Assembly (NCBI GenBank): GCA_963662625.1
Contig: OY759726.1
Coordinates: 736,001-800,000 of the forward strand
DNA: 64,000 nt
Origin: Nitrosopumilus sp.
GTDB taxonomy: Archaea; Thermoproteota; Nitrososphaeria; Nitrososphaerales; Nitrosopumilaceae
Direction: 5' to 3'
Position numbers and translations under genes: made by a program. Under the pieces are notes generated by a model. That model was not told the origin of the DNA. It saw nothing but the letters and a program-made list of their open reading frames with translations, and did no database searches. Below are positions 1 to 64,000 of the stretch, one piece after another; the first letter of the stretch is position 1; the number at the start of each line of letters is the position of its first letter.

Positions 1-795
1 GTCAGCAGGAAGAGGATCCCCACGCCCAAGGACGACTACCGTGGGATCGTCGGCGCCGTCGCGTCCCTGGTGGCCGAGCTGGCAGGCGGCATCGAGGAGT
101 ATTCCGTGGGGGTGTGCACCCCGGGGGCCGTCGCCAGGGGCTCGGGCCTCATGCAGAACAGCAACACGGGGTGCCTGTCGGGCGCCCCGCTCGGGAGGGA
201 CCTCGGGGAGGCGCTGGGCCGCGGGGTCGCCCTAGAAAACGACGCGAACTGCTTTGCCGCCGCCGAGGCGACGCTGGGCAGCGCCAGGGGCCACTCCGTG
301 GTGTTTGGCGTGATAATGGGGACCGGGGTCGGCGGCGGGATCGCGATAGACGGGAGGGTGCGCCGCGGGAGGCTGAACATCGCCGGCGAGTGGGGGCACG
401 CGGCCCTGCACCCCGGCGGGAACGCGTGCTACTGCGGCCGATCCGGCTGCGCCGAGGCGTACCTTTCCGGCCCGGCCCTCGAGGGCAGGTGGCGGGAGCT
501 CACCGGCAGGCGCCAGGCGCTGCCCGAGATCGTGCGGGAGCTCGACTCCCCGGAGGGCAGGCGGTTCAAGCGCGGGTGGCTCGATGACTTTGGGCTGGGC
601 CTTGCCAACGTGATCGACGTCCTGGATCCCGACGCGGTAGTGCTGGGGGGCGGGGTGTCAAACGTCGGCTTCCTGTACACCGAGGGCAGGGACGCCGTCT
701 ACGAGAGGGTGTTTGCCGACTTTGTGGACACGCCGATCCTCAGGAACCAGCTCGGCGACTCGGCGGGCGTGTTCGGCGCCGCGCTGCTGGAGTGA
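1..795 (+). CDS. ROK family sugar kinase (5'-truncated by window edge)
   Basis: Frame open from base 1; motifs ENDANC, GTGVGGG, GEWGH, CYCGRSGCAE, LGGGVS. Confidence 0.92.
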   Translation, partial: VSRKRIPTPKDDYRGIVGAVASLVAELAGGIEEYSVGVCTPGAVARGSGLMQNSNTGCLSGAPLGRDLGEALGRGVALENDANCFAAAEATLGSARGHSVVFGVIMGTGVGGGIAIDGRVRRGRLNIAGEWGHAALHPGGNACYCGRSGCAEAYLSGPALEGRWRELTGRRQALPEIVRELDSPEGRRFKRGWLDDFGLGLANVIDVLDPDAVVLGGGVSNVGFLYTEGRDAVYERVFADFVDTPILRNQLGDSAGVFGAALLE

Positions 796-818
796 CGCGC
801 CCGGGCGCGCCCGCCGGC

Positions 819-2342
819 TCACTGCGGCTCGATGGTGGATGGCGGCTTGCTCGATATCGCGTAGGTGACCCAGGTGACGTCCTCTATCTCGTTTGTTATC
901 CTGTTGCTCATCCTCTCCAGCAGGTCGTGGGGCAGCCTGGTCCAGTCGGCGGTCATGGCGTCGACAGAGTCGACCACCCTCACGGTCACCACGTTGCCGT
1001 ACATCCGCTCGTCGCCGACCACCCCCACCGCGCGGTCGTCGCCCACCGCGGCGTACGCCTGCCACACCTTCCCGTACAGCCCGGCCTCCCTCAGCTCGTC
1101 CTCGACTATCTTGCTTGCGATCCTCGCCGTGTCCAGCTTCTTCCCGGTGACCTCCCCCATCACCCGGACTGCCAGCCCGGGGCCCGGGAACGGGTGCCTC
1201 ATGAGGACGCCCTCCGGCACGCCCAGCAACCTCGCGATCTCCCTCACCTCGTCCTTGTACAGGTCCCGCAGCGGCTCCAGCACCTCCAGGCCCAGCTCCT
1301 CTGGCAGGCCCCCCACGTTGTGGTGCGACTTTATGACCGCCGCCGGCCCCTTCGAGACGCCGCTCTCGATCACGTCCGGGTAGAGGGTGCCCTGCGCCAG
1401 CCACCGGAACGGCCCGTTGCCCTCCGCAAAGCCGGTGAACGCCCGGGCGAACTCCCTGCCCACTATGGCCCTCTTCCTTTCGGGGTCTTCCACCCCCCTG
1501 AGCGCGCCGAGGAACTCCCGCGACGCGTCCACCGCGCTAAAGTCCACCTTAAAGTGCTCCCTGAACATCTTCCCGATCTCCTCGGCCTCGCCCAGCCTCA
1601 ACAGCCCGTTGTCCACGAAGACGCACTTCAGCCGGTCCCCGACGGCCCTGTGGATCAGTATGGCGGCCACCGTGGAGTCTATCCCGCCGCTCACCCCGCA
1701 TAGCACGTTGCCCTCGATCGCGGCGATCTTCTCCACCGCGGAGTCTACAAAGCCCTCCATGGTCCAGTCCTGCCTGGCCCCGCACACCTTCAGGGCGAAG
1801 TTCTCGAGGATCTTCCCGCCGCGCTCGGTGTGGGCCACCTCCGGGTGGAACTGTATCCCGTAGACCGGCCCCTCGTCCGAGGCGATCGCGGCCGCCCCCG
1901 AGGCCTCGGTGTGCCCTATCACCCTGAAGCCGGGGGGCAGCTCCTCTGCCTCGTCCCCGTGGCTCATCCACGCCCGGACCGGCCCGCCCAGCCCGCCGAG
2001 CAGCCCCCCGTCGTCGTCCACCACCAGCAGCGACGAGCCGTATTCCCTGTTCGCCCGCTTTACCCTCCCGCCGAACCTGTCGACTATCAGCTGGTGGCCG
2101 TAGCAGATCCCCAGGAGCGGCAGGCCGGCCTCGAAGATCGCGGCGTCGGGGGCCGGCGCGCCGGGGCTGTACACGCTCGACGGGCCCCCGGACAGGATCA
2201 CGCCCTTCGGGCCGTGCGCCCGCAGCTCGTCGGGGCCGATGTCGTACGGGACCAGCTCCGCGTAGACCGAGAACTCCCGGATCCTCCTGCATATGAGGTG
2301 GCTGTACTGGGAGCCAAAGTCCAAAACCAGAATCTTGTCCAT
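819..2342 (-). CDS. guaA: GMP synthase (glutamine-hydrolysing), fused GATase and ATPPase domains
   Basis: LDFGSQY, LGICYGHQ, QFHPEV, SGGIDS, IKSHHNVGG, KPPSTIE; start placed at MDKILVL. Confidence 0.97.
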   Translation of the reverse strand: MDKILVLDFGSQYSHLICRRIREFSVYAELVPYDIGPDELRAHGPKGVILSGGPSSVYSPGAPAPDAAIFEAGLPLLGICYGHQLIVDRFGGRVKRANREYGSSLLVVDDDGGLLGGLGGPVRAWMSHGDEAEELPPGFRVIGHTEASGAAAIASDEGPVYGIQFHPEVAHTERGGKILENFALKVCGARQDWTMEGFVDSAVEKIAAIEGNVLCGVSGGIDSTVAAILIHRAVGDRLKCVFVDNGLLRLGEAEEIGKMFREHFKVDFSAVDASREFLGALRGVEDPERKRAIVGREFARAFTGFAEGNGPFRWLAQGTLYPDVIESGVSKGPAAVIKSHHNVGGLPEELGLEVLEPLRDLYKDEVREIARLLGVPEGVLMRHPFPGPGLAVRVMGEVTGKKLDTARIASKIVEDELREAGLYGKVWQAYAAVGDDRAVGVVGDERMYGNVVTVRVVDSVDAMTADWTRLPHDLLERMSNRITNEIEDVTWVTYAISSKPPSTIEPQ

Positions 2343-2346
2343 TTGA

Positions 2347-2946
2347 TCACTTTGCGTTCTCAAGCATGCGAGCCAGCGACCAGCCCGCCGTGTTGATGAT
2401 CTCGTCGGCCCTCTCCTTCAGCCGGTAGTTCCTGACGACGATCTCCCGTATCCCCGAGTCGTCCTCGCTGACGTCGCAGTCGATGACCGAGTCCCTCCGT
2501 ATGGCCCCGGCGTCCGCGTCAGAGGCGTCCTTCCTCCGCATGCCCCCGATTATCCTGTCTAGGAAAAACGACCTGAAGGGCGGCGTCTCGGCCCCGACCC
2601 GCACGCGGCCGTCAAGCACGATGGAGATCTCGCCGGGCGTGACGCGCGCCCTTGCCATCACCTGCCCGCCGCGCCCGTCGGTGATCGGGATGCCGTCCCC
2701 GGCGGTCCCGCCTTGGCCAACGCCGGGCTTCCGGGGGCTTTCCGGGTCGGCGCCCTCGCCCCCGGCGGTCCCGCCGCCGTGCGCCAGCGACGAGGCCTTT
2801 GCGAAGCTGGACCCCTTGAGGACGGTGTCCAGGATCCCGAGGTTCTGCTCCAGCAGCTCCGCTGCCTCCCTGTGCTCCTCGGCCCTGGCAGACAGGTAGT
2901 CCCTCAGCTCGATGATCTTGCGGATCTGCCCCTCCGAAAACCCCAT
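2347..2946 (-). CDS. Conserved hypothetical protein (thaumarchaeal type, N-terminal coiled coil)
   Basis: ORF co-oriented with guaA and ending 4 bp before it; protein-like composition; start placed at MGFSEGQ. Confidence 0.75.
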   Translation of the reverse strand: MGFSEGQIRKIIELRDYLSARAEEHREAAELLEQNLGILDTVLKGSSFAKASSLAHGGGTAGGEGADPESPRKPGVGQGGTAGDGIPITDGRGGQVMARARVTPGEISIVLDGRVRVGAETPPFRSFFLDRIIGGMRRKDASDADAGAIRRDSVIDCDVSEDDSGIREIVVRNYRLKERADEIINTAGWSLARMLENAK

Positions 2947-2980
2947 GGCCTGGTACCGCGCGGCGGGTATTAAATTCATT

Positions 2981-3718
2981 CTAGGGGATCAGGCCGCCCA
3001 GGTCGGCGGGCCGGACCTTCCTGAACCCCCGCACCGGGCGCGACACGGTCAGCAGCTCCGAGCCCGTCCTCCCCGACAGCCATTCCAGGAGCTCCCTTGA
3101 CTTTTCCAGCTTACGCAGCTTGGCCCGCACGTCGGATCCCCTCGTCCCCGAGAGCCTCCCCACGGCGCCGTCATAGTCCATGCCGAACAGCACGATCCTC
3201 CCGGCGCCGAAGTGGCTTGCGAGGAACACGGCCCTGTCGCCGTCCGTAAAGCCGCCGAAGTTCTGCACGGTCCCGTACGGCTCGGACTGCGTGGTGCCCA
3301 GCCGGTTCCTGAAGCTCCTCGCCAGGTGCAGCCTGTGGATGTTGTCGCCGTGGGCGTGCACCGCGAAGATCGTCCCCAGCCTGCCGCACCTCCTCAGGGA
3401 CTCCTCGTCCCCGTCAAGGTCCGTGACTATGACGTCTGGCACTATGCCACCGCGGATCAGCGGCTTTACGGCGCTGTCCGCGGCGATCTTGGCGACGCCC
3501 CCGAACCCCTTCAGGACGGGCACCGCCCTCCCGAGCGACGGCCCCGCGCCGACTACGAAGACGGTCCTGCCCCCGATCAGCGCGGCCAGGGCCCCGTCCG
3601 GGACGGTCCTGCCTGCCACGTGGTCCAGTATGATCGAGGCCTCGTAGTCCAGGCGCCGGTCGTATTTGAACTCCCTCGCGATCTCCAGATACTTGCCGCG
3701 CCACCCCCGAACCGCCAT
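2981..3718 (-). CDS. mptE: 6-hydroxymethyl-7,8-dihydropterin pyrophosphokinase (DUF115/MptE)
   Basis: VGAGPSL, IVTDLDG, HAHGDN, FGGFTDGDRA, GMDY. Confidence 0.9.
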   Translation of the reverse strand: MAVRGWRGKYLEIAREFKYDRRLDYEASIILDHVAGRTVPDGALAALIGGRTVFVVGAGPSLGRAVPVLKGFGGVAKIAADSAVKPLIRGGIVPDVIVTDLDGDEESLRRCGRLGTIFAVHAHGDNIHRLHLARSFRNRLGTTQSEPYGTVQNFGGFTDGDRAVFLASHFGAGRIVLFGMDYDGAVGRLSGTRGSDVRAKLRKLEKSRELLEWLSGRTGSELLTVSRPVRGFRKVRPADLGGLIP

Positions 3719-3752
3719 ACCACTCAAATTAGCAGGGTTTGTGATAAACCAT

Positions 3753-4616
3753 GTGAACAAGCTTGGGGGCGTGCCGGTCGGGGGGGGCAGCCCCGTCCGG
3801 GTGATGGGGATACTTAACGCGAGTCCCGAGTCGTTCTACAAGAAGTCGGTCATGGCCTCGCCGGCCCGGATGCGGAGCGCCGCGGCCCGGATGGAGATGG
3901 AAGGCGCCGACTTTGTCGACGTGGGGGGGGCGTCCACCGCGCCGTACCTGCCCACCGCGGTGCCCGAGAGGACGGAGGCGGCGCGGGTCCTCAAGGCCGT
4001 CAGGGCTGTCCAGGACGCTACGAACCTGCCCGTCTCGGTGGACACGTGCAGGGCGTCGGTCGCCAGGGCGGCGCTGGAGTGCGGCGCGGAGATACTCAAC
4101 GACGTCACGGGCCTCAAGTTCGACGCGGGGATGCGCGGGGTGGTCTCGGAGTTTGGGCCCTCGCTGGTCCTGTGCGCGTACGGGGCCGGGCGCGCGGCGG
4201 GCGATCCCGCCGGGTCGGCCAGGGCCCTGCTGCGGCAGAGCGTCTCGATTGCGAGGGGCTGCGGCGTGCCTTCCAGCAGGATCGTGCTGGATCCCGCCAT
4301 AGGGTTCTTCAGGAGGGCCGGCAGCGGGGGCGCCTTTACCAGGACGGGTTCCGACTGGGCCGACAGGGACGTCCGGGTCATCTCCCGGCTGCGGTCGATA
4401 GGGCGGGGGCGCCCCGTGCTGGTGTCCGTCTCCAACAAGTCGTTCCTGGGGAGGATCCTCGGCAGGGACGCGCCGGAGGACAGGCTGTTCGGGAGCGTCG
4501 CCGCCGAGGCAGTCTCCGTGGTCAACGGGGCGGACGTCGTCCGCACCCACAACGTCGCGCAGACCAGGGACGCGGTCGCTGTGGCCTCCAGGCTGTCCGG
4601 GCGCGCCGCCGGCTGA
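3753..4616 (+). CDS. folP: Dihydropteroate synthase
   Basis: MGILNASPESF, DVGGAST, SVDT, LDPAIGF, SNKSF, VRTHNV; GTG start inferred. Confidence 0.92.
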   Translation: MNKLGGVPVGGGSPVRVMGILNASPESFYKKSVMASPARMRSAAARMEMEGADFVDVGGASTAPYLPTAVPERTEAARVLKAVRAVQDATNLPVSVDTCRASVARAALECGAEILNDVTGLKFDAGMRGVVSEFGPSLVLCAYGAGRAAGDPAGSARALLRQSVSIARGCGVPSSRIVLDPAIGFFRRAGSGGAFTRTGSDWADRDVRVISRLRSIGRGRPVLVSVSNKSFLGRILGRDAPEDRLFGSVAAEAVSVVNGADVVRTHNVAQTRDAVAVASRLSGRAAG

Positions 4617-4640
4617 TCCCGGGGCGGCGGGCCGCCGCGC

Positions 4641-6407
4641 CTAGCTGCGCAGCGGCGGGACGACCTTCCTCCTCTTGACGTCCACCATGCCGCCCGACAG
4701 CATGCGCACCGACGGCAGCGCCAGGAACGGCAGGAAGAGCGGCACCAGGTGGGGCCTCGGAAACCTGCACCCGGAGTCCGCCAGGCACGAGTTGACCCCC
4801 TCAAAGTCCGACAGCACCCTTTCAAACGGGTCGGCCGACATTATCCCGGCGACCGGCAGCCTGAGGGACGCCAGGACCTTCCCGCCTGCGGCGACGCACA
4901 TCCCGCCCCGGCTCCTCACCAGGTGGTTTGCCGCCGCCGCCATGTCGGAGTCGTCGGTGCCCAGGACGATCATGTCGTTCTCGTGCAGGCTCCACGTCGA
5001 CGCGAAGGCGCCCACCCCCGCGCCGAAGTTCTCGAGGAACCCGACCGCGCGGCGCCCGGTCCCGTGGACGCGGTCTAGGGCCGCCACCTTCCACACGTCC
5101 CGGTCGCGGGACGCGGCGACGCCGCCGTCCCTCACCCGCAGTTCGGCCGCGCCCAGCTTCGTGATGATCTCGGTCAGGAGGAGGATCGTGTTTGCCGTGA
5201 CGGCGCCCTTTTTGGAGGGCACCGCGAAGTCTGCCGGGCGCAGCATGCGCAGCCTGACGGTGTCCTTGATCCAGGCCCGGGGGGCCTTCCTGCGGATCCT
5301 TGCCGCCAGCCTGCCGCCGGAGACGGCCAGCTTCCCGCCCACGAACACCGTGTCGGGCCTGATCGACTCCAGGTCGTCAAAGACCACCATGTCGGCCAGC
5401 CTCCCGGGGGCGATCCCGCCCAGGTCCCTCCCCATGCCGTAATAGTCAAAGCAGTTCCTGGACGCCACCGTTATCGCGTCCTCGGGCCTCATCCCCAGCC
5501 TGACCGACTCCCTGACGCAGTGGTCGATGTGGCCGTGCCGGTCCAGGCCCGGGGGGTCCAGCCCGTCGGAGCAGAACATCAGCCTGTCCGTGTACGTGCC
5601 GCTGGACAGCACCCCGGGCACTATCCTGCCCAGGTCGCGCCGGATGGATCCCTCCCTTATCATGACCCACATGCCCAGGCGCAGCCTCTCGAGCGACTGG
5701 TCAAAGTCTATGGGCTCGTGGCACGACATGATCCCCGAGGCCACGTACGCGTTGAGCTTCCTGCCCGCGGCGCCCGCGGTGTGGCCGTTGATGACGCGGC
5801 CCGCCTCCAGCATGGCCGACAGGGACCGCATCGTCCCGGGATCGCGCATGGTCACCTTGGTCCACGAGAACACCTCCCCCATCCCCAGGACGCCCGGGCG
5901 CTTCAGCGCCGCCCTCTCCTGCGACGGGCTGAGCGTCCTGGCGGTGCTGAACTTCACGTCCACCGGCAGCCCGCCGGGGACCACCTGGAAGACCCTTATC
6001 GGCAGGTCCTCGCCGAGCCGCAGGAACTCGAGGAACCCCCTGTACCCCGCGACGCTGACCACGTCCACCGGGTCGGAGAAGAGCGACGTCACCCCGCACA
6101 GCAGCGACCTCCGTGCCAGCTCGGAGGGCAGGACGAACTGGTCGATGTGGACGTGCGGGTCGGCGAGGCCGGGGCAGACGAACCTGCCCCCGGCGTCGAA
6201 CGTGGCCGTCCTGGGCCCCTCGGTGTGCCCCGCGTCCGGGCCCACGTACGCGATCCTGTCGCGGGTTACCGAGATCTGGGTGTCGGGGATCACCTCCCCG
6301 GTGTACACGGACACCAGCGAGCAGTTCTTCAGCACCAGGTCGGCCTTCCTGTCCCCCATGGCAGTCGAGTTCAGGGAGGGCGCCGCGGTCGCCAGGCTGG
6401 ATGTCAC
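4641..6407 (-). CDS. ade: Adenine deaminase
   Basis: PGLADPHVHID, GEVF, INGH, CHE, IREGS, CSDG, GGIAPGRLAD. Confidence 0.9.
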   Translation of the reverse strand: MTSSLATAAPSLNSTAMGDRKADLVLKNCSLVSVYTGEVIPDTQISVTRDRIAYVGPDAGHTEGPRTATFDAGGRFVCPGLADPHVHIDQFVLPSELARRSLLCGVTSLFSDPVDVVSVAGYRGFLEFLRLGEDLPIRVFQVVPGGLPVDVKFSTARTLSPSQERAALKRPGVLGMGEVFSWTKVTMRDPGTMRSLSAMLEAGRVINGHTAGAAGRKLNAYVASGIMSCHEPIDFDQSLERLRLGMWVMIREGSIRRDLGRIVPGVLSSGTYTDRLMFCSDGLDPPGLDRHGHIDHCVRESVRLGMRPEDAITVASRNCFDYYGMGRDLGGIAPGRLADMVVFDDLESIRPDTVFVGGKLAVSGGRLAARIRRKAPRAWIKDTVRLRMLRPADFAVPSKKGAVTANTILLLTEIITKLGAAELRVRDGGVAASRDRDVWKVAALDRVHGTGRRAVGFLENFGAGVGAFASTWSLHENDMIVLGTDDSDMAAAANHLVRSRGGMCVAAGGKVLASLRLPVAGIMSADPFERVLSDFEGVNSCLADSGCRFPRPHLVPLFLPFLALPSVRMLSGGMVDVKRRKVVPPLRS

Positions 6408-6483
6408 GGATCATGGTCGGGGCCCGCGCCTATTATAGGTTCGACGGGCGGCCCGGCGGCGCGCGCTTGGCCGCGCCCGGGGA

Positions 6484-6615
6484 TCAGATCTTGCCCAGGG
6501 TCTTCTTCTTGAAGGACTGGAGGTCGTCCCGGATCGCCTTCTCGAAGGCCTTGCGGTCCTCGCCGAGCTCGCTCTTCGACTCCTCCAGCAGGTTCTTGAG
6601 TTCGTCTTTTGCCAT
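6484..6615 (-). CDS. 43-aa helical microprotein coupled to atpD
   Basis: MAKDELKNLLEESKSELGEDRKAFEKAIRDDLQSFKKKTLGKI; ATG overlaps the atpD TAA (TAATG). Confidence 0.7.
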   Translation of the reverse strand: MAKDELKNLLEESKSELGEDRKAFEKAIRDDLQSFKKKTLGKI

Positions 6616-7247
6616 TACTTCCTCTTCTCCATCACGGCCTTGAGTTTTTTTAACTTTGCGAATTCCTCGCGCTCCTTCTCCTCGAGCGTGGCGAGGATGA
6701 ACCTGATCCTCTGCTGGTACTGCGGGATGATGACGTTCTCGAGCGCGTTGAGGAGCTTCTGCGTCTTCTCGAGCGCCTTGGCCAGGCTGAAGATCGAGTT
6801 CTCGTACTCGGCGGCCTTGCAGATCTTGGGGAGCAGCTCCTTGATCTGCTTTGCGGCCCTGTCTATGGACGAGTTCGTGTCGGCAAACCCGTACGGCATC
6901 GACTTTGTGTCCTTTTCGGTGACGTGGAGCTCCGGGATCTTCACGTCCACCACCCTCCTCACCTTGATGTCCACCTCCATCACCGGCGGGGTGGACTCGG
7001 CCACGGAGTCCACCGTTACCGTGCCCAGCACCAGGTACGCCTCGTTCACGGACTTGTAGATGTCGTCGAGGGGGTCCCATATGCCCCCCCTGGCCTTGGA
7101 GGCCTCGTCGATCATCTCCTCGATGTTCTTCAGGAGGACCTTGCGCTTGTCGTCGAGGATCTTCTGGACCATCGTGGCGACCTGGTTGGAGCGCTTGTAC
7201 TTTAGCAGCTCGATCTTCGTTGCCGCCACGTTCTGCCCAAACGACAT
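6615..7247 (-). CDS. atpD: A/V-type ATP synthase subunit D
   Basis: ATKIELL...LDDKRKVL, LNALENVIIP, LEEKEREEF; operon position. Confidence 0.95.
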   Translation of the reverse strand: MSFGQNVAATKIELLKYKRSNQVATMVQKILDDKRKVLLKNIEEMIDEASKARGGIWDPLDDIYKSVNEAYLVLGTVTVDSVAESTPPVMEVDIKVRRVVDVKIPELHVTEKDTKSMPYGFADTNSSIDRAAKQIKELLPKICKAAEYENSIFSLAKALEKTQKLLNALENVIIPQYQQRIRFILATLEEKEREEFAKLKKLKAVMEKRK

Positions 7248-7251
7248 GCCG

Positions 7252-8637
7252 CTACTGGTCCTGGTAGTGCTGCTCTACGTACTTGTCCTTGATCTTGGTC
7301 AGCTCGTTCTTCGGAAGCTGGGACACGACCTTCCACAGGATGCCCAGCGTCTCCTCAAGCGTCCTGTTCTCGTCGGTCGCCTGGGAGAGGAACTCGTTCT
7401 CGAACACGTCCCCCACGTTCATGTACTTTAGGTCAATCTCGGTCAGCCCCGCCTTGCCGACGATCCCCGCCAGCGCCCTCACCTCCTGCGCCCTGGAATA
7501 CGCGTCGTAGTTCTGGTTTGAAATCTCGCCGTGGTCATCCCTGGTCCGCCCCTCGCCGATTCCGTCCTTCATCAGCCTGCTGAGGCTCATCAGGATGTTG
7601 ACCGGCGGGTAGACCCCCTGCCTGAACAGGTCCCTGCCCAGCACGACCTGGCCCTCTGTGATGTACCCCGTCAGGTCGGGGATCGGGTGCGTGATGTCGT
7701 CGGAGGGCATCGACAGGATCGGGACCTGCGTCACGCTGCCCTTCTTTCCGTTGAGCTTCCCGGCCCTCTCGTAGATGGTGGACAGGTCGGTGTAAAGGTA
7801 GCCCGGGTAGCCCTTCCGCCCCGGGACCTCCTCCCTGGCGGCGCTGATCTCCCTGAGCGCCTCGGCGTAGTTTGTCATGTCGGTGAGGATTACGAGCACG
7901 TGCATCCCCAGGTCGAACGCCAGGTACTCTGCGACCGTCAGCGCGACGCGCGGGGTGATGATTCTCTCGATTGCCGGGTCGTCTGCCAGGTTGAGGAACA
8001 GCACGCTCCTCTTCAGCGCGCCCGACTCCTCGAGGCTCCTCCTAAAGTATTCCGCCTCGCTGTACTGGACCCCGATCGCGGCGAAGACCACGGCGAACTC
8101 GTCCTGCGTCCCGATGACGGTGGCCTGCCTCGCGATCTGCGCCGCGAGGAGGTTGTGCGACATGCCGGATCCGGAGAATATCGGGAGCTTCTGGCCCCTG
8201 ACCAGCGTTATCATCCCGTCGATCACGGAGACCCCCGTCTGGATGAAGTCCTTGGGGTACTCGCGCTGTTCCGGGTTCATCGGCTCGCCGTTGATGTCGA
8301 TGAACCTGTCGGCTATCGGGTCGGGGAGGCCGTCCTTCGGCCTGCCCAGGCCGTCAAAGACCCTGCCCAGCACCTCCTTTGACACGGGCATCTCCATTAC
8401 CTTGCCGACGAACTTCGCGTTGGTTCCCGAGACTGACAGCCCCGTGGTCCCCTCGAACACCTGGACGATGGCCTGGCCGTTTCCCACCTCCAGCACCTTG
8501 CCCAGCCTGTGCTCCCCGTCGTTGGTCTCTACCTCGACCAGCTCGTCAAAGGCGGCGTTCTCGACGTCGTCGACCACCACCAGCGGGCCCTTTATCTCGG
8601 CAATCTTGCTGTACTGGACTCCGCCCTCGGCCGTCAA
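7252..8637 (-). CDS. atpB: A/V-type ATP synthase subunit B
   Basis: [35 protein letters not shown]. Confidence 0.97.
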
Positions 8638-10412
8638 TTCGTAACCTTCACTCCCGTGATTGATTTAAACTGTTCCTCCATGTCGGCGGCCATCTGGTCG
8701 AGCTTCGGCATCTCCTCGTCCTTGATGTCCATCCGCGCCTTCATGAGGGAGCCGATTATCGACATGCCCCGGATGTCCGGCAGGGTGGCCCCTTCCTTGA
8801 GGGCCTGCTGGCCCCTCTGGTAGAACTTGACCATCAGTTTCATCAGGTTGTACTGTTTTTCCGGGCTGCAGTAGGTGTCCACCTCGTCAAACGAGTTCTG
8901 CTGCAGCAGCCCGATCTTGACCATGCGTGCCACCTCGAGGATCAGCTTCTCCTCGTCGGGCAGCGCCTCCGGCCCCAGGAGCCTGACGATCTCCTTTAGC
9001 GTGTCCTCCCTCTGCAGGATCCCGTACGCCTCGCCCCGGAGCGCCAGCCAGTCGTCGCTGATGTGCTCGCCCCACCACTTTGAGATGTCGGATAGGTAGC
9101 CCGAGTAGCTGTTCATCCAGTTTATGGAGGGGTAGTGCCTAGAGTACGCGAGCTTCGCGTCCAGCGCCCAGAAGGTCTTGATGAACCTCATGGTATGCGT
9201 CGTGACGGGCTCCGTAAAGTCTCCCCCCGACGGGGACACGGCGCCCACCAGCGTCACCGAGCCGTCGCGGTCCGGGCTGCCCATCGCCCTGACGCGGCCG
9301 GCCCTCTCGTAGAATTCTGCCAGCCTGGACGCAAGGTATGACGGGTATCCCTCTTCTGCGGGCATCTCCTCGAGCCTCCCGCTCATCTCCCTGAGGGCCT
9401 CGGCCCACCTGCTCGTGGAGTCCGCCACGAGGACGACGTCCATCCCCATGTCCCTGTAGTATTCGGCGATCGTCACGCCGGTGTATATGCTCGCCTCCCT
9501 TGCGGCCACCGGCATGTTGCTCGTGTTTGCCACCAGGACGGTCCTGTCCATGAGCGGCTTTCCGCTGCGCGGATCCTTGAGGTGCGGGAACTCGATCAGG
9601 ACCTCCGTCATCTCGTTGCCCCGCTCGCCGCACCCGATGTAGACCACTATCTGCGAGTCGGCCCATTTCGCGATTTGGTGCAGCGTCACGGTCTTACCGG
9701 TACCGAACGCGCCCGGGATCGAGCCCGTCCCCCCCTTCGCGATGGGGAAGAACGTGTCGATTATGCGCTGCCCGGTGAGGAGCGGGACGGTGGGATCATA
9801 ACGCGTGTTGTAGGGGCGCGGCTTTCGTACCGGCCACTTGTGGTACATCTTCAGGGGGATCGACTTGCCGTCCTTTTCGGCGGAGGCGATCTCCGTCTCC
9901 AGGTCGTACTCCCCCTCCGCCACGATGCTGGTGATCTTCCCGCCCGGGTGGTCGGGCGGGACCATGATGGAATGCTCTATGAGGTCCGTCTCCTGCACGG
10001 TGCCGATCACGTTCCCCGGCGCCACCTCGTCGCCGCTGCTGGCGGAGGGCACGAAGTGGTACTTCTTTGTCATGTCCACGGGATCCGTGGTGATGCCCCT
10101 GCCGATGAACGGGCCCGACGCCTTCGACAGCTCCTTCAGCGGCCGCTGGATCCCGTCGTAAAGCTGCCCGATGATCCCGGGCCCCAGCAGGACGCTGAGC
10201 GGGTTCCCGGTGCCGATCACCGGCTCTCCAGGCTTCAGGCCGCTGGTCGACTCGTAGACTTGGATGAACGCGACGTCGCCGGTCAGCCGGATGATCTCGC
10301 CGATCAGCTTCGAGTCGCCCACCACGGCGGTCTCGTACATTTTGGCGTCGGACATGCCGTCTGCCTTTACTGCCGGGCCGCTGACCCAGACTATCCTACC
10401 TTGGGCTACCAT
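8634..10412 (-). CDS. atpA: A/V-type ATP synthase subunit A (catalytic)
   Basis: Walker [30 protein letters not shown]; no intein. Confidence 0.97.
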
Positions 10413-11009
10413 CTACGATCTGACTCCGAATATGGTGGCAATTTCTTTCCTTATTAAAGGCTTCAGACGTTGGATGCGGGCGTCGATGGTATTGTCAAAC
10501 TTCATGGTGCCGTCCTTGGACTTGGCCACTATGCCGCCCAGGCAGTCTACCGCCTCGTCCGAGAGCTCCGCGCCCGGGAGCTGGGAGACGGCCGACTGCA
10601 CCACCTCCCTGTCCTTGGAGTTGGTAAATACGACGATCTCGGTGGTTCCCAGGATGCCGGTCGACTCGTCAAGCAGCGTCTTGACTAGGTTCGCATAGTC
10701 GCCGCCCCTGTCGGTGCCCTCTATCTGCCCTATGGCCTTTGCAAACACGTCGTCTACGGTCCGCTCGATGGCGACGAGCTGCTTGTTCCTGGCCTCGAGA
10801 TCGGAGCTCCCGACGATCTGTTTTTTAATCTTGTCGGCTTCCTTGTTGCCCTCCATTATGATCTTGTCGTATTCCTGCTCCAGCCTGGGCAGCGCGTCGT
10901 CCAGTTTTTGCAGGGATTCGGAATGGGAGCCCTCGAGGCTTGACAGGATGTCGCTTCCCGTCTTGTCGAGGATTTTGTCTATGGCCTGTTCCAATGAATT
11001 TGAGCCCAA
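10413..11009 (-). CDS. atpE: A/V-type ATP synthase subunit E
   Basis: N-terminal coiled coil, C-terminal LGGIVAKSKDG...DNTIDAR; abuts atpA. Confidence 0.9.
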   Translation of the reverse strand: MGSNSLEQAIDKILDKTGSDILSSLEGSHSESLQKLDDALPRLEQEYDKIIMEGNKEADKIKKQIVGSSDLEARNKQLVAIERTVDDVFAKAIGQIEGTDRGGDYANLVKTLLDESTGILGTTEIVVFTNSKDREVVQSAVSQLPGAELSDEAVDCLGGIVAKSKDGTMKFDNTIDARIQRLKPLIRKEIATIFGVRS

Positions 11010-11281
11010 TGGTGGTTGTCAATTAATAATGGATTTTAATGTTTGGGAAGCGCAGGTGCGGGTATCCATGCACCCGGCGCTACATGCACCCAAACCGCGT
11101 TCGGCCCCCCCCCCGCTTTCCGGAAATTCCCGGGTTGCCCGTTGCGGTTCGGGCCGCTTTCGGGCGGTGGCAAGAACTGGTTTAATTACGTGTGGGTTGG
11201 AGGTGATACGGGGACAATGCCAGACTGCATGATCGGGCGGGGCGGGATTTCAACCCGTGGAAGCCTGCACGGGCGGGCGCC

Positions 11282-11842
11282 GTGACCAGCCATAGCAACC
11301 ACGGCCTCGTCTCGCTGGTCAGCGATTTGATGGCCAGGGGCGCGGGGGACCGGGAAAAGCTGGAGCGGATCAGATCCTACTGCGAGCAGGGAAAGGCGCT
11401 GCTCGCCCCGGACGAGAAATACGTGGTGGATCTGGCCGCGGAAGAAGGACTGGCGGTGCCTCCCACCCGGATGTCAGGATACGGAGAGTCTCCGGACCGG
11501 GGGGACGCCGTGATCAGCTATAGAAACCACAACCTCCTCAGGCTGGTTAGCGATTTGATGATCAGGGGCGTGGGGGACCGGGAAAAGCTGATGCAGATCA
11601 AGTCCGACTGCGAGCAGGGAAAGGCGATCTTCGCCTCGGACGAGAAATACGTCAGGGATCTGGCCCCGGAAAGACACGGCACGGATTCGGTAGGAGTCCG
11701 GGGCTGGCGCTCCGGGGCGATGCCGGCAGGATGGGGCGGGGCGCGGGGCGGGGCAGGCGTTACAAAAATGGTTTCCCGCTCAATGTCGGTCTTCAAGTCA
11801 AGGGGCAGTTCCATCTTCAAGAAAAGGTTCCGGCGAAAGTGA
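11282..11842 (+). CDS. Hypothetical protein with two tandem ~48-aa repeats and a basic C-terminus
   Basis: Repeat core LVSDLMxRGxGDREKLxxIxSxCEQGKAxxAxDEKYVxDLA occurs twice. Confidence 0.7.
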   Translation: MTSHSNHGLVSLVSDLMARGAGDREKLERIRSYCEQGKALLAPDEKYVVDLAAEEGLAVPPTRMSGYGESPDRGDAVISYRNHNLLRLVSDLMIRGVGDREKLMQIKSDCEQGKAIFASDEKYVRDLAPERHGTDSVGVRGWRSGAMPAGWGGARGGAGVTKMVSRSMSVFKSRGSSIFKKRFRRK

Positions 11843-12040
11843 GCGCGGGGCGGCGGGCCGCGGCGTCCGATGCGGGCGCGCGGCGCGGCAGCCACGTTTG
11901 GCGGGCGGGATATGCCGGCCCGGCGCTCGCCGGGGAAGAGGCCCGGCCGTGATCGGCGCGTCCGGGGCCGGGCGGTCTCCCGGCACGCCGGGGGACGCCG
12001 GTGCAGTTAGCTTTTAAGTGAGCAGGTTCGAGGAGAACCA

Positions 12041-13600
12041 TTGAGGGCCGTTCTCTGCATCATTGCCGCGTCTTTTCTCGCAGTCGGGGCGGCACACCCG
12101 GCCTTTGCGCAGTACGACGACGCGCTGGTGGTGCTGGAGACGCCGCAGGGCCAGATCGTGATGGAGTTCTTCCCAGGTGACGCCCCGGACCACGTCGCGA
12201 ACTTTGTGGAACTGGCCAGGAGCGGCTTTTATGACGGCACGGTGTTTCACAGGATAATCCCCGGCTTTATGATCCAGGGGGGCGATCCAAACACGGTCAG
12301 CGGCGATCCCGGCACGTGGGGAACCGGCGGGCCGGGGGCGGCGGTGGCCGCCGAATTCAACACCATCAAGCACAACCGCGGGATCGTCTCCATGGCAAGA
12401 TCCGCGGACCCGGACAGCGCCGGCTCCCAGTTCTTCATAGTCCACCAGAACTCGAACTTTCTTGATCAGCAGTACTCGGTGTTTGGGCGGATCGCCACGG
12501 ACCAGAGCTTTGAGACGCTGGACAGGATTGCGTCGGTGACGACCTCGTTCCAGGACGCGCCGGAGGACCCGGAGATGGTCAGGATCCTTTCGGCAAGCGT
12601 CGTCGGCCGGTCGGACGTGCCCGGGCTCCTGTCCCCCGGCGAGCCGGAAAGGGTGGGCGCCGCGCCGGAGCCCGCCCAGAACCAGCTCTACGAGGACCCG
12701 GAACTCGGAATCGTGTTCTCGGCGCCTCCCGGCTGGCTGCTGCAGAGCCCCCAGAAGACCAGCGAGGACGTCCCGGACATCGTGGCCGTCGGGCAGTCAG
12801 TCGGGGTGGTGACGCCGGTGATCTCCCTGACCGTGCAAGACACCAAGGGGATGACGCTTGACGAGATGATCCGGTCCAAGGAACAGATGCTGGAGCCCGT
12901 GCTGTCCACGGGGGTGCTCAAGATCATCTCGCAGGAGAGGTCCACGGTGCGGGGCATGGACGCGTATACCACGGTGGCGCTAGGCACGTTCGAGACCGAC
13001 GACGGGATGCAGGACATAAAATTCAAGGACATAATGATGTACGGGCCAGGAAAGCTCTACACCATGGCATACAGCAACGGGATAGACGAGTTTGACTCCC
13101 AGCTGCCGCGCTTTGAAGAGTCGGTGCGATCCGTCGGGCTGGCCGGCGCCGCGGATCCCGCCGGGTCCCCGGGCGCGGCGGGCGAGGAACCCGAGGAGCC
13201 CGATGGGCAGCCCGGCGCCGGGGATCCCGCCGGCGGAGGGGGGTGCCTGATCGCCACCGCCACCTTCGGCTCCGAGCTTGCACCCCAGGTGCAGGCGCTA
13301 AGGGAGATCAGGGACGGCAAGGTGATGGGCACCGCGGCCGGCGCGGCGTTCATGGGCGGGTTCAACCAGGTCTATTACTCCTTCTCGCCCGCGGTGGCCG
13401 ACCTGGAGCGGCAGAACCCGGCCTTCAGGGAGGCCGTGAAGATCGCGATCACGCCGATGCTGTACAGCCTGTCGCTGCTGGACCACGCCGAGGCCGGCTC
13501 GGAGCACGGCATGCTTGGCTGGGGCCTGGCGGTGCTCATGCTGAACGTCGGGATGTACGTCGCGGCGCCCGCGGTGGCGATCAGCAGGATCAGGCGGTAG
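12041..13600 (+). CDS. Exported cyclophilin-type peptidyl-prolyl isomerase with PsbP-like domain and CFI-box-CTERM
   Basis: Signal peptide; FHRIIPGFMIQGGDP, SMARSADPDSAGSQFFI; GGGCLIATATFGSELAPQVQ plus C-terminal TM helix. Confidence 0.92.
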   Translation: MRAVLCIIAASFLAVGAAHPAFAQYDDALVVLETPQGQIVMEFFPGDAPDHVANFVELARSGFYDGTVFHRIIPGFMIQGGDPNTVSGDPGTWGTGGPGAAVAAEFNTIKHNRGIVSMARSADPDSAGSQFFIVHQNSNFLDQQYSVFGRIATDQSFETLDRIASVTTSFQDAPEDPEMVRILSASVVGRSDVPGLLSPGEPERVGAAPEPAQNQLYEDPELGIVFSAPPGWLLQSPQKTSEDVPDIVAVGQSVGVVTPVISLTVQDTKGMTLDEMIRSKEQMLEPVLSTGVLKIISQERSTVRGMDAYTTVALGTFETDDGMQDIKFKDIMMYGPGKLYTMAYSNGIDEFDSQLPRFEESVRSVGLAGAADPAGSPGAAGEEPEEPDGQPGAGDPAGGGGCLIATATFGSELAPQVQALREIRDGKVMGTAAGAAFMGGFNQVYYSFSPAVADLERQNPAFREAVKIAITPMLYSLSLLDHAEAGSEHGMLGWGLAVLMLNVGMYVAAPAVAISRIRR

Positions 13601-13604
13601 CCCG

Positions 13605-14945
13605 CTACCAGACGTCGTCCACCTCGTCGAGGGCCTTGTATTCCTTGCCCTCCTCGCGCTTCATGAATTTCAGCCTCGAGATGTCCCTGTCAAAGAGAAA
13701 GTCGATCATCCAGTCCAGCATGACGTGCACCTGCTTGTCAAACGCGCTCATCTTGGACAGGTACACGCTCCTCCATATTATCCAGGCCGGAAACCCAGAG
13801 ATGTTCATGCCCAGGAACGTCGCGACCCCGGTCCTCTTCCCGATGATCGCCATCTGGCCCTTGGAGCGGTACTCGAATTTTTTCATGCCCGTGTTCCTTA
13901 TCAGCGCCTCCAGGTTCCCCGCGGCCGTCTTGGCCTGGGCCTCTGCAATCTGCGCCGTGGGCGGGAACGGCCTTCCGCTCTCGGGATCCACGAACAGCAT
14001 GCAGTCCCCGATGGCGAATACCCCCGGGAACTCCCGGACCTGCAGAAAGTCGTTCACGATGACCTGGCCCTTCTCCGTCTTGAAGACGGACCTCTTGATC
14101 GTGTTGACCGGGGTGACTCCCGCCGTCCATACCAGCGTCTTGGTCATCATGGACTCCGTCCCGGGCCCGGCCCCCTTGGCCACCGACTTTGTCGTGACCT
14201 CCGTGCCGTCAAAGCCGGTCACTGCAGTCTCCAGCCTGATGGCTATCCCCCTCTCGACCAGCTTGTCCCTCGCGAACGTGGCAAGCTTGTCGTTGAACCC
14301 CGGGAGGATCATCGGGAAGGCCTCCACGACGCTCACCTTGATCTCGTCCTTGCGGATGGTCGGGTAGTGCTTCCTGGCGTCGAGCAGCAGATCCAGCAGC
14401 TCCCCGGCGGTCTCGATGCCGGCGAAGCCGCCCCCGACCACGACGAAGTTCAGGAAGCTCCTGCGGAGGATCGGGTCCGTCTCGTTGTCGGCCTGCTCGA
14501 GCATGTCTATGGCCCTGTTCCGCAGCATCACCGCGTCGTTCAGCGTCTTCATGGTGTAGGCGTTCCTTTCCACGTCGGCCATGCCAAAGAAGTTGGTCTC
14601 GCTGCCCAGCGCGATCACCATGTAGTCGTAGTGGATGGAAAAGCTCCGCTTGTCGCCGGTCCCCCACAGCGTGACCAGCTTCCCGTAGGGGTCGATGTTC
14701 TTTATCCTGCCCTCGTAAAACTTCGCCTTCTTGCAGATGGTCCTGATCGGCATGACTATGTGCCGGGTCTCCACCATCCCGGAGGCCACCTGGGGCAGCA
14801 TTGGGGTAAACAGCAGGAAGTTGTCCTCGCTGATCACCACTATCTCGATGTCCGGGTCGCCGGCGAACCGGCCCTCCAGCTGCTTGGTGCACTTGACGCC
14901 GGCAAAGCCCCCGCCGATTACCACTATCCTCTTCTTCTTCCCCAA
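13605..14945 (-). CDS. Type II NADH dehydrogenase-like FAD/NAD oxidoreductase
   Basis: GGGFAG twice, FTPMLP, GIETAGE, AIGD, PPTAQIA. Confidence 0.88.
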   Translation of the reverse strand: MGKKKRIVVIGGGFAGVKCTKQLEGRFAGDPDIEIVVISEDNFLLFTPMLPQVASGMVETRHIVMPIRTICKKAKFYEGRIKNIDPYGKLVTLWGTGDKRSFSIHYDYMVIALGSETNFFGMADVERNAYTMKTLNDAVMLRNRAIDMLEQADNETDPILRRSFLNFVVVGGGFAGIETAGELLDLLLDARKHYPTIRKDEIKVSVVEAFPMILPGFNDKLATFARDKLVERGIAIRLETAVTGFDGTEVTTKSVAKGAGPGTESMMTKTLVWTAGVTPVNTIKRSVFKTEKGQVIVNDFLQVREFPGVFAIGDCMLFVDPESGRPFPPTAQIAEAQAKTAAGNLEALIRNTGMKKFEYRSKGQMAIIGKRTGVATFLGMNISGFPAWIIWRSVYLSKMSAFDKQVHVMLDWMIDFLFDRDISRLKFMKREEGKEYKALDEVDDVW

Positions 14946-14956
14946 CCGCCCCCAAC

Positions 14957-15619
14957 CTACCGCAGGATGTCCGAGTCCAGGACGTCGTACGCCCGGGAGG
15001 CGTCGCGCTCGTCCAGGATTATCGTGATGTTGTCCAGCCCGAAGAACGCGCTTTCCAGCTCTATGCCGTTCTCGTGGAGCACCTCGGCCACGTAGGACAC
15101 CACGTCCGACTTGTTCTGCCCCGCGGGGATCGAGATCCTGATCTTTGCGAGGCCCGTGCTGAACATGCCCTCCCTGGGCGGGACGCCCTCAAATATCTGC
15201 CTGACGTCCTCCAGGTCCTCTGCGAGGAACCTGAACGAGTCCGACACCCTGAAAAAGTCATAGTTGTCGGTCACCTTGGAGAACTTGTCCAGGACGGCCG
15301 CCGGATCCACCGCCTCGGAGTCCCGCACCGAGATCTTGACGTCCATTATGCCGTTGGTCAGGGCAAGCCGCGCGTTTTTCAGGACCGACCCGTCCCTCAC
15401 GCCCTCCTTTGTCTCAAGGGCGTCCGCGTACCGCTTTATCGCCACCACGATCGTGTTGAGGTTCACCGGCGCCCCGGCCCCCTTCTCGATCTCGGGCTGG
15501 ATCTTCACCGCCAGCGCGGTATAGTTTATCAGGTCCATCCTCATGCAGTCGTAGATCGACCTGTTCCGGGCGATTATAGTCCTGACCATCTCGGGCACCG
15601 ACACGTTTGAGATCCTCAT
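14957..15619 (-). CDS. ACT-domain-containing putative regulator
   Basis: N-terminal DLINYTALA...IVVAIKRY and a C-terminal ACT-like region. Confidence 0.7.
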   Translation of the reverse strand: MRISNVSVPEMVRTIIARNRSIYDCMRMDLINYTALAVKIQPEIEKGAGAPVNLNTIVVAIKRYADALETKEGVRDGSVLKNARLALTNGIMDVKISVRDSEAVDPAAVLDKFSKVTDNYDFFRVSDSFRFLAEDLEDVRQIFEGVPPREGMFSTGLAKIRISIPAGQNKSDVVSYVAEVLHENGIELESAFFGLDNITIILDERDASRAYDVLDSDILR

Positions 15620-15625
15620 AAAGTA

Positions 15626-15714
15626 ACATTATATAATGTCAGTTATAATAGCATTATGTAATAAATCCTGTAACTATTGCAAATATTTATATTATGTCAT
15701 GCCTATTACATAAT
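15626..15714. promoter_or_regulatory. AT-rich divergent promoter with palindromic operator-like sites
   Basis: Perfect palindrome ACATTATATAATGT (15626-15639); inverted repeat ATTATGTAATA (15653-15663) / TATTACATAAT (15704-15714); TATA-like TTTATA between the arms. Confidence 0.6.
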
Positions 15715-15724
15715 AGAGGTGAAT

Positions 15725-16219
15725 ATGACAGTGTTCTTTGACGAATACGAAAAAATCTTCAAACGCATGTCACGCCCCTTTTTTGACATAGGCGACATCG
15801 TGGAGGATCTAGAAAACAATTCCGGTACCGGCCCGTTTTACTACGGCTATACCGTGACCGTCGGTCCCGACGGAAAACCGGTGGTGAAGGAGTACGGGAA
15901 TGTAAAGCCGGGGCTGCTCCCGACGGCGGACGTCAGGGAGCCGATCGTCGACGTCATCGGCGGCGAGAAGGAGGGGCACGTGAAGCTCGTGGCAGAGATG
16001 CCGGGCGTCGAGAAGGGCGACGTGAAGATCACCGTGCACGACAACGTGGTTGACATATCTGCCAGCCGCGGGGACAAGAGGTACCAGGCCAAGATCCCGC
16101 TCAGGCACCAGGTAGACGAGGGTTCCGCAAGGGCGGCCTACAAGAACGGCGTCCTGGAGCTGTCGTTCAAGCTGCCAGAGTCCGCAAAGCCCGACGTCAG
16201 GACCGTGAGGGTGGAGTAG
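15725..16219 (+). CDS. hsp20: Archaeal small heat-shock protein Hsp20
   Basis: YYGYTVTVGPDGKPVVKEYGN, VAEMPGVEK, AYKNGVLEL; SD GAGGTGA upstream. Confidence 0.93.
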   Translation: MTVFFDEYEKIFKRMSRPFFDIGDIVEDLENNSGTGPFYYGYTVTVGPDGKPVVKEYGNVKPGLLPTADVREPIVDVIGGEKEGHVKLVAEMPGVEKGDVKITVHDNVVDISASRGDKRYQAKIPLRHQVDEGSARAAYKNGVLELSFKLPESAKPDVRTVRVE

Positions 16220-16229
16220 CCGCCCCGCG

Positions 16230-16240
16230 TTTTTTTTTTT
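16230..16240 (+). terminator. Archaeal oligo-T terminator after hsp20
   Basis: T11 tract 10 nt after the stop codon. Confidence 0.6.
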
Positions 16241-16363
16241 GCTGCGGCTCGGCCGCGCCGTGGGGGCGCGGCCGGTCCCGCGCCCGAGATCCTGGCTTGT
16301 GCGGCAAACTGGCCCATTGTAAACCTCTTTAAATTGGTGCGGCCCGATTATGTACGGTAGGGC

Positions 16364-18562
16364 ATGGACAAGGTGGTTTTGACGGTTCAGGAGCTCCCGC
16401 AGGAGCACATCGGCATGGGGCATGCGCTGGTCGACCCCAAGGTGCTCAAGGAGAAAGGATGGAAGGCGGGCCAGGTCCTGGAGCTGTCCCACAACAGGAA
16501 GACGTACGTGAGGCTCCCCCCGTCGTCCATCCGCCAGGTCGGCAAGAGGATGATCAGGCAGTCCATCACCAAGGTGAGGGACCACAGCAGGCTGTTCGCC
16601 TCCGGCGGATCCGACGCCGCGATGATCGGCATCGACGGCACCACCAGGCGCAACATCGGGGCCGGGATCGGGGACAGGATCACGGTAATGTCGGCCGGGG
16701 CCGCGGACGCGTCGCAGATCACCATATCGCCCACGAGGGAGATCGAGCTGGGGGGACTGGAGGAGTACATGAGGGATACGTACCGGGGGCAGGTCTTTAC
16801 GGTCGGGGACACCATCACCCTGGACATCCAGGGAAACGAGAGGGTCAGGTTCGTCGTCACGAGCACGAGTCCCGTGCGAAAGCCCGTGATCGTCACCGGC
16901 AAGACGGCGTTCAAGCAGGGGGGGATGACCAAGGAGGTGGACACCACGGTGTCCCTGGTCAGCTATGACGAGCTGGGCGGCTTCAAGGACGAGATCCCGA
17001 AGGTCCGCGAGATGGTGGAGCTGCCGCTGAGGCACCCCGAACTGTTCGAGACGATCGGTGTGGAGGCGCCAAAGGGCGTGCTGCTGTACGGCCCGCCGGG
17101 CACTGGCAAGACGATGCTGGCAAGGGCGGTGGCCGGGGAGAGCAACGCCCACTTCATAACGGTGAACGGGGGCGAGATCATGGGCAAGGCCTACGGCGAG
17201 AGCGAGAAGAGGATCCGGACCGTGTTCACCGAGGCCGAAAAGAGCGCGCCGAGCATAATCTTCATGGACGAGATAGACGCCATCGCGCCAAAGAGGGACG
17301 ACGTCCACGGCGAGGTGGAGAAGAGGGTCGTCTCCCAGATCCTGACGCTGATGGACGGGATGAAGTCCAGGGGCAAGATAGTGGTCATCGCAGCCACGAA
17401 CAGGCCCAACTCGCTCGATCCCGCCCTGAGGAGGCCCGGCAGGTTCGACAGGGAGATCGAGATAGGCGTGCCCGACGAGGAGGCGAGGCACGAGATACTG
17501 ATGATCCACACGCGCATGATGCCGCTGGGCGCCCGGGTGGACCTGGAGAAGATCTCAAAGGCCACGCACGGGTTTGTCGGCGCCGACATCAGGGCCCTGT
17601 CAAAGGAGGCCGGCATGAGCTCCCTGCGCAGGATCATGCCGGCCATCGCAGCCGACCAGGAGCAGATCCCGGCGTCCATACTGCGGAAGATCGTGGTCAC
17701 CGAGGAGGACTTTGGGCACGCGCTGAAGGAGGTAAAGCCCAGCGCGCTGCGCGAGGTCCTGGTACAGATTCCCAACGTGGGGTTCGACGACGTGGGCGGC
17801 CTCGAGGATCTCAAGGAGGAGCTGCGCCGGGCAGTCGAGTGGCCGCTGCGGTACAAGGACGCGTACAGCTACGCGGACGTCAAGGCGCCAAAGGGTGTGC
17901 TGCTGCACGGCCCGCCGGGAACCGGGAAGACGCTGATCGCGAAGGCGCTTGCGAGGCAGGCCGGCGTGAACTTTATCAGCGTAAAGGGCCCCGAGCTCAT
18001 AGCAAAGTGGGTGGGGGACTCGGAGAAGGGGGTTAGGGAGACGTTCAGGAAGGCGCGCCAGGCCTCCCCGTGCATACTGTTCCTCGACGAGGTGGACTCG
18101 ATGATCCCGAAGAGGGGGGCCGACTCCAGCGCGGGAGGGCGCGTGATCGAGCGCGTGGTGGCCCAGATGCTGACCGAGATCGACGGGCTCGAGGAGCTGC
18201 ACGGCGTGCTGGTGATGGGCGCCACCAACAGGATAGACATCATGGACGAGGCCATGCTCAGGCCCGGGAGGTTCGACAAGATCATCGAGGTGCCAAACCC
18301 GGACTGCGAGGCCAGGGAGAAGATACTGGAGATCCACACGAAGAGGAAGCCGCTGGCGGGGGACGTCAAGATGCCGAAACTGGCCAGGCTGACCGACGGG
18401 TTCAACGGCGCGGAGGTCGAGGCGGTGACCAACACCGCAGCGGTGACCGCGATCCAGAGGTACATCGACGGGGGGAAGGGGGACGTCGAAGAGATCGAGA
18501 TCACCCAGGCCGACCTGGTCGCCGCAATCAAATCCATCAAGCCCGGGAAGAGGCGCCAGTAG
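16364..18562 (+). CDS. cdc48: CDC48/VCP family AAA+ ATPase
   Basis: N-domain plus two AAA modules (GPPGTGKT twice; DEID, DEVD; RPGRFD twice). Confidence 0.95.
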   Translation: MDKVVLTVQELPQEHIGMGHALVDPKVLKEKGWKAGQVLELSHNRKTYVRLPPSSIRQVGKRMIRQSITKVRDHSRLFASGGSDAAMIGIDGTTRRNIGAGIGDRITVMSAGAADASQITISPTREIELGGLEEYMRDTYRGQVFTVGDTITLDIQGNERVRFVVTSTSPVRKPVIVTGKTAFKQGGMTKEVDTTVSLVSYDELGGFKDEIPKVREMVELPLRHPELFETIGVEAPKGVLLYGPPGTGKTMLARAVAGESNAHFITVNGGEIMGKAYGESEKRIRTVFTEAEKSAPSIIFMDEIDAIAPKRDDVHGEVEKRVVSQILTLMDGMKSRGKIVVIAATNRPNSLDPALRRPGRFDREIEIGVPDEEARHEILMIHTRMMPLGARVDLEKISKATHGFVGADIRALSKEAGMSSLRRIMPAIAADQEQIPASILRKIVVTEEDFGHALKEVKPSALREVLVQIPNVGFDDVGGLEDLKEELRRAVEWPLRYKDAYSYADVKAPKGVLLHGPPGTGKTLIAKALARQAGVNFISVKGPELIAKWVGDSEKGVRETFRKARQASPCILFLDEVDSMIPKRGADSSAGGRVIERVVAQMLTEIDGLEELHGVLVMGATNRIDIMDEAMLRPGRFDKIIEVPNPDCEAREKILEIHTKRKPLAGDVKMPKLARLTDGFNGAEVEAVTNTAAVTAIQRYIDGGKGDVEEIEITQADLVAAIKSIKPGKRRQ

Positions 18563-18633
18563 CCCCGCGCGGCCCCCGCCGCGCCACAGCGATCTTCATA
18601 TACGTAAAATCCCCCCCACAGGTGGGATCAAAG

Positions 18634-19038
18634 ATGCGAAGTGCGACCGTCCTGGGGCTAGTGGCGCTGGCCTCCGCCGTGCTGCTCTTCCAGGGCGCCG
18701 CCGCCCAGGAGGGGCCGGACCCCCCGAGCATGCCGGAGCCGTCGCCCGATCCCGACCCCATCCCCCTGCCCGATCCCGATCCCGTGCAGGAGCCGTTCCC
18801 CGAGGAGACAGACGCGGAGAAGCTGCAGAGGCTGGCCGAGGAGAACGAGGGGCTCAGGGAGGAGAACGCCGGGCTGCGGGACAGGATCGCGGGCCTCGCG
18901 CAGGAGGTCGAGGGGCTGAACGAGAAAATCGCCGAACTGTGGGAGATCATAATGGAGCAGGTCCGGGTCATCATGGGCATGGTGGAGGGCACTGGGGCGG
19001 CGCCGGGCCGCCCGGGCCCCGCCCACCCGAATGCCTGA
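18634..19038 (+). CDS. Secreted hypothetical protein with Pro/Asp-rich linker and coiled coil
   Basis: MRSATVLGLVALASAVLLFQGAAA signal peptide, PDPDP repeats, heptad region. Confidence 0.7.
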   Translation: MRSATVLGLVALASAVLLFQGAAAQEGPDPPSMPEPSPDPDPIPLPDPDPVQEPFPEETDAEKLQRLAEENEGLREENAGLRDRIAGLAQEVEGLNEKIAELWEIIMEQVRVIMGMVEGTGAAPGRPGPAHPNA

Positions 19039-19040
19039 CC

Positions 19041-19967
19041 TCACCCGGCGATCTTGATGGTCTTCTTGATCAGCGCCGCCCTGTTCCTTATCGTCACGCC
19101 GCTCACCCCGGACTCTTGCGCAAACCGCTTCTGGCTGATGCTCTCCCCGTTTATGACGCACGCCAGGTAGAGCGACGCAGTTGCCTGGGCCACCGGGTGC
19201 TTGCCGGCGGTGATCCTCTTGGCCTCGCAGCGCTTGAGGATGTCAAACGCGTCCCGCTTTGTCTTCTCGCTCAGGGCCATGTTGTTTGATATCTTTGTGA
19301 TGAACGACGCCGTGTCGTACTGGCTCAGGTTCAGGCCCAGCTTCCTGACCAGGGTCCTCAGGTCCCTTGAGAGCACCTTCCGCTCCACGTTTCCCGCGCC
19401 GCTTATGTCGTCGAGGGTCCGGGGTATGCTGTTCTCCCTGCATGCCGCGTAAAGCGCCGCGGCGATCAGCGACGCCATGCTCCTCCCCCGGGTGAGCCTC
19501 GCTGCCACGGCCTTCCTGTAGATGTAGGCGGCCCCCTCCACCACGTTGTTGGGGATGCCGAGCTTTGCCTGCATCGCGTGCAGCCGCGTGAAGGCCTTGC
19601 CCAGCTTGCTGTTGGAGCGCGACTTGCTCCTCTGGTCCCACAGCCGGAGCCTGTTGAACTCGAATTTCGTCTTGGTAGGCAGCAGGTGCCCGGACGAGTC
19701 CTTGTTGGCGCCGATCACCGTGGACAGGCCCTTGTCGTACATCGTCAGCGACGTCGCCGGCCCGGTCCTCGTCATCCTCATAAAGTCCTCCACGGAAAAC
19801 CTGCTGTTCTCGTGCGACATGTCGGCCATGTTTTGCACTAGGACAAGACCGCAACCCCCGCAGACAACCTCTCCTCGATCCGAATCGGTAACCATGGGGT
19901 AGGTTTGGCAGGTGTCGTGCTGGCACCTGGCCTGATAATCACTAGAAGAATGTACTACCACTACCAA
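19041..19967 (-). CDS. tfb: Transcription initiation factor B paralogue
   Basis: Zn ribbon (CQHDTC...CGGCG), DKGLSTVIG, two cyclin repeats, GKHP, VTIRNR. Confidence 0.92.
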   Translation of the reverse strand: MVVVVHSSSDYQARCQHDTCQTYPMVTDSDRGEVVCGGCGLVLVQNMADMSHENSRFSVEDFMRMTRTGPATSLTMYDKGLSTVIGANKDSSGHLLPTKTKFEFNRLRLWDQRSKSRSNSKLGKAFTRLHAMQAKLGIPNNVVEGAAYIYRKAVAARLTRGRSMASLIAAALYAACRENSIPRTLDDISGAGNVERKVLSRDLRTLVRKLGLNLSQYDTASFITKISNNMALSEKTKRDAFDILKRCEAKRITAGKHPVAQATASLYLACVINGESISQKRFAQESGVSGVTIRNRAALIKKTIKIAG

Positions 19968-20166
19968 TTACTATACGCGGCCATCGGATAAAAGGCGAGC
20001 GCAACAGGCAGTTTTGGTTTGCTGGCCGCGCCGGCGCGACAAAAATTTCCGGGTGATCCCCGCGGCGTGCCACGGCAGTGGTGGTACGCCCGCGCGCCGT
20101 ATTAAGTGTTGGCAGGCCGGCTGCGGCGCGGGGCCTGCCGGGCCACGGAATGCCGGGCCGGCGCGA

Positions 20167-20361
20167 TCACTGCTTCTTGATCGACTCTAAAGAATGGCCG
20201 CGGTTCATCACCATCTGGGTTATCGCCTCGGCCGTGTACTCTATTCCGTGCTCGCCTTCAAAATGCTCCCTGAGCTTTTCCAGCAGGCCGGTGTTCTTTT
20301 CGCCTTCCAGGACATAGTCGCACTCGAAACCATAGTCCCCGCACCTTAGTTTAAGGGTCAT
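20167..20361 (-). CDS. DUF1059-like small metal-binding protein
   Basis: LRCGDYGFECDY...EHFEGEHG. Confidence 0.8.
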   Translation of the reverse strand: MTLKLRCGDYGFECDYVLEGEKNTGLLEKLREHFEGEHGIEYTAEAITQMVMNRGHSLESIKKQ

Positions 20362-20424
20362 CAGGGTTTGAGAAATAACCAGCATATAAAAACCATAAAG
20401 CCCGGAACCGGCCCGGCGGGCCGC

Positions 20425-20634
20425 CTACCTGACGATCTGCTCCAGGTACTTTGCCTTGCCCTTTCTGCTCCTGGGCAGGCACCTCAGCTGCCTGTTGCAG
20501 CACGGGCAGCATATCCCGTCATAGTCCACGAACACCTCGCAGTGGTTGCACCTCTTCTGCCCCGCGGCATACCTGCCTATCTGCGCCGGCTTTGCGGCCT
20601 TGTACTTTCTGCACTCCCCGATGCAGTAAGTCAC
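20425..20634 (-). CDS. Small Cys-rich Zn-finger protein (thaumarchaeal family)
   Basis: CIGEC, GRYAAGQKRCNHC, CPCC...LRCLPR. Confidence 0.8.
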   Translation of the reverse strand: MTYCIGECRKYKAAKPAQIGRYAAGQKRCNHCEVFVDYDGICCPCCNRQLRCLPRSRKGKAKYLEQIVR

Positions 20635-20739
20635 GAGACTCCACCCAGCATGGCCATCTAATGTACCTAACAGCGAAAAAATAAAACTTTTGCTTGCGGC
20701 CCCCTTTAAATAATTTAAAGCCCGCGGCGGGCCCGGGGA

Positions 20740-21255
20740 TCAGATCAGGTCCCTTGACCGTAGAAAGTCCTTCACCTTGTTCACGCTGTCGGTGACGCCC
20801 TCGTTTTCCGTGTTTACCACCAGGTCGGCGTCGGGCGGGGCCTCGTAGGGGTCGTCTATCCCCGTGAATCCCTTGATCTCCCCCTGCCTGGCCTTGGCGT
20901 ACATTCCCTTGACGTCCCTCTCCTCGCACTCGTCCAACGAGCACTTTACGTAGCACTCTGCGAACTGGTCGCCGGCGCCGATGATCTGCCTGGCGGCCTC
21001 CCTGTTCTCGACGTAGGGCGAGACCAGCGAGACGGCGCTGGGCACCCCGTGCTTTAGCAGCAGTTTTGCGAGGTGCGCGACCCTCTTGTTGTGTTCGTCA
21101 CGCCCGGCCTTTGAAAAATCCTTGGGCGAGAACCACTCCCGCAGCTCGTCGCCGTCCAGCATCGCCAGGTTGGGGACGTCTTTTTGCAGGTCCTTTACTA
21201 TTGTCGTCTTTCCGGAGCACGGAAGGCCCGTCATCCATAGAACAAACGGCTTCAT
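20740..21255 (-). CDS. cysC: Adenylyl-sulfate kinase
   Basis: TGLPCSGKTT, LDGDELR, RDVKGMY, FTGIDDPYEAP. Confidence 0.95.
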   Translation of the reverse strand: MKPFVLWMTGLPCSGKTTIVKDLQKDVPNLAMLDGDELREWFSPKDFSKAGRDEHNKRVAHLAKLLLKHGVPSAVSLVSPYVENREAARQIIGAGDQFAECYVKCSLDECEERDVKGMYAKARQGEIKGFTGIDDPYEAPPDADLVVNTENEGVTDSVNKVKDFLRSRDLI

Positions 21256-21338
21256 GAACCAAGTCCCAAGTGGATCCCATAAAGAGCTTGTGTTGGCGGC
21301 GTGCGCCGGGCCGCCCGGGCCCCGCCGGGCGCGCCGCC

Positions 21339-21884
21339 TTACGCGTCCCGGAACCAGGGCCGCCCCTCGAGGAACTCGATCTCCCTTGCCACCTCCCCCA
21401 CCTTCCTGGTGGTGGCCATGACCGACCTGAACTGCTCGAACATCTCCTGCTCCTCCTCCCGGGAGAGGATCTCCGCCTCTGCCCTGTCGAAAAAGTCCTC
21501 CTCCTTTCTCATGTGGTCTGCCAGGTATATGGAGTAGGTCCTGAGGAACCTAGCGACTGGCTCCCTTGCGTCCCTGCCCTGCCTCCACTCCGACAGGTGC
21601 CTGGAGATCTGCCTTGCGATCCTCCGGGAGAACTCGTGCTCTATCATCAGGTTCTTTATCTCGGTCCTCAGGTGCCCGTAGCTTGCCACGCACGGGAAGT
21701 AAGAGTCCTCCTCCCGGGAGTAGTGGACGGAGTCGAGGAACTCCTCGATGACCCCCGTTATGCGCTCAATGTCCCCTAGCGGGACGTGCCTTCCCGCGTA
21801 AAGCTCGCCGTAGCATCTCACGATCACCTTCTCGAGGCGCCTGATCTGCACGTGGTCCTGGCGGAGGGACTCGGTGGCACTCAC
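21339..21884 (-). CDS. Hemerythrin (HHE) domain protein
   Basis: LRQDH, HYSREE, LMIEH, HMRKEEDFF; GTG start inferred. Confidence 0.88.
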   Translation of the reverse strand: MSATESLRQDHVQIRRLEKVIVRCYGELYAGRHVPLGDIERITGVIEEFLDSVHYSREEDSYFPCVASYGHLRTEIKNLMIEHEFSRRIARQISRHLSEWRQGRDAREPVARFLRTYSIYLADHMRKEEDFFDRAEAEILSREEEQEMFEQFRSVMATTRKVGEVAREIEFLEGRPWFRDA

Positions 21885-22051
21885 GCGCCTTCTAGCGCGG
21901 CGCATGATTTAACTTGTGCCCCGGCGCGCCGGCCGTTGGCCCGCTTTGGCAGGGCGGGCCTCGTTCTGCGCGACGCTGGGGGCGTTTTGGCTGGAGGGTT
22001 GACGGCGCGCTGATCATGGTTTTTATTGCACGTGACGCAAGCTGGTACCCT

Positions 22052-23476
22052 ATGGACTGGATCGTTCTGTATGTCTTGGATTTGGTCAGGGGGCAGGGGG
22101 GAGAGGCGATACTGCCGGCGCTGCTGGATCCCGAGCAGATGATGGCAAGGGTGGCGGATCTGGAGGCCGTCATAGCCGGCATGGCCTTTAACGAGGATCC
22201 CATGGCGTCGGCGCCCGTGGTCCTGCTCGCGGCGGGGGTGGTGATCTTCCTCGGGGTCGCGGGGGAGGCGTTCTTCAAGCGGACCGGGATCCCCGACGTG
22301 GCGTTCCTGATGGTCCTGGGCGTGATCATCGGCCCGCTGCTGGGGATCATCCAGCCGGAGGTCGTGATCCAGATCGTCCCGTACTTTGCCGCCCTGGCGC
22401 TCATAATCATAATGTTCGACGGCGGGCTGAACCTGGACATCAAGCACATCATCAAGACGGCGCACTTTTCCCTCGTCCTCGCAATAGCCGGGTTCATCAT
22501 ATCGGTGGCGATCATCGCGACGGGCGCGTACTACCTGCTGGGATGGAAGCTGCTGGACAGCATACTGCTGGCCACGATCGTCGGCGGGAGCAGCTCCGCC
22601 ATAGTGTTCGGCCTGGTCCGCAACGTCAAGATCTCCAGGGAGGCCAAGTCCGTGCTCAGCTTCGAGTCCGCCATGACGGACATACTGGCCACGATAGTGG
22701 CGTTCGTCCTGTTCGAGGCGGTGCTGGCGGGCAGCTTTGACCTGCACACGCTCCAGGAGACCCTCGGGCGCGCCATCGCCGTCGGCCTGGTGCTCGGGTT
22801 CGGCGTCGGGATCCCGTGGATGTACATCACCACGAAGTTCACGAACGCGCAGCACGCCTACATGCTCACGCTGAGCATCCTGTTCGTGCTGTTCTTCCTG
22901 TCAAACTCGTTTGGCGAGTCGGGGGCGCTCACCGCGCTGGTGTTCGGGATGATGGTGGGAAACAAGGCCCGCCTGGCCGGCATCCTCAAGTTCAAGCTGC
23001 CGAAGATCAACGTCGACGATCCCACCCACAACCAGCTGACGTTCCTGGTAAGGTCGTTCTTCTTTGTGTTCGTCGGGCTGATGGCAAGCTTCGGCCGGAT
23101 AGAGTACATCGTGTTCGGGGTCCTGATCACCGTCGCCGTCTACTTTGGAAGGATGATGGTGGGCAAGGCCGTCCTGACAAAGAGGTTTTCAAGGCTGGAC
23201 AAGGCGGTGACAAACTCGATGATCCCCAGGGGCCTGGCCGCCGCGGTCCTTGCGACGTACCCGATAACCATGGGCCTGCCAAACGCGGAGGCGTACCCGC
23301 AGATAATCTTCTTCATCATCCTCGCGTCCGTGGTCATCACCACGATCGGCATGGGAAGGTCGAAGAGCATCCCTCCCCCGGAGCCGGTGGCCGGCGGATT
23401 CGTAAAGCCCCCGGGCGAGGAGCCCGAAGGCGAGGACGACGGGTGGGGCGGGGCGGCGCCGGGCGGGCGCGGCTAG
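22052..23476 (+). CDS. Cation:proton antiporter (CPA1/NhaP-like)
   Basis: Many TM helices, FDGGL, FESAMTD, PRGLAAAVLA. Confidence 0.9.
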   Translation: MDWIVLYVLDLVRGQGGEAILPALLDPEQMMARVADLEAVIAGMAFNEDPMASAPVVLLAAGVVIFLGVAGEAFFKRTGIPDVAFLMVLGVIIGPLLGIIQPEVVIQIVPYFAALALIIIMFDGGLNLDIKHIIKTAHFSLVLAIAGFIISVAIIATGAYYLLGWKLLDSILLATIVGGSSSAIVFGLVRNVKISREAKSVLSFESAMTDILATIVAFVLFEAVLAGSFDLHTLQETLGRAIAVGLVLGFGVGIPWMYITTKFTNAQHAYMLTLSILFVLFFLSNSFGESGALTALVFGMMVGNKARLAGILKFKLPKINVDDPTHNQLTFLVRSFFFVFVGLMASFGRIEYIVFGVLITVAVYFGRMMVGKAVLTKRFSRLDKAVTNSMIPRGLAAAVLATYPITMGLPNAEAYPQIIFFIILASVVITTIGMGRSKSIPPPEPVAGGFVKPPGEEPEGEDDGWGGAAPGGRG

Positions 23477-23601
23477 TGCGCCGCAGGACCGCCGGCCGCG
23501 CCGCCGCGCGCGAGGAGGCCGGCTGCAGGGCCACGGGGGCAGCTAGCCCTTGGTGCCCTTGTGCCTTATCAAAACCGCCGGTTGCGGGCGCGGATTCCTC
23601 G

Positions 23602-24516
23602 TCACAGGGACAGCGAGTCCTTGAGGCCCTTGTACCTGTTCCTGATGGTCACCTCGGTGACGTTCGCTGCCTCGGCTATGTCCCGCTGGGTCTTGTCCTC
23701 GTCGTTCTTCACGCATGACAGGTACAGCGCGGCCGCTGCCAGGCCCATGGGATCCTTGCCGGCCGAGACCTCGTTTTCCTGCGCCTTCTTGAGGACCTTG
23801 ACTGCGTGCCTCTTCGTCTTTTCGGCGATCCCCAGCCTGCTCGCGATCCGTGCCACGCACTGGATCGAGTCGGTCACCGGCATCTTCAGGTCAAGCTCCT
23901 TGACGAGCAGCCTGTAGCACCTCGCGATGTCCTTCCTCTTGATGTTGGCCGCCTGCTCCACGTCCTTGAGGTTTCGCGGGGTCTCGGTGTCGCGGCATGC
24001 CGCGTACAGCGCAGACGCCATCAGCGCGGAGATGGAGCGGCCCCTGACCAGGCCCTTGTCCAGCGCCTTCCTGTATATGTAGGCCGCCTTCTCGATCACG
24101 GCGTCGGATATGGCCAGCTTGTCCTTGAGCCTGTTCAGCTCGCTGAACGCCTGCCTGAAGTTCCTGTCCACAGGCTCGTGCACCTGGCTCCTGCTGTCCC
24201 AGGTGCGCAGCCTCTCTATGGTGCTCTTCATGGACGTGGTGAGCGGCCTTCCCGACGCGTCCTTGTTTGCAGGGTTGATGATCGTCGCCAGCCCCATGTC
24301 GTGTATCGTCAGCGACGTGGGGGCGCCCGCGCGCGCCCTGTCCCCGTGCTCGTCCTGGGTGAACGACCGCCATTCCGGCCCCGACTCTTGCAGCTTTTCG
24401 GTCAGCACGAAGCCGCATTTTGAGCAGAACATCTCCCCTGACTCGTTGTCGGTGACCAGCTTGCCGTGTGCGCACCTCGGGCACATCCCCTTCGTGTTGG
24501 ATGACTTGCCTGCCAT
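23602..24516 (-). CDS. tfb: Transcription initiation factor B
   Basis: CPRC...CSKC, GPEWRSF, HDMGL, GKDPMGLAAA, VTEVTIRNRYK. Confidence 0.96.
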   Translation of the reverse strand: MAGKSSNTKGMCPRCAHGKLVTDNESGEMFCSKCGFVLTEKLQESGPEWRSFTQDEHGDRARAGAPTSLTIHDMGLATIINPANKDASGRPLTTSMKSTIERLRTWDSRSQVHEPVDRNFRQAFSELNRLKDKLAISDAVIEKAAYIYRKALDKGLVRGRSISALMASALYAACRDTETPRNLKDVEQAANIKRKDIARCYRLLVKELDLKMPVTDSIQCVARIASRLGIAEKTKRHAVKVLKKAQENEVSAGKDPMGLAAAALYLSCVKNDEDKTQRDIAEAANVTEVTIRNRYKGLKDSLSL

Positions 24517-24643
24517 GCTATGATTCTAGGTTCCTAGTCTCTTGTTATTTATGAATCAACAGCTTTTTGCTCCGGATCCGGGCCGTTTTGGGCCCACGGC
24601 AACACAGAATAGTCGCAAAATGGGCACAATCTCAGGAAAAATC

Positions 24644-25588
24644 ATGAGGGTTCTCTGGACGGCGGCGCTTGCGGTGGCCGCCCTTGGGGCGGTGTCGGGG
24701 GCGTTTGCCCAGACGATCAACCAGACCATGGAGGGCAGCATGGACGTCGAGATCACGCACCCGGGGGAGGTGGTGATCGGCAGGGAGGCGGCGATCTCGA
24801 TCCTGGTACGGAACAACGGGTGGGAGGACAAGCAGGACATCACCTTCGAGTTTTCCAGCCAGGACGGGAAGCTGGCGGCGACGCCCGCGAGGCTTGCCAT
24901 AGAGAAGCTGTCCCAGGGCGGCTCCTACGGGAGCAGCGTCGGCGTGGCGGTGGCGGGCGACGCGAACCCGGGGACCAACTTCCTGAACGTGGCGTACTCG
25001 CAGGTCCTGGTGGCAAGCAACGAGTCGCCACAGCCCGCCACCTTTCACAACATCGCGATCCCGATCACGCTGAAGGGGGGACCGCACGTCGCGATCTATG
25101 CCAAGGCGCCCGAGTCGATCTTCGCGTCCGCGGAGTTCCCGATCGAGGTGGGGGTGGCATCTGACGACGTCGACATCAGCGACGTCAGCATCTCGATAGT
25201 CCCGCCCGCGGACGTGGGGTTCAGGGGGGAGACCCTGCACGCGTTTTCGGCCATAAAGAAGGGCGAGCCCGTCTCCATCGCCTCGCGGATAGTCACGCCC
25301 GACGGGGAGGTCCTTGCGGAACACAGGCTGCCGTTTGAGATCGTCGTGGAGTATACCGACGACGTCGGGGAGCGGAAGACCGACTCGAGGACGGTGTCGG
25401 TGATCCTTAGGCCGAGGGTGTTCATGGAGCTTACCACCGAGGGCGGGATATGGGTGGGCGGCTTTTTCATCGCGCCGTATGTCTCCCTGGGGACCATCAT
25501 CGGCGTCCCGGCCGGGGCCCTGCTCACGCTGATCATAAGGCGGAGGACCAGATCCGGGTCGCGGGGCAGGAAGCGGCGCGGATCGTAG
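24644..25588 (+). CDS. Exported membrane-anchored protein with Ig-like beta-rich domains
   Basis: Signal peptide, beta-rich segments, C-terminal TM helix and basic tail. Confidence 0.75.
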   Translation: MRVLWTAALAVAALGAVSGAFAQTINQTMEGSMDVEITHPGEVVIGREAAISILVRNNGWEDKQDITFEFSSQDGKLAATPARLAIEKLSQGGSYGSSVGVAVAGDANPGTNFLNVAYSQVLVASNESPQPATFHNIAIPITLKGGPHVAIYAKAPESIFASAEFPIEVGVASDDVDISDVSISIVPPADVGFRGETLHAFSAIKKGEPVSIASRIVTPDGEVLAEHRLPFEIVVEYTDDVGERKTDSRTVSVILRPRVFMELTTEGGIWVGGFFIAPYVSLGTIIGVPAGALLTLIIRRRTRSGSRGRKRRGS

Positions 25589-25619
25589 GCCGGCGTCCCC
25601 GCGGGATCCCGGCGCGCGG

Positions 25620-26438
25620 CTACGCGCCGCTGAACTCGCGCACGATCCTGTCGTGGACGGGGCCGTTGGTGGCAAGGATCCCGTGCCGGTGGTACACGTC
25701 CCTGTTGTTGTACGTGAGTTCGTTTCCCCGCATGTCAGTCATCCTGCCCCCGGCCTCCCCTATTATGCAGTAGGACGCGGCGGAGTCCCATTCCTTCATC
25801 TTCTCGGTGGTGGCCATGTACACCTCCGCCTCCCCGGAGCTGATCTTTCCCACCTTCAGCGAGCTGCCGACGTGGGTAAACTTCCCGATCCCCAGTTTTT
25901 TGATGAGGGCCTTTTCCATTTCCGAGTGGCGGTGCCGGGAGCCCACCGCCCTGCACGCCGCCAGCTCGGAGGTCCCGGTGACGGCGAGCTTCTGCCACCT
26001 CCCGTCCGAATGCATGAACGCCCCGCCGCCCAGCTGTGCGGCATAGACGGTCTTCCCGGCGGGCCAGTTGATCACTCCCAGGACCGGTTTTTTGTTTCTG
26101 ACCAGGGCGATCATCACGGTAAACTCCCCTATCCTGTCAATAAAGTCCAGGGTGCCGTCAAGGGGATCCACTATCCAGACGGCCTCCTCGCCCAGCCTCG
26201 CCTCGTCGTCCCTGTCCTCCTCGGACAGGATCATGTACGGGGTGGCAGACAGTGCCCTCCTGATGACCTCGTTGCTTTTCAGGTCCGCCTCCGTCACGGG
26301 GGTGTCGTCGCTCTTCATGCGGGTCTCGAACTTCTTGCGGTAGACCCCCATGATGGAGTTTCCCGCGTCCACCGAGGCGCCGATTGCCAGGTCCAGCTCA
26401 GCCATGCTGCCTTTAATGGGAATTCCTTGCAACCGCAT
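25620..26438 (-). CDS. cysQ: 3'(2'),5'-bisphosphate nucleotidase (inositol monophosphatase family)
   Basis: PVTEAD, ILSEE, WIVDPLDGT, GSSLK, EWDSAA; start uncertain. Confidence 0.9.
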   Translation of the reverse strand: MRLQGIPIKGSMAELDLAIGASVDAGNSIMGVYRKKFETRMKSDDTPVTEADLKSNEVIRRALSATPYMILSEEDRDDEARLGEEAVWIVDPLDGTLDFIDRIGEFTVMIALVRNKKPVLGVINWPAGKTVYAAQLGGGAFMHSDGRWQKLAVTGTSELAACRAVGSRHRHSEMEKALIKKLGIGKFTHVGSSLKVGKISSGEAEVYMATTEKMKEWDSAASYCIIGEAGGRMTDMRGNELTYNNRDVYHRHGILATNGPVHDRIVREFSGA

Positions 26439-26441
26439 CCC

Positions 26442-26651
26442 CTATGTGGTGAGTTCCGGCCTTAGCGTCCAGACGACGCCCAGGACGACGAACGGGATCG
26501 ACATGATCCCCACGATTCCCAATATTATGTTGAATTGCGACTCTGATACCTGCGGGTTGTCGATTACCCAGGGGAGCGGGAGCGTGACTACCACCCAGAT
26601 CACGCCCAGCAGGATTATCAGCTTGGCCTTCTGCCTCTTCGTATGCATCAT
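26442..26651 (-). CDS. Small two-TM membrane protein
   Basis: Two hydrophobic helices; stop 3 bp before the cysQ ORF; TATA-like TTTAATA upstream. Confidence 0.75.
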   Translation of the reverse strand: MMHTKRQKAKLIILLGVIWVVVTLPLPWVIDNPQVSESQFNIILGIVGIMSIPFVVLGVVWTLRPELTT

Positions 26652-26677
26652 GGCCACTTCCACCGGGCGGTATTAAA

Positions 26678-26783
26678 TTCATGTGAAACCTGTCCCCCGG
26701 GGCTGGCAGGCGGGCCTCCCGGGGCTGGGGGCGCCAAGAATTGCAAAAATCCCGCACGGGGGCCGCGAGATTTCATGTGAAAT
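26678..26783. promoter_or_regulatory. Two copies of the palindromic motif TTCATGTGAAA at divergent promoters
   Basis: Copies at 26678-26688 and 26772-26782 (ATTTCA-TG-TGAAAT), each beside a TATA-like element. Confidence 0.6.
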
Positions 26784-26813
26784 GTTAAATACTTAAAGTT
26801 CCTATACTGATTA

Positions 26814-26952
26814 ATGCCGAAGGATGTAATTCCTATCGACTAAAACTGCGCGGCCCCGCAGAACAACCAAGGGAATCAGGCGTAAAACCGTCCTGACAGG
26901 AGAGGAAATCTCTCAACGTTCTGCAGTGAAGGGGGCTGCGCCTTTAATTTCT
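26814..26952 (+). ncRNA. Candidate structured small RNA beginning with a 9-codon ORF (MPKDVIPID)
   Basis: TATA-like elements upstream; nested stems 26848-57/26932-41, 26858-64/26918-24, 26876-80/26892-96, 26900-04/26910-14; T-rich 3' end. Confidence 0.6.
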
Positions 26953-27381
26953 TAAGAGATCCACCGAGACCGCGCCCCGGACGTTGCCGTTGGGGTCGAT
27001 CTCGATCAAGACGGCCCCGTCGCCCGGGACCGTGACCCGCTTCCGGCCGTCATAGTCCCAGGTGTAGTACTCGGAGATGCCCGTCTGGTGGGCGGTCCCG
27101 ACCAGCTCAAAGTCCTCCGAGAAGCCGAAGGCATCCCCCCGCAGCGTGATGCCCAGCACCCTGGGGCTGTCCCCGTTCGGGACGAATCTAAAGGTGTACT
27201 CTCCCCGGTCCAGGGCCACCCTCTCGGAGTAGACCCCGCCCTCGTACAGGTCCGGGCTTGCCAGCGTTATGTGGAACGCGACGTTGTTGGGCGCTTCCCG
27301 GCCCCCGTCGAGGAGGGCGGCGCCGGCGATGGCGGCGGCAACTGCGGCCGCCGCGGAGGCGGCGGCCAGTTTCTTGTTCAT
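26944..27381 (-). CDS. Membrane-anchored hypothetical protein
   Basis: MNKKLAAA N-terminal anchor, FHITLASP, FRFVPNGDSP. Confidence 0.75.
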   Translation of the reverse strand: MNKKLAAASAAAAVAAAIAGAALLDGGREAPNNVAFHITLASPDLYEGGVYSERVALDRGEYTFRFVPNGDSPRVLGITLRGDAFGFSEDFELVGTAHQTGISEYYTWDYDGRKRVTVPGDGAVLIEIDPNGNVRGAVSVDLLRN

Positions 27382-27602
27382 GCACCCCCTAGCCGCGCCA
27401 CGAAGATAAGTTTCTTGATCGCGCCTGGGGGCGGGCCCGCCGCGGTTGCCGGGCGCGTCCCGGCCGCCAGGCACGCTCCGTTGGCGGGGCCGCGGATTCC
27501 GCTGCCGGGCGGCCCGGGGCGCCGATCAGCTGCGTCAAATTTTACTATCTGTTAACCAATCTTTACACCTGAAATTAAGTACAAACTGCAGCATCCTAAC
27601 TG

Positions 27603-28244
27603 TTGCCAAGTTTTCAAGACAGGTGGATCCATAACCCGAACCCGGGCATGGGCGAGAAGATCAACGACGCCCTGAGGCCAAAGGGGCCGCTGAGGCCCAA
27701 GATCGAGGCGGGCATCAAAAAGCTCCAGGCGCAGATCTCCAAGCTTGACTCCATGCTGGCCAAGCTGAACGAGAGGGACGCCAAGCTGTTCAAGAGGATC
27801 GTGGAAGCCACGCAGTCCCACGACGCGGGCACGAGCAGGGTGCTGTCAAAGGAGCTGGCCGAGGTAAGGAGCGTGACCAAGGTTCTGGGCAACGCCAGGA
27901 TGGCCTTGGAGAAGATCGAGCTCAGGCTGACTACCTACCACGACCTCGGGGACACGGTGGGCACCATAATGCCGACGCTCGGCCTGATGAAGAACCTCAA
28001 GTCGTCCCTGGCAAAGTTCGTGCCCGGAGCCGATCAGGAGATCCACCAGATGGCGGAGATGCTGGGCGGGTTCATGACCGACAGCTTCTCGGGCGACGGA
28101 GCGTTCGGGCTGGACGAGGCGACGAGCTCAGAGTCCGAAAAGATCCTCCGGGAGGCGTCCGCCGTCGCAGAGAGCTCCGCCGGGGAGCGTTTCCCGACTA
28201 CGCCTGCCGACGTCATGGCGTCCACGACCACAAAGTCGCTGTAG
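27603..28244 (+). CDS. cdvB: CdvB/ESCRT-III (Snf7 family) paralogue
   Basis: LNERDAKLFKRIV, LSKELAEVR, LEKIELRLTTYHDLGD, SEKILREAS. Confidence 0.9.
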   Translation: MPSFQDRWIHNPNPGMGEKINDALRPKGPLRPKIEAGIKKLQAQISKLDSMLAKLNERDAKLFKRIVEATQSHDAGTSRVLSKELAEVRSVTKVLGNARMALEKIELRLTTYHDLGDTVGTIMPTLGLMKNLKSSLAKFVPGADQEIHQMAEMLGGFMTDSFSGDGAFGLDEATSSESEKILREASAVAESSAGERFPTTPADVMASTTTKSL

Positions 28245-28247
28245 CCG

Positions 28248-28772
28248 CTAGCCCTCCAGCTTTTCTGACTCCCGTATCCGCCTGATCCTGCTGCCCTCGT
28301 CGTCGACTATCCTGTCGATTCCCACGAGCCTGTCCCTCAGGCTGTTGATAAGCAGGCCTACCTCGTCTGCCTCGTTCTCCACCTGCTGGCGCTTTTCTGC
28401 CAGGTCCGTAATCCCCCTGTTCTCCTCGTTGATGTACTCGCCGACCTTCTGAAGCTTCTCCTTGAGGTTTTTGATGTCCACGGACTCTTCCTCGATCTCT
28501 TTCTCAAGGCCGGTCCTCTTGTCCTTCAGGTTTTTGATCATCAGGCCGACGTGATCGATTGCCTCCTCCAGCTGTGCGCGCTTTCCCATCAGTTCCCCGA
28601 TGCCTATCTGACTCGATGATCCGGGGCCCTCTGGCCCGCCGTCGGCCTCCTCGGGCCGCTCCACGGGCCCCTCCCGGGGGCCCTCTGGCCCGCCGTCGGC
28701 CTCCTCGGACCCGTCCCTTCTCTCCTCTACGGCCTCGCCGCCGTCGCCGTCCTTCTTGAATTTGTCAAACAC
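28248..28772 (-). CDS. Coiled-coil hypothetical protein with an acidic N-terminal duplication
   Basis: IGIGELMGKRAQLEEAID followed by a long heptad region. Confidence 0.75.
   Translation of the reverse strand: MFDKFKKDGDGGEAVEERRDGSEEADGGPEGPREGPVERPEEADGGPEGPGSSSQIGIGELMGKRAQLEEAIDHVGLMIKNLKDKRTGLEKEIEEESVDIKNLKEKLQKVGEYINEENRGITDLAEKRQQVENEADEVGLLINSLRDRLVGIDRIVDDEGSRIRRIRESEKLEG
28623..28708. repeat. 32-bp in-frame direct repeat (EEADGGPEGP twice)
   Basis: GGGGCCCTCTGGCCCGCCGTCGGCCTCCTCGG at 28623-28654 and 28677-28708. Confidence 0.85.
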
Positions 28773-28980
28773 TCTGCTATGTTCTGGGAAAATAAGAATA
28801 AAAAGTTATTATAATCTAGCGCTCGCGCGCGATTTGGGTGCCGTAAAAGCCGCCGCGCGGCGCCCGGCCCCCCGCCGGCGCGTTTTTGCCAGAAAACGGG
28901 CGCCGGAACGGCGTTCCGCTACGCGTCCCGCTTTGGCGTTTCATGGTGTACCTCATACGCGCCGCTGCCGTATGGCATGC

Positions 28981-29268
28981 ATGGCAAAACAACAATACAG
29001 GTCAGAAATGGGCATAATGGGCGACATCCTGGACGTTGCCGCAGACGGCGGCCGCGGCGGGGTGATCGTGTCTGCAATATCCAGGAGGGCCAACCTGTCC
29101 CACTATGCGGTGCTCAGCAAGTGCGAGAAGCTGGTGGATGCGGGGCTGGTGGAGTCGGTCAGGAACGACAGGAACAGGGTCTTTTTGATAACCGAGAAGG
29201 GGCTCCAGTTCTTCCAGGAGTTCAACAGGTTCCGGGAGCTGGTCAAGAACCTGAACCTGAGGTACTAG
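28981..29268 (+). CDS. Winged helix-turn-helix transcriptional regulator
   Basis: YRSEMGIMGDIL, ISRRANLS, LVDAGLV, FLITEKG. Confidence 0.88.
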   Translation: MAKQQYRSEMGIMGDILDVAADGGRGGVIVSAISRRANLSHYAVLSKCEKLVDAGLVESVRNDRNRVFLITEKGLQFFQEFNRFRELVKNLNLRY

Positions 29269-29358
29269 GGGATGGGCGCGGCGTCAGGCGTCCCCGTGCC
29301 GGGGACGCCCCCCCTGAAGGGAATGCTTTTTGTAAGGATGGCTGATACCCATGAAGCA

Positions 29359-30246
29359 ATGACCAAGGCGCCTTTGATCATTGCGGGGCTGATCGTGGCC
29401 ATACTGGCAATGCCGGCGCAGGCATCGTTTGGCTCCGCCCGCGCGCTTGACCTGGTCGTAGGCCCCGACGGGACCACCCACGTCTCGGCGGAGATCGCCG
29501 TCGACTCTCCCGGATTCCGGGTGGGCCTCCTTGGCCCGCCCGTGGACAACCTTGTCGCCACGGACGGCAGCGGCGCCCGGCTGCCCCTGACCGTGGTCGA
29601 CGGCATGGCGGTCTTTGGCTCCGTCCCCGCGTCCACGGCCACCATCGCCTACGACACCCACGACCTGGTCTCGAAGGACGGCCGGGTCTGGACATTTTCC
29701 CTCGACTCGCCGTCCGGCTACTCGCTGGAGATGCCGGAAAATTCCGTGATAGTCATGATGGACGCCAGCCCGGGCAGGATAGTGGCAGAAGGCGGGAAGA
29801 TGAGGCTGGAGCTTGCGGCAGGGCCCGCCAGGATCGACTACGTCTTTGGGGCGCGGGCGGATCCCCAGCCGGAACCCGCAGGGGGGCCGGACTTTGTAGC
29901 CGCGGGGCTGATCGCCGGCCCGATCATCACGGCCGGGGTCGCCGCGTCGATCATACTAAGGAGAAGGAGGGCCCCGCCGCGGGAGGCCGGGGCGGGCCAC
30001 CCCGACCCCCGGACGATCTTCGGCCTCCGGCCAGACATGCGCGAGGACGACAAGGAGATCGTGCGGTTCATCCACGGCAACGGCGGCCAGGCGCTCGAGA
30101 GCACCCTGCGCAGGGAGTTCCTCCAGCCCCGTACCACCATGTGGAGGGCGGTAAAGCGGCTGGAGAGGATGGGCGTGGTCGAAATCTACAAGAAAGACAA
30201 GCAGAACGTGGTCAGGCTGAGAAGGGAAGTGGAGGGCGAGGGTTGA
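29359..30246 (+). CDS. Membrane-anchored protein with C-terminal winged HTH (COG2512-like)
   Basis: Signal peptide, extracellular domain, TM helix, then GGQALES...PRTTMWRAVKRLERMGVV. Confidence 0.82.
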   Translation: MTKAPLIIAGLIVAILAMPAQASFGSARALDLVVGPDGTTHVSAEIAVDSPGFRVGLLGPPVDNLVATDGSGARLPLTVVDGMAVFGSVPASTATIAYDTHDLVSKDGRVWTFSLDSPSGYSLEMPENSVIVMMDASPGRIVAEGGKMRLELAAGPARIDYVFGARADPQPEPAGGPDFVAAGLIAGPIITAGVAASIILRRRRAPPREAGAGHPDPRTIFGLRPDMREDDKEIVRFIHGNGGQALESTLRREFLQPRTTMWRAVKRLERMGVVEIYKKDKQNVVRLRREVEGEG

Positions 30247-30590
30247 AGGCGGTTGCACTGCTGGCCCTGCTGGTCATGGCGGCGGCGCACCCGCCCGCGC
30301 AGGCGTTTGCCGAGCCGCTGGAGGAGGTCACGGCGTCGGTCTCAGACTATGACGGCGCCTCTGCGACGGTCACCATATCCTGGAACCACGACGGCGCCGC
30401 GGCAAGCCACCTGGCAGGCTGCGTCAGCTGCAGCCCGCACGTCTCGGAATCCACCGCGGGGGACGGCATAGAGCTGCGCGGCGTGACCCCGTTTCCCAAC
30501 AGCCAGCTGGCGATGCTCTACGTGATCGCGTATGACTCCGGAGGCGAGATAGTCGCCGCAAAGCAGCTGATCATCGGCCTCGGGGAGTGA
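30243..30590 (+). CDS. Small secreted protein with CxxC (GCVSCSP)
   Basis: TTG start overlapping the upstream TGA; signal peptide. Confidence 0.7.
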   Translation: MKAVALLALLVMAAAHPPAQAFAEPLEEVTASVSDYDGASATVTISWNHDGAAASHLAGCVSCSPHVSESTAGDGIELRGVTPFPNSQLAMLYVIAYDSGGEIVAAKQLIIGLGE

Positions 30591-30629
30591 CGCGCGCCCC
30601 GCCTGCCGGCGCCGCCGGGCGGGCGGCCC

Positions 30630-31875
30630 CAGTTAAGCGAAATGTACCCGATCCTGCCCCCTCATGGCGGGGGCTTGGGCTCCAGTATCCGGGCCGACTC
30701 CAACTGGTAGGCGAACGCCCGCTGGGTCATCACGCCGTTCCTGCAACCCCTTCCAGAAAGGACGGCCCGCACCACCACCCACTCGTTGTACGCCAGCAGC
30801 GAGTAGTAGAAGCACAGCATGCGGGCCCCCTCGTCGGCGACCCTGGTCTTGGCCCTCATGGACTCTATAACCCTGTACGACGTCTCGATGCCCCACCTGC
30901 GCGGGTACCCCCTTGCGCTGGCTGCGGGGCGGTTGGTCGCAAACCCGATGTACCGCTCCTCGGGGACGGAGGGATCGTCGCACTTCTTCCTCTCCTCGAT
31001 CTTGATGTGGTACCCCGCGGAGTTCCGCCCCTCGATCGTCACCGGGGACACGCCGGGCCTGGCGTTGCGCGCGAACTCCCGCAGCGCGGCCACCACGTTG
31101 CCGGTGTTCCTGCACGGCATGAGGTACCCGACGCGGGCCCTGTCCAGCGCCCTGATCGTCTCCACCGTGAAGAACTCCCTGTCCAGCAGGACGAGGCCGG
31201 GCCCGATTCCGGCGTCCCGTACCGACCGCAGCGCCTTTTCGACGAAACCAGGCACGGAATCGAACATGTTCACGCGGTACGCGCCCAAAACCAGCGGGTA
31301 CCTGCCCCCGACGCACTGGACCGTGATGTACCTCTCGAACAGCTTGGTCCCGTTCTTGCTCCTGGAGCGGGTCAGCCCGGGCCCCGGCGCGGAATCGTAG
31401 CGCGGTATCAGGTGCATGTCGATGGCGATGGAGGGCTTGCGGGGCAGCCTTCCGGCCTTTTTGAGCGCGGCCGCCTGCCTCCCCACGGCGCCGCCGAGGG
31501 CATCCTGGATCCCGGCGCCGCCTGCCCCCCTGAGCGCCGAGGCGAACCACCTGTCCGAGGGGGCCGCCCTGCCGTGCACGGCCTTGGCCGCGTTGGCGCA
31601 CCCCCCGACCGACGAGTCCCGGAGCGCGGCCCCAAGCATGCCCCGGTTGAGGGCGTCCACTCCGAACACGGCGTTGCGGCCCGCTGGCCGCATGAGCGGG
31701 GCCAGGAACCCGCGCATGCCGGAGACGACACCCTGATATAGGCGGGGGTCGTTCACCATGTCGCGGCCCTGGCGGGTCTTGTTTCGAGACAATTCAAGTC
31801 TTGTCGGGGCCCATCCCCTGTTGATCTGTTTGGAATTGCGAGAGTTGACTATTTGGTCTACTTTTCGCTTAACTG
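30630..31875 (-). mobile_element. Complete ISH3-like insertion sequence, 1246 bp
   Basis: TIRs CAGTTAAGCGAAATGTAC / CAGTTAAGCGAAAAGTAG (16 of 18 identical); 5-bp TSD GGCCC at 30625-29 and 31876-80. Confidence 0.92.
30662..31759 (-). CDS. DDE transposase (ISH3 / IS4 superfamily)
   Basis: IAIDMHL, VLLDREFF, YPRRWGIETSYR: triad intact. Confidence 0.92.
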   Translation of the reverse strand: MVNDPRLYQGVVSGMRGFLAPLMRPAGRNAVFGVDALNRGMLGAALRDSSVGGCANAAKAVHGRAAPSDRWFASALRGAGGAGIQDALGGAVGRQAAALKKAGRLPRKPSIAIDMHLIPRYDSAPGPGLTRSRSKNGTKLFERYITVQCVGGRYPLVLGAYRVNMFDSVPGFVEKALRSVRDAGIGPGLVLLDREFFTVETIRALDRARVGYLMPCRNTGNVVAALREFARNARPGVSPVTIEGRNSAGYHIKIEERKKCDDPSVPEERYIGFATNRPAASARGYPRRWGIETSYRVIESMRAKTRVADEGARMLCFYYSLLAYNEWVVVRAVLSGRGCRNGVMTQRAFAYQLESARILEPKPPP

Positions 31876-31919
31876 GGCCCACAACAAGCTTCATATACAT
31901 TTTCCAGGCAGCATTGGAC

Positions 31920-32114
31920 ATGGCTTCCAAGGAGATTGCCGCCGGCGTGGGGATCCCCATGATAGTCGTGGGAGCCCTCATGGCATGGCTCTGGGCCCCC
32001 GCCGCGGCAGAGTTCCAGGGCCAGGTGGAGCTCGTGGGAAGCACGGTCGGGATCCTGGGCGTGGTCTTCTTCATCTCCGGGCTGTTCTACGCCAAGGAAC
32101 CCACGCTGCACTGA
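31920..32114 (+). CDS. Small two-TM membrane protein
   Basis: MASKEIAAGVGIPMIVVGAL...; TATA-like TTCATATA upstream. Confidence 0.75.
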   Translation: MASKEIAAGVGIPMIVVGALMAWLWAPAAAEFQGQVELVGSTVGILGVVFFISGLFYAKEPTLH

Positions 32115-32146
32115 GAATAAATAATGACGGCGGGTACCAGAGTTGC

Positions 32147-32860
32147 TTGAATGTGAGGCTGTCCGAGGTGTTTACCTCGATCGAGGGGGAGGGCATACTG
32201 TACGGGACCAAGACGCTCTTCGTAAGGCTCGCGGGCTGCCCGTTCACCTGCTTTTACTGCGACACGCCAGAGTCCCTGCCGCTTGGATCCGGGAAGGAGT
32301 ACACGGTGGGGGAGGCGCGCGGCCTGATCGACTCCAGCATCCGGGACAACACGTACAAGGTCAACTTCACCGGCGGCGACCCGCTCATCCAGCACGAGGC
32401 GGTCGCGGAACTGGCAAGGCACGTCCAGAGAAAGCGGATCCCGACGTACCTAGAGTCCTCGTGCTTTGACTCTGAAAGGTTCGGCCTCGTGCTGCCGTTC
32501 ATCGACATCGCGAAGATCGAGCTTAAGACGAGGGATTCTGGCTTCGTGGATCCCAAGCACCATTCCAGGCTGGTCGACAACGCGGTCAGGTGCCTGGAGC
32601 TTTCCGCGTCTTCGGGGAAGACGACCTACGTCAAGATAGTCGTGAGCTCCAGGACCACCCCGGACGACCTCGGGGCGATGTCAGGGCGGATCTTCTCCAG
32701 GGTCTCGGGGGACGACATCTCGGGGTTTGTCATCCAGCCCACGTACGGGGTGGCCGAACCGCCACTGGATCTGCTGCTCGACCTGTACGATACCGTGTTT
32801 CCCCACTACGGGGAGGTCAAGGTCGTCCCGCAGCTCCACAAGATGATCGGCGCGCCGTGA
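32147..32860 (+). CDS. queE: 7-carboxy-7-deazaguanine synthase (radical SAM)
   Basis: SIEGEG, FVRLAGCPFTCFYCDT, FTGGDP, PQLHK. Confidence 0.92.
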   Translation: MNVRLSEVFTSIEGEGILYGTKTLFVRLAGCPFTCFYCDTPESLPLGSGKEYTVGEARGLIDSSIRDNTYKVNFTGGDPLIQHEAVAELARHVQRKRIPTYLESSCFDSERFGLVLPFIDIAKIELKTRDSGFVDPKHHSRLVDNAVRCLELSASSGKTTYVKIVVSSRTTPDDLGAMSGRIFSRVSGDDISGFVIQPTYGVAEPPLDLLLDLYDTVFPHYGEVKVVPQLHKMIGAP

Positions 32861-32946
32861 TTGGGGCGGGCGGATCCCCTGCGGGGGCACCATGCCGCGC
32901 AACCTGATTAGGTTCAAATAGTGGCAGGGGACTGTGAAAGCAGTCC

Positions 32947-33501
<555 letters not shown>

Positions 33502-33545
33502 GCGCGGCCTGAAAAATTAAATAATCAGTCCCTTTGAGCACATCC

Positions 33546-33797
33546 ATGGGTTCCCATTCCAACGTGCACGTCCCAAAAGAGTCATGGCCTCACTGGACGT
33601 GGTACGCCATCGAGTTCGGCATAGTGCTTGCGGTGTCCATGCTGGTCTCCAAGGAGATCACCGACTCGATCGCGGATCTTGCCCCGGACGTGCAAAACTG
33701 GGTGTTCATGGGGATAGTGGGGGCGATCTTCTTTGCCTGGTACATCGTTGTCAGGGGCCTGATCCTCAAAAAGAGGATCCTGGGAAGCAGGAACTAG
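33546..33797 (+). CDS. Small two-TM hypothetical protein
   Basis: Own TATA-like element upstream; two hydrophobic helices. Confidence 0.7.
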   Translation: MGSHSNVHVPKESWPHWTWYAIEFGIVLAVSMLVSKEITDSIADLAPDVQNWVFMGIVGAIFFAWYIVVRGLILKKRILGSRN

Positions 33798-34481
33798 TCA
33801 TTCCATGTACCTCGTCTTGTCGGCAATCCCGGCCCGGGCAAACGCGGCCTTCCTGTTGTTGCACGACTCGCAGGCGCCGCAGTGGAGCCTCCCGTCGAGG
33901 TAGCAGCTCCAGGCCCCAAACACAGAGTCCCCCAGGATCCCGTGGCCCCGCTTGAGCAGGTCGCTTTTTGAGAGGCCCTCGGCGTACGGGGACCATATCT
34001 CCAGGCCCCTCCTCAGGCCCGCCTTTATGCCGTCGGCCTCCCCCCGGTTGAGCGCCGACGCGAGCTTCCTTGCAAACGGCGGCCTGCAGTCTGGGTAGTG
34101 CCTGTCCCCGGTATGCGCCCCGTACGCCACCAGCGACGCGCCCAGCGCGTACGCCCACGCCGACGCCACGGCGAGGAACACCGCGTTCCTTACCGGGACC
34201 ACGATCGAGTAGTCAAACGATCCCGGGACGCCCCGCCTCTTGCTGGTGAGGGCGTTAGAGTCCCCGTAAAGCCCCTTCATGAACCCGATGTCCACCACCC
34301 TGTGCTCCTTCAGGCCCAGCCTTTTGGCAAGCGCCCTCGCGGCCCTCACCTCCCTGCCGGCCTTCTGCCCGTACGAAAACGAGATCCCGTGGAGGCCGTA
34401 CCGCTTGCCCAGCATCGCGGCGCAGCAGGCCGAGTCTATCCCCCCGCTGAACACGATTACCGCCTTTTCCACGCGGATCAC
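33798..34481 (-). CDS. queC: 7-cyano-7-deazaguanine synthase
   Basis: FSGGIDS, VPVRN, YPDCR, WSCY...HCGACESC; GTG overlaps the thrB TGA. Confidence 0.94.
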   Translation of the reverse strand: MIRVEKAVIVFSGGIDSACCAAMLGKRYGLHGISFSYGQKAGREVRAARALAKRLGLKEHRVVDIGFMKGLYGDSNALTSKRRGVPGSFDYSIVVPVRNAVFLAVASAWAYALGASLVAYGAHTGDRHYPDCRPPFARKLASALNRGEADGIKAGLRRGLEIWSPYAEGLSKSDLLKRGHGILGDSVFGAWSCYLDGRLHCGACESCNNRKAAFARAGIADKTRYME

Positions 34482-35395
34482 TTCCTGACCGAGGCCCCCC
34501 GGGCCGGCTTGCACAGGACCGTCTGGCAGCCCGTCCCGGCCGAGGCAAACCCCCTGGACATGGCCGCGGCGATGCCCTCCAGGTCCGCCGACCTTTCCGA
34601 GAACGCTATCACCGAGGGGCCCGCGCCGCTTATCGTGACGCCCAGCGCGCCGGCCCTGAGGGCGTTCCTCTTGACCCTGGCGAACCCGGGGATCATGTGC
34701 ATCCTGGCGGGCTCGACGATCACGTCCCTGACCGAGGAGCCGATCATGCGCGGGTCCTTCCTCATGAACCCAGCCACGATCGACGCGGCGTTGGACAGGT
34801 TCGCGACGCTGTCCGCCAGCCCTACCTTCTCGGGGATCACCCCCCTCGACACCTGCGTCTTCCTTTCTGGGACGCCCACCCTCGGCACCGCCACGCACAT
34901 GCGCAGATCCCGCGGGGGGCTTATACTGATCACGTCCAACGGGTCCTTCCTGACGATCACAAATCCCCCCAGCACCGACGCCGCGACGTTGTCATAGTGG
35001 ACCGAGCCTGCGCTGGCCCTCTCCCCGTAGCCTGCGAGCCCCACCAGGGACCTGCCGTCTAGCCCCAGCCCGAACAGCCCGTCTGCCGCGACCGCGGCGG
35101 CGGCCGCCGACGCCGCGCTGCTGCCCATGCCGAATCCGGCGGGGACGCCCTTCTTTATGCTGATCCGGACGCCCCCCGTGATCCCGAACCTTTTCTTGAC
35201 GTTCTTTACCACCAGCCCGGCCGTGTTGCGGTCGGGGCTGGTGGGGACCCCGCCGTCGGCGAGGATCGAGATCCCCCTGTCCTGCCTTGCCAGGGTCACC
35301 TCGTCGAAGAACGCGTCGACTGCCAGCCCGAAGACGTCGAACCCGGGGCCCAGGTTCGCGGTGGACGACGGCGCCCTCACGGTGATCGAGTCCAC
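34478..35395 (-). CDS. thrB: Homoserine kinase
   Basis: APSSTANLGPGFD, PAGFGMGSSAAS, HYDNVA, ISGAGPS. Confidence 0.95.
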   Translation of the reverse strand: MDSITVRAPSSTANLGPGFDVFGLAVDAFFDEVTLARQDRGISILADGGVPTSPDRNTAGLVVKNVKKRFGITGGVRISIKKGVPAGFGMGSSAASAAAAAVAADGLFGLGLDGRSLVGLAGYGERASAGSVHYDNVAASVLGGFVIVRKDPLDVISISPPRDLRMCVAVPRVGVPERKTQVSRGVIPEKVGLADSVANLSNAASIVAGFMRKDPRMIGSSVRDVIVEPARMHMIPGFARVKRNALRAGALGVTISGAGPSVIAFSERSADLEGIAAAMSRGFASAGTGCQTVLCKPARGASVRK

Positions 35396-36159
35396 TAGTC
35401 CTCCACCTCCTCGCCCAGGTTGAGGATCCTGCTCAGCGCTCCCTCCAGGTTTACGAGCCCGTCCCCCGTGACGTTGGAGATCGGCAGCAGCCCCTGCGCA
35501 AACCCGCCCAGGTTCAGGCCCCTCAGTATGTTCATGGCAAGGGAGTAGGTCTCCCCGTCGGCCTCCCTCGCGATGTCGTCCTCGAGCGCCTTCAGGCCGG
35601 AGGACCACCGGAGCACGTCCCCCAGCTTCTCCCCGATGAGGTCCGTCTTGGTCAGCGCGTTTACCGCCGGCAGGCCCAGCCGGAGCCTTATCGACGTCGC
35701 GAGCAGCGCGATTGAGACGAAGTTCACGGGGGTCGTGACCAGCGCGCCGTCGAACAGGAATATGCCCGTCTTTTCATCCGCGGCTATGTTGTCCACCAGG
35801 TACGGCCCGCTGGAGCGGTATGCGAACAGCTCGATCTGGCCGGGGGTGTCCACCAGCAGGTAGTCCGGGTTCGTGCCGTCCACCTCCCCTTGGATCTCGT
35901 CGATCTTCGAGGCGATCAGGTCGTTTGCCATGACCAGGGAGCCGTTTGGCCCCAGGTCATACTGCTGCATTATGGACACGATGTCGACGTGGTCCCTCAC
36001 GTCGATGTCGCAGGCGTACGGGAGCTTCTCGACCCCCGGATCCAGGTTCAGGATTGCCGTAAACGCGCCGTTTCTGGTATAATACTCGTACAGCTTCGAG
36101 GTGAGGAGGGACTTTCCCGCGCCCGCGGTACCGACCACAAAAATTGACTTCAATGCCAT
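35395..36159 (-). CDS. GPN-loop GTPase
   Basis: GTAGAGKS, NLDPG, LGPNG, DTPGQIE, TKTD. Confidence 0.93.
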   Translation of the reverse strand: MALKSIFVVGTAGAGKSLLTSKLYEYYTRNGAFTAILNLDPGVEKLPYACDIDVRDHVDIVSIMQQYDLGPNGSLVMANDLIASKIDEIQGEVDGTNPDYLLVDTPGQIELFAYRSSGPYLVDNIAADEKTGIFLFDGALVTTPVNFVSIALLATSIRLRLGLPAVNALTKTDLIGEKLGDVLRWSSGLKALEDDIAREADGETYSLAMNILRGLNLGGFAQGLLPISNVTGDGLVNLEGALSRILNLGEEVED

Positions 36160-36208
36160 CTGGATCCGCTTTATTGGCTTATATTTGAATCCATGAAGAG
36201 ACCTACAA

Positions 36209-37225
36209 ATGAAGTGGCGAATCGTGGTGATACCCGCAACGCTCGTCCCCATCCTCATCATCGCGGTGCAGTTCGACATAAAGCCAGAAGACATATTCGC
36301 CATAGGGCTGCTTCCCTTCGCCGGGGCGGTCGCCGCGATGATGGCAAAGCTGGGCCTGCAGGGCGTGAAGTTCGCGTACATCACCCGGACGTACCTCGGG
36401 AAGTTCGACTCGTTCTGGAAGCTGACCGGCGTCAGGGTGGGAAGCGAGTTCATAAAGTTCACTACCCCGATGTTCGTCGGCGCCGAGTTCGTCGTGATCT
36501 ACTACCTGCACAAGAAAGGGGTAAAGCCGTCAAAGTCCACCTGGATTGCGATCATGGACATAGTCACCGAGGTCTTTGCCGGGGGCCTGCTGTCGATCCT
36601 GGCGGGGATCCTCGCCCTGCTCAGCGGCGCCTACGTGGTGGCCGCGATCGTGCTGGGCACCAGCGTGACGGTCACGGCCCTGTGGATGGTCATGTTCTTC
36701 CTGTCCGCAAAGAGGACCTTCCAGGTCCCCGGGGTGATCGCCGCCCTCGTCTCCAGGTTCGGAAAGGAGAAGGGGCAGCGGTACATCGAGGAGACCAACT
36801 CCTGGATGGGCGAGGTATGCGCGATGAGCAGGAAGAACCTGCGCACGCCCAAGTCGGTGAGGGTGTTTGCCGTCTCGTTCGCGATGTCCCTCGCGTCGTG
36901 GACGTTCTACGGGATCTCGTTCATGATCATAGCCATGGGGACGGGCTACGTCATAGGCGCGTTTGACTCCGTGATGGCCGTGATGGGGGCAAACGCGATA
37001 GGAAACCTGCCCATAACGGTGGGCGGCTCCGGGCTGGCGGAGTTTGGCATCGTGGCATACATCCAGAACCTCAACCCCTTCGAGTTCAACGTCCAGGGCG
37101 GGGACGTGGCCGAGTGGGACGCGGTCATAGGCTGGAGGATCGCGACGTATTACGTGCCAATACTGTTCACGTGGATGCTGATGGTGAGGCTGGCCCTGAG
37201 CAGGATAAAGCCGGAGCCGTCATAG
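36209..37225 (+). CDS. Lysylphosphatidylglycerol-synthase-TM / flippase-like membrane protein
   Basis: Multi-TM; TTPMFVGAE, PITVGGSGLAE, WRIATYY. Confidence 0.85.
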   Translation: MKWRIVVIPATLVPILIIAVQFDIKPEDIFAIGLLPFAGAVAAMMAKLGLQGVKFAYITRTYLGKFDSFWKLTGVRVGSEFIKFTTPMFVGAEFVVIYYLHKKGVKPSKSTWIAIMDIVTEVFAGGLLSILAGILALLSGAYVVAAIVLGTSVTVTALWMVMFFLSAKRTFQVPGVIAALVSRFGKEKGQRYIEETNSWMGEVCAMSRKNLRTPKSVRVFAVSFAMSLASWTFYGISFMIIAMGTGYVIGAFDSVMAVMGANAIGNLPITVGGSGLAEFGIVAYIQNLNPFEFNVQGGDVAEWDAVIGWRIATYYVPILFTWMLMVRLALSRIKPEPS

Positions 37226-37236
37226 CGGCGCGGCGG

Positions 37237-37833
37237 TCACGCGTCGCGCTGCCCGACCAGCTGATCCTTGTCGAAGATGAACTGGAACGGGGCGTGCTCC
37301 TCGATGTCCCGGCGCTGCCCGGCGGTCCCCCTGAAGACGATGGCCATCAGGCACAGGCAGTCGTGCCGCTGTTCCTTCACGGCCTTTACGGCGGTGATTG
37401 CGGACATTCCGCTGGTGATCACGTCGTCCACTATGACGGCCGGCGAGCCGATCCGGCCCTCGATCATCTTCCGGGCCCCGTGATCTTTTGGCCGCTTGCG
37501 CACGTAGAACGAGTCGAGCAGCGGGCTCGACTGGTCCCCCTCGTGCTCGATGTAGCTTAGTTGCGAGATCGCCGTCGCGATCGGGATGGATCCCGACTCC
37601 AGCCCCCCGACCGACCTTACCCCCGGCAGGCGCCTGATCCGGGCGTAGAATGCCCGGGCTACCGCGTTGATCCCCTCCGGGTGGCCGTTTAGGAGCCGGA
37701 GGTCAAAGTAATACGGGCTCGTCGCCCCCGACGCCAGCCGGAACGGCCTGTCCGGGGAGTGCTGGAAAGCCCCGGTGTCCCTCAGCAGCCTGGCCAGCCT
37801 CTGCTCGTCAGTCTCGGTACCGGCCGGGCCCAT
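37237..37833 (-). CDS. pyrE: Orotate phosphoribosyltransferase-like PRTase
   Basis: FRLASGATSPYYFDLR, VRKRPKDHG, IVDDVITSG. Confidence 0.85.
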   Translation of the reverse strand: MGPAGTETDEQRLARLLRDTGAFQHSPDRPFRLASGATSPYYFDLRLLNGHPEGINAVARAFYARIRRLPGVRSVGGLESGSIPIATAISQLSYIEHEGDQSSPLLDSFYVRKRPKDHGARKMIEGRIGSPAVIVDDVITSGMSAITAVKAVKEQRHDCLCLMAIVFRGTAGQRRDIEEHAPFQFIFDKDQLVGQRDA

Positions 37834-38000
37834 CACCAAGCAGCCCCGCGCCCCAAAAATAAACCATTGCAGCCCGGAATGGCGGCCGGCGGCGGCGCGG
37901 CCGGGAAACGGGCTCGCGGGGTCAGCCGAAATTTGACAGGGCCCGCCGCATCCTCCCGGCCGTGATGTTTTGAAAGCGGCCGATCCTCTCCCCCAGCGAC

Positions 38001-38156
38001 CCCAGTCGGAGACTTAAAGCCGAGGCCGCGTCCGGGAAGCGCGGTCCCGGAGGGGTCTTCGTCCACCATCGCGATCACCTGGGAGATCTGGATCCCGCGG
38101 CGCGGGAACCCCTCGGCCGTCCCGAGGACGTGCGCCGCGCCGGCGGGGTAGGGCAT
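38001..38156 (-). pseudogene. Possible degraded PRTase C-terminal fragment
   Basis: Translates HVLGTAEGFPRRGIQISQVIAMVDEDPSGTALPGRGLGFKS, resembling the PRTase region after the PRPP loop. Confidence 0.3.
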
Positions 38157-38295
38157 CGCCTCCCTTGAGCTGCCGGCGGCCTCCCTGGCGCCCGCCGCCT
38201 TTTGGCCGGGGGCCAGCGCTGTTTTTAGTGATCTGGGTGCCGCCGGGGGCCGCGCGCAAAGATAATTATCAAACGTGCGGCACACACGTATCGAG

Positions 38296-39927
38296 ATGCT
38301 CCTGGACCACTTTCCAAGGCACGTGCCCCGCGACAGCCAGGTCCGCATCCTGAAGGCCCTGGACAGCGTCTTTGCCTCCGGGTACAGGAAGGTCATCATC
38401 TCGGCGCCGACGGGGATCGGGAAGAGCTTCGTCGCAAAGGCCATCGCGGACTCGATGGACACGTCGTTCATCGTCACGTCGACCAAATACCTCCAGGGCC
38501 AGTACGCCGGGGACTTTCCCGACACGAAGACCGTCAAGGGGATGCCGAACTTCGCGTGCTACCAGCAGATGGAGCTCGAGAAGGTATCCGACGCGGCGGC
38601 GGCGATGAGAAGGGGGCTTAGCTGCGACAGGGGGCAGTGCACGAGGAGGGAGGGCGGCAGGCAGGTCAGCTCGTGCAAGTACAAGTCGGGCGACCAGGCC
38701 GAAAAGCAGTGCCTCTACTACAAGCAGAAGGACGAGGGGCTGGAAGCCCCCCAGGCGATCCTCAACTACGCCATCTACTTCCAGCTTAAGAAATACCAGC
38801 CGACGTCGAAGGGCGTGAGCAGGACCGCCGGGATCTTCGACGAGGCGCACACTATTGAGAACGAGATCGTGAGGTTCCTGGGGCTGGATCTCTGGGCGGG
38901 GTACCTGAACGACGTGGGGATCGCCGCGAGCAGGTACAGGCTGGACGACATAGACGAGGTCATCCGCCTCCTGGACGACCTGAGGGTCGGGTATGCCCGG
39001 ATCCTGGCAGACGTGGAGAAGAACTCCGCGTCGCCCCAGTCCGCCGGGCAGGCGCAGGACTACGCGAGGATGCTCAAGCGGTTCAACCGGGTCGTCGACT
39101 TCAGGGCCATGATTGCGGGAGACAGGGAGAATTTCGTGGCCCAGGTGCCCGAAAACTACGCCGGGGGAAGCCCCAAGGCGCTCTCCGTCGTGCCGATTGA
39201 GATCGGCGGGTTTGTCGACAGCTTCTTTGACTCCGAGTACCAGGTGTTCCTGTCGGCGACCATAGACAGGGACAACTTTTCAAGGAGCCTGGGGCTGGGC
39301 GAATGCGCGTTCGTCGACCTGCCGAAATCTCCGTTCCCGAGGGAGAACAGGACGGTGGAGTTCCTGAACGTCAGGAGGCTGAGCCAGTCATCCACCCCCG
39401 AAGACAGGGCAGCGGTGATCGACCGGATCGGCGCGGTGATGCGGGATCACCAGGGCGAGCGGGGGCTGATCCTGACCTCGTCAAGGAAGCGGTGCGAAGA
39501 CATCCTCCGCCTCCTGCCGCCCGAACAGCGCGGGAGGATCCAGCTGGCTCACTCGGAGAACGAGGACGGCTCCACCATAGAGGAGATACTGGACGTCCAC
39601 AGGGACACGGAAAACGGCGTCCTGCTGTCGTCGTCCCTGTGGCAGGGGATAGACCTCAAGGACGACCTGTCCAGGTTCCAGATAATAGAGAAGTGCCCCT
39701 ACCTCTACCTAGGGGACAGGCGCGTCATGATAAAAAAGTCCAGGGACCCCCAGTGGTACAGGTACCAGACCGCCGTGAAGCTGCTGCAGGGGTTTGGCCG
39801 GAGCGTCAGGAACGACGGGGATCATGCCAAGACCTACGTCATGGACGAGTCGGTGCAGAGCCTGCTCGCGCGCAACAGGCACATGGTGCCGCTCGCATAC
39901 CACGACGTGATCTACGGCCGGGCCTGA
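38296..39927 (+). CDS. XPD/DinG-family (SF2) DNA helicase, probable Fe-S type
   Basis: APTGIGKS, LQGQY, Cys cluster, FDEAH, LSAT, WQGIDL, QGFGRSVR. Confidence 0.9.
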   Translation: MLLDHFPRHVPRDSQVRILKALDSVFASGYRKVIISAPTGIGKSFVAKAIADSMDTSFIVTSTKYLQGQYAGDFPDTKTVKGMPNFACYQQMELEKVSDAAAAMRRGLSCDRGQCTRREGGRQVSSCKYKSGDQAEKQCLYYKQKDEGLEAPQAILNYAIYFQLKKYQPTSKGVSRTAGIFDEAHTIENEIVRFLGLDLWAGYLNDVGIAASRYRLDDIDEVIRLLDDLRVGYARILADVEKNSASPQSAGQAQDYARMLKRFNRVVDFRAMIAGDRENFVAQVPENYAGGSPKALSVVPIEIGGFVDSFFDSEYQVFLSATIDRDNFSRSLGLGECAFVDLPKSPFPRENRTVEFLNVRRLSQSSTPEDRAAVIDRIGAVMRDHQGERGLILTSSRKRCEDILRLLPPEQRGRIQLAHSENEDGSTIEEILDVHRDTENGVLLSSSLWQGIDLKDDLSRFQIIEKCPYLYLGDRRVMIKKSRDPQWYRYQTAVKLLQGFGRSVRNDGDHAKTYVMDESVQSLLARNRHMVPLAYHDVIYGRA

Positions 39928-39996
39928 CGGCCCGCGCGCCTTCGCGCGGCGGGCCCCTGCGAAAGCGCTTTATCCCGAGGCCGGCTTGTCTGTTTA

Positions 39997-40797
39997 TTGG
40001 ACCTTGGGGGCAGGAACGTCGTGGTCACCGGCGCGTCGTCGGGAATAGGGAGGGCCGCCGCGGCCGAGTTCGCGAGGAAGGGCGCCAACGTCGCCCTCGT
40101 GGCCCGGCGGCGGGAGAGGCTGCGGCAGGTGGAGGAGGAGCTGGAAGGATCCGGCGGCTCGACGCTGGTCTGCCCCTGCGACGTGTCGGACAGGGGCCAG
40201 GTGGCCAGGCTCCACGAGGAGGTCGCCGGGGGGCTCGGCCCCGTGGACGTCCTGGTAAACAACGCGGGGTTTGCCACGTATGGCACGGTCTCCGAGCTGT
40301 CCGTCGACGAGATCGAGGCGCAGATGGCCACCAACTACTTTGGGATGGTCTACTGCACGAAGCGCTTCCTCCCGGGCATGCTGGAGGCCGGTTCCGGCCA
40401 CATAGTCAACGTCGCCTCGGTCGCCGCCAGTTTCGGCCTGCCCGGGATCGCCCCGTACTGCGCATCCAAGTTCGCCATGCTGGGGTTCTCCGAGGGCCTG
40501 AAGCACGAGCTGAAGGGCACCGGAGTCGGGGTCACCGTCGTCAGCCCGATCATGGTGCGCACCGGTTTTTTTGACCACCCGTCGTTCGGGAAGATGCCCA
40601 GGTACTCCCCGGCGTCCCTGAGCGCGGAGAACGTGGCGAGGGCGGTCCTGAGGGCCGCGGGATCCCCCCGCCTGGAGATCATCGTCCCGCAGATAGTCCG
40701 GGCGGCGGTATGGTGCAAGCACACGTTCCCGTTCATAGTGAACCCGGCGGTGGGATCCGCGTTCAAGAGGGGCCTGGACTCGGCCAAGGGCGGCTGA
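39997..40797 (+). CDS. Short-chain dehydrogenase/reductase
   Basis: TGASSGIG, NNAG, YCASK. Confidence 0.93.
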   Translation: MDLGGRNVVVTGASSGIGRAAAAEFARKGANVALVARRRERLRQVEEELEGSGGSTLVCPCDVSDRGQVARLHEEVAGGLGPVDVLVNNAGFATYGTVSELSVDEIEAQMATNYFGMVYCTKRFLPGMLEAGSGHIVNVASVAASFGLPGIAPYCASKFAMLGFSEGLKHELKGTGVGVTVVSPIMVRTGFFDHPSFGKMPRYSPASLSAENVARAVLRAAGSPRLEIIVPQIVRAAVWCKHTFPFIVNPAVGSAFKRGLDSAKGG

Positions 40798-40798
40798 G

Positions 40799-41188
40799 TC
40801 ACCCGTCGGCGTCGGGATCGCCGGAGCCTGCGTCGAGCGGCTCCACGGACTTTAGCTCGAACCGGTAGATCGCCATCATGTCTATCTCCTTCTCCTTTTG
40901 CAGGTACTCGGAGACCTCCCTGTTCAGGGGCGCCCTGTACTGGTCGAACGTGAACTCGTACACGACGCCTTTTTCCAGTTCGGGCGGCTTGTCCCCCCCG
41001 GGCAGGTCCATCGTGACTATGTGCCGCCCGTCCTCCACGGGCTCGTATAGTTGCGCGTCTGCCTTGCCGTCCTGCCCGTATATCTCCAGGACGTACCCGG
41101 TCCTCCTGAGCTCCTCGGGCTTCCCAAACTTTGCGGCCTGGATCTCGTCGGAAACCCATCCCGGAATCTCGTCTTTCTTCTTTGCCAT
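40799..41188 (-). CDS. Conserved hypothetical protein (possible OB-fold)
   Basis: Protein-like ORF: QLYEPVEDGRHIVTMDLP...GVVYEF. Confidence 0.75.
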   Translation of the reverse strand: MAKKKDEIPGWVSDEIQAAKFGKPEELRRTGYVLEIYGQDGKADAQLYEPVEDGRHIVTMDLPGGDKPPELEKGVVYEFTFDQYRAPLNREVSEYLQKEKEIDMMAIYRFELKSVEPLDAGSGDPDADG

Positions 41189-41198
41189 GCCGCCGGTC

Positions 41199-41504
41199 CT
41201 AGGTCTGCTGCTTTTCCTTCTTGCTCTTCTGCCACCATTCCAGATAGTCGTCCTGCTTGTCCTGCCTGGTCCTTTCCTTCTGGCTCAGCCTGTGCCGTAT
41301 GTCGGCCACCTGCTCCCGCGTCGCGTACAGCCCGCACACCCTGCAGACGAAGTGCCTCGTGGACGGGTCCAGCTTCATGGGGATGTCTATCTCGTCGAAC
41401 AGCTTGTAAAGGTCCTCCTTGCTCCTGTCCTCGGGCACCTCTTCCTCGTACCTTGCCTGGATCTTCTTCTTTTCCCTTGCGGCGCATTCGGGGCAGTTGG
41501 GCAT
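41199..41504 (-). CDS. Conserved hypothetical Zn-binding protein
   Basis: CPEC...CRVC, DDYLEWW. Confidence 0.78.
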   Translation of the reverse strand: MPNCPECAAREKKKIQARYEEEVPEDRSKEDLYKLFDEIDIPMKLDPSTRHFVCRVCGLYATREQVADIRHRLSQKERTRQDKQDDYLEWWQKSKKEKQQT

Positions 41505-41768
41505 TGCTCATTTGGCTTGGTTTTTTCCATAAAAGCGTTCCCACTTGTTGGGCTGGGCGGAAGGCGCTCCGCGGCGGCGTGGCGGGCGCCCGGGCGCGCG
41601 CGTGTCCCGCGGCTTGCAGGCGGGGCCGGGGGCACGCCTCCGGCCCATCCCGGGCGGCGGCCGCCAGAGTCTCTTATCTGACACGTGGATTTTTCGTCAT
41701 CCCTTGCGGTCCGTTCGCCCATCGAACATCCCACGTGCCAGACGCGGTAGGCTGGCCGGGATCGCGTA

Positions 41769-43004
41769 TTATCTCTTTGCCTCCAGCGCCTGGGCTGCCA
41801 TGGCCGCGGCGTTTGCCGCGCCGTCCGAAACGAAGTTCCTTGAAAACTCCGCCAGGCCCTCCTCGAACCTGCCCCGGTCTTCCTTGATCGTTGAGATCGC
41901 CCCGGCCACCTGCCGGGTCTTCGCGGCCAGGACGCCGAGGTTCCGCTCTTCGGCCCACCGGATGTTGTTCGTGTGCTCGTCGTATACCGGGATGCCTATT
42001 ATCGGCTTTGACTTCCCCCCGAGGATCTCCCCCATGACCGTGTGGGAGCCGTTGATGACCGCGTACCCGCACAGGTCCAGGACGGACTCTTTTTCCTGCT
42101 CGGAGAGGAAGCCCACGTCGATCTGCACCCAGTCCACCTTGCCCTCCAGCGCCTCCTGTACGGAGCGCCTCCTCCCGTCCCTGCCCAGGACGGAGTCGAT
42201 GGACGGGTCGTTCCTCGCGTGCGAGACTATCCTCTTCTCGCCCCTCATCTCGTCACGGGCAAACACTTCCTCGTACCTCTGCCCGGTCCCGTCGTTTGTC
42301 GACTTGTTGCCAGTCCTCATCCAGTACCCGAACTCCTCGCCGCGGATCAGCCTCTCGAGATCCGTGGGGGGCCCCTTCCCGGCCCTCCTGGAACCCGTAA
42401 AGTGCCCGACAAAGGCGACCTTCTCCATGACGTCCTTCGTGAAGTTCAGGTTGTACTCGCACAGCGTGTATGGCGGCGGCGAGTCCGCCACCAGTATCTG
42501 GGAGGCCTTCGCTATCTGCTTTGCGATGAATGCCACTGACGGGTAAAAGTACGAGCGGGTCCTGTAGAGCCTCGGCATGAACTGGTTGGTGATGAACAGG
42601 CTGTGTATCCCGCGGTTCCTTGCCAGCACGTTTGACCCCATGTCCCCGTCGTTGATGACCAGGTCGAACTGCTTTTCGTCGTACAGCCTCCTTTCCTGCC
42701 TCAGGTAGTCCGTGATCTGTTTTATCAGCGGGGGGTTCTGCGCCACCGGGAGCATCAGGTTCAGGAGCGACATCGAGACGCTGGGCCCGAACTTGCCGTC
42801 TATCGGCGTGGGCATGAGCACCCTGTGGATCTGATCGGGCCTGTCCGGGAACTCAGCAAGCAGTTTTTCGTAGACGTGGTCCTTGCTGGAGTAGTGGATC
42901 TCAAACTCCTCCCCGACGAACCGCGGCAGCTCCGAGTTGAGCCTCATCATGCGCGAGTAGTGGCCGCCGCCCCACGGGTAGATGAACTCGCCTATCCTCA
43001 GCAC
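41769..43004 (-). CDS. GT-B glycosyltransferase (GT28 / MJ1255-like)
   Basis: WGGGHYSR, VINDGD, FITNQ, NGSHTVMGE, EHTNN. Confidence 0.85.
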   Translation of the reverse strand: MLRIGEFIYPWGGGHYSRMMRLNSELPRFVGEEFEIHYSSKDHVYEKLLAEFPDRPDQIHRVLMPTPIDGKFGPSVSMSLLNLMLPVAQNPPLIKQITDYLRQERRLYDEKQFDLVINDGDMGSNVLARNRGIHSLFITNQFMPRLYRTRSYFYPSVAFIAKQIAKASQILVADSPPPYTLCEYNLNFTKDVMEKVAFVGHFTGSRRAGKGPPTDLERLIRGEEFGYWMRTGNKSTNDGTGQRYEEVFARDEMRGEKRIVSHARNDPSIDSVLGRDGRRRSVQEALEGKVDWVQIDVGFLSEQEKESVLDLCGYAVINGSHTVMGEILGGKSKPIIGIPVYDEHTNNIRWAEERNLGVLAAKTRQVAGAISTIKEDRGRFEEGLAEFSRNFVSDGAANAAAMAAQALEAKR

Positions 43005-43035
43005 ACCGTCAGTTCTCCGGGGGGGAGTTTAAACT

Positions 43036-44154
43036 CTAGCGCTCCCCCAGCGAGTCCAGGAAGTCGTGGACGTTGTTGGGCCCCACGCTGAGGGAGACTG
43101 CCTGCCTTGACGCCAGGGCCGCGTCCAGCTCTTTCTTGGAAAAGCCCGAGGCGGCCTTCTGCGGGAACGGCCGCGCGAGCCTCCCGGGACTCCCCCCCAG
43201 GCCGAGCTCCCTCGCGTCGGCAAACACCCCCGAGCCGAGCCCGCTCAGCGGGGTGACCGGGATCTTCCCGGCATCAAACACCCTGCTTACCGCGCCGTCG
43301 ACGAACTCTGCCGGGAACGCCAGCGGCGAGACCGGGACGGAGACCCTCGGGATGCCGCGCGACCTAGCGACGCCGATCAGGATCTCCAGGGCCAGCATCA
43401 CCAGCCTGCCGTAACCGCCCTTTCCGGCGGGGACGGAGCCCGCGCGGAACACCTCCACCTCCACGTCCTCCCTCAGCAGCCTCGGGAGTATCCTGTTCAC
43501 GATCTTTGCGAGGCCGGTCAGCTCCGACCCCGTCCTGTAGCAGACCACGATCTTGGGGCTGAGCCCCTGCTTCATCGTCTCGTAGCACGAGACCGCCGAG
43601 AGCTCGTCGTAGATGCAGCACGCGGCGTCGTGCCCGCCCGGCTCGAACGGGACGCCGCCGTTTCCTCCGTCTGAAAAGATGCAGATGTACGCGTTCTTCC
43701 TGGTCAGGTAGGCGTACAGCAGCTTGTCGTGGTTGTGCTCCGTGCCGGGCCTCGCCCCCAGGCCGGGCCTCTTTTCGATGATCTCCGACGTCGCGGCAAG
43801 CGCCACGTCCGCCGGCAGGAAGCCCCTTGAGAACCCCTCCACCCTCACTAGAAACCTCTCGCCCCTCAGCAGCAGGCTTCCGCCCACGGAGGAGATCCCG
43901 GAGACCACCTCCCGGAAGTCGTTCCGGGTCTGCCGCGCGATCGCGATCCTGTCTATGCCGAAGAGCAGGTTGATCGCGGACGACGCGAACACCGGATCGT
44001 TTGCGTCCACCAGTATGACGTCGCCGTCCCTCTTTACGGACCTGAACCGCTGGTTCTGCGCCACGAGGATCCTCTTTATGTTGGAGACGAGCAACGGCAT
44101 CCGGTTCCTGGAAAAGGCCGTGGGAAAGACCACGACGTACGAGACCTGCTCCAT
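43036..44154 (-). CDS. ThiI-like THUMP-domain protein with degenerate PP-loop
   Basis: N-terminal ferredoxin-like and THUMP regions (LLFGIDRIA, FLVRV), GNGGVP; no SGGxDS. Confidence 0.75.
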   Translation of the reverse strand: MEQVSYVVVFPTAFSRNRMPLLVSNIKRILVAQNQRFRSVKRDGDVILVDANDPVFASSAINLLFGIDRIAIARQTRNDFREVVSGISSVGGSLLLRGERFLVRVEGFSRGFLPADVALAATSEIIEKRPGLGARPGTEHNHDKLLYAYLTRKNAYICIFSDGGNGGVPFEPGGHDAACCIYDELSAVSCYETMKQGLSPKIVVCYRTGSELTGLAKIVNRILPRLLREDVEVEVFRAGSVPAGKGGYGRLVMLALEILIGVARSRGIPRVSVPVSPLAFPAEFVDGAVSRVFDAGKIPVTPLSGLGSGVFADARELGLGGSPGRLARPFPQKAASGFSKKELDAALASRQAVSLSVGPNNVHDFLDSLGER

Positions 44155-44295
44155 GCCTTCATTCCCAGGCACCCGCTTATAACTTAGGATTTACAGGCTG
44201 CTGCCCCGTCGGCCTGCCGGGCTCCTGCCCGGGCCGCCCGGGCCGCGTCCTGGCCATGGCCGTGCCAGGCCGGACACCGTCGAGCGCCCCTGCCC

Positions 44296-45632
44296 CAGTA
44301 GATCGAAATGTACCCCTGTGGGGCGTTGGCCAGCATGTATTGACCTGGCACTGGAACGTTTTGGACAGAAAAACCAATGGATCAGGCGCCCCTGTCATCC
44401 GTCATGTACAACCAAAACGAACCGCAGGGGCACCGACTCAGGGTGGCCGGCAAGGCGTTTAAAATGTTGCCCGGGCTGCTGGAGAGGGCGGGCATCGGGT
44501 TCTCGGGCCGGCACAACGCCGTGTACGGCATGGCCGACTTCGTGCGCGTTCTGGTGTCCATGTGCAGGGACCGCGCGTGCGCGTCTGGCGCCACCGGGAC
44601 GCTCGCCGTGCGCCACGGGCCCCGCCGCGTGCCGTCGTCGGCGTGGGTGCTCTCCAGGATACGGGGGGCGTGCCCCGAACCGGACGCCATGCGGGAGCGG
44701 TGCGCCGGCGCCCTCGCATCCACCGTGCGGGATGCCGGGCGGCCGGGGATCCTCAGGCGGATCCGCTGCGTCGTGGCCCTGGACTACCACCTGATACCCA
44801 GGTACGACAGGGATCCCGCGACCAGGGAGGAGCAGCTGGTGCGCGCGAGGCACAGGTCCGGGACGTCGCGCTTCGAGGGGTACGCCACCGCCCAGATGGT
44901 GGACGGGCCGGGGCTGAACCTGGCGTGCAGGCCCAAGGGGGGGAGCACGGGGGCCGGAATCGTGCGCGAGCTGCTGCGTGACTGCGCTGGCGTGGGCGTC
45001 CGCCCCAGGCTGGTCCTGCCGGGCCGGGGATTCTTCTCGGCAGGGGTCGTCGGGGAGCTGTCCGGGTCGGGCCACAGGTTCATCATGCCCGCGTCGCGGA
45101 CTGCCGGGATAAAGAGGGCCGTGGGGGAGCACGCCCGCGGGGAGAGGGCCGCGGTGTCCCCGCACGCCCTGACGCCCCAGGACAGGAAGGCCAGCGAGCC
45201 GTTCACCCTGGCGATGGTCCCGAAGAAGGAGGGCGAGGACGGGTGGGACTCGGGGGACGCGCAGGAGAGGTACCTGGCGTACGCCACCAACGCGGACGCC
45301 GGCAGGGCGGTGCGCGCCGCCGACGTCCCTGACGAGTACCGGAAGAGGTGGGGGATAGAGACCGGGTACAGGGACGCCGAGAAGGCCAGGCCCAGGACCA
45401 CCAGCCCGGACGCCTCGGTCAGGACGTTCCTGTTCTTCATGGCGCTGGTGATGTACAACCTGTGGATGATGTCGGTGGAATGGTCCGCCGGGTGGTACGG
45501 GAGCCGCGACACCGCCTCGATCCGGCTGGCGGTCATGCTGGAGTGCATGGTGGGGATGGCTGCGGGCGGGACGGATGGCTGCCGGGCGTGGCCCAACCAG
45601 TCGTCTGGCGGCTAGTACATTTCGATCTACTG
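44296..45632 (+). mobile_element. Complete ISH3-like insertion sequence, 1337 bp
   Basis: Perfect 18-bp TIR CAGTAGATCGAAATGTAC; 5-bp TSD TGCCC at 44291-95 and 45633-37. Confidence 0.95.
44377..45615 (+). CDS. ISH3-like DDE transposase lacking the second catalytic Asp
   Basis: VALDYHL, LVLPGRGFF (LLDRGF expected), YRKRWGIETGYR. Confidence 0.88.
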   Translation: MDQAPLSSVMYNQNEPQGHRLRVAGKAFKMLPGLLERAGIGFSGRHNAVYGMADFVRVLVSMCRDRACASGATGTLAVRHGPRRVPSSAWVLSRIRGACPEPDAMRERCAGALASTVRDAGRPGILRRIRCVVALDYHLIPRYDRDPATREEQLVRARHRSGTSRFEGYATAQMVDGPGLNLACRPKGGSTGAGIVRELLRDCAGVGVRPRLVLPGRGFFSAGVVGELSGSGHRFIMPASRTAGIKRAVGEHARGERAAVSPHALTPQDRKASEPFTLAMVPKKEGEDGWDSGDAQERYLAYATNADAGRAVRAADVPDEYRKRWGIETGYRDAEKARPRTTSPDASVRTFLFFMALVMYNLWMMSVEWSAGWYGSRDTASIRLAVMLECMVGMAAGGTDGCRAWPNQSSGG

Positions 45633-45757
45633 TGCCCGGGCCGCCCGGGCGGGGCGGGCGCGGGCGGCGGCGCAGGCAGGGGGCACGCAGGGGCGTGCCG
45701 GCCAGAAGCCGGCGCGATCTGGACAATTAATATAAAACTACCAAATCAATTGAACCT

Positions 45758-46483
45758 GTGACCAGATTCACCCGGGAGCAGGTGGACAAGCTCAACGAGA
45801 CCATCACCACCGCGGAGGACGCGCTGAGGTGGGCCTCGGAGAACCTCCACCCGAGGGTCGCGAAGGCGTCGAGTTTCGGCGCGGAGGATGCCGTGATCAT
45901 GGACATCATGCTGAAGATCAACCCTAGGTTCAGGTTTTTCACCCTGGACACGGGCCGCCTGCACCAGGAGACCTACGACATAATGGACATCGTCAGGAAA
46001 AAATACAACATCACGATCGAGGTCCTGTTCCCCGACACGAAGGAGGTGGAGGAGATGGTGATGGGCAAGGGCATGAACCTGTTCTACGAGAGCGTGGAGA
46101 ACAGGAAGCTCTGCTGCGATGTCCGCAAGGTGCGCCCGATAAACCGCATGCTCAAGACCCTTGACGGCTGGATTGCCGGCCTGAGGCGCGACCAGACGGA
46201 GGTGCGGAAGGACGTGAGCCTCTTTCAGATCGATCACGCGCACGGCGGGATCCTGAAGATTAACCCCATAATCAACTGGACGTGGGACCGGGTCCAGGAC
46301 TACATAAAGGAGAACAACCTCCCGTACAACAGCCTCGTTGACAAGGGATACCCCAGCATCGGCTGCGAGCCCTGCACCAGGCCGATAAAGCCGGGGGAGG
46401 ACCTCAGGGCGGGCCGCTGGTGGTGGGAACAGGGGGAGCACAAGGAGTGCGGGCTCCACATGGTGCACGGGCAGGAGGCCTGA
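45758..46483 (+). CDS. cysH: APS/PAPS reductase (Fe-S type)
   Basis: [36 protein letters not shown]. Confidence 0.95.
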
Positions 46484-46484
46484 C

Positions 46485-47627
46485 ATGCCTGGGAACGGAT
46501 CGATAAGGCCCCACGGCGGCAGGCTGGTAAGCAGGATCACGGAGGCGGATCCCTCCGGGATGTTCGCGGTGCCCGTTACGGCGGACCTGGCAAACGACGT
46601 CGAGAACATCGCCGACGGCATATTCAGCCCCCTGGAGGGGTTCCTCGGACGGCAGGACTTTGAGGCGGTGGTGTCGGGTGGCAGGCTGGCAAACGGCCTG
46701 GCGTGGACCATCCCCACCGTCCTTGACGTCGACGAGGCGACGGCGTCCCGGATGAAGGAGGCCGGCGACGTGCTGCTGCAGGATCCCCAGGGCACGGGCA
46801 TCGCCGTGCTGCACGTGGAGGAGGTGTTCCCGTTTGACAAGGAGGGCACGGCCCGCGGGATCTACGGGACTGCCGACCCCGCGCACCCGGGCGTGGCCAA
46901 GACCATGTCGATGGGGGACCGCCTGGTTGGTGGGAAGATAGACTACATACGGAGGCCCCAGGACACCGAGATCAGGAAGTACAGGCTGGCGCCGGTCCAG
47001 ACGCGCGAGGCGTTCTCCAGCGCGGGGTGGAAGACCATAGTCGCGTTCCAGACCAGGAACCCGCCCCACGTGGCGCACGAGATGCTGCAGAAGACCTCGA
47101 TCACTACCAGGGACGGCGTGTTTGTAAACCCCATCATCGGCAAGAAAAAGCCCGGCGACTTTGTGGACGAGGTGATCGTGAAGTGCTACGAGGCGATGAT
47201 CTCCCACTATTACCCCGAAAACAGGTGCAAGCTAGGCACCCTGCACACCGAGATGAGGTACGCCGGGCCGAAGGAGGCGATACACCACGCAATCATGAGG
47301 CAGAACTACGGGTGCACGCACATCATCATCGGGCGCGACCACGCCGGGGTGGGAAAGTTCTACGATCCGTTCGCGGCGCAGGAGATCTTCGGCGACTACC
47401 CGGAACTCGAGATAGCCCCGGTGTTCTTTCCCGCGTTCTTCTACTGCAAGAAGTGCCTCACGTACACGAACCCGAAGGCGTGCCCCCACGATGACGACTC
47501 CAAGGCGCAGATAAGCGGGACGAGGCTGCGCGAGATGATCCAGGAAGGGCAGGCCCCGTCCGAGTTCATCCTGAGGCCCGAGGTGTCGAGGGTGATACTG
47601 GGCTACCGCGACCCGTTCGTAGCTTAG
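46485..47627 (+). CDS. sat: Sulfate adenylyltransferase
   Basis: [31 protein letters not shown]. Confidence 0.96.
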
Positions 47628-47657
47628 GTATTTATTCACACCCGCGCAACTTTGCTT

Positions 47658-48323
47658 GTGAGGTACATCATAGCCCTGCTTGCCGTGGGGTTTTTTCTCA
47701 GCCCCGCGTTTGCCCAGGAATACACCAACCCGTCCCTGATCATTGACACGGTGGAGGTGCCGTACGAGGAGTTCAACGGCGTCCTGCGCGACGCGCGGGT
47801 GGTCCAGATGGACAGGCTCCACGCGGTAAGCTGGCAGGTCACCGTGGACAACAACCTGCTCTACGCAAACCCCGACGGCAACGCGGTCCTGAGGCTGTAC
47901 GACGACGCGGATCCGGAGAAGTTGATCGAGGTGGGCATGGGGGCCCAGCCCGACTACAAGTTCTGGGTGGCCGTGCAGACCCCGAAGGAGGGCTACATCG
48001 TGGTCCACCGGGACCTGGATCGGGGGTGGCCCCCCTCCGCAAAGACCAGCATCGCCTACACCGACCGTGCGGGGCTCACCATAAACAACGGCGCGCGCAT
48101 AGTAGTATCCAACCTCGACATAGGGGTGTTTGCGATTGGGTCATACTCCGTCCACGGCATGGGGGGCACCACCGACCCTCCCGCCGCATACTCGGGCAGC
48201 GTGGTAATGGAGTTTCTTTCGGGGGATCCTGCCAGGAACCCGTTTGCGATGATGCCGTTCTACATCGCGGCGGGGATCGGGGTGGTGGTCGGAGTGCTCT
48301 ACCTGACCAAGAAGCGCACCTAG
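47658..48323 (+). CDS. Exported hypothetical protein with C-terminal TM anchor
   Basis: Signal peptide (SPAFAQ), beta-rich domain, TM helix plus KKR. Confidence 0.78.
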   Translation: MRYIIALLAVGFFLSPAFAQEYTNPSLIIDTVEVPYEEFNGVLRDARVVQMDRLHAVSWQVTVDNNLLYANPDGNAVLRLYDDADPEKLIEVGMGAQPDYKFWVAVQTPKEGYIVVHRDLDRGWPPSAKTSIAYTDRAGLTINNGARIVVSNLDIGVFAIGSYSVHGMGGTTDPPAAYSGSVVMEFLSGDPARNPFAMMPFYIAAGIGVVVGVLYLTKKRT

Positions 48324-48621
48324 CGGATGCCGCTGCCCGGCCGGGTTCTTGCCCGCCGAACTTTGGGCGGCGCGTCGAGGGTGCGTCGCGCTTCCCCGTG
48401 CTGGACGCATTCGCGCCGTGGGCTTTTCGCGTTTTAGGACATGCCCGCTTGCACGCGAGTTCTTCATGCCCGTTGGCGCCCGTACCCATGGCTGCCGCCG
48501 GCAGCGTGGCCGCCGCGACGGTTCCCGCGGTTACCAGCGGCCGTCGCTTGGCTTGTGGCCCCGGTTGCGCGGGGGGTTTTTCGAGGGTTCGTCTTATATA
48601 AGATCGAATGCAAGTTATAGT

Positions 48622-48729
48622 ATGATTCAGCGATTGTTGCGCGGGTTATGGGACACAAATCTTCGTTCAAAACGCGGCGTTGCCATCATCGGGATCGGCC
48701 TGGCCCTGATATGCGTGGGCTCGTTGTAG
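48622..48729 (+). CDS. Putative 35-aa microprotein with a class III-like signal / TM helix
   Basis: TATA box TTATATAA about 25 nt upstream; MIQRLLRGLWDTNLRSKRG-VAIIGIGLALICVGSL. Confidence 0.4.
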   Translation: MIQRLLRGLWDTNLRSKRGVAIIGIGLALICVGSL

Positions 48730-48882
48730 CCCCCCGGGGGCCGGGGCTTTCTGTGCGCCGGGCCGGCAAGACCCGTGTCGTATGCTGCGCGTTGCCACAG
48801 ATGCGGCGCGGTTCTGCGCTCCTGGCGGGCGGGGCGCCTTGGGTGCCGTAAGGCTTCGCGCCCGGCGTCCGGGAGAGGCACG

Positions 48883-49539
48883 TCATCCCCGTCCCGGCCT
48901 CGAGTGCTTGTAGTAGTCGCAGGCCCCTTTGATCCGGCAGGGGCCGCACATGGGCGAGACCGGCTTGCATATGTTCTGCCCGTACATGACAAACGTGTCG
49001 TTGATCTCAAGCCAGTATTTTTTGGGGATCCTCCTCATCAGTTCCAGTTCCGTCTCCTCGGGATCTTTGGTGCTTACCAGCCCGAGCCTGTTCGAGATCC
49101 TGTGGACGTGGATGTCTACCGGGATCGCCGGCTTTTCAAAGGCGTACACCAGGACGCAGTTGGCGGTCTTTCTTCCGACCCCCGGAAGCTCCACGAGCTT
49201 TTCCAGGTCGTCTGGCACCTTTCCGTTGTACTTCGAGTCGATGATTTTTGCGACCTCGACGATCCGCCTCGACTTGACGCGGTAGAACCCGATCGGCCGT
49301 ATTATTTTTTCAACGTCCCCCACCCTGGCTTTGGCAAGCGCGCTGGCCGTCTTGTATCGGGAAAACAGCACCTTGACGACCTTGGTGGTGCTCTCGTCCT
49401 TGGTTCTGGCCGACAGGATCGTCCCGATCAGTATGCTGAACGGCCCGGTCTCTGCCTCGTGGAGCTCCCTCAGCGCAGTCATCCTGGGCGGCTTTACGGC
49501 GTCCATGGTCCTGGCCATTCCGGAAAGGATTTTTCTCAT
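48883..49539 (-). CDS. nth: Endonuclease III
   Basis: ILSART, HhH LPGVGRKTA, VDIHVHR, C-x6-C-x2-C-x5-C. Confidence 0.95.
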   Translation of the reverse strand: MRKILSGMARTMDAVKPPRMTALRELHEAETGPFSILIGTILSARTKDESTTKVVKVLFSRYKTASALAKARVGDVEKIIRPIGFYRVKSRRIVEVAKIIDSKYNGKVPDDLEKLVELPGVGRKTANCVLVYAFEKPAIPVDIHVHRISNRLGLVSTKDPEETELELMRRIPKKYWLEINDTFVMYGQNICKPVSPMCGPCRIKGACDYYKHSRPGRG

Positions 49540-49666
49540 GGTTGTGTGGTGGATCTCCCACAATGTAAATGTGAATCCGGCGCGGGCCGGGGCGGCCCGT
49601 GCGGCGCCCCCCCCCCCGCAGGCGGCCGCAGTACAAGTATTATATCTGTTGCAAGCATGACTTGCA

Positions 49667-50821
49667 TTGGAGCTAACCAGGGAAGAGGAGGCGGCGCTGA
49701 AGGGCGAACGCGGCGAGATCATGCAGCTTGCGTACAGGATCCTGGCGGCCACCGGCGAGGCCACCGATGCCGAGAGGCTGGTTCCCATAGAGTGGGCCCA
49801 CCTGTCCGGGGTAAACTACAACACCATAGGCGACGCTGGGGAGGAGTTTCTGTCCCACATCAGCGGGGAGGCCCGGGTCAGGGTCATGACCACCCTGAAC
49901 CCTATGGGCTTTGACGCGGACAGCGTCGCCAGGTACGGCCTGGGCGAAGATTTCATTGAAAAGCAGGCGTCGATAAGAGATTCCTACGTGGCCATGGGGG
50001 TGATCCCGTCCTTCTCCTGCGTGCCCTACGAGATATTTGACATCCCGAGGGAGGGCACCCAGGTGTCGTTTGCCGAAAGCAACGCGGCGATCCACGCGAA
50101 CTCGGTTGACGGCCTGAAGACGAACAAGGAGAGCGCCTTCAGCGCGCTGGCAAGCGCGATCACGGGCAGCAGCCCGTACTCCTCGATGAGAAGGGGGGAC
50201 TCCCCGGACCTCACCATCAGTATGAAGGTGGAGGATCCCGACGAGCTCTCGTACGGGATGCTCGGGTTCTTTGCGGGCAAGGTGGCAAACAACTCCGTGA
50301 ACATCGACGGCCCCGGACGGCTGGACAGGCGGGGCTGCAAGGCCCTGTGCGGCGGCATGGGGACGTCGGGGACGTGCGCAAAATTCAACCTCGGCCGGGG
50401 CGACCCGGGCTGCGAGAGGGTGGATTTCGACGGGAGGGAGGCGCAGAAGATCCACGACGAGCTGAACACCGCCGAACGGGGAGACCTGATCACGCTTGGA
50501 AGCCCGCAGCTGGGCCTCTGGGAGATCTCCGACCTGGCCGACAGGCTGAAGGGCAGGTCCTTCCGAAAGCGGTGCATGGTGTTCTGCCCCAGGTCCGTAA
50601 GGGAGCGCGCCCGGGAGGCCGGATACGCGGGGAGGCTGGAACGCGCCGGGTGCGAGATCCTGTCGGACTGCTGCACCTGCCTGACCCCCCTGATCAGCAG
50701 GGACGAGGTGGACTCTGTGACCACGAACAGCATCAAGGGGGCGTACTACCTGAAAAACTCAAACGGGGTGGGCGTGAACCTCAAGCCGCTGTCGCAGATA
50801 GTGGAGGACGAGACGGGGTGA
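49667..50821 (+). CDS. Aconitase X catalytic subunit (phosphomevalonate dehydratase large subunit)
   Basis: AHLSGVNY, TTLNP, SCVPY, ESNA, GSPQ, DCCTC, TNSIK. Confidence 0.9.
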   Translation: MELTREEEAALKGERGEIMQLAYRILAATGEATDAERLVPIEWAHLSGVNYNTIGDAGEEFLSHISGEARVRVMTTLNPMGFDADSVARYGLGEDFIEKQASIRDSYVAMGVIPSFSCVPYEIFDIPREGTQVSFAESNAAIHANSVDGLKTNKESAFSALASAITGSSPYSSMRRGDSPDLTISMKVEDPDELSYGMLGFFAGKVANNSVNIDGPGRLDRRGCKALCGGMGTSGTCAKFNLGRGDPGCERVDFDGREAQKIHDELNTAERGDLITLGSPQLGLWEISDLADRLKGRSFRKRCMVFCPRSVRERAREAGYAGRLERAGCEILSDCCTCLTPLISRDEVDSVTTNSIKGAYYLKNSNGVGVNLKPLSQIVEDETG

Positions 50822-51210
50822 GAAAGGTCCTGGTCAGGGGCAGGGCTGAGGGGCGCGTCCTAAAGTCAGGCGACCCGATCAACTTTCTCGGCGCGGTGGA
50901 CAAGAAGACCGGGAGGATCGAGGACAGCGGCCACGACCTGTTTTCCAAGTCGGTCAGGGGCGCCATCCTTGTCTTCCCCTCGGGCGCCGGCAGCAGCGTG
51001 GGGGCCTACACCATATACTCCCTCAAGTCAAACGGGGCCGCGCCGGCGGCGATGGTGTGCGCCAAGGCCGACCTTACGGTGGCCACCGGGTGCGCCCTGA
51101 CCGGCATCCCGCTCCTGACCGTGTCCGGCGGCGAGTTCTCCTCGCTCAGGACGGGCCAGATGGTGTCCCTGGACACCGACTCCCCCGACCCTATAACCTT
51201 CCTTCGATGA
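50818..51210 (+). CDS. Aconitase X swivel subunit (DUF126)
   Basis: PINFLGAVD, FPSGAGSSVG; GTGA overlap with the large subunit. Confidence 0.9.
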   Translation: MRKVLVRGRAEGRVLKSGDPINFLGAVDKKTGRIEDSGHDLFSKSVRGAILVFPSGAGSSVGAYTIYSLKSNGAAPAAMVCAKADLTVATGCALTGIPLLTVSGGEFSSLRTGQMVSLDTDSPDPITFLR

Positions 51211-51790
51211 CGTCCCCGTTGGGCCGCTCCTCCCTGAAGACCGTCCCCTGAAACCTCTCGACCTCCGTCTCCGGCTCCCGCCAGCAGTCGCCCGGCAGCC
51301 CGGCCTTCTGGCACGTGTGCTCCAGGAACTCCCGCTCGTCCCACCCGTACTCCGACGGGACCTGCGGCAGCAGCAGCCCCGAGAAGCCCCCGTTCCTCAC
51401 GATCAGCCCGTCCCTGCCCACCCTGATCTCGCGCAGTAGCCCCTCCGGGCTGCCGGCCAGGATCCTCTCGGGCCGGGTCAGGACGGTGACCTCGAACGTG
51501 ACGCCGTCCAGGTCCCCCGGCCCCAGCGGCGGAAACCTGGGATCCCTCGTGGCGGCGGCCACCGCGGCGTCCTTGAGCGCGGGGGAGAGCCCCCTGTCCG
51601 CCAGCGGGTACCCGATGCACCCCCTCAGCCCCGAGGAGTCGTTGATGGTGACGAACACTCCGGACTTGCCGGAGAACCTCGCGTCAAACCCGCCGTCGGC
51701 GCCCGTCCTGCCCCGCTCCATGTGCTCGGAGACCGCGCGCCTTGCGGCCTTTACGAGCAGCCTGCCGTCCTCGAGGGAGACGCGCCTCAC
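51191..51790 (-). CDS. AMMECR1-domain protein (TIGR00296)
   Basis: GVFVT, LRGCIG, DPRF, GLLLPQV, CQKAGL. Confidence 0.92.
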   Translation of the reverse strand: MRRVSLEDGRLLVKAARRAVSEHMERGRTGADGGFDARFSGKSGVFVTINDSSGLRGCIGYPLADRGLSPALKDAAVAAATRDPRFPPLGPGDLDGVTFEVTVLTRPERILAGSPEGLLREIRVGRDGLIVRNGGFSGLLLPQVPSEYGWDEREFLEHTCQKAGLPGDCWREPETEVERFQGTVFREERPNGDVIEGRL

Positions 51791-52269
51791 AGTTCCCCCT
51801 CCGCGAACTCCCGGAGGTTCCTGACGTGCGTCCCCTCCCAGTAGACCTGGCCGCACCGGGCGCACCTCCAAAACCTCTCGTGGAGTTCCAGCACCCCCGG
51901 GGGGACGGTCCCGTCGACGTCCCGCCCGCTGGCGGGCCTCGTGACCGAGTTGCGCCGCGTGCACCTGGCCGCGTCGCCGCTCATCTCCGGGCGCCCCTCC
52001 CGCAGGCGCCCCAGGACCTCCCGGAGCTGCTCCCCGTCGCAGGTTCCGGCCACCAGCACGGACTCGTGCCCGAGCCCCTGGCAGCGCCCCGCAAGATCCC
52101 TGTCCCTGGTCACTATGACCCTCCGCTCGTCCCTAGCGATCCTGACGAGCTCCGCGTCGCCTATGCCCGGGTCGTACCTGGAGTCGTAGCCGAACATGCG
52201 CAGCTTCCTAGCGACGCTTCCGAGCATCGCGTCTACGAAGAACCTCGGCCTGCCTGCTCCGTCAGGCAT
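51787..52269 (-). CDS. Mut7-C (PIN-like) RNase domain protein
   Basis: FFVDAMLGSVARKLRMFGYD, VTRDRDL, CARCGQVYWEGTH. Confidence 0.88.
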   Translation of the reverse strand: MPDGAGRPRFFVDAMLGSVARKLRMFGYDSRYDPGIGDAELVRIARDERRVIVTRDRDLAGRCQGLGHESVLVAGTCDGEQLREVLGRLREGRPEMSGDAARCTRRNSVTRPASGRDVDGTVPPGVLELHERFWRCARCGQVYWEGTHVRNLREFAEGEL

Positions 52270-54163
52270 CCCCGCGGCCCACCTCCTTTATCTGGCTCTG
52301 GCCGGCGGGGAGGGCCCTGACAAAGTCGTCCATGCCTATCGCCCTGACCGCATCCTCCTCGAGTTTTAAAAATTCCACCCTGATCCGCTTGGCGACTTCG
52401 GCCATATCCGACCCGTGCGGCTCGATGACCGCATAGCAGACCGAGGCCCTCTTGACGGCCTCCGGCGGGCCGCACGTGATGGCGTGGCCGTCGTCCCGCC
52501 TGATCATCCCCACGGCCAGCCTGAGCGAGGAGATCCTGACGTAGTTGCGCTGCCCCTCTATTGTGAACGAGCCCTTCGGGAGAAACTGCCCGCTCGGGGC
52601 CGACTTCTTTACCTGCCCCGGGCTCACCCAGTACGCGCTGAGGCCGTACATCCCCTCCCTCCACGCCCGGCTGAAGCAGACGGTCGCGTGGGCGGCCTCG
52701 CTCATGCTGGCCGCCGGCGCGTCGTGGCCGCCCTTGAGGATGAAGAAGGGGGAGCCGAAGATGTCCCCGTGGAACACCCTGTCGTCCTTTCCAAGGCGCT
52801 TGCGCACCACCGCGGAGTTCGACGCCGCGTCCCTCCCCCCTATCGCGAGCAGGCCGTCGGTGGTAAAGAACCACCTGTACCTCTCGTACCAGCTCTTCTT
52901 CCGTATCTCGGAGACCCGCACGGCCCCCTCCGTCCTGTCGACGCCGTCCAGCCTCTTCCGGGTCTTTTCCATCACCCGCTCGATCGTGCCCACCGCGCCG
53001 GATTGTTTCTTTGCCGCGTCAAACAGGGCCGACGCGATCGACTGGAGCGGGGCCCCGTGGTCGACCCGGATCTTCTCGTCGCCCACGACCACCAGCTGGA
53101 CGCCCCTCTCGCTTCCCAGCATGGCGTTGTTGGCCTCCAGGATGGCCCGGGCGCGCCCGTCCTCGATCGACGTGATCCCGTCCGAGATCATCTGGTAGAT
53201 CGAGTTTGCTACCGTCGTTATGGCCCCCGCCTTCTCCTTGACTGCGTGGATCGCCCTCTGCTGCTCCGACAGCTGGCTTTCTAGATCCCTGATCCTCTTC
53301 TCGGATCCGCTTGTCTGCATCTTCTTGCCCCTCTCCACCAGGCTTTCTGTGAACACCGCGTCCAGGCCGGCGATGAAGCTCTCGGCCGCGGTGCAGTCCC
53401 CGCCGTCGGCCCCCAGCCTGAGCGGGACCGCCTCTGTCTTGTCTCCCCGGATTATGGCCGGCTCGTGCCTTCCCGCCGCCACGTCGGCCACCACCGACAT
53501 GGTGGTCGCGCAGATCCGGCCCGCGTCCCCGTCCGAAAGCCGGCTTCCGGCGGTCTTCGGGTCCACCCCCGCGATGCCGAATATGCCCTCGACGTACCTC
53601 TTTGGGAGCCCCATCGTCCTGCCGAGCCACTTTGCGGCTGGCAGGTCCGTCAGCCTCATGGGGGCAAAGTCGGCCTCAGAGGCATCGAGGGCGTCCAGCC
53701 CGTTCTGCGGGGGAGGCGCGTATTCCAGGCCCACCCCGAGCTTCCTGTGCCGCACGTCGATCGAGTGCTGCAGCGCGAGGATCTTCATCTGGCCGTTGCA
53801 CAGTATGATGTTCCCGTCCCCGAAGAACTCGCCCACGACGACGAACTCCTTGCCGAACCCGGCGAAGGTGAGGTATGCCACGCGTTCGGACCCCACCTGG
53901 CCCACCTCCTTCAGCTTCAGCCGCAGCAGGTCACTGCGCAGCCTCTTTTGCAGCCTGTTTGGCTCGATCTGGTCGATCTTCACGGACGTCAGCCATATGC
54001 CGAACGTGGTGACCATCATGAATACGTCGTCCTTCTCGGTGTGGTGGAGCTTGAACAGCACGCTGTCCCTGCTGATGCCGTAGATGTTGCTCACGTAGTA
54101 GTCCCGAACCCTGTCTGAGATCTGGTCTACCAGGTACCTGAGTTCTATCCCCGCAAGAGCCAT
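52262..54163 (-). CDS. rqcH: NFACT / ribosome quality-control protein (archaeal RqcH/NEMF)
   Basis: EFFGDGNIIL, WYERYRWF, GGRDAASN, QVKKSAPSGQFL, GSFTIEG. Confidence 0.92.
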   Translation of the reverse strand: MALAGIELRYLVDQISDRVRDYYVSNIYGISRDSVLFKLHHTEKDDVFMMVTTFGIWLTSVKIDQIEPNRLQKRLRSDLLRLKLKEVGQVGSERVAYLTFAGFGKEFVVVGEFFGDGNIILCNGQMKILALQHSIDVRHRKLGVGLEYAPPPQNGLDALDASEADFAPMRLTDLPAAKWLGRTMGLPKRYVEGIFGIAGVDPKTAGSRLSDGDAGRICATTMSVVADVAAGRHEPAIIRGDKTEAVPLRLGADGGDCTAAESFIAGLDAVFTESLVERGKKMQTSGSEKRIRDLESQLSEQQRAIHAVKEKAGAITTVANSIYQMISDGITSIEDGRARAILEANNAMLGSERGVQLVVVGDEKIRVDHGAPLQSIASALFDAAKKQSGAVGTIERVMEKTRKRLDGVDRTEGAVRVSEIRKKSWYERYRWFFTTDGLLAIGGRDAASNSAVVRKRLGKDDRVFHGDIFGSPFFILKGGHDAPAASMSEAAHATVCFSRAWREGMYGLSAYWVSPGQVKKSAPSGQFLPKGSFTIEGQRNYVRISSLRLAVGMIRRDDGHAITCGPPEAVKRASVCYAVIEPHGSDMAEVAKRIRVEFLKLEEDAVRAIGMDDFVRALPAGQSQIKEVGRGDA

Positions 54164-54266
54164 GCCCATCTGCCTCGTGTATAAAACCATGCCCCGCCCG
54201 GTTTATGCACGTTTTGCTAGCCAAAGATTTTAAACAAGGCTAGCATGAGTCATCCTAGAAATTTAC

Positions 54267-54758
54267 TTGGCAAGATTCAAAAAAAAGAAGTCCAAACCCA
54301 CCCCCGACCCCGCGGATCTAAAAAAAGCCCCCGGCGATGAGGGGAGCGCTGGGACCCCTGAGCCTAGCCAAGAAAAGGCCGCGCCCGACGTCGCGCCCCC
54401 CGCCGGGCCGGCCGACTTCCAGGCCGAGAAAAGCGAGAAAGACAGGAAGCTGAACAGGCTGTTCTGGCTGCGCGTGGGCCTGGCAGTCATTGCGGGGACC
54501 GCGGCGACCTTCATATTCGAGGACATAGAGGGGGAGGAACGGAGGTGGGCGTCCATCGCCTTCATGATAAGCGTGTTCATCGTGACGATCTTCATCGCAA
54601 AGGGGATGGAGATGCAGCTGCCCGCGTCCGACAGGAAGAAGATCGTGACGCAGGGCATAGGAAGCTACATCTTCATCTACCTCTTCGTGTGGATCGTGTC
54701 CTACACGCTGGTCAACGCCGGGAACGCGTCGGCCGGGATCCCGTCCCCCCTGACATGA
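54267..54758 (+). CDS. Three-TM membrane protein (possibly EMC6-like)
   Basis: Low-complexity N-terminus, three TM helices, YIFIYLFVWIVSYTL. Confidence 0.7.
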   Translation: MARFKKKKSKPTPDPADLKKAPGDEGSAGTPEPSQEKAAPDVAPPAGPADFQAEKSEKDRKLNRLFWLRVGLAVIAGTAATFIFEDIEGEERRWASIAFMISVFIVTIFIAKGMEMQLPASDRKKIVTQGIGSYIFIYLFVWIVSYTLVNAGNASAGIPSPLT

Positions 54759-55366
54759 CGGGCGCCGGCTTGCCCAAGTGGGGCTTCAAGACTCCCGGGA
54801 TCCCCGACGGGGAGTTTGAGCGCTCCGAGAAGGTCCCCATAACCAAGGAGGAGGCAAGGGCCATCCAGATCAGCAAGGCAAGGCTCCGTCCGGGCCAGAC
54901 CGTATACGACATCGGCTGCGGGAGCGGTTCCGTGTCGGTGGAGGCCGCCCTGCAGGTGGAGGGTTCGGGAAGGGTCATCGCGGTGGACCACGATCCCGGC
55001 GCGGTCGAGCTGACCAAGAGGAACCTGGATAGGTTCTCGCTGTCCAACGTCTCGGTGGTCCTCGGGGACGCCAAGGAGCGGATCCCGGGGCTGGAGCCGG
55101 CCGACGCGATATTTGTGGGCGGGACGGGCGGCGACACGAGGGACATAGTGGAGCTGTGCCACGGCAGGCTGAAGGCGGGGGGGAGGATAGTGCTGGGCGT
55201 CATCCTGATCGAGACGCTGCACGCGGTCCTTCGGGCGCTGGAGGAGCTCGGCTTTGACGCCGTGGACGTCACCCAGATCACCGTGGCGAAGGGCAGGAAG
55301 ACGTCCACCGGGACCATGATGCTTGCGAGAAACCCCGTCACGATAGTCTCCGCGACCAGGGCCTGA
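54755..55366 (+). CDS. cbiT: Cobalt-precorrin-6B C15-methyltransferase (decarboxylating)
   Basis: PGIPDGEF, ITKEEAR, DIGCGSGSV, FVGG, ARNPV; ATGA overlap. Confidence 0.93.
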   Translation: MTGAGLPKWGFKTPGIPDGEFERSEKVPITKEEARAIQISKARLRPGQTVYDIGCGSGSVSVEAALQVEGSGRVIAVDHDPGAVELTKRNLDRFSLSNVSVVLGDAKERIPGLEPADAIFVGGTGGDTRDIVELCHGRLKAGGRIVLGVILIETLHAVLRALEELGFDAVDVTQITVAKGRKTSTGTMMLARNPVTIVSATRA

Positions 55367-55402
55367 CCTAGATTTTTAACTGTGCCTGTTGCACACATCC
55401 CC

Positions 55403-56122
55403 ATGGCCGAACTGATCGGGGTCGGCGTGGGCCCGGGAGACCCCGACTTGCTAACGGTAAAGGCGGTGAACGCCATACGCAACGCCGACGTCATAATGTG
55501 CCCGGCCTCCAAGGAGGACAGGCCCAGCATCGCGCTGTCCGTGGTGTCCTCGCTGATCGACAGGTCGAGCCAGGAGGTGGTCAAGCTGGTCTTCCCGATG
55601 ACGAAGGACAGGGGGGTCCTGGAGTCGACCTGGAAGCGGAACGCCGGGGTGATGGCCGGCAAGGTCCTGGCCGGCAAGAACGTGGTATACATCACGGTGG
55701 GCGATCCGTACCTGTACAGCACCTGGATCTACATGCACAGGGACATCGAGGAGAACCACCCGGAGATAAGGCAGAGCGTCGTCCCGGGCATAGTCTCCAT
55801 GTTCACGTTTGCGTCAAAGGTGGGCGTCAGCATCGCCGAGGGCGCGGAGAAGGTCTCGATAATCCCGTCATGCTACGACCTCTCGTCGGTCAAGGAGATA
55901 GCGAGGAACTCCGAGACGATGGTCTTTCTCAAGGACGGGAGGTACTTTGACCGGGTAATCGACGTCCTGAGGGAGGCCGGGTTCGGCGACGACTCCGTCT
56001 TCGCCATAGGGCAGGACCTCGGCACCGAGCACGAGATCATAAGAAAGCTCACGCTGGGCCAGGTGAACGACGGGACGCTTACCACGAAATACTTTTCGAT
56101 CCTGGTGGTAAAGCGTGCCTAG
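55403..56122 (+). CDS. cbiL: Cobalt-precorrin-2 C20-methyltransferase
   Basis: GVGVGPGDPDLLT, FPMTKD, GDPYLYST, VPGI. Confidence 0.92.
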   Translation: MAELIGVGVGPGDPDLLTVKAVNAIRNADVIMCPASKEDRPSIALSVVSSLIDRSSQEVVKLVFPMTKDRGVLESTWKRNAGVMAGKVLAGKNVVYITVGDPYLYSTWIYMHRDIEENHPEIRQSVVPGIVSMFTFASKVGVSIAEGAEKVSIIPSCYDLSSVKEIARNSETMVFLKDGRYFDRVIDVLREAGFGDDSVFAIGQDLGTEHEIIRKLTLGQVNDGTLTTKYFSILVVKRA

Positions 56123-56882
56123 CGTCTTCTTTGTCGGGTGCGGGCCCGGGGATCCCGAGCTGATAACGGTGAAGGCCAAGAAGCTGATCCAGAAGGCCGA
56201 CGTCGTCGTCTTCTCGGGATCCCTGATCCCCGAGCCCGTGCTGAAGCTGTGCAGGAAGGGGGAACTCCACGACGCCTCGGGCATGGTCAGGGAGGAGATC
56301 TTCGACCTGCTGTACGGCAACGCCAGGAAGGGCAGGCTCGTGGTGAGGCTGCATGACGGCGATCCGTCGATCTACGGCGCGATAAGGGAGCAGATGGACG
56401 GCCTGGAAGAGAAGGGGATAAGCTCGGTGGTCGTGCCCGGCGTCACCGCGTTCCTGGCCTCCGCCGCGGCCCTGGGAACCCAGCTCACGCTGCCAGGCGT
56501 CACGCAGACCATAATAGTCACGAGGGCGGAGTCCAGGACCAAGGTCCCCAAGCGCGAGAGGATCGCCGAGCTTGCAAGGCACCGGGCCACGCTGGTCTTC
56601 TACCTTAGCGTGCACCTGGTGGCGGACCTGGTCAGGGAGGCGCTGGCGGGGGGATACCCCGAGTCCACTCCCGTCGCGGTGGTGTACAGGGCAAGCTGGA
56701 AGGACCAGCAGATCGTCAGGGGCACGCTGTCCTCGATCGCCGGGAAGGTGAGGGAGCAGAAGATCACGCGCACCGCGGTCGTGATAGTCGGGGACGTGGT
56801 GGATCCCAAGTCCTACGAGCACTCCAGGCTGTATGACAAGACGTTCAGCCACGGGTACCGCAGGGCCAAGGTCAGGCGGTGA
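56115..56882 (+). CDS. cbiF: Cobalt-precorrin-4 C11-methyltransferase
   Basis: GPGDPELIT, RLHDGDPSIYGA, QTIIVTR, RASW, SRLYDKTFSHGYR. Confidence 0.95.
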   Translation: MPSVFFVGCGPGDPELITVKAKKLIQKADVVVFSGSLIPEPVLKLCRKGELHDASGMVREEIFDLLYGNARKGRLVVRLHDGDPSIYGAIREQMDGLEEKGISSVVVPGVTAFLASAAALGTQLTLPGVTQTIIVTRAESRTKVPKRERIAELARHRATLVFYLSVHLVADLVREALAGGYPESTPVAVVYRASWKDQQIVRGTLSSIAGKVREQKITRTAVVIVGDVVDPKSYEHSRLYDKTFSHGYRRAKVRR

Positions 56883-57627
56883 AGCGTCCGGCCCTGCTCC
56901 TGATCCCCAGCCTTGCCAGGTCCCTCTCGAGCTCCCGCGCGTCCCCGCTGGTATAGACCCGCAGCCCGGCCCGGCCCGACTCCCCGATCCTTCCCGCCAC
57001 CTCGGCGGCCACCGACTCGGCCGGGTCCAGGAACCCCACTCCCGGAAACTCCGACTCCAGGAGTGGCCTCAGGAACGGCAGGTGGGTGCTCGAGAGCGTC
57101 GCCGCGTCGATGCCGCCGTCCCGGATCCTCTTTCCTAGCGCTGCCCTGATCTCGCCCCTGCACCGGGCCTCGTCGGTCAGGAACGCGCCGTCCTCCACCA
57201 GATCCACCAGCGGGGACGCGTTGATCCTGTGCACCGTCGTCCCCGCCGGCAGGCGCTGCCGCGCGATGTAGTCGGCCATCCCCCTGCTGGCCACGGCGGC
57301 CCCGGTCCCCAGCACCGCGATGTTCCCGGTCGCGGAGGCGCGGGCCGCCTGCCTTACCGGCGGGAACACCCCGATCACCCCCTCGCCGCACCCCAGCACC
57401 AGCGAGGGCGTGTTCGACGCCATCACGATGACGTCCGGCGCGAACTCCTCGCGCAGCGCCCTCACGGTCCTGCCTATGATCCTGCCCAGCTGCCGCCGTG
57501 ACTTGTTGCCGTACGGGAAGTTCTCCCGGTCCGCAAAATAGACGATCTCGCACCTCGCGGCGGCCCGGATTGCCCTGATCACGGACAGCGAGCCCAGCCC
57601 CGAGTCAAACACCGCCACCCTGGCCAT
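56872..57627 (-). CDS. Glutamate racemase (MurI)-like protein with Ser at both catalytic positions
   Basis: FDSGLGSLSV, FPYGNKS, MASNTPS, LSSTHLP. Confidence 0.85.
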   Translation of the reverse strand: MARVAVFDSGLGSLSVIRAIRAAARCEIVYFADRENFPYGNKSRRQLGRIIGRTVRALREEFAPDVIVMASNTPSLVLGCGEGVIGVFPPVRQAARASATGNIAVLGTGAAVASRGMADYIARQRLPAGTTVHRINASPLVDLVEDGAFLTDEARCRGEIRAALGKRIRDGGIDAATLSSTHLPFLRPLLESEFPGVGFLDPAESVAAEVAGRIGESGRAGLRVYTSGDARELERDLARLGIRSRAGRFTA

Positions 57628-57731
57628 GGGTCACGCACGCGGCCCCTCCTAATAGTTTGTTAGCTAAATTTAGCCCCAAGTTGATCTAAATATACACCGT
57701 TCATTAAGAGCCAACTCCGGCAGTACCAGGC

Positions 57732-58379
57732 ATGCCAAATTTCGACAAGACTTGGGCTCGACAAGAGACCCAAAGCGTAACTGGCAAACTACGTGATGCA
57801 GTAAAGCCTCAGGGCGCACTGAAACCCAGAATACAGACCGCAGTCAACAAGCTCCAGGTCCAGATATCCAAGATGGACTCCATGCTCGGGAAACTGCACG
57901 AGAGGGACTCGCAGCTCTTCCAGAGAATCGTGACTGCCATGCAGCAGCACGACACCAGCACGAGCAGGGTGCTGTCAAACGAGCTGGCCGAGATCCGCAA
58001 GGTCACAAAGATGCTGGGCAATGCAAGGATGTCGCTGGAACAGGTCCAACTACGGCTGACGACCATTCACGACCTTGGCGACGCCATGGTGGCAATCGGG
58101 CCCGCTATGTCCACGATGAAGGGACTAAAGTCATCGCTGGGACGGTTCATGCCGGAGGCGGACTCGGAACTGAATTCCATGACGCAGACGCTCAACGGCC
58201 TGATGATGGACTCGCTTGCCGGCGACTCGTTCAGCATGGACTCGGACATATCGAGCGAGGAGACGGACAAGATCCTGCAGGAAGCATCCGCAGTGGCAGA
58301 GCAGCAGATCGGGGACAAGTTCCCGTCTGTACCCTCCCAAACCGGACTCTCGTCCCAGTCTTCCTCTACGTTTGAGTAG
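57732..58379 (+). CDS. cdvB: CdvB/ESCRT-III (Snf7 family) paralogue
   Basis: LHERDSQLFQRIV, LSNELAEIRK, LEQVQLRLTTIHDLGD, TDKILQEAS. Confidence 0.92.
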   Translation: MPNFDKTWARQETQSVTGKLRDAVKPQGALKPRIQTAVNKLQVQISKMDSMLGKLHERDSQLFQRIVTAMQQHDTSTSRVLSNELAEIRKVTKMLGNARMSLEQVQLRLTTIHDLGDAMVAIGPAMSTMKGLKSSLGRFMPEADSELNSMTQTLNGLMMDSLAGDSFSMDSDISSEETDKILQEASAVAEQQIGDKFPSVPSQTGLSSQSSSTFE

Positions 58380-58448
58380 GGGCGGGACGACGTCCGTCTT
58401 TTTTGGCCAAACTCGCGCGCGGGGCCTCCGGGCTGGCCACCCGCGGCG

Positions 58449-59606
58449 CTATCCCCAGGCCTTTTCCTTGAAGGTCCACTTCTTGTTCAGGACGTAGTTC
58501 CCCGCGGCCGCGGCGAGGACGGCGACTACCAGCGCTGCCGGGTACGATAAGGCGTGCTGGTCCACCAGGTGGTACACCATCCCGAGCTGGACCAGCGCCC
58601 CGAGCGAGCTGAACAGCACGAACTTCCCGTACTGCCCGACGGTCCTGCCCGGCGCGAAGTCCCTGTCGCCAAACGTCCACGTCTTGTTGAGCAGGAAGTT
58701 AGTCGTCATCGACGCCCCGATTCCCACCAGGTTCGCGTGGAGGTACCACAGGTCGGAGGCCCCCGCAAACAGCAGGGAGAGCAGGAAGTTTACCGCGAAG
58801 CCGATGGCCCCCACCGTGTAGAACCTGGCCGCCTTTGAGAGGAACTTCACGGAGTTGCGCCTGTCGTCCTTCTCGGCGGCCTTGCCGAACTTGTACAGCC
58901 TCCAGACGGATTTTATGTAGTCCGAGACGGTCGAGGGGCTCAGCTTGCTAGAGCCCCGGGCCCTGTCCTCGAACGTGTACGGGATCTCCCTCACGTCGAG
59001 CCCGCTCTTCTTTACCAGTATCTCCAGGAGGATCTTGTAGCCTATGGCGTCGAAGTTGATCCCCTTGATGATGTTCCTCCTGAACACGAAGAACCCCGAC
59101 ATCGGGTCGGTCGGCTTGACCCCCAGCCCCTTCTTGGCGATCCACGTCGCGACCCTGCTCATGATCTTCCTTTTCATGGGCCACTCGCGGATATTGCCCC
59201 CGCGGATGTACCTCGAGGCCACCACCAGGTCGCACTGGTACTGCCGCAGGGCCTCGACCATCTTGGGGATGACCTGCGGGGGGTGCGACAGGTCGCTGTC
59301 CATGACCACTATCGTGTCGCCCGTCGCGTGCTGGATCCCGTTGAGCACCGCGGAGCTCAGCCCCCGCTTTGCCGTCCTGTGGATGACGTCGACCGTATAG
59401 TCGGCGAGGCTCTTGACCGTCTTCAGGTAGTCCTCCACGATCCTCCCGGTCCCGTCAGGCGAGCCGTCGTCGACCACTATGGTCTGGGTGACCAGGTTTT
59501 TGGGCAGGTTCTCCTTGATCGACTTTAACACGGCCAGGATGTTCTGCGACTCGTTGTACGTGGGGAGTATGATCGACACCTGCGCGTCTCTGGTGGCCAC
59601 CGGCAT
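58449..59606 (-). CDS. Dolichol-phosphate hexosyltransferase-like GT2 fused to a GtrA-like domain
   Basis: PTYNE, VDDGSPDGT, MDSDLSHPP, DPMSGF; C-terminal GtrA-like TM region (LNKKWTF). Confidence 0.9.
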   Translation of the reverse strand: MPVATRDAQVSIILPTYNESQNILAVLKSIKENLPKNLVTQTIVVDDGSPDGTGRIVEDYLKTVKSLADYTVDVIHRTAKRGLSSAVLNGIQHATGDTIVVMDSDLSHPPQVIPKMVEALRQYQCDLVVASRYIRGGNIREWPMKRKIMSRVATWIAKKGLGVKPTDPMSGFFVFRRNIIKGINFDAIGYKILLEILVKKSGLDVREIPYTFEDRARGSSKLSPSTVSDYIKSVWRLYKFGKAAEKDDRRNSVKFLSKAARFYTVGAIGFAVNFLLSLLFAGASDLWYLHANLVGIGASMTTNFLLNKTWTFGDRDFAPGRTVGQYGKFVLFSSLGALVQLGMVYHLVDQHALSYPAALVVAVLAAAAGNYVLNKKWTFKEKAWG

Positions 59607-59744
59607 TGATCCTAACAGAAAAACATGTGGTTATTAGTTTTTGGTGGGGCAATAGTTGAGGAGGTGCTCAAGCTTAGTTGCGGCTTGGGCCGCGGGCGCC
59701 CGGCCTCCCGCGGCCCAGGCGGTGCGCGGGGCGGCCCGCGCGCC

Positions 59745-61202
59745 TCACGGGAACGCGGTGCCCTCGGCCAGTACCGAGCCGATCTCGGAGATCTTGATCC
59801 TCCTCTGCTCCATGGAGTCCCTCTGGCGCAGCGTGACCGTCTGGTCCTCGAGCGTCTGGTGGTCCACCGTCAGCGCAAACGGCGCGCCGACCTCGTCGAG
59901 CCTCCTGTACCGCCTTCCGACGGCCCCCGAGTGGTCCAGGAACGAGTCGAACCTCCTCTTTATCTGCGAGTGGATCTCGTCTGCCTTCTCCTTCAGCCCG
60001 TCCTTCTTCACCAGCGACAGCACGCCCGTGTGCACCGGGGAGAGGTACGGCCTCAGCGACAGGACGTGCCGCTCGTGCTCCCTGTCGTCCACGAGGGAGT
60101 GCTCGAGGATGGTGTACAGGCTCCTGTCTATCCCCATCGAGATCTCGAAGACGTGCGGCAGCACCTTCTGGTCGCCGTCCATCACCTCGAACTTCTCCTT
60201 GCTCTTGCCCGCGTGGTGGGACAGGTCGTAGTCCGACCTATAGTTGCACGCCACGAGCTCAAGCCAGCCGATCGAGGTCTCGACCTCGAGGTCAAAGGAC
60301 ACCTCGGCGTAGAACGCCTTTTCCTTGTCCCCCAGCTTCCTGAACCTGCTCCTCGCCGTGTCGATCCCGGTCTTGTCGTAGAACTCTTCCAGTATCCCGA
60401 GGTAGTACGCGACAAACTTGTTTGGGACCATGCCGGACTCCACGGCCTCCCCGCAGGTCACCTCCGCCAGCCCGTCCTCCCCGTGTATCCTGATCACCGT
60501 GTCGCGCACGCCGTGAAACCCCCTTATCATGTCGAGTTTCTGCGGGTTGCAGAACACCTCTATCTCCGCCTGGTAGAACTCGCGCAGCCTCAGCAGGCTC
60601 TGCCTCGGTGATATCTCGTTCCTGAAGCTCTTTCCCACCTGGGCGATCCCCAGGGGGAGCTTCCCGCGCATGGTCTTGAACAGCCTTGGAAAGTCCACGA
60701 AGATGGACTGGCACGTCTCCGGCCTGAGGTACGCGACCTCCTCGTCGGGGCCGATGCCCACCTTGAACATCATGTTGAACTTCTTGGCGGCGCCGAACTC
60801 CCCGCCGCATTTCTGGCACCTTATCCGCTCCTTCCTTATCGCGTCGTCAAACTCCTCCAGGGCCGCGCTCTCGGGAATCTCTATCCCCGCCACCTCCGCG
60901 ATCATCCGGTCGGCGCGGAGCGTCGACCCGCACTGTGCGCATTTCACGATCGGGTCGGCAAAGCTTGTCAGGTGCCCCGACGCCTCAAACACCGACTTCG
61001 ACATGATCTGCGAGCCGTCGATCTCGAGCATCCCGTCGCGCCTGACGAGCTCCCTCCTCCACAGCTCGAGGAACTTGTTTTTCAGGCCCACGCCGGACGG
61101 GCCGTACTCCCAAAACCCCGCCTGCGCGTCCCCGTACACCCCGCAGCTGGGAAAGTAGAACCCGCGTTCGAGCGCGAGCTTCATCACGTCCTCGTAGGCC
61201 AT
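59745..61202 (-). CDS. glyS: Glycine--tRNA ligase (homodimeric type)
   Basis: YLRPETCQ, GKSFRNEISPR, RLREF, EISMGIDR, GRRYRRLDE. Confidence 0.96.
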   Translation of the reverse strand: MAYEDVMKLALERGFYFPSCGVYGDAQAGFWEYGPSGVGLKNKFLELWRRELVRRDGMLEIDGSQIMSKSVFEASGHLTSFADPIVKCAQCGSTLRADRMIAEVAGIEIPESAALEEFDDAIRKERIRCQKCGGEFGAAKKFNMMFKVGIGPDEEVAYLRPETCQSIFVDFPRLFKTMRGKLPLGIAQVGKSFRNEISPRQSLLRLREFYQAEIEVFCNPQKLDMIRGFHGVRDTVIRIHGEDGLAEVTCGEAVESGMVPNKFVAYYLGILEEFYDKTGIDTARSRFRKLGDKEKAFYAEVSFDLEVETSIGWLELVACNYRSDYDLSHHAGKSKEKFEVMDGDQKVLPHVFEISMGIDRSLYTILEHSLVDDREHERHVLSLRPYLSPVHTGVLSLVKKDGLKEKADEIHSQIKRRFDSFLDHSGAVGRRYRRLDEVGAPFALTVDHQTLEDQTVTLRQRDSMEQRRIKISEIGSVLAEGTAFP

Positions 61203-61205
61203 GCC

Positions 61206-62045
61206 TCAGGCCAGCTCCCTCGCCTTTCTTATGTTGCCAAAGTCGTCCCTGACGTCGTCGATCGGAGTCTCGAGTATCACCGGGATGCCGTTCTTGTTTG
61301 CCGTCCTTATCACGGCGGCGAGGCCCTCCTCGCCGATGCCCCCGAGGCCGATGTGGTAGTGCCTGTCGAGGTTGCAGCCAAGCTCCCCCCTGGCGTCGTT
61401 GAGGTGGATTATCTTCAGGTGCCTCATCCCCACCAGCCTGTCAAACTCCGCAAACGTGTCCCTCACGCCCTGCTCGGTCCTCAGGTCATAGCCCGCGACA
61501 AACGCGTGGCACGTGTCCAGGCAGACGCCGAACCTCCCCTCCGGCCCCAGCTGGCCGAATATCTCCGCGAGTTGCTCGAACTTCGAGCCGACCGAGTTCT
61601 TCTGCCCGGCGGTGTTTTCCAGCAGGATCATCACGTCTGCCTCGGTCCGCCCCGCCTCCGTGAGCCCCCGCACGAGGCGGCGTATCCCCCCCTCCTCGCC
61701 CGTGCCCAGGTGGCTCCCCAGGTGCGTCACCAGGTACGGGATGCCCAGCTGCCCGCACCGTTCCACCTCGCCCACGATGGTCCTGACCGACTTTTCAAAG
61801 CCGTCCTCCTTCGGGGTGGCCAGGTTGGGCAGGTACGGCATGTGGGCGCACGTCGCCATCCTGTCAATCCCGCTGGCCTCCAGCTTCGCCCTGAATTCGG
61901 ACACGTCCCCGTCGGTGAGGGCCTTTGCGTGCCAGCCCCTCGGGTTCCTCGTGAAGATCTGGAACGCGGAGCAGCCCCTTTCAACCGCGTTGTCCACGGC
62001 CCTGTCGATAGAGCCCGAGATTGAGACGTGGCACCCGACCTGCAT
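61206..62045 (-). CDS. nfo: Endonuclease IV
   Basis: GCHVS, HMPYLPNL, HLGS, LENTAG, CLDTCH, HLND, DRH, LETP. Confidence 0.95.
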   Translation of the reverse strand: MQVGCHVSISGSIDRAVDNAVERGCSAFQIFTRNPRGWHAKALTDGDVSEFRAKLEASGIDRMATCAHMPYLPNLATPKEDGFEKSVRTIVGEVERCGQLGIPYLVTHLGSHLGTGEEGGIRRLVRGLTEAGRTEADVMILLENTAGQKNSVGSKFEQLAEIFGQLGPEGRFGVCLDTCHAFVAGYDLRTEQGVRDTFAEFDRLVGMRHLKIIHLNDARGELGCNLDRHYHIGLGGIGEEGLAAVIRTANKNGIPVILETPIDDVRDDFGNIRKARELA

Positions 62046-62112
62046 GGTTGACCGTACTTCCTAAACATAATTTAAACCAGCATCCGCGGGCCGAAACCAG
62101 ACTTTTAAGTGA

Positions 62113-63165
62113 ATGGTGCAGAACAGTACCATGCTCGAATTGGGCCAGGACGAGATGGCAAAATACCCGTTCCTGGCGGACGCCGGGCAGTACCTCAAGG
62201 ACAAGGGGTTCCGCCTGGAGCAGTTCGGGACGGATCCGGACCTGAAGATGCTCGTCGACAGGGCCTTCGAGAGGATCCGCGCGGCCGCAGACGGCCAGGT
62301 ATACGGGTCCGACCTGGTCAACGACCAGGCCTCGAAGGAGTCCGTGCTGCCGAGGGAGGTCTTCTCGTTTCTTCTTGCCATAGTCCTGCTGAAGCTGTGC
62401 GGCATGGCCACGCTCGTGCGGCGGTTCGCGCTTGCGGAGGCGCGGCGCGCCGAAAGGTACCTGGAACGGGACCTGGCAGACGTGCGCGACGAGTCCAAGA
62501 AGGAGCTCGCGATACGGATAATCCACGACCTCTTCTCGGTCAGGGTAAGCAAGCAGGACGGCTTTTTCGTGATGCCGGTCCCCGACTACCTCAAGCACTC
62601 GGTTCACTTCCACGAGCGGGTCTGGAAGCTCGTCAACAGGCACGTCGACGGCGGCATGGTGTTTCTCAACCCGCACGAGACGGTCAGGCTGATCAGGAAG
62701 GAGCTGGGCATCTACATAAGCTCCAAGATCAACGGCGCCGCGACGCCCGGGATGATCCCCGGCCTCGAGGGGCACGTGGGCATGCTGGTCACCATCTCGA
62801 AGAGGTTCGCGGCCGCCCCGGTGGCCACCGGGGAGTACCCGCCGTGCATAAAGCACGCGATCGGGGTGCTCGAGAAGGGGGAGAACCTGCCCCATTCCGG
62901 AAGGTTCATGCTCGCGACGTTCCTGCTTGCCAGGGGGCAGTCGGTCGAGCAGATCGCGCCCCTGTTCAAGAACGCGCCGGACTACAGCGAGAAGATCACC
63001 CTCTACCAGCTCAACCACCTGGCGGGGGGATCGGGAAGCGGGACGCGGTACTACTGCCCGTCGTGCGAGAAGATCAAGACGCAGAACCACTGCTATGCGG
63101 TCCCCGAATGCGACGGCATCACGTCGCCCCTCAAGTTTGCGGGGAAGAAGGGCCATGCGGGGTAG
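62113..63165 (+). CDS. priL: DNA primase large subunit
   Basis: KYPFL, YPPCIK, LPHSGRF, APDY, YYCPSC. Confidence 0.93.
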   Translation: MVQNSTMLELGQDEMAKYPFLADAGQYLKDKGFRLEQFGTDPDLKMLVDRAFERIRAAADGQVYGSDLVNDQASKESVLPREVFSFLLAIVLLKLCGMATLVRRFALAEARRAERYLERDLADVRDESKKELAIRIIHDLFSVRVSKQDGFFVMPVPDYLKHSVHFHERVWKLVNRHVDGGMVFLNPHETVRLIRKELGIYISSKINGAATPGMIPGLEGHVGMLVTISKRFAAAPVATGEYPPCIKHAIGVLEKGENLPHSGRFMLATFLLARGQSVEQIAPLFKNAPDYSEKITLYQLNHLAGGSGSGTRYYCPSCEKIKTQNHCYAVPECDGITSPLKFAGKKGHAG

Positions 63166-64000
63166 CGAGGCCAGGTTCCTGGAAGCCTCCTTCAAAAAGT
63201 ACTACTTTGACCACTTTGACCTGGTCTGCGTCCCGGACAGCACGCCCGAGCGCGAGTTCGGGTACCAGAAGTTCGGTTCCGGCATGACACGCCACATATC
63301 GCTCAAGGACGACCGCGAGCTGCGCCTGCTGCTGATGAAGAACGTCCCCTCCGACGTCTACTGCTCCAACGCCCGCTACCTGTTCCCGAACATGCCCATG
63401 AGGGAGAAGGAGTGGAAGGGCGCCGACCTCATCTTCGACATCGACGCGAAGGACCTGGATCTGGACTGCAGGGCGGGCCACACCGCGGCCCTGTGCAACG
63501 ACTGCGGCGGCGCCTCCGCCCCCGGGCCGCGGTGCCCAAAGTGTGGCTCGGCGAGGCTGGAGCCCAGGTCCCTCCCCTGCAAGGACTGCATCGGCGCGGC
63601 AAAGGCCCAGGTCAGGGGCCTCGAGGAGATCCTGGTCGGGGACCTCGCGGCCGATCCGGACGACATCCGCGTCTATTTCTCGGGCAACGAGGGCTTCCAC
63701 GTCTACGTGCACAACTCCGGGTTCTACGAGAGCGGCTCCATGGAGAGGTCCGAGCTGGCAGACTATATCATGTTCAGGGGCCCGGTCCCGGAGACCTTTG
63801 GCATGAAGAAGAGCAGGCCTGACAGGGCATCGTTTCCCGAGATCGGCGAGCGCGGGTGGCGGGGCAGGTTTGCCAGGGAGGCCTTCGGTTCCAAATCGAG
63901 GCGGCCGAAGGCCATATCGGAACTGGTCGCGGCCGGCTACCAGTCCTTCCAGGGCACCCTCGACGGCCTCTCTGCCAAGATGGGCATCAGGATCGATCCC
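63155..64000 (+). CDS. priS: DNA primase small subunit (3'-truncated by window edge)
   Basis: Hand translation from ATG 63155: REFGY, PSDVYCS, LIFDIDAKDL, FSGNEGFH. Confidence 0.93.
   Translation, partial: MRGSEARFLEASFKKYYFDHFDLVCVPDSTPEREFGYQKFGSGMTRHISLKDDRELRLLLMKNVPSDVYCSNARYLFPNMPMREKEWKGADLIFDIDAKDLDLDCRAGHTAALCNDCGGASAPGPRCPKCGSARLEPRSLPCKDCIGAAKAQVRGLEEILVGDLAADPDDIRVYFSGNEGFHVYVHNSGFYESGSMERSELADYIMFRGPVPETFGMKKSRPDRASFPEIGERGWRGRFAREAFGSKSRRPKAISELVAAGYQSFQGTLDGLSAKMGIRIDP

What the first reader, a model, noticed from the sequence alone, without database searches (positions are those of the whole stretch)
26770..26952. Orphan transcription unit: 9-codon ORF followed by a highly structured ~95-nt RNA
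Seen: a low-GC intergenic block with TATA-like elements (TTAAAT/TTAAAG, 26785-26798), an ATG at 26814 (MPKDVIPID, stop at 26843) and a nested fold. The outer stem is GCGCGGCCCC/GGGGCUGCGC (10 bp, one G-U that favours the + strand). The inner stem GCAGAAC/GUUCUGC encloses two hairpins, UCAGG/CCUGA and GAGAG-GAAAU-CUCUC, and a T-rich run follows. The ORF region can form its own hairpin (CGA-AGGA/UCCU-A-UCG), whose AUUCCU strand could instead pair with the junction GGGAAU. The downstream gene is convergent, so this is not a 5' leader of a + strand gene. I recognise no 5S, SRP, RNase P or tRNA signature. Inference: a stand-alone small RNA, or a peptide-plus-RNA switch, of unknown function.
Basis: partly seen in the sequence, partly recalled or inferred. 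Interest (0 to 1): 0.8.

Follow-up and report, generated by a model that had tools for sequence, protein, structure and literature searches.

The report
Conserved small RNA with leaderless mini-ORF
This is a gene for a structured RNA of about 130 bases that is absent from Rfam 15 and from the papers I searched, is shared by nearly all searched ammonia-oxidising archaea of the family Nitrosopumilaceae, and begins with a nine-codon reading frame whose length is conserved but whose peptide is not.

Summary
Window 26814-~26950 (+) is a stand-alone RNA gene. It has a TATA box (TTAAATA, 26785-26791) 29 nt before an ATG, a 9-codon ORF folded into a hairpin (P0), and then a 10-bp stem (P1) stacked on a 7-bp stem (P2). 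P2 closes a three-way junction with two hairpins (P3 variable, P4 GAGAGGAAAUCUCUC). A T-rich run follows.

A covariance model finds it in 138 of 151 family genomes, in 26 of 27 genera and at 1-4 copies each. It finds none in 127 genomes of 19 sister families. 25 of 29 modelled pairs show compensatory changes (shuffles 15.8). G-U outnumbers A-C 105 to 30, which favours the + strand. Rfam 15 has no match. RNase P, SRP and 5S RNAs lie elsewhere in the genome.

The mini-ORF keeps start, length and stop in 130 of 146 distinct copies (TAA, TAG or TGA). The peptide varies freely: 64 peptides, with no third-position signal.

My reading is an RNA that acts as RNA, with a 5' module that ribosomes engage as on a leaderless mRNA and leave 3-5 nt before P1. 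The function is unknown. No expression data could be obtained. 52 of 67 copies abut a convergent, family-restricted membrane-protein gene.

The parts
26785..26791 (+). TATA box TTAAATA of the RNA gene, with a second AT-rich element TTAAAG at 26794-26799
   Evidence: Read. In 103 of the 141 copies examined the exact motif starts 29 nt before the A of the ATG. 29 nt is also the modal spacing of TATA-like motifs before ATGs of long ORFs in this genome.
26814..26843 (+). Leaderless-type mini-ORF: ATG, 8 further codons, TAA (MPKDVIPID)
   Evidence: The frame is 9 codons in 130 of 146 distinct copies (99 TAA, 17 TAG, 14 TGA). The peptide is not conserved. In-frame stops are depleted: 9 against 72 and 32 in the other two frames.
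26816..26840 (+). P0 hairpin inside the mini-ORF. It runs from the G of the ATG to the C before the stop. In this copy it has an internal A-A mismatch and a bulged U.
   Evidence: The 5' 31 nt fold at a mean of -6.7 against -2.1 kcal/mol for shuffles; in 120 of 145 copies at most 5 of 100 shuffles fold as well. All 7 modelled pairs show changes on both sides, but only 69.1% of cells pair in one fixed register.
26844..26847 (+). Linker between the stop codon and P1 (AACU)
   Evidence: Its length is 3, 4 or 5 nt in 45, 78 and 18 of the 144 copies counted (147 copies less 3 without a start at the model position; the other 3 of the 144 gave outlying values).
26848..26857 (+). P1, 5' strand (GCGCGGCCCC)
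   Evidence: Pairs with 26932-26941. 96.7% of cells pair and 9 of 10 pairs have compensatory changes.
26858..26864 (+). P2, 5' strand (GCAGAAC), stacked directly on P1
   Evidence: Pairs with 26918-26924. 94.3% of cells pair and 7 of 7 pairs have compensatory changes.
26865..26875 (+). J2/3, an A-rich junction ending in a G-N-(N)-R-A-A motif (GGGAA here; GGCAA, GGUAA or GUGAA in relatives)
   Evidence: Read from the alignments.
26876..26896 (+). P3 hairpin, variable in sequence and length
   Evidence: A hairpin of at least 5 pairs is predicted in this interval in 147 of 147 copies. Mean energy is -7.9 against -3.6 kcal/mol for shuffles.
26900..26914 (+). P4 hairpin GAGAG-GAAAU-CUCUC, the most conserved element
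   Evidence: 98.3% of cells pair; the second pair covaries A-U, G-C, U-A. This pair has the highest mutual information in the alignment.
26918..26924 (+). P2, 3' strand (GUUCUGC)
26925..26931 (+). Purine-rich bulge (AGUGAAG) on the 3' strand between P2 and P1
   Evidence: It is 4-7 nt long and variable in relatives.
26932..26941 (+). P1, 3' strand (GGGGCUGCGC)
26942..26953 (+). Conserved C followed by a T-rich run (CTTTAATTTCTT), the presumed terminator. It overlaps the last codons and the stop codon of the convergent gene.
   Evidence: A T-rich tail follows P1 in every copy of the alignments, including copies without the convergent gene.
26944..27381 (-). Convergent gene for a 145-aa protein with an N-terminal membrane anchor and a beta-sandwich domain. 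It belongs to a family restricted to the same archaeal family and is the usual tail-to-tail neighbour of the RNA.
   Evidence: 52 of 67 RNA copies have this protein family downstream on the opposite strand. It lies within 160 nt of the RNA in 21 of 23 genomes that hold both. It has no Pfam family. The AlphaFold2 model has pLDDT 85.

Best explanation
Window 26814 to about 26950 (+) is a gene for a stable, structured RNA of about 130 nt that acts as RNA. It belongs to a family I could not find in Rfam 15 or in the papers searched. The family is present in nearly all searched Nitrosopumilaceae.

Shown:
- It has its own promoter-like element and a T-rich end.
- It has a covariation-supported fold: hairpin P0, then P1 stacked on P2, which closes a three-way junction with hairpins P3 and P4.
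- The + strand is the selected strand.
- Its base composition is buffered against genome G+C.
- A 9-codon frame is kept open and closed at the same place in about 90% of copies, while the encoded peptide drifts.

Inferred:
- Transcription starts at or next to the A of the ATG, as for the leaderless mRNAs common in this genome.
- Ribosomes therefore load on the 5'-terminal AUG, read nine codons through P0, and terminate 3-5 nt before P1, so the leading edge of the ribosome reaches the base of P1.
- The mini-ORF is thus a ribosome-engaging module, not a peptide gene. It couples the state of the three-way-junction domain (folding, stability or 3'-end formation) to translation. The conserved stop keeps ribosomes out of that domain.

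What the folded domain binds, and what the RNA regulates, remains unknown.
For: **Gene and family.** BLAST finds the interval in 20 other genomes at up to 86% identity over 181 nt. The neighbouring protein of that same genome is only 49% identical. Model R1 finds the RNA in 138 of 151 family genomes, 110 of 115 high-quality ones and 26 of 27 genera, at 1-4 copies each. Without the three unpublished genomes the count is 135 of 148. R1 finds it in 0 of 127 genomes of 19 sister families. The core pattern occurs in at least 120 stretches of species-representative genomes; the 80 listed titles are almost all Nitrosopumilus, Nitrosarchaeum, Nitrosotenuis, Cenarchaeum or Nitrosopumilaceae.

**Fold.** P3 is present in 147 of 147 copies. 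The top mutual-information pairs are the modelled helices.

**Strand.** 105 G-U cells against 30 A-C cells.

**Promoter.** TTAAATA starts 29 nt before the ATG in 103 of 141 copies. The same offset is the genome-wide peak before ATGs of long ORFs: 22-27 motifs at offset 29 against about 3 at background offsets.

**ORF.**
- 130 of 146 distinct copies have 9 codons, with all three stop codons in use; 8 more have 8 codons.
- On a tree built from the structured domain there are 24 stop-to-stop changes against 10 changes away from the 9-codon state.
- Stop triplets within codons 2-9 number 9 in frame, against 72 and 32 in the other frames. Among representatives below 75% identity, 23 of 28 frames are open against 16.1 expected (P about 0.005).
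- The frame persists where the 5' hairpin differs: the AUGUC...GACAU subgroup and five copies of a divergent subfamily with ATG or GTG, 9 codons and TAA or TGA.
- ATG is replaced by in-frame GTG in two lineages.
- The linker next to the ORF varies by single bases (3, 4 or 5 nt).

**Composition.** RNA G+C is 0.35-0.61, while the flanks range 0.26-0.67.
Against: - No transcript, 5' end, 3' end or ribosome occupancy was observed for any copy, so the start site rests on spacing alone.
- The G of the AUG is paired in P0, which should hinder leaderless initiation.
- The hairpin has a fixed size and the U-R-R triplet after it is conserved. Together they could keep 'start, 9 codons, stop' with no translation at all. 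Zero TGG observed against 1.6 expected from the counts is not significant.
- There is no three-base periodicity: entropy by codon position is 1.07, 1.36 and 1.34.
- The tests treat related copies as partly independent. The tree rests on about 100 columns, and at the 65% identity threshold P is only 0.04.
- Two to four copies lack a start, and two have lost the stop and run to 12 and 15 codons.
- No alternative helices that would make a switch were found.
- That archaeal ribosomes cover about 12-15 nt beyond the P site is recalled knowledge, not tested here.
Confidence: 0.45

Rival explanations
1. It is a purely non-coding structural RNA, for example a scaffold or sponge for an unknown RNA-binding protein or part of an unknown ribonucleoprotein. 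P0 is a protein-binding hairpin of fixed size. The AUG and the U-R-R triplet are sequence motifs, and the 'ORF' is a by-product that is never decoded.
For: - P1, P2, P4 and the junction motifs are strongly conserved.
- P0 folds well above shuffles in 120 of 145 copies.
- The peptide is not conserved and shows no codon periodicity.
- The G of the AUG is paired.
- UAA, UAG and UGA differ only by A-G transitions, and the absence of UGG is not significant (counts).
- Multi-copy, lineage-wide structured small RNAs of unknown function are a common outcome of such scans (general knowledge).
Against: - The frame survives where the hairpin architecture changes.
- In-frame stops are depleted relative to the other two frames.
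- ATG changes to GTG in two lineages.
- Length changes between start and stop are multiples of three (27 or 21 nt), while the adjoining linker varies by single bases.
- The promoter spacing equals that of leaderless mRNAs, so ribosomes should see this AUG.
Confidence: 0.3
2. It is a cis-antisense partner and/or bidirectional terminator for the convergent 145-aa membrane-protein gene. The mRNA of that gene has no T-run until GTTTTAG (the complement of the linker). It must therefore read through the antisense of the structured domain, so the two transcripts would overlap by about 100 nt and control each other's level.
For: - 52 of 67 copies abut this protein family tail to tail, with the CDS stop codon inside the RNA's T-rich run.
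- The two lie within 160 nt in 21 of 23 genomes holding both, and overlap or lie within 10 nt in 19 of them.
- The protein has the same restricted distribution: 22 of 23 family genomes against 0 of 127 others.
- Genus g5 has neither.
- The minus strand also folds and is followed by TTTT.
Against: - Genus g11 has the RNA in 10 of 10 genomes at 2-4 copies, but the protein in 0 of 10.
- G003 and G008 hold both genes far apart.
- 15 of 67 copies have other neighbours, 5 of them co-directional.
- The excess of G-U over A-C shows that the + strand fold is what is selected.
- Simple antisense action or termination does not need a conserved three-way junction or the conserved P4 sequence.
- The TAG and TGA variants break the minus-strand T-run.
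Confidence: 0.12
3. It is a ligand-sensing (riboswitch-like) RNA. The three-way junction is an aptamer whose P1 sits directly before the T-run. Ligand binding, and the ribosome on the mini-ORF, would decide between termination and read-through into the antisense of the convergent gene, or into a co-directional gene in a few copies.
For: - The multi-helix junction has conserved junction nucleotides and a variable peripheral hairpin, as in aptamers.
- P1 lies immediately before the T-run.
- A few copies precede co-directional genes, such as a CorA-like transporter 95 nt downstream (identified by its GMN motif, recalled).
- Riboswitch-controlled antisense RNAs are known in bacteria (recalled).
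Against: - No consistent class of downstream genes appears.
- No alternative pairing was detected.
- There is no match to any riboswitch model in Rfam.
- Hairpin-dependent termination is not established for archaeal RNA polymerase (recalled).
- Most copies have no gene to control on the same strand.
Confidence: 0.07
4. It is an mRNA for a functional 9-residue peptide, and the 3' structure is merely a stabiliser.
For: Start, length and stop are conserved. The N-terminal pattern M-x-K-D/R recurs across subfamilies.
Against: There are 64 different peptides among 104 distinct 9-codon frames. The second codon position is as variable as the third. The 3' domain is far better conserved than the ORF.
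Confidence: 0.03

Closest known systems
Bacterial leader-peptide attenuators (trpL, hisL, ermCL type)
   Same: A very short ORF at the 5' end of a transcript is followed by a stable helix and a U-rich tract. The frame matters more than the peptide's chemistry. A ribosome at the end of the ORF would touch the next helix.
   Different: Most copies have no downstream gene on the same strand. There are no enriched regulatory codons and no competing anti-terminator helix. The organism is an archaeon, the start is leaderless, and the region after the ORF is a conserved three-way junction, not a simple terminator.
Dual-function small RNAs (SgrS/SgrT, RNAIII/hld, SR1/SR1P; small-ORF-bearing sRNAs of Methanosarcina)
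   Same: A small RNA carries both a short ORF and a structured RNA part.
   Different: In those cases the peptide is conserved and functional. Here the peptide drifts and only start, length and stop are kept.
tmRNA
   Same: A short ORF that ends in a stop codon is joined to a conserved structured domain that meets the ribosome. Archaea have no known tmRNA.
   Different: ARAGORN finds no tmRNA. The 5' and 3' ends do not pair into a tRNA-like domain. The ORF starts at a 5'-terminal AUG and not at an internal resume codon. The tag-like peptide is not conserved.
Cis-encoded 3'-3' antisense sRNAs (GadY/gadX) and riboswitch-controlled antisense RNAs (AspocR)
   Same: The RNA has its own promoter and is convergent with a protein gene, with overlapping 3' ends.
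   Different: The RNA persists without that gene in a whole genus, and additional copies lie elsewhere. It has a conserved intramolecular fold on its own strand.
Lineage-specific abundant archaeal ncRNAs of unknown function, e.g. Tan1 of marine group II Euryarchaeota (PMC5069720; passages read)
   Same: A clade-restricted structured RNA of a marine planktonic archaeal group with no assigned function.
   Different: There is no sequence relationship. Tan1 is 229 nt and was found from transcripts, whereas this RNA was found from DNA alone and has a conserved mini-ORF.

Membership tests
Any Rfam 15 family | Score at or above the family's gathering threshold, or at least a suggestive E-value | tested here: not met
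   There are 0 matches at gathering score in the 64-kb window. At E<=10 over 26600-27100 the only match is sR30 at 26613-26657 (-), 10.6 bits against a gathering score of 38, and it lies outside the element. There are 0 matches at E<=1 for 14 homologous copies.
tRNA / tmRNA | Cloverleaf or tRNA-like domain with a tag ORF, as recognised by ARAGORN | tested here: not met
   ARAGORN finds 0 genes in the window.
RNase P RNA, SRP RNA, 5S rRNA (divergent copy) | The genome would lack a canonical copy, and the element would match the model | tested here: not met
   Canonical copies lie elsewhere in the genome: RNase P RNA at 190 bits, SRP RNA at 105.9 bits and 5S rRNA at 75.1 bits. None matches here.
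Box C/D sRNA | C box RUGAUGA near the 5' end and D box CUGA near the 3' end, forming a K-turn | tested here: not met
   Reading the RNA shows no RUGAUGA. The only CUGA (26893-26896) is the 3' strand of P3. No C/D model of Rfam matches the element.
H/ACA sRNA | Hairpin with a two-sided pseudouridylation pocket and an ACA box about 14 nt 3' of it | tested here: not met
   The P1/P2 interruption is one-sided, with 7 nt on the 3' strand and none on the 5' strand. P1 is followed by C and a T-run, not by ACA.
Y RNA (Ro60-bound) | A Ro60 (TROVE) protein encoded in the genome; a stem formed by the 5' and 3' ends | tested here: not met
   There is no TROVE match in the genome, while the control genomes Deinococcus and Bacteroides match. 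The 5' end is not paired with the 3' end.
Leader-peptide transcription attenuator | Short leader ORF | tested here: met
   A 9-codon ORF is present in 130 of 146 distinct copies.
Leader-peptide transcription attenuator | Mutually exclusive terminator and anti-terminator helices | tested here: not met
No competing helix appears in the mutual-information scan.
Leader-peptide transcription attenuator | Controlled structural genes downstream on the same strand | tested here: not met
   59 of 67 copies have a gene on the opposite strand as the next downstream ORF. 5 have a co-directional one, of unrelated kinds, and 3 loci end before any downstream ORF.
Riboswitch | Conserved multi-helix aptamer-like junction | tested here: met
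   The three-way junction has covarying helices and conserved junction bases.
Riboswitch | Position in the 5' UTR of a functionally coherent set of genes | tested here: not met
Riboswitch | Specific ligand binding | not testable with these tools
   This needs in-line or SHAPE probing.
Dual-function (peptide-coding) sRNA | Peptide sequence under purifying selection | tested here: not met
   There are 64 peptides among 104 distinct frames. Entropy by codon position is 1.07, 1.36 and 1.34.
Cis-antisense sRNA of the convergent gene | Obligatory linkage with the target gene | tested here: inconclusive
   The two are linked in 52 of 67 copies and in 21 of 23 genomes. Genus g11, however, has the RNA in 10 of 10 genomes and the protein in 0 of 10. 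Transcript overlap could not be tested.

The most novel reading that the evidence does not exclude
This is a new kind of ribosome-engaging RNA device in archaea. A 5'-terminal start codon and a fixed nine-codon 'landing strip' load a ribosome without a leader and park it, at a conserved stop codon, against a conserved three-way-junction RNA. The peptide is irrelevant. The RNA would either sense translational capacity, with its fold, stability or 3' end depending on whether a ribosome sits at the foot of P1. Or it would act on the ribosome itself by holding or marking terminating ribosomes. This would occur in the slow-growing ammonia oxidisers that are among the most abundant cells in the ocean.
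Probability: 0.25. Interest if true: 0.85.

Novelty: new variant of a known kind. Interest (0 to 1): 0.68.

Why it matters
Nitrosopumilaceae carry out much of marine nitrification, yet almost nothing is known about their RNA-based regulation, and they have no genetic system. A structured RNA present in 26 of 27 sampled genera, often in several copies, and more conserved than its protein-coding neighbours, is likely to be an important and probably abundant cellular component.

The family is absent from Rfam 15, so current annotation pipelines miss it. The covariance model built here could annotate it across hundreds of genomes and metatranscriptomes.

The conserved start, length and stop of a mini-ORF with a free-drifting peptide, right at a leaderless 5' end, gives a concrete and testable case of coupling between translation and the function of a non-coding RNA in archaea. 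No leader-peptide-type mechanism is established there (recalled).

Tried and rejected
- **Expression.** I did not lay reads, because contigs of DNA runs cannot show a transcript.
- **Known RNAs.** Rfam, ARAGORN and the Ro60 test for a Y RNA were all negative.
It was rejected.
- **Pseudoknots and tertiary pairs.** The mutual-information scan gave only the known helices at the top. Weaker pairs between J2/3 and the bulge (columns 97-183) may be phylogenetic.
- **Wider distribution.** A second model from 100 copies gave only marginal hits outside the family, in 5 of 127 genomes at E 0.04-0.6. The two best (G192 and G209, one genus) have P2-, junction- and P4-like parts and an ATG followed by 3 codons, but no P1. 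I leave these as undecided.
- **Convergent protein.** It has no Pfam family and is named only 'hypothetical protein'. The model is confident, but Foldseek against the PDB gave no match at E<=0.001, only weak jelly-roll or carbohydrate-binding-like resemblances.
- **Downstream genes of other copies.** No common theme emerged.
- **Peptide-level selection.** Rejected.
- **UGG-absence test.** Not significant (0 observed, 1.6 expected).
- **Literature.** Eight full-text searches, and passages read in PMC5069720, PMC2996960 and PMC13475601, found no description of this RNA. Supplementary tables were closed. The thaumarchaeal start-site tables of PMC5069720 could list it.
- **Trans-target prediction.** I considered it and dropped it as too noisy without annotation.
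- **Complex prediction.** Not used, because no protein partner is proposed.
Full report
**What is in the sequence**

The interval sits between two minus-strand genes: a 73-aa ORF at 26442-26663, and a 145-aa ORF at 26944-27381 (176 aa if counted from an upstream GTG). On the + strand it reads as follows.

- TTAAATA at 26785-26791.
- ATG at 26814, then eight further codons and TAA at 26841-26843.
- A 4-nt linker.
- P1 (26848-26857 with 26932-26941, 10 bp, one G-U).
- P2 (26858-26864 with 26918-26924), stacked directly on P1.
- An A-rich junction.
- Hairpin P3 (26876-26896).
- Hairpin P4 (GAGAG-GAAAU-CUCUC, 26900-26914).
- A 7-nt purine bulge on the 3' strand.
- A conserved C and a T-rich run from 26943.

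The T-run overlaps the last codons and the stop codon of the convergent gene. The ORF folds into its own hairpin, P0, from the G of the ATG to the C before the stop.

**Is it more than chance, and which strand?**

The + strand folds at -44.0 kcal/mol (z -3.94; 0 of 200 shuffles as good). The minus strand folds nearly as well (z -3.61), so energy does not settle the strand.

Comparison with relatives does.

- BLAST with 201 nt found significant matches in 20 other genomes of the same family, at up to 86% identity over 181 nt. The matches begin at the TATA box and end at the T-run. The neighbouring protein of the best-matching genome is only 49% identical.
- On an independent MAFFT alignment of 21 copies, 93.4% of cells pair. 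12 pairs have changes on both sides against 5.0 +/- 1.5 in shuffles (0 of 500 as high; slid controls 3-6).
- On 99 distinct copies aligned to the model, 25 of 29 pairs have changes on both sides against 15.8 +/- 1.6 (0 of 500; slid 9-16). P1 pairs in 96.7% of cells, P2 in 94.3%, P4 in 98.3% and P0 in 69.1%. That alignment leans towards the model.
- P3 could not be aligned, but a hairpin of at least 5 pairs is predicted at its place in 147 of 147 copies.
- Across 67 copies the modelled pairs hold 105 G-U cells against 30 A-C cells.

With the promoter on one side and the T-run on the other, the + strand is the functional one.

**Not a known RNA**

- Rfam 15 gives nothing at gathering score in the whole window.
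- Nothing on the element appears at E<=10, and nothing at E<=1 for 14 homologues.
- ARAGORN finds no tRNA or tmRNA.
- RNase P RNA, SRP RNA and 5S rRNA are found elsewhere in the genome.
- There is no C box, no ACA box and no Ro60 gene.
- Eight full-text searches and three papers read in passages gave no description. Supplements were closed.

**Distribution**

The window's genome has one copy. Model R1 finds the RNA in 138 of 151 genomes of the family, 110 of 115 high-quality ones and 26 of 27 genera, with 1-4 matches per genome. These counts include the unpublished genomes G100, G115 and G116, all three with matches; without them the count is 135 of 148.

One genus of very small genomes (g5, 0.8-0.9 Mb) has none in 4. 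In a sample of the order, the family scores 23 of 23 and 19 other families score 0 of 127.

A second model from 100 copies adds a divergent third subfamily inside the family. Outside the family it gives only marginal hits, in 5 of 127 genomes at E 0.04-0.6.

An exact pattern of the core occurs in at least 120 stretches of species-representative genomes. The 80 listed titles are Nitrosopumilus, Nitrosarchaeum, Nitrosotenuis, Cenarchaeum and unnamed Nitrosopumilaceae or Thaumarchaeota, with three odd labels.

The RNA's G+C stays at 0.35-0.61 while its flanks range from 0.26 to 0.67. Here it is 0.50 in a genome of 63% G+C.

**The mini-ORF**

Of 146 distinct copies:

| Frame | Copies |
|---|---|
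| 9 codons | 130 (99 TAA, 17 TAG, 14 TGA) |
| 8 codons | 8 |
| 1, 6, 12 or 15 codons | 1 each |
| No ATG at the place | 4 (2 carry an in-frame GTG) |

Several further observations bear on whether the frame is kept.

- The five copies of the divergent subfamily again have ATG or GTG, 9 codons and TAA or TGA, although their P0 and P4 differ.
- A subgroup with a different, shorter 5' hairpin (AUGUC...GACAU) also keeps 9 codons.
- The linker after the stop varies by single bases (3, 4 or 5 nt in 45, 78 and 18 copies). Observed start-to-stop lengths are 30, 27 or 21 nt.
- Stop triplets within codons 2-9 number 9 in frame, against 72 and 32 in the other frames. Among representatives below 75% identity, 23 of 28 frames are open against 16.1 expected from shuffles (P about 0.005). 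At the 65% threshold it is 16 of 21 against 11.6 (P 0.04).
- On a tree of the structured domain there are at least 24 changes among the three stop codons.

The peptide itself is not conserved. There are 64 peptides among 104 distinct frames, and entropy by codon position is 1.07, 1.36 and 1.34.

There are caveats. A hairpin of fixed size flanked by conserved AUG and U-R-R motifs could give much of this pattern without translation. Related copies are not independent. The G of the AUG is paired.

**Promoter and start**

TTAAATA starts exactly 29 nt before the A of the ATG in 103 of 141 copies. In this genome, TATA-like motifs before the ATGs of long ORFs peak at the same offset: 22-27 at 29 and 78 within 28-32, against about 3 per offset elsewhere. 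Leaderless mRNAs are therefore common here, and this RNA is built like one. That archaeal start sites lie about 26 nt from the centre of the TATA box is recalled knowledge.

**Context**

- 52 of 67 copies have the same protein family immediately downstream on the other strand.
- In 21 of 23 genomes that hold both, the two lie within 160 nt.
- The protein has a membrane anchor and a beta-sandwich (pLDDT 85). It has no Pfam family, no informative name and only weak fold matches.
- The protein has the same restricted distribution: 22 of 23 family genomes against 0 of 127 others. In the family sample it is found in 129 of 151 genomes, or 127 of 148 without the unpublished ones.
- Genus g11 has the RNA in 10 of 10 genomes and the protein in 0 of 10. 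Extra RNA copies sit beside unrelated genes.

The RNA therefore does not depend on that gene.

**How it most likely works**

What is shown is a conserved, independently promoted, structured + strand RNA with a conserved short frame. What I infer is the following.

- The transcript starts at the AUG.
- Ribosomes load on it as on other leaderless RNAs.
- They read through P0 and terminate 3-5 nt before P1, touching its base.
- The stop codon keeps them out of the three-way-junction domain.

On this reading the ORF is a ribosome-engaging module that couples the RNA's state to translation (confidence 0.45). The rivals are a purely non-coding scaffold (0.30), a cis-antisense partner or terminator of the convergent gene (0.12), a ligand sensor (0.07) and a peptide gene (0.03). 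No alternative helices for a switch were found. No transcript data could be obtained, and the target of the folded domain is unknown.

**Verdict**

This is a real RNA family that I could not find in Rfam 15 or in the papers searched, present across almost all of a globally abundant archaeal family. It has an unusual conserved leaderless mini-ORF. I rate it a new variant of a known kind, with interest 0.68.

Noticed in passing
window 26944-27381 (-): A 145-aa protein with an N-terminal membrane anchor and a beta-sandwich domain, with invariant motifs FxFVPNGxSP, YxTW and NPNG. It has no Pfam family and is restricted to the same archaeal family as the RNA. It is absent from genera g5 and g11. 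Its function is unknown.
   Followed up: partly
whole genome G000: TATA-like motifs peak sharply 28-32 nt (mode 29) before the ATGs of long ORFs. A large share of mRNAs in this 63% G+C genome therefore appear to be leaderless.
   Followed up: partly
L182-L186 (G018, G005, G087, G102, G063): A third, divergent subfamily of the RNA, scoring 31-40 bits. It has the same promoter spacing, the 9-codon frame and P1. P2 and P4 are replaced by a 10-bp hairpin (GGGUGAGGAG...), and the 3' tail ends in CCUCU.
   Followed up: partly
L180, L181 (G209, G192; another family of the order): Marginal matches (21 bits) with P2-like, junction-like (AAGGUAU) and P4-like (GGAGGUAUUCUC) parts and an ATG followed by 3 codons, but without P1. 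They may be distant relatives outside the family.
   Followed up: partly
window 26690-26770: A G+C-rich block between the upstream gene and the RNA promoter. It holds a direct repeat of CCCGGGGCTGG and a terminator-like hairpin on the minus strand (26767-26755). The A+T-rich relatives have nothing like it at this place.
   Followed up: no
window 26613-26657 (-): A weak resemblance to the C/D-box RNA sR30 (10.6 bits against a gathering score of 38; E 4.5) inside the 73-aa ORF. It is most likely chance.
   Followed up: no
L002:1806-2582 and 30 other loci: In 31 of 67 copies the divergent upstream neighbour of the RNA is a short-chain dehydrogenase (adh_short_C2, E 4e-71). In the window that place is taken by a 73-aa membrane ORF and an inositol-monophosphatase-family gene (25620-26438), which is the upstream neighbour in only 3 other loci.
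   Followed up: partly
window 23602-24516 (-), 27603-28244 (+), 28248-28772 (-): A TFIIB-type transcription factor gene and two coiled-coil proteins without a Pfam family above cut-off lie near the element.
   Followed up: no
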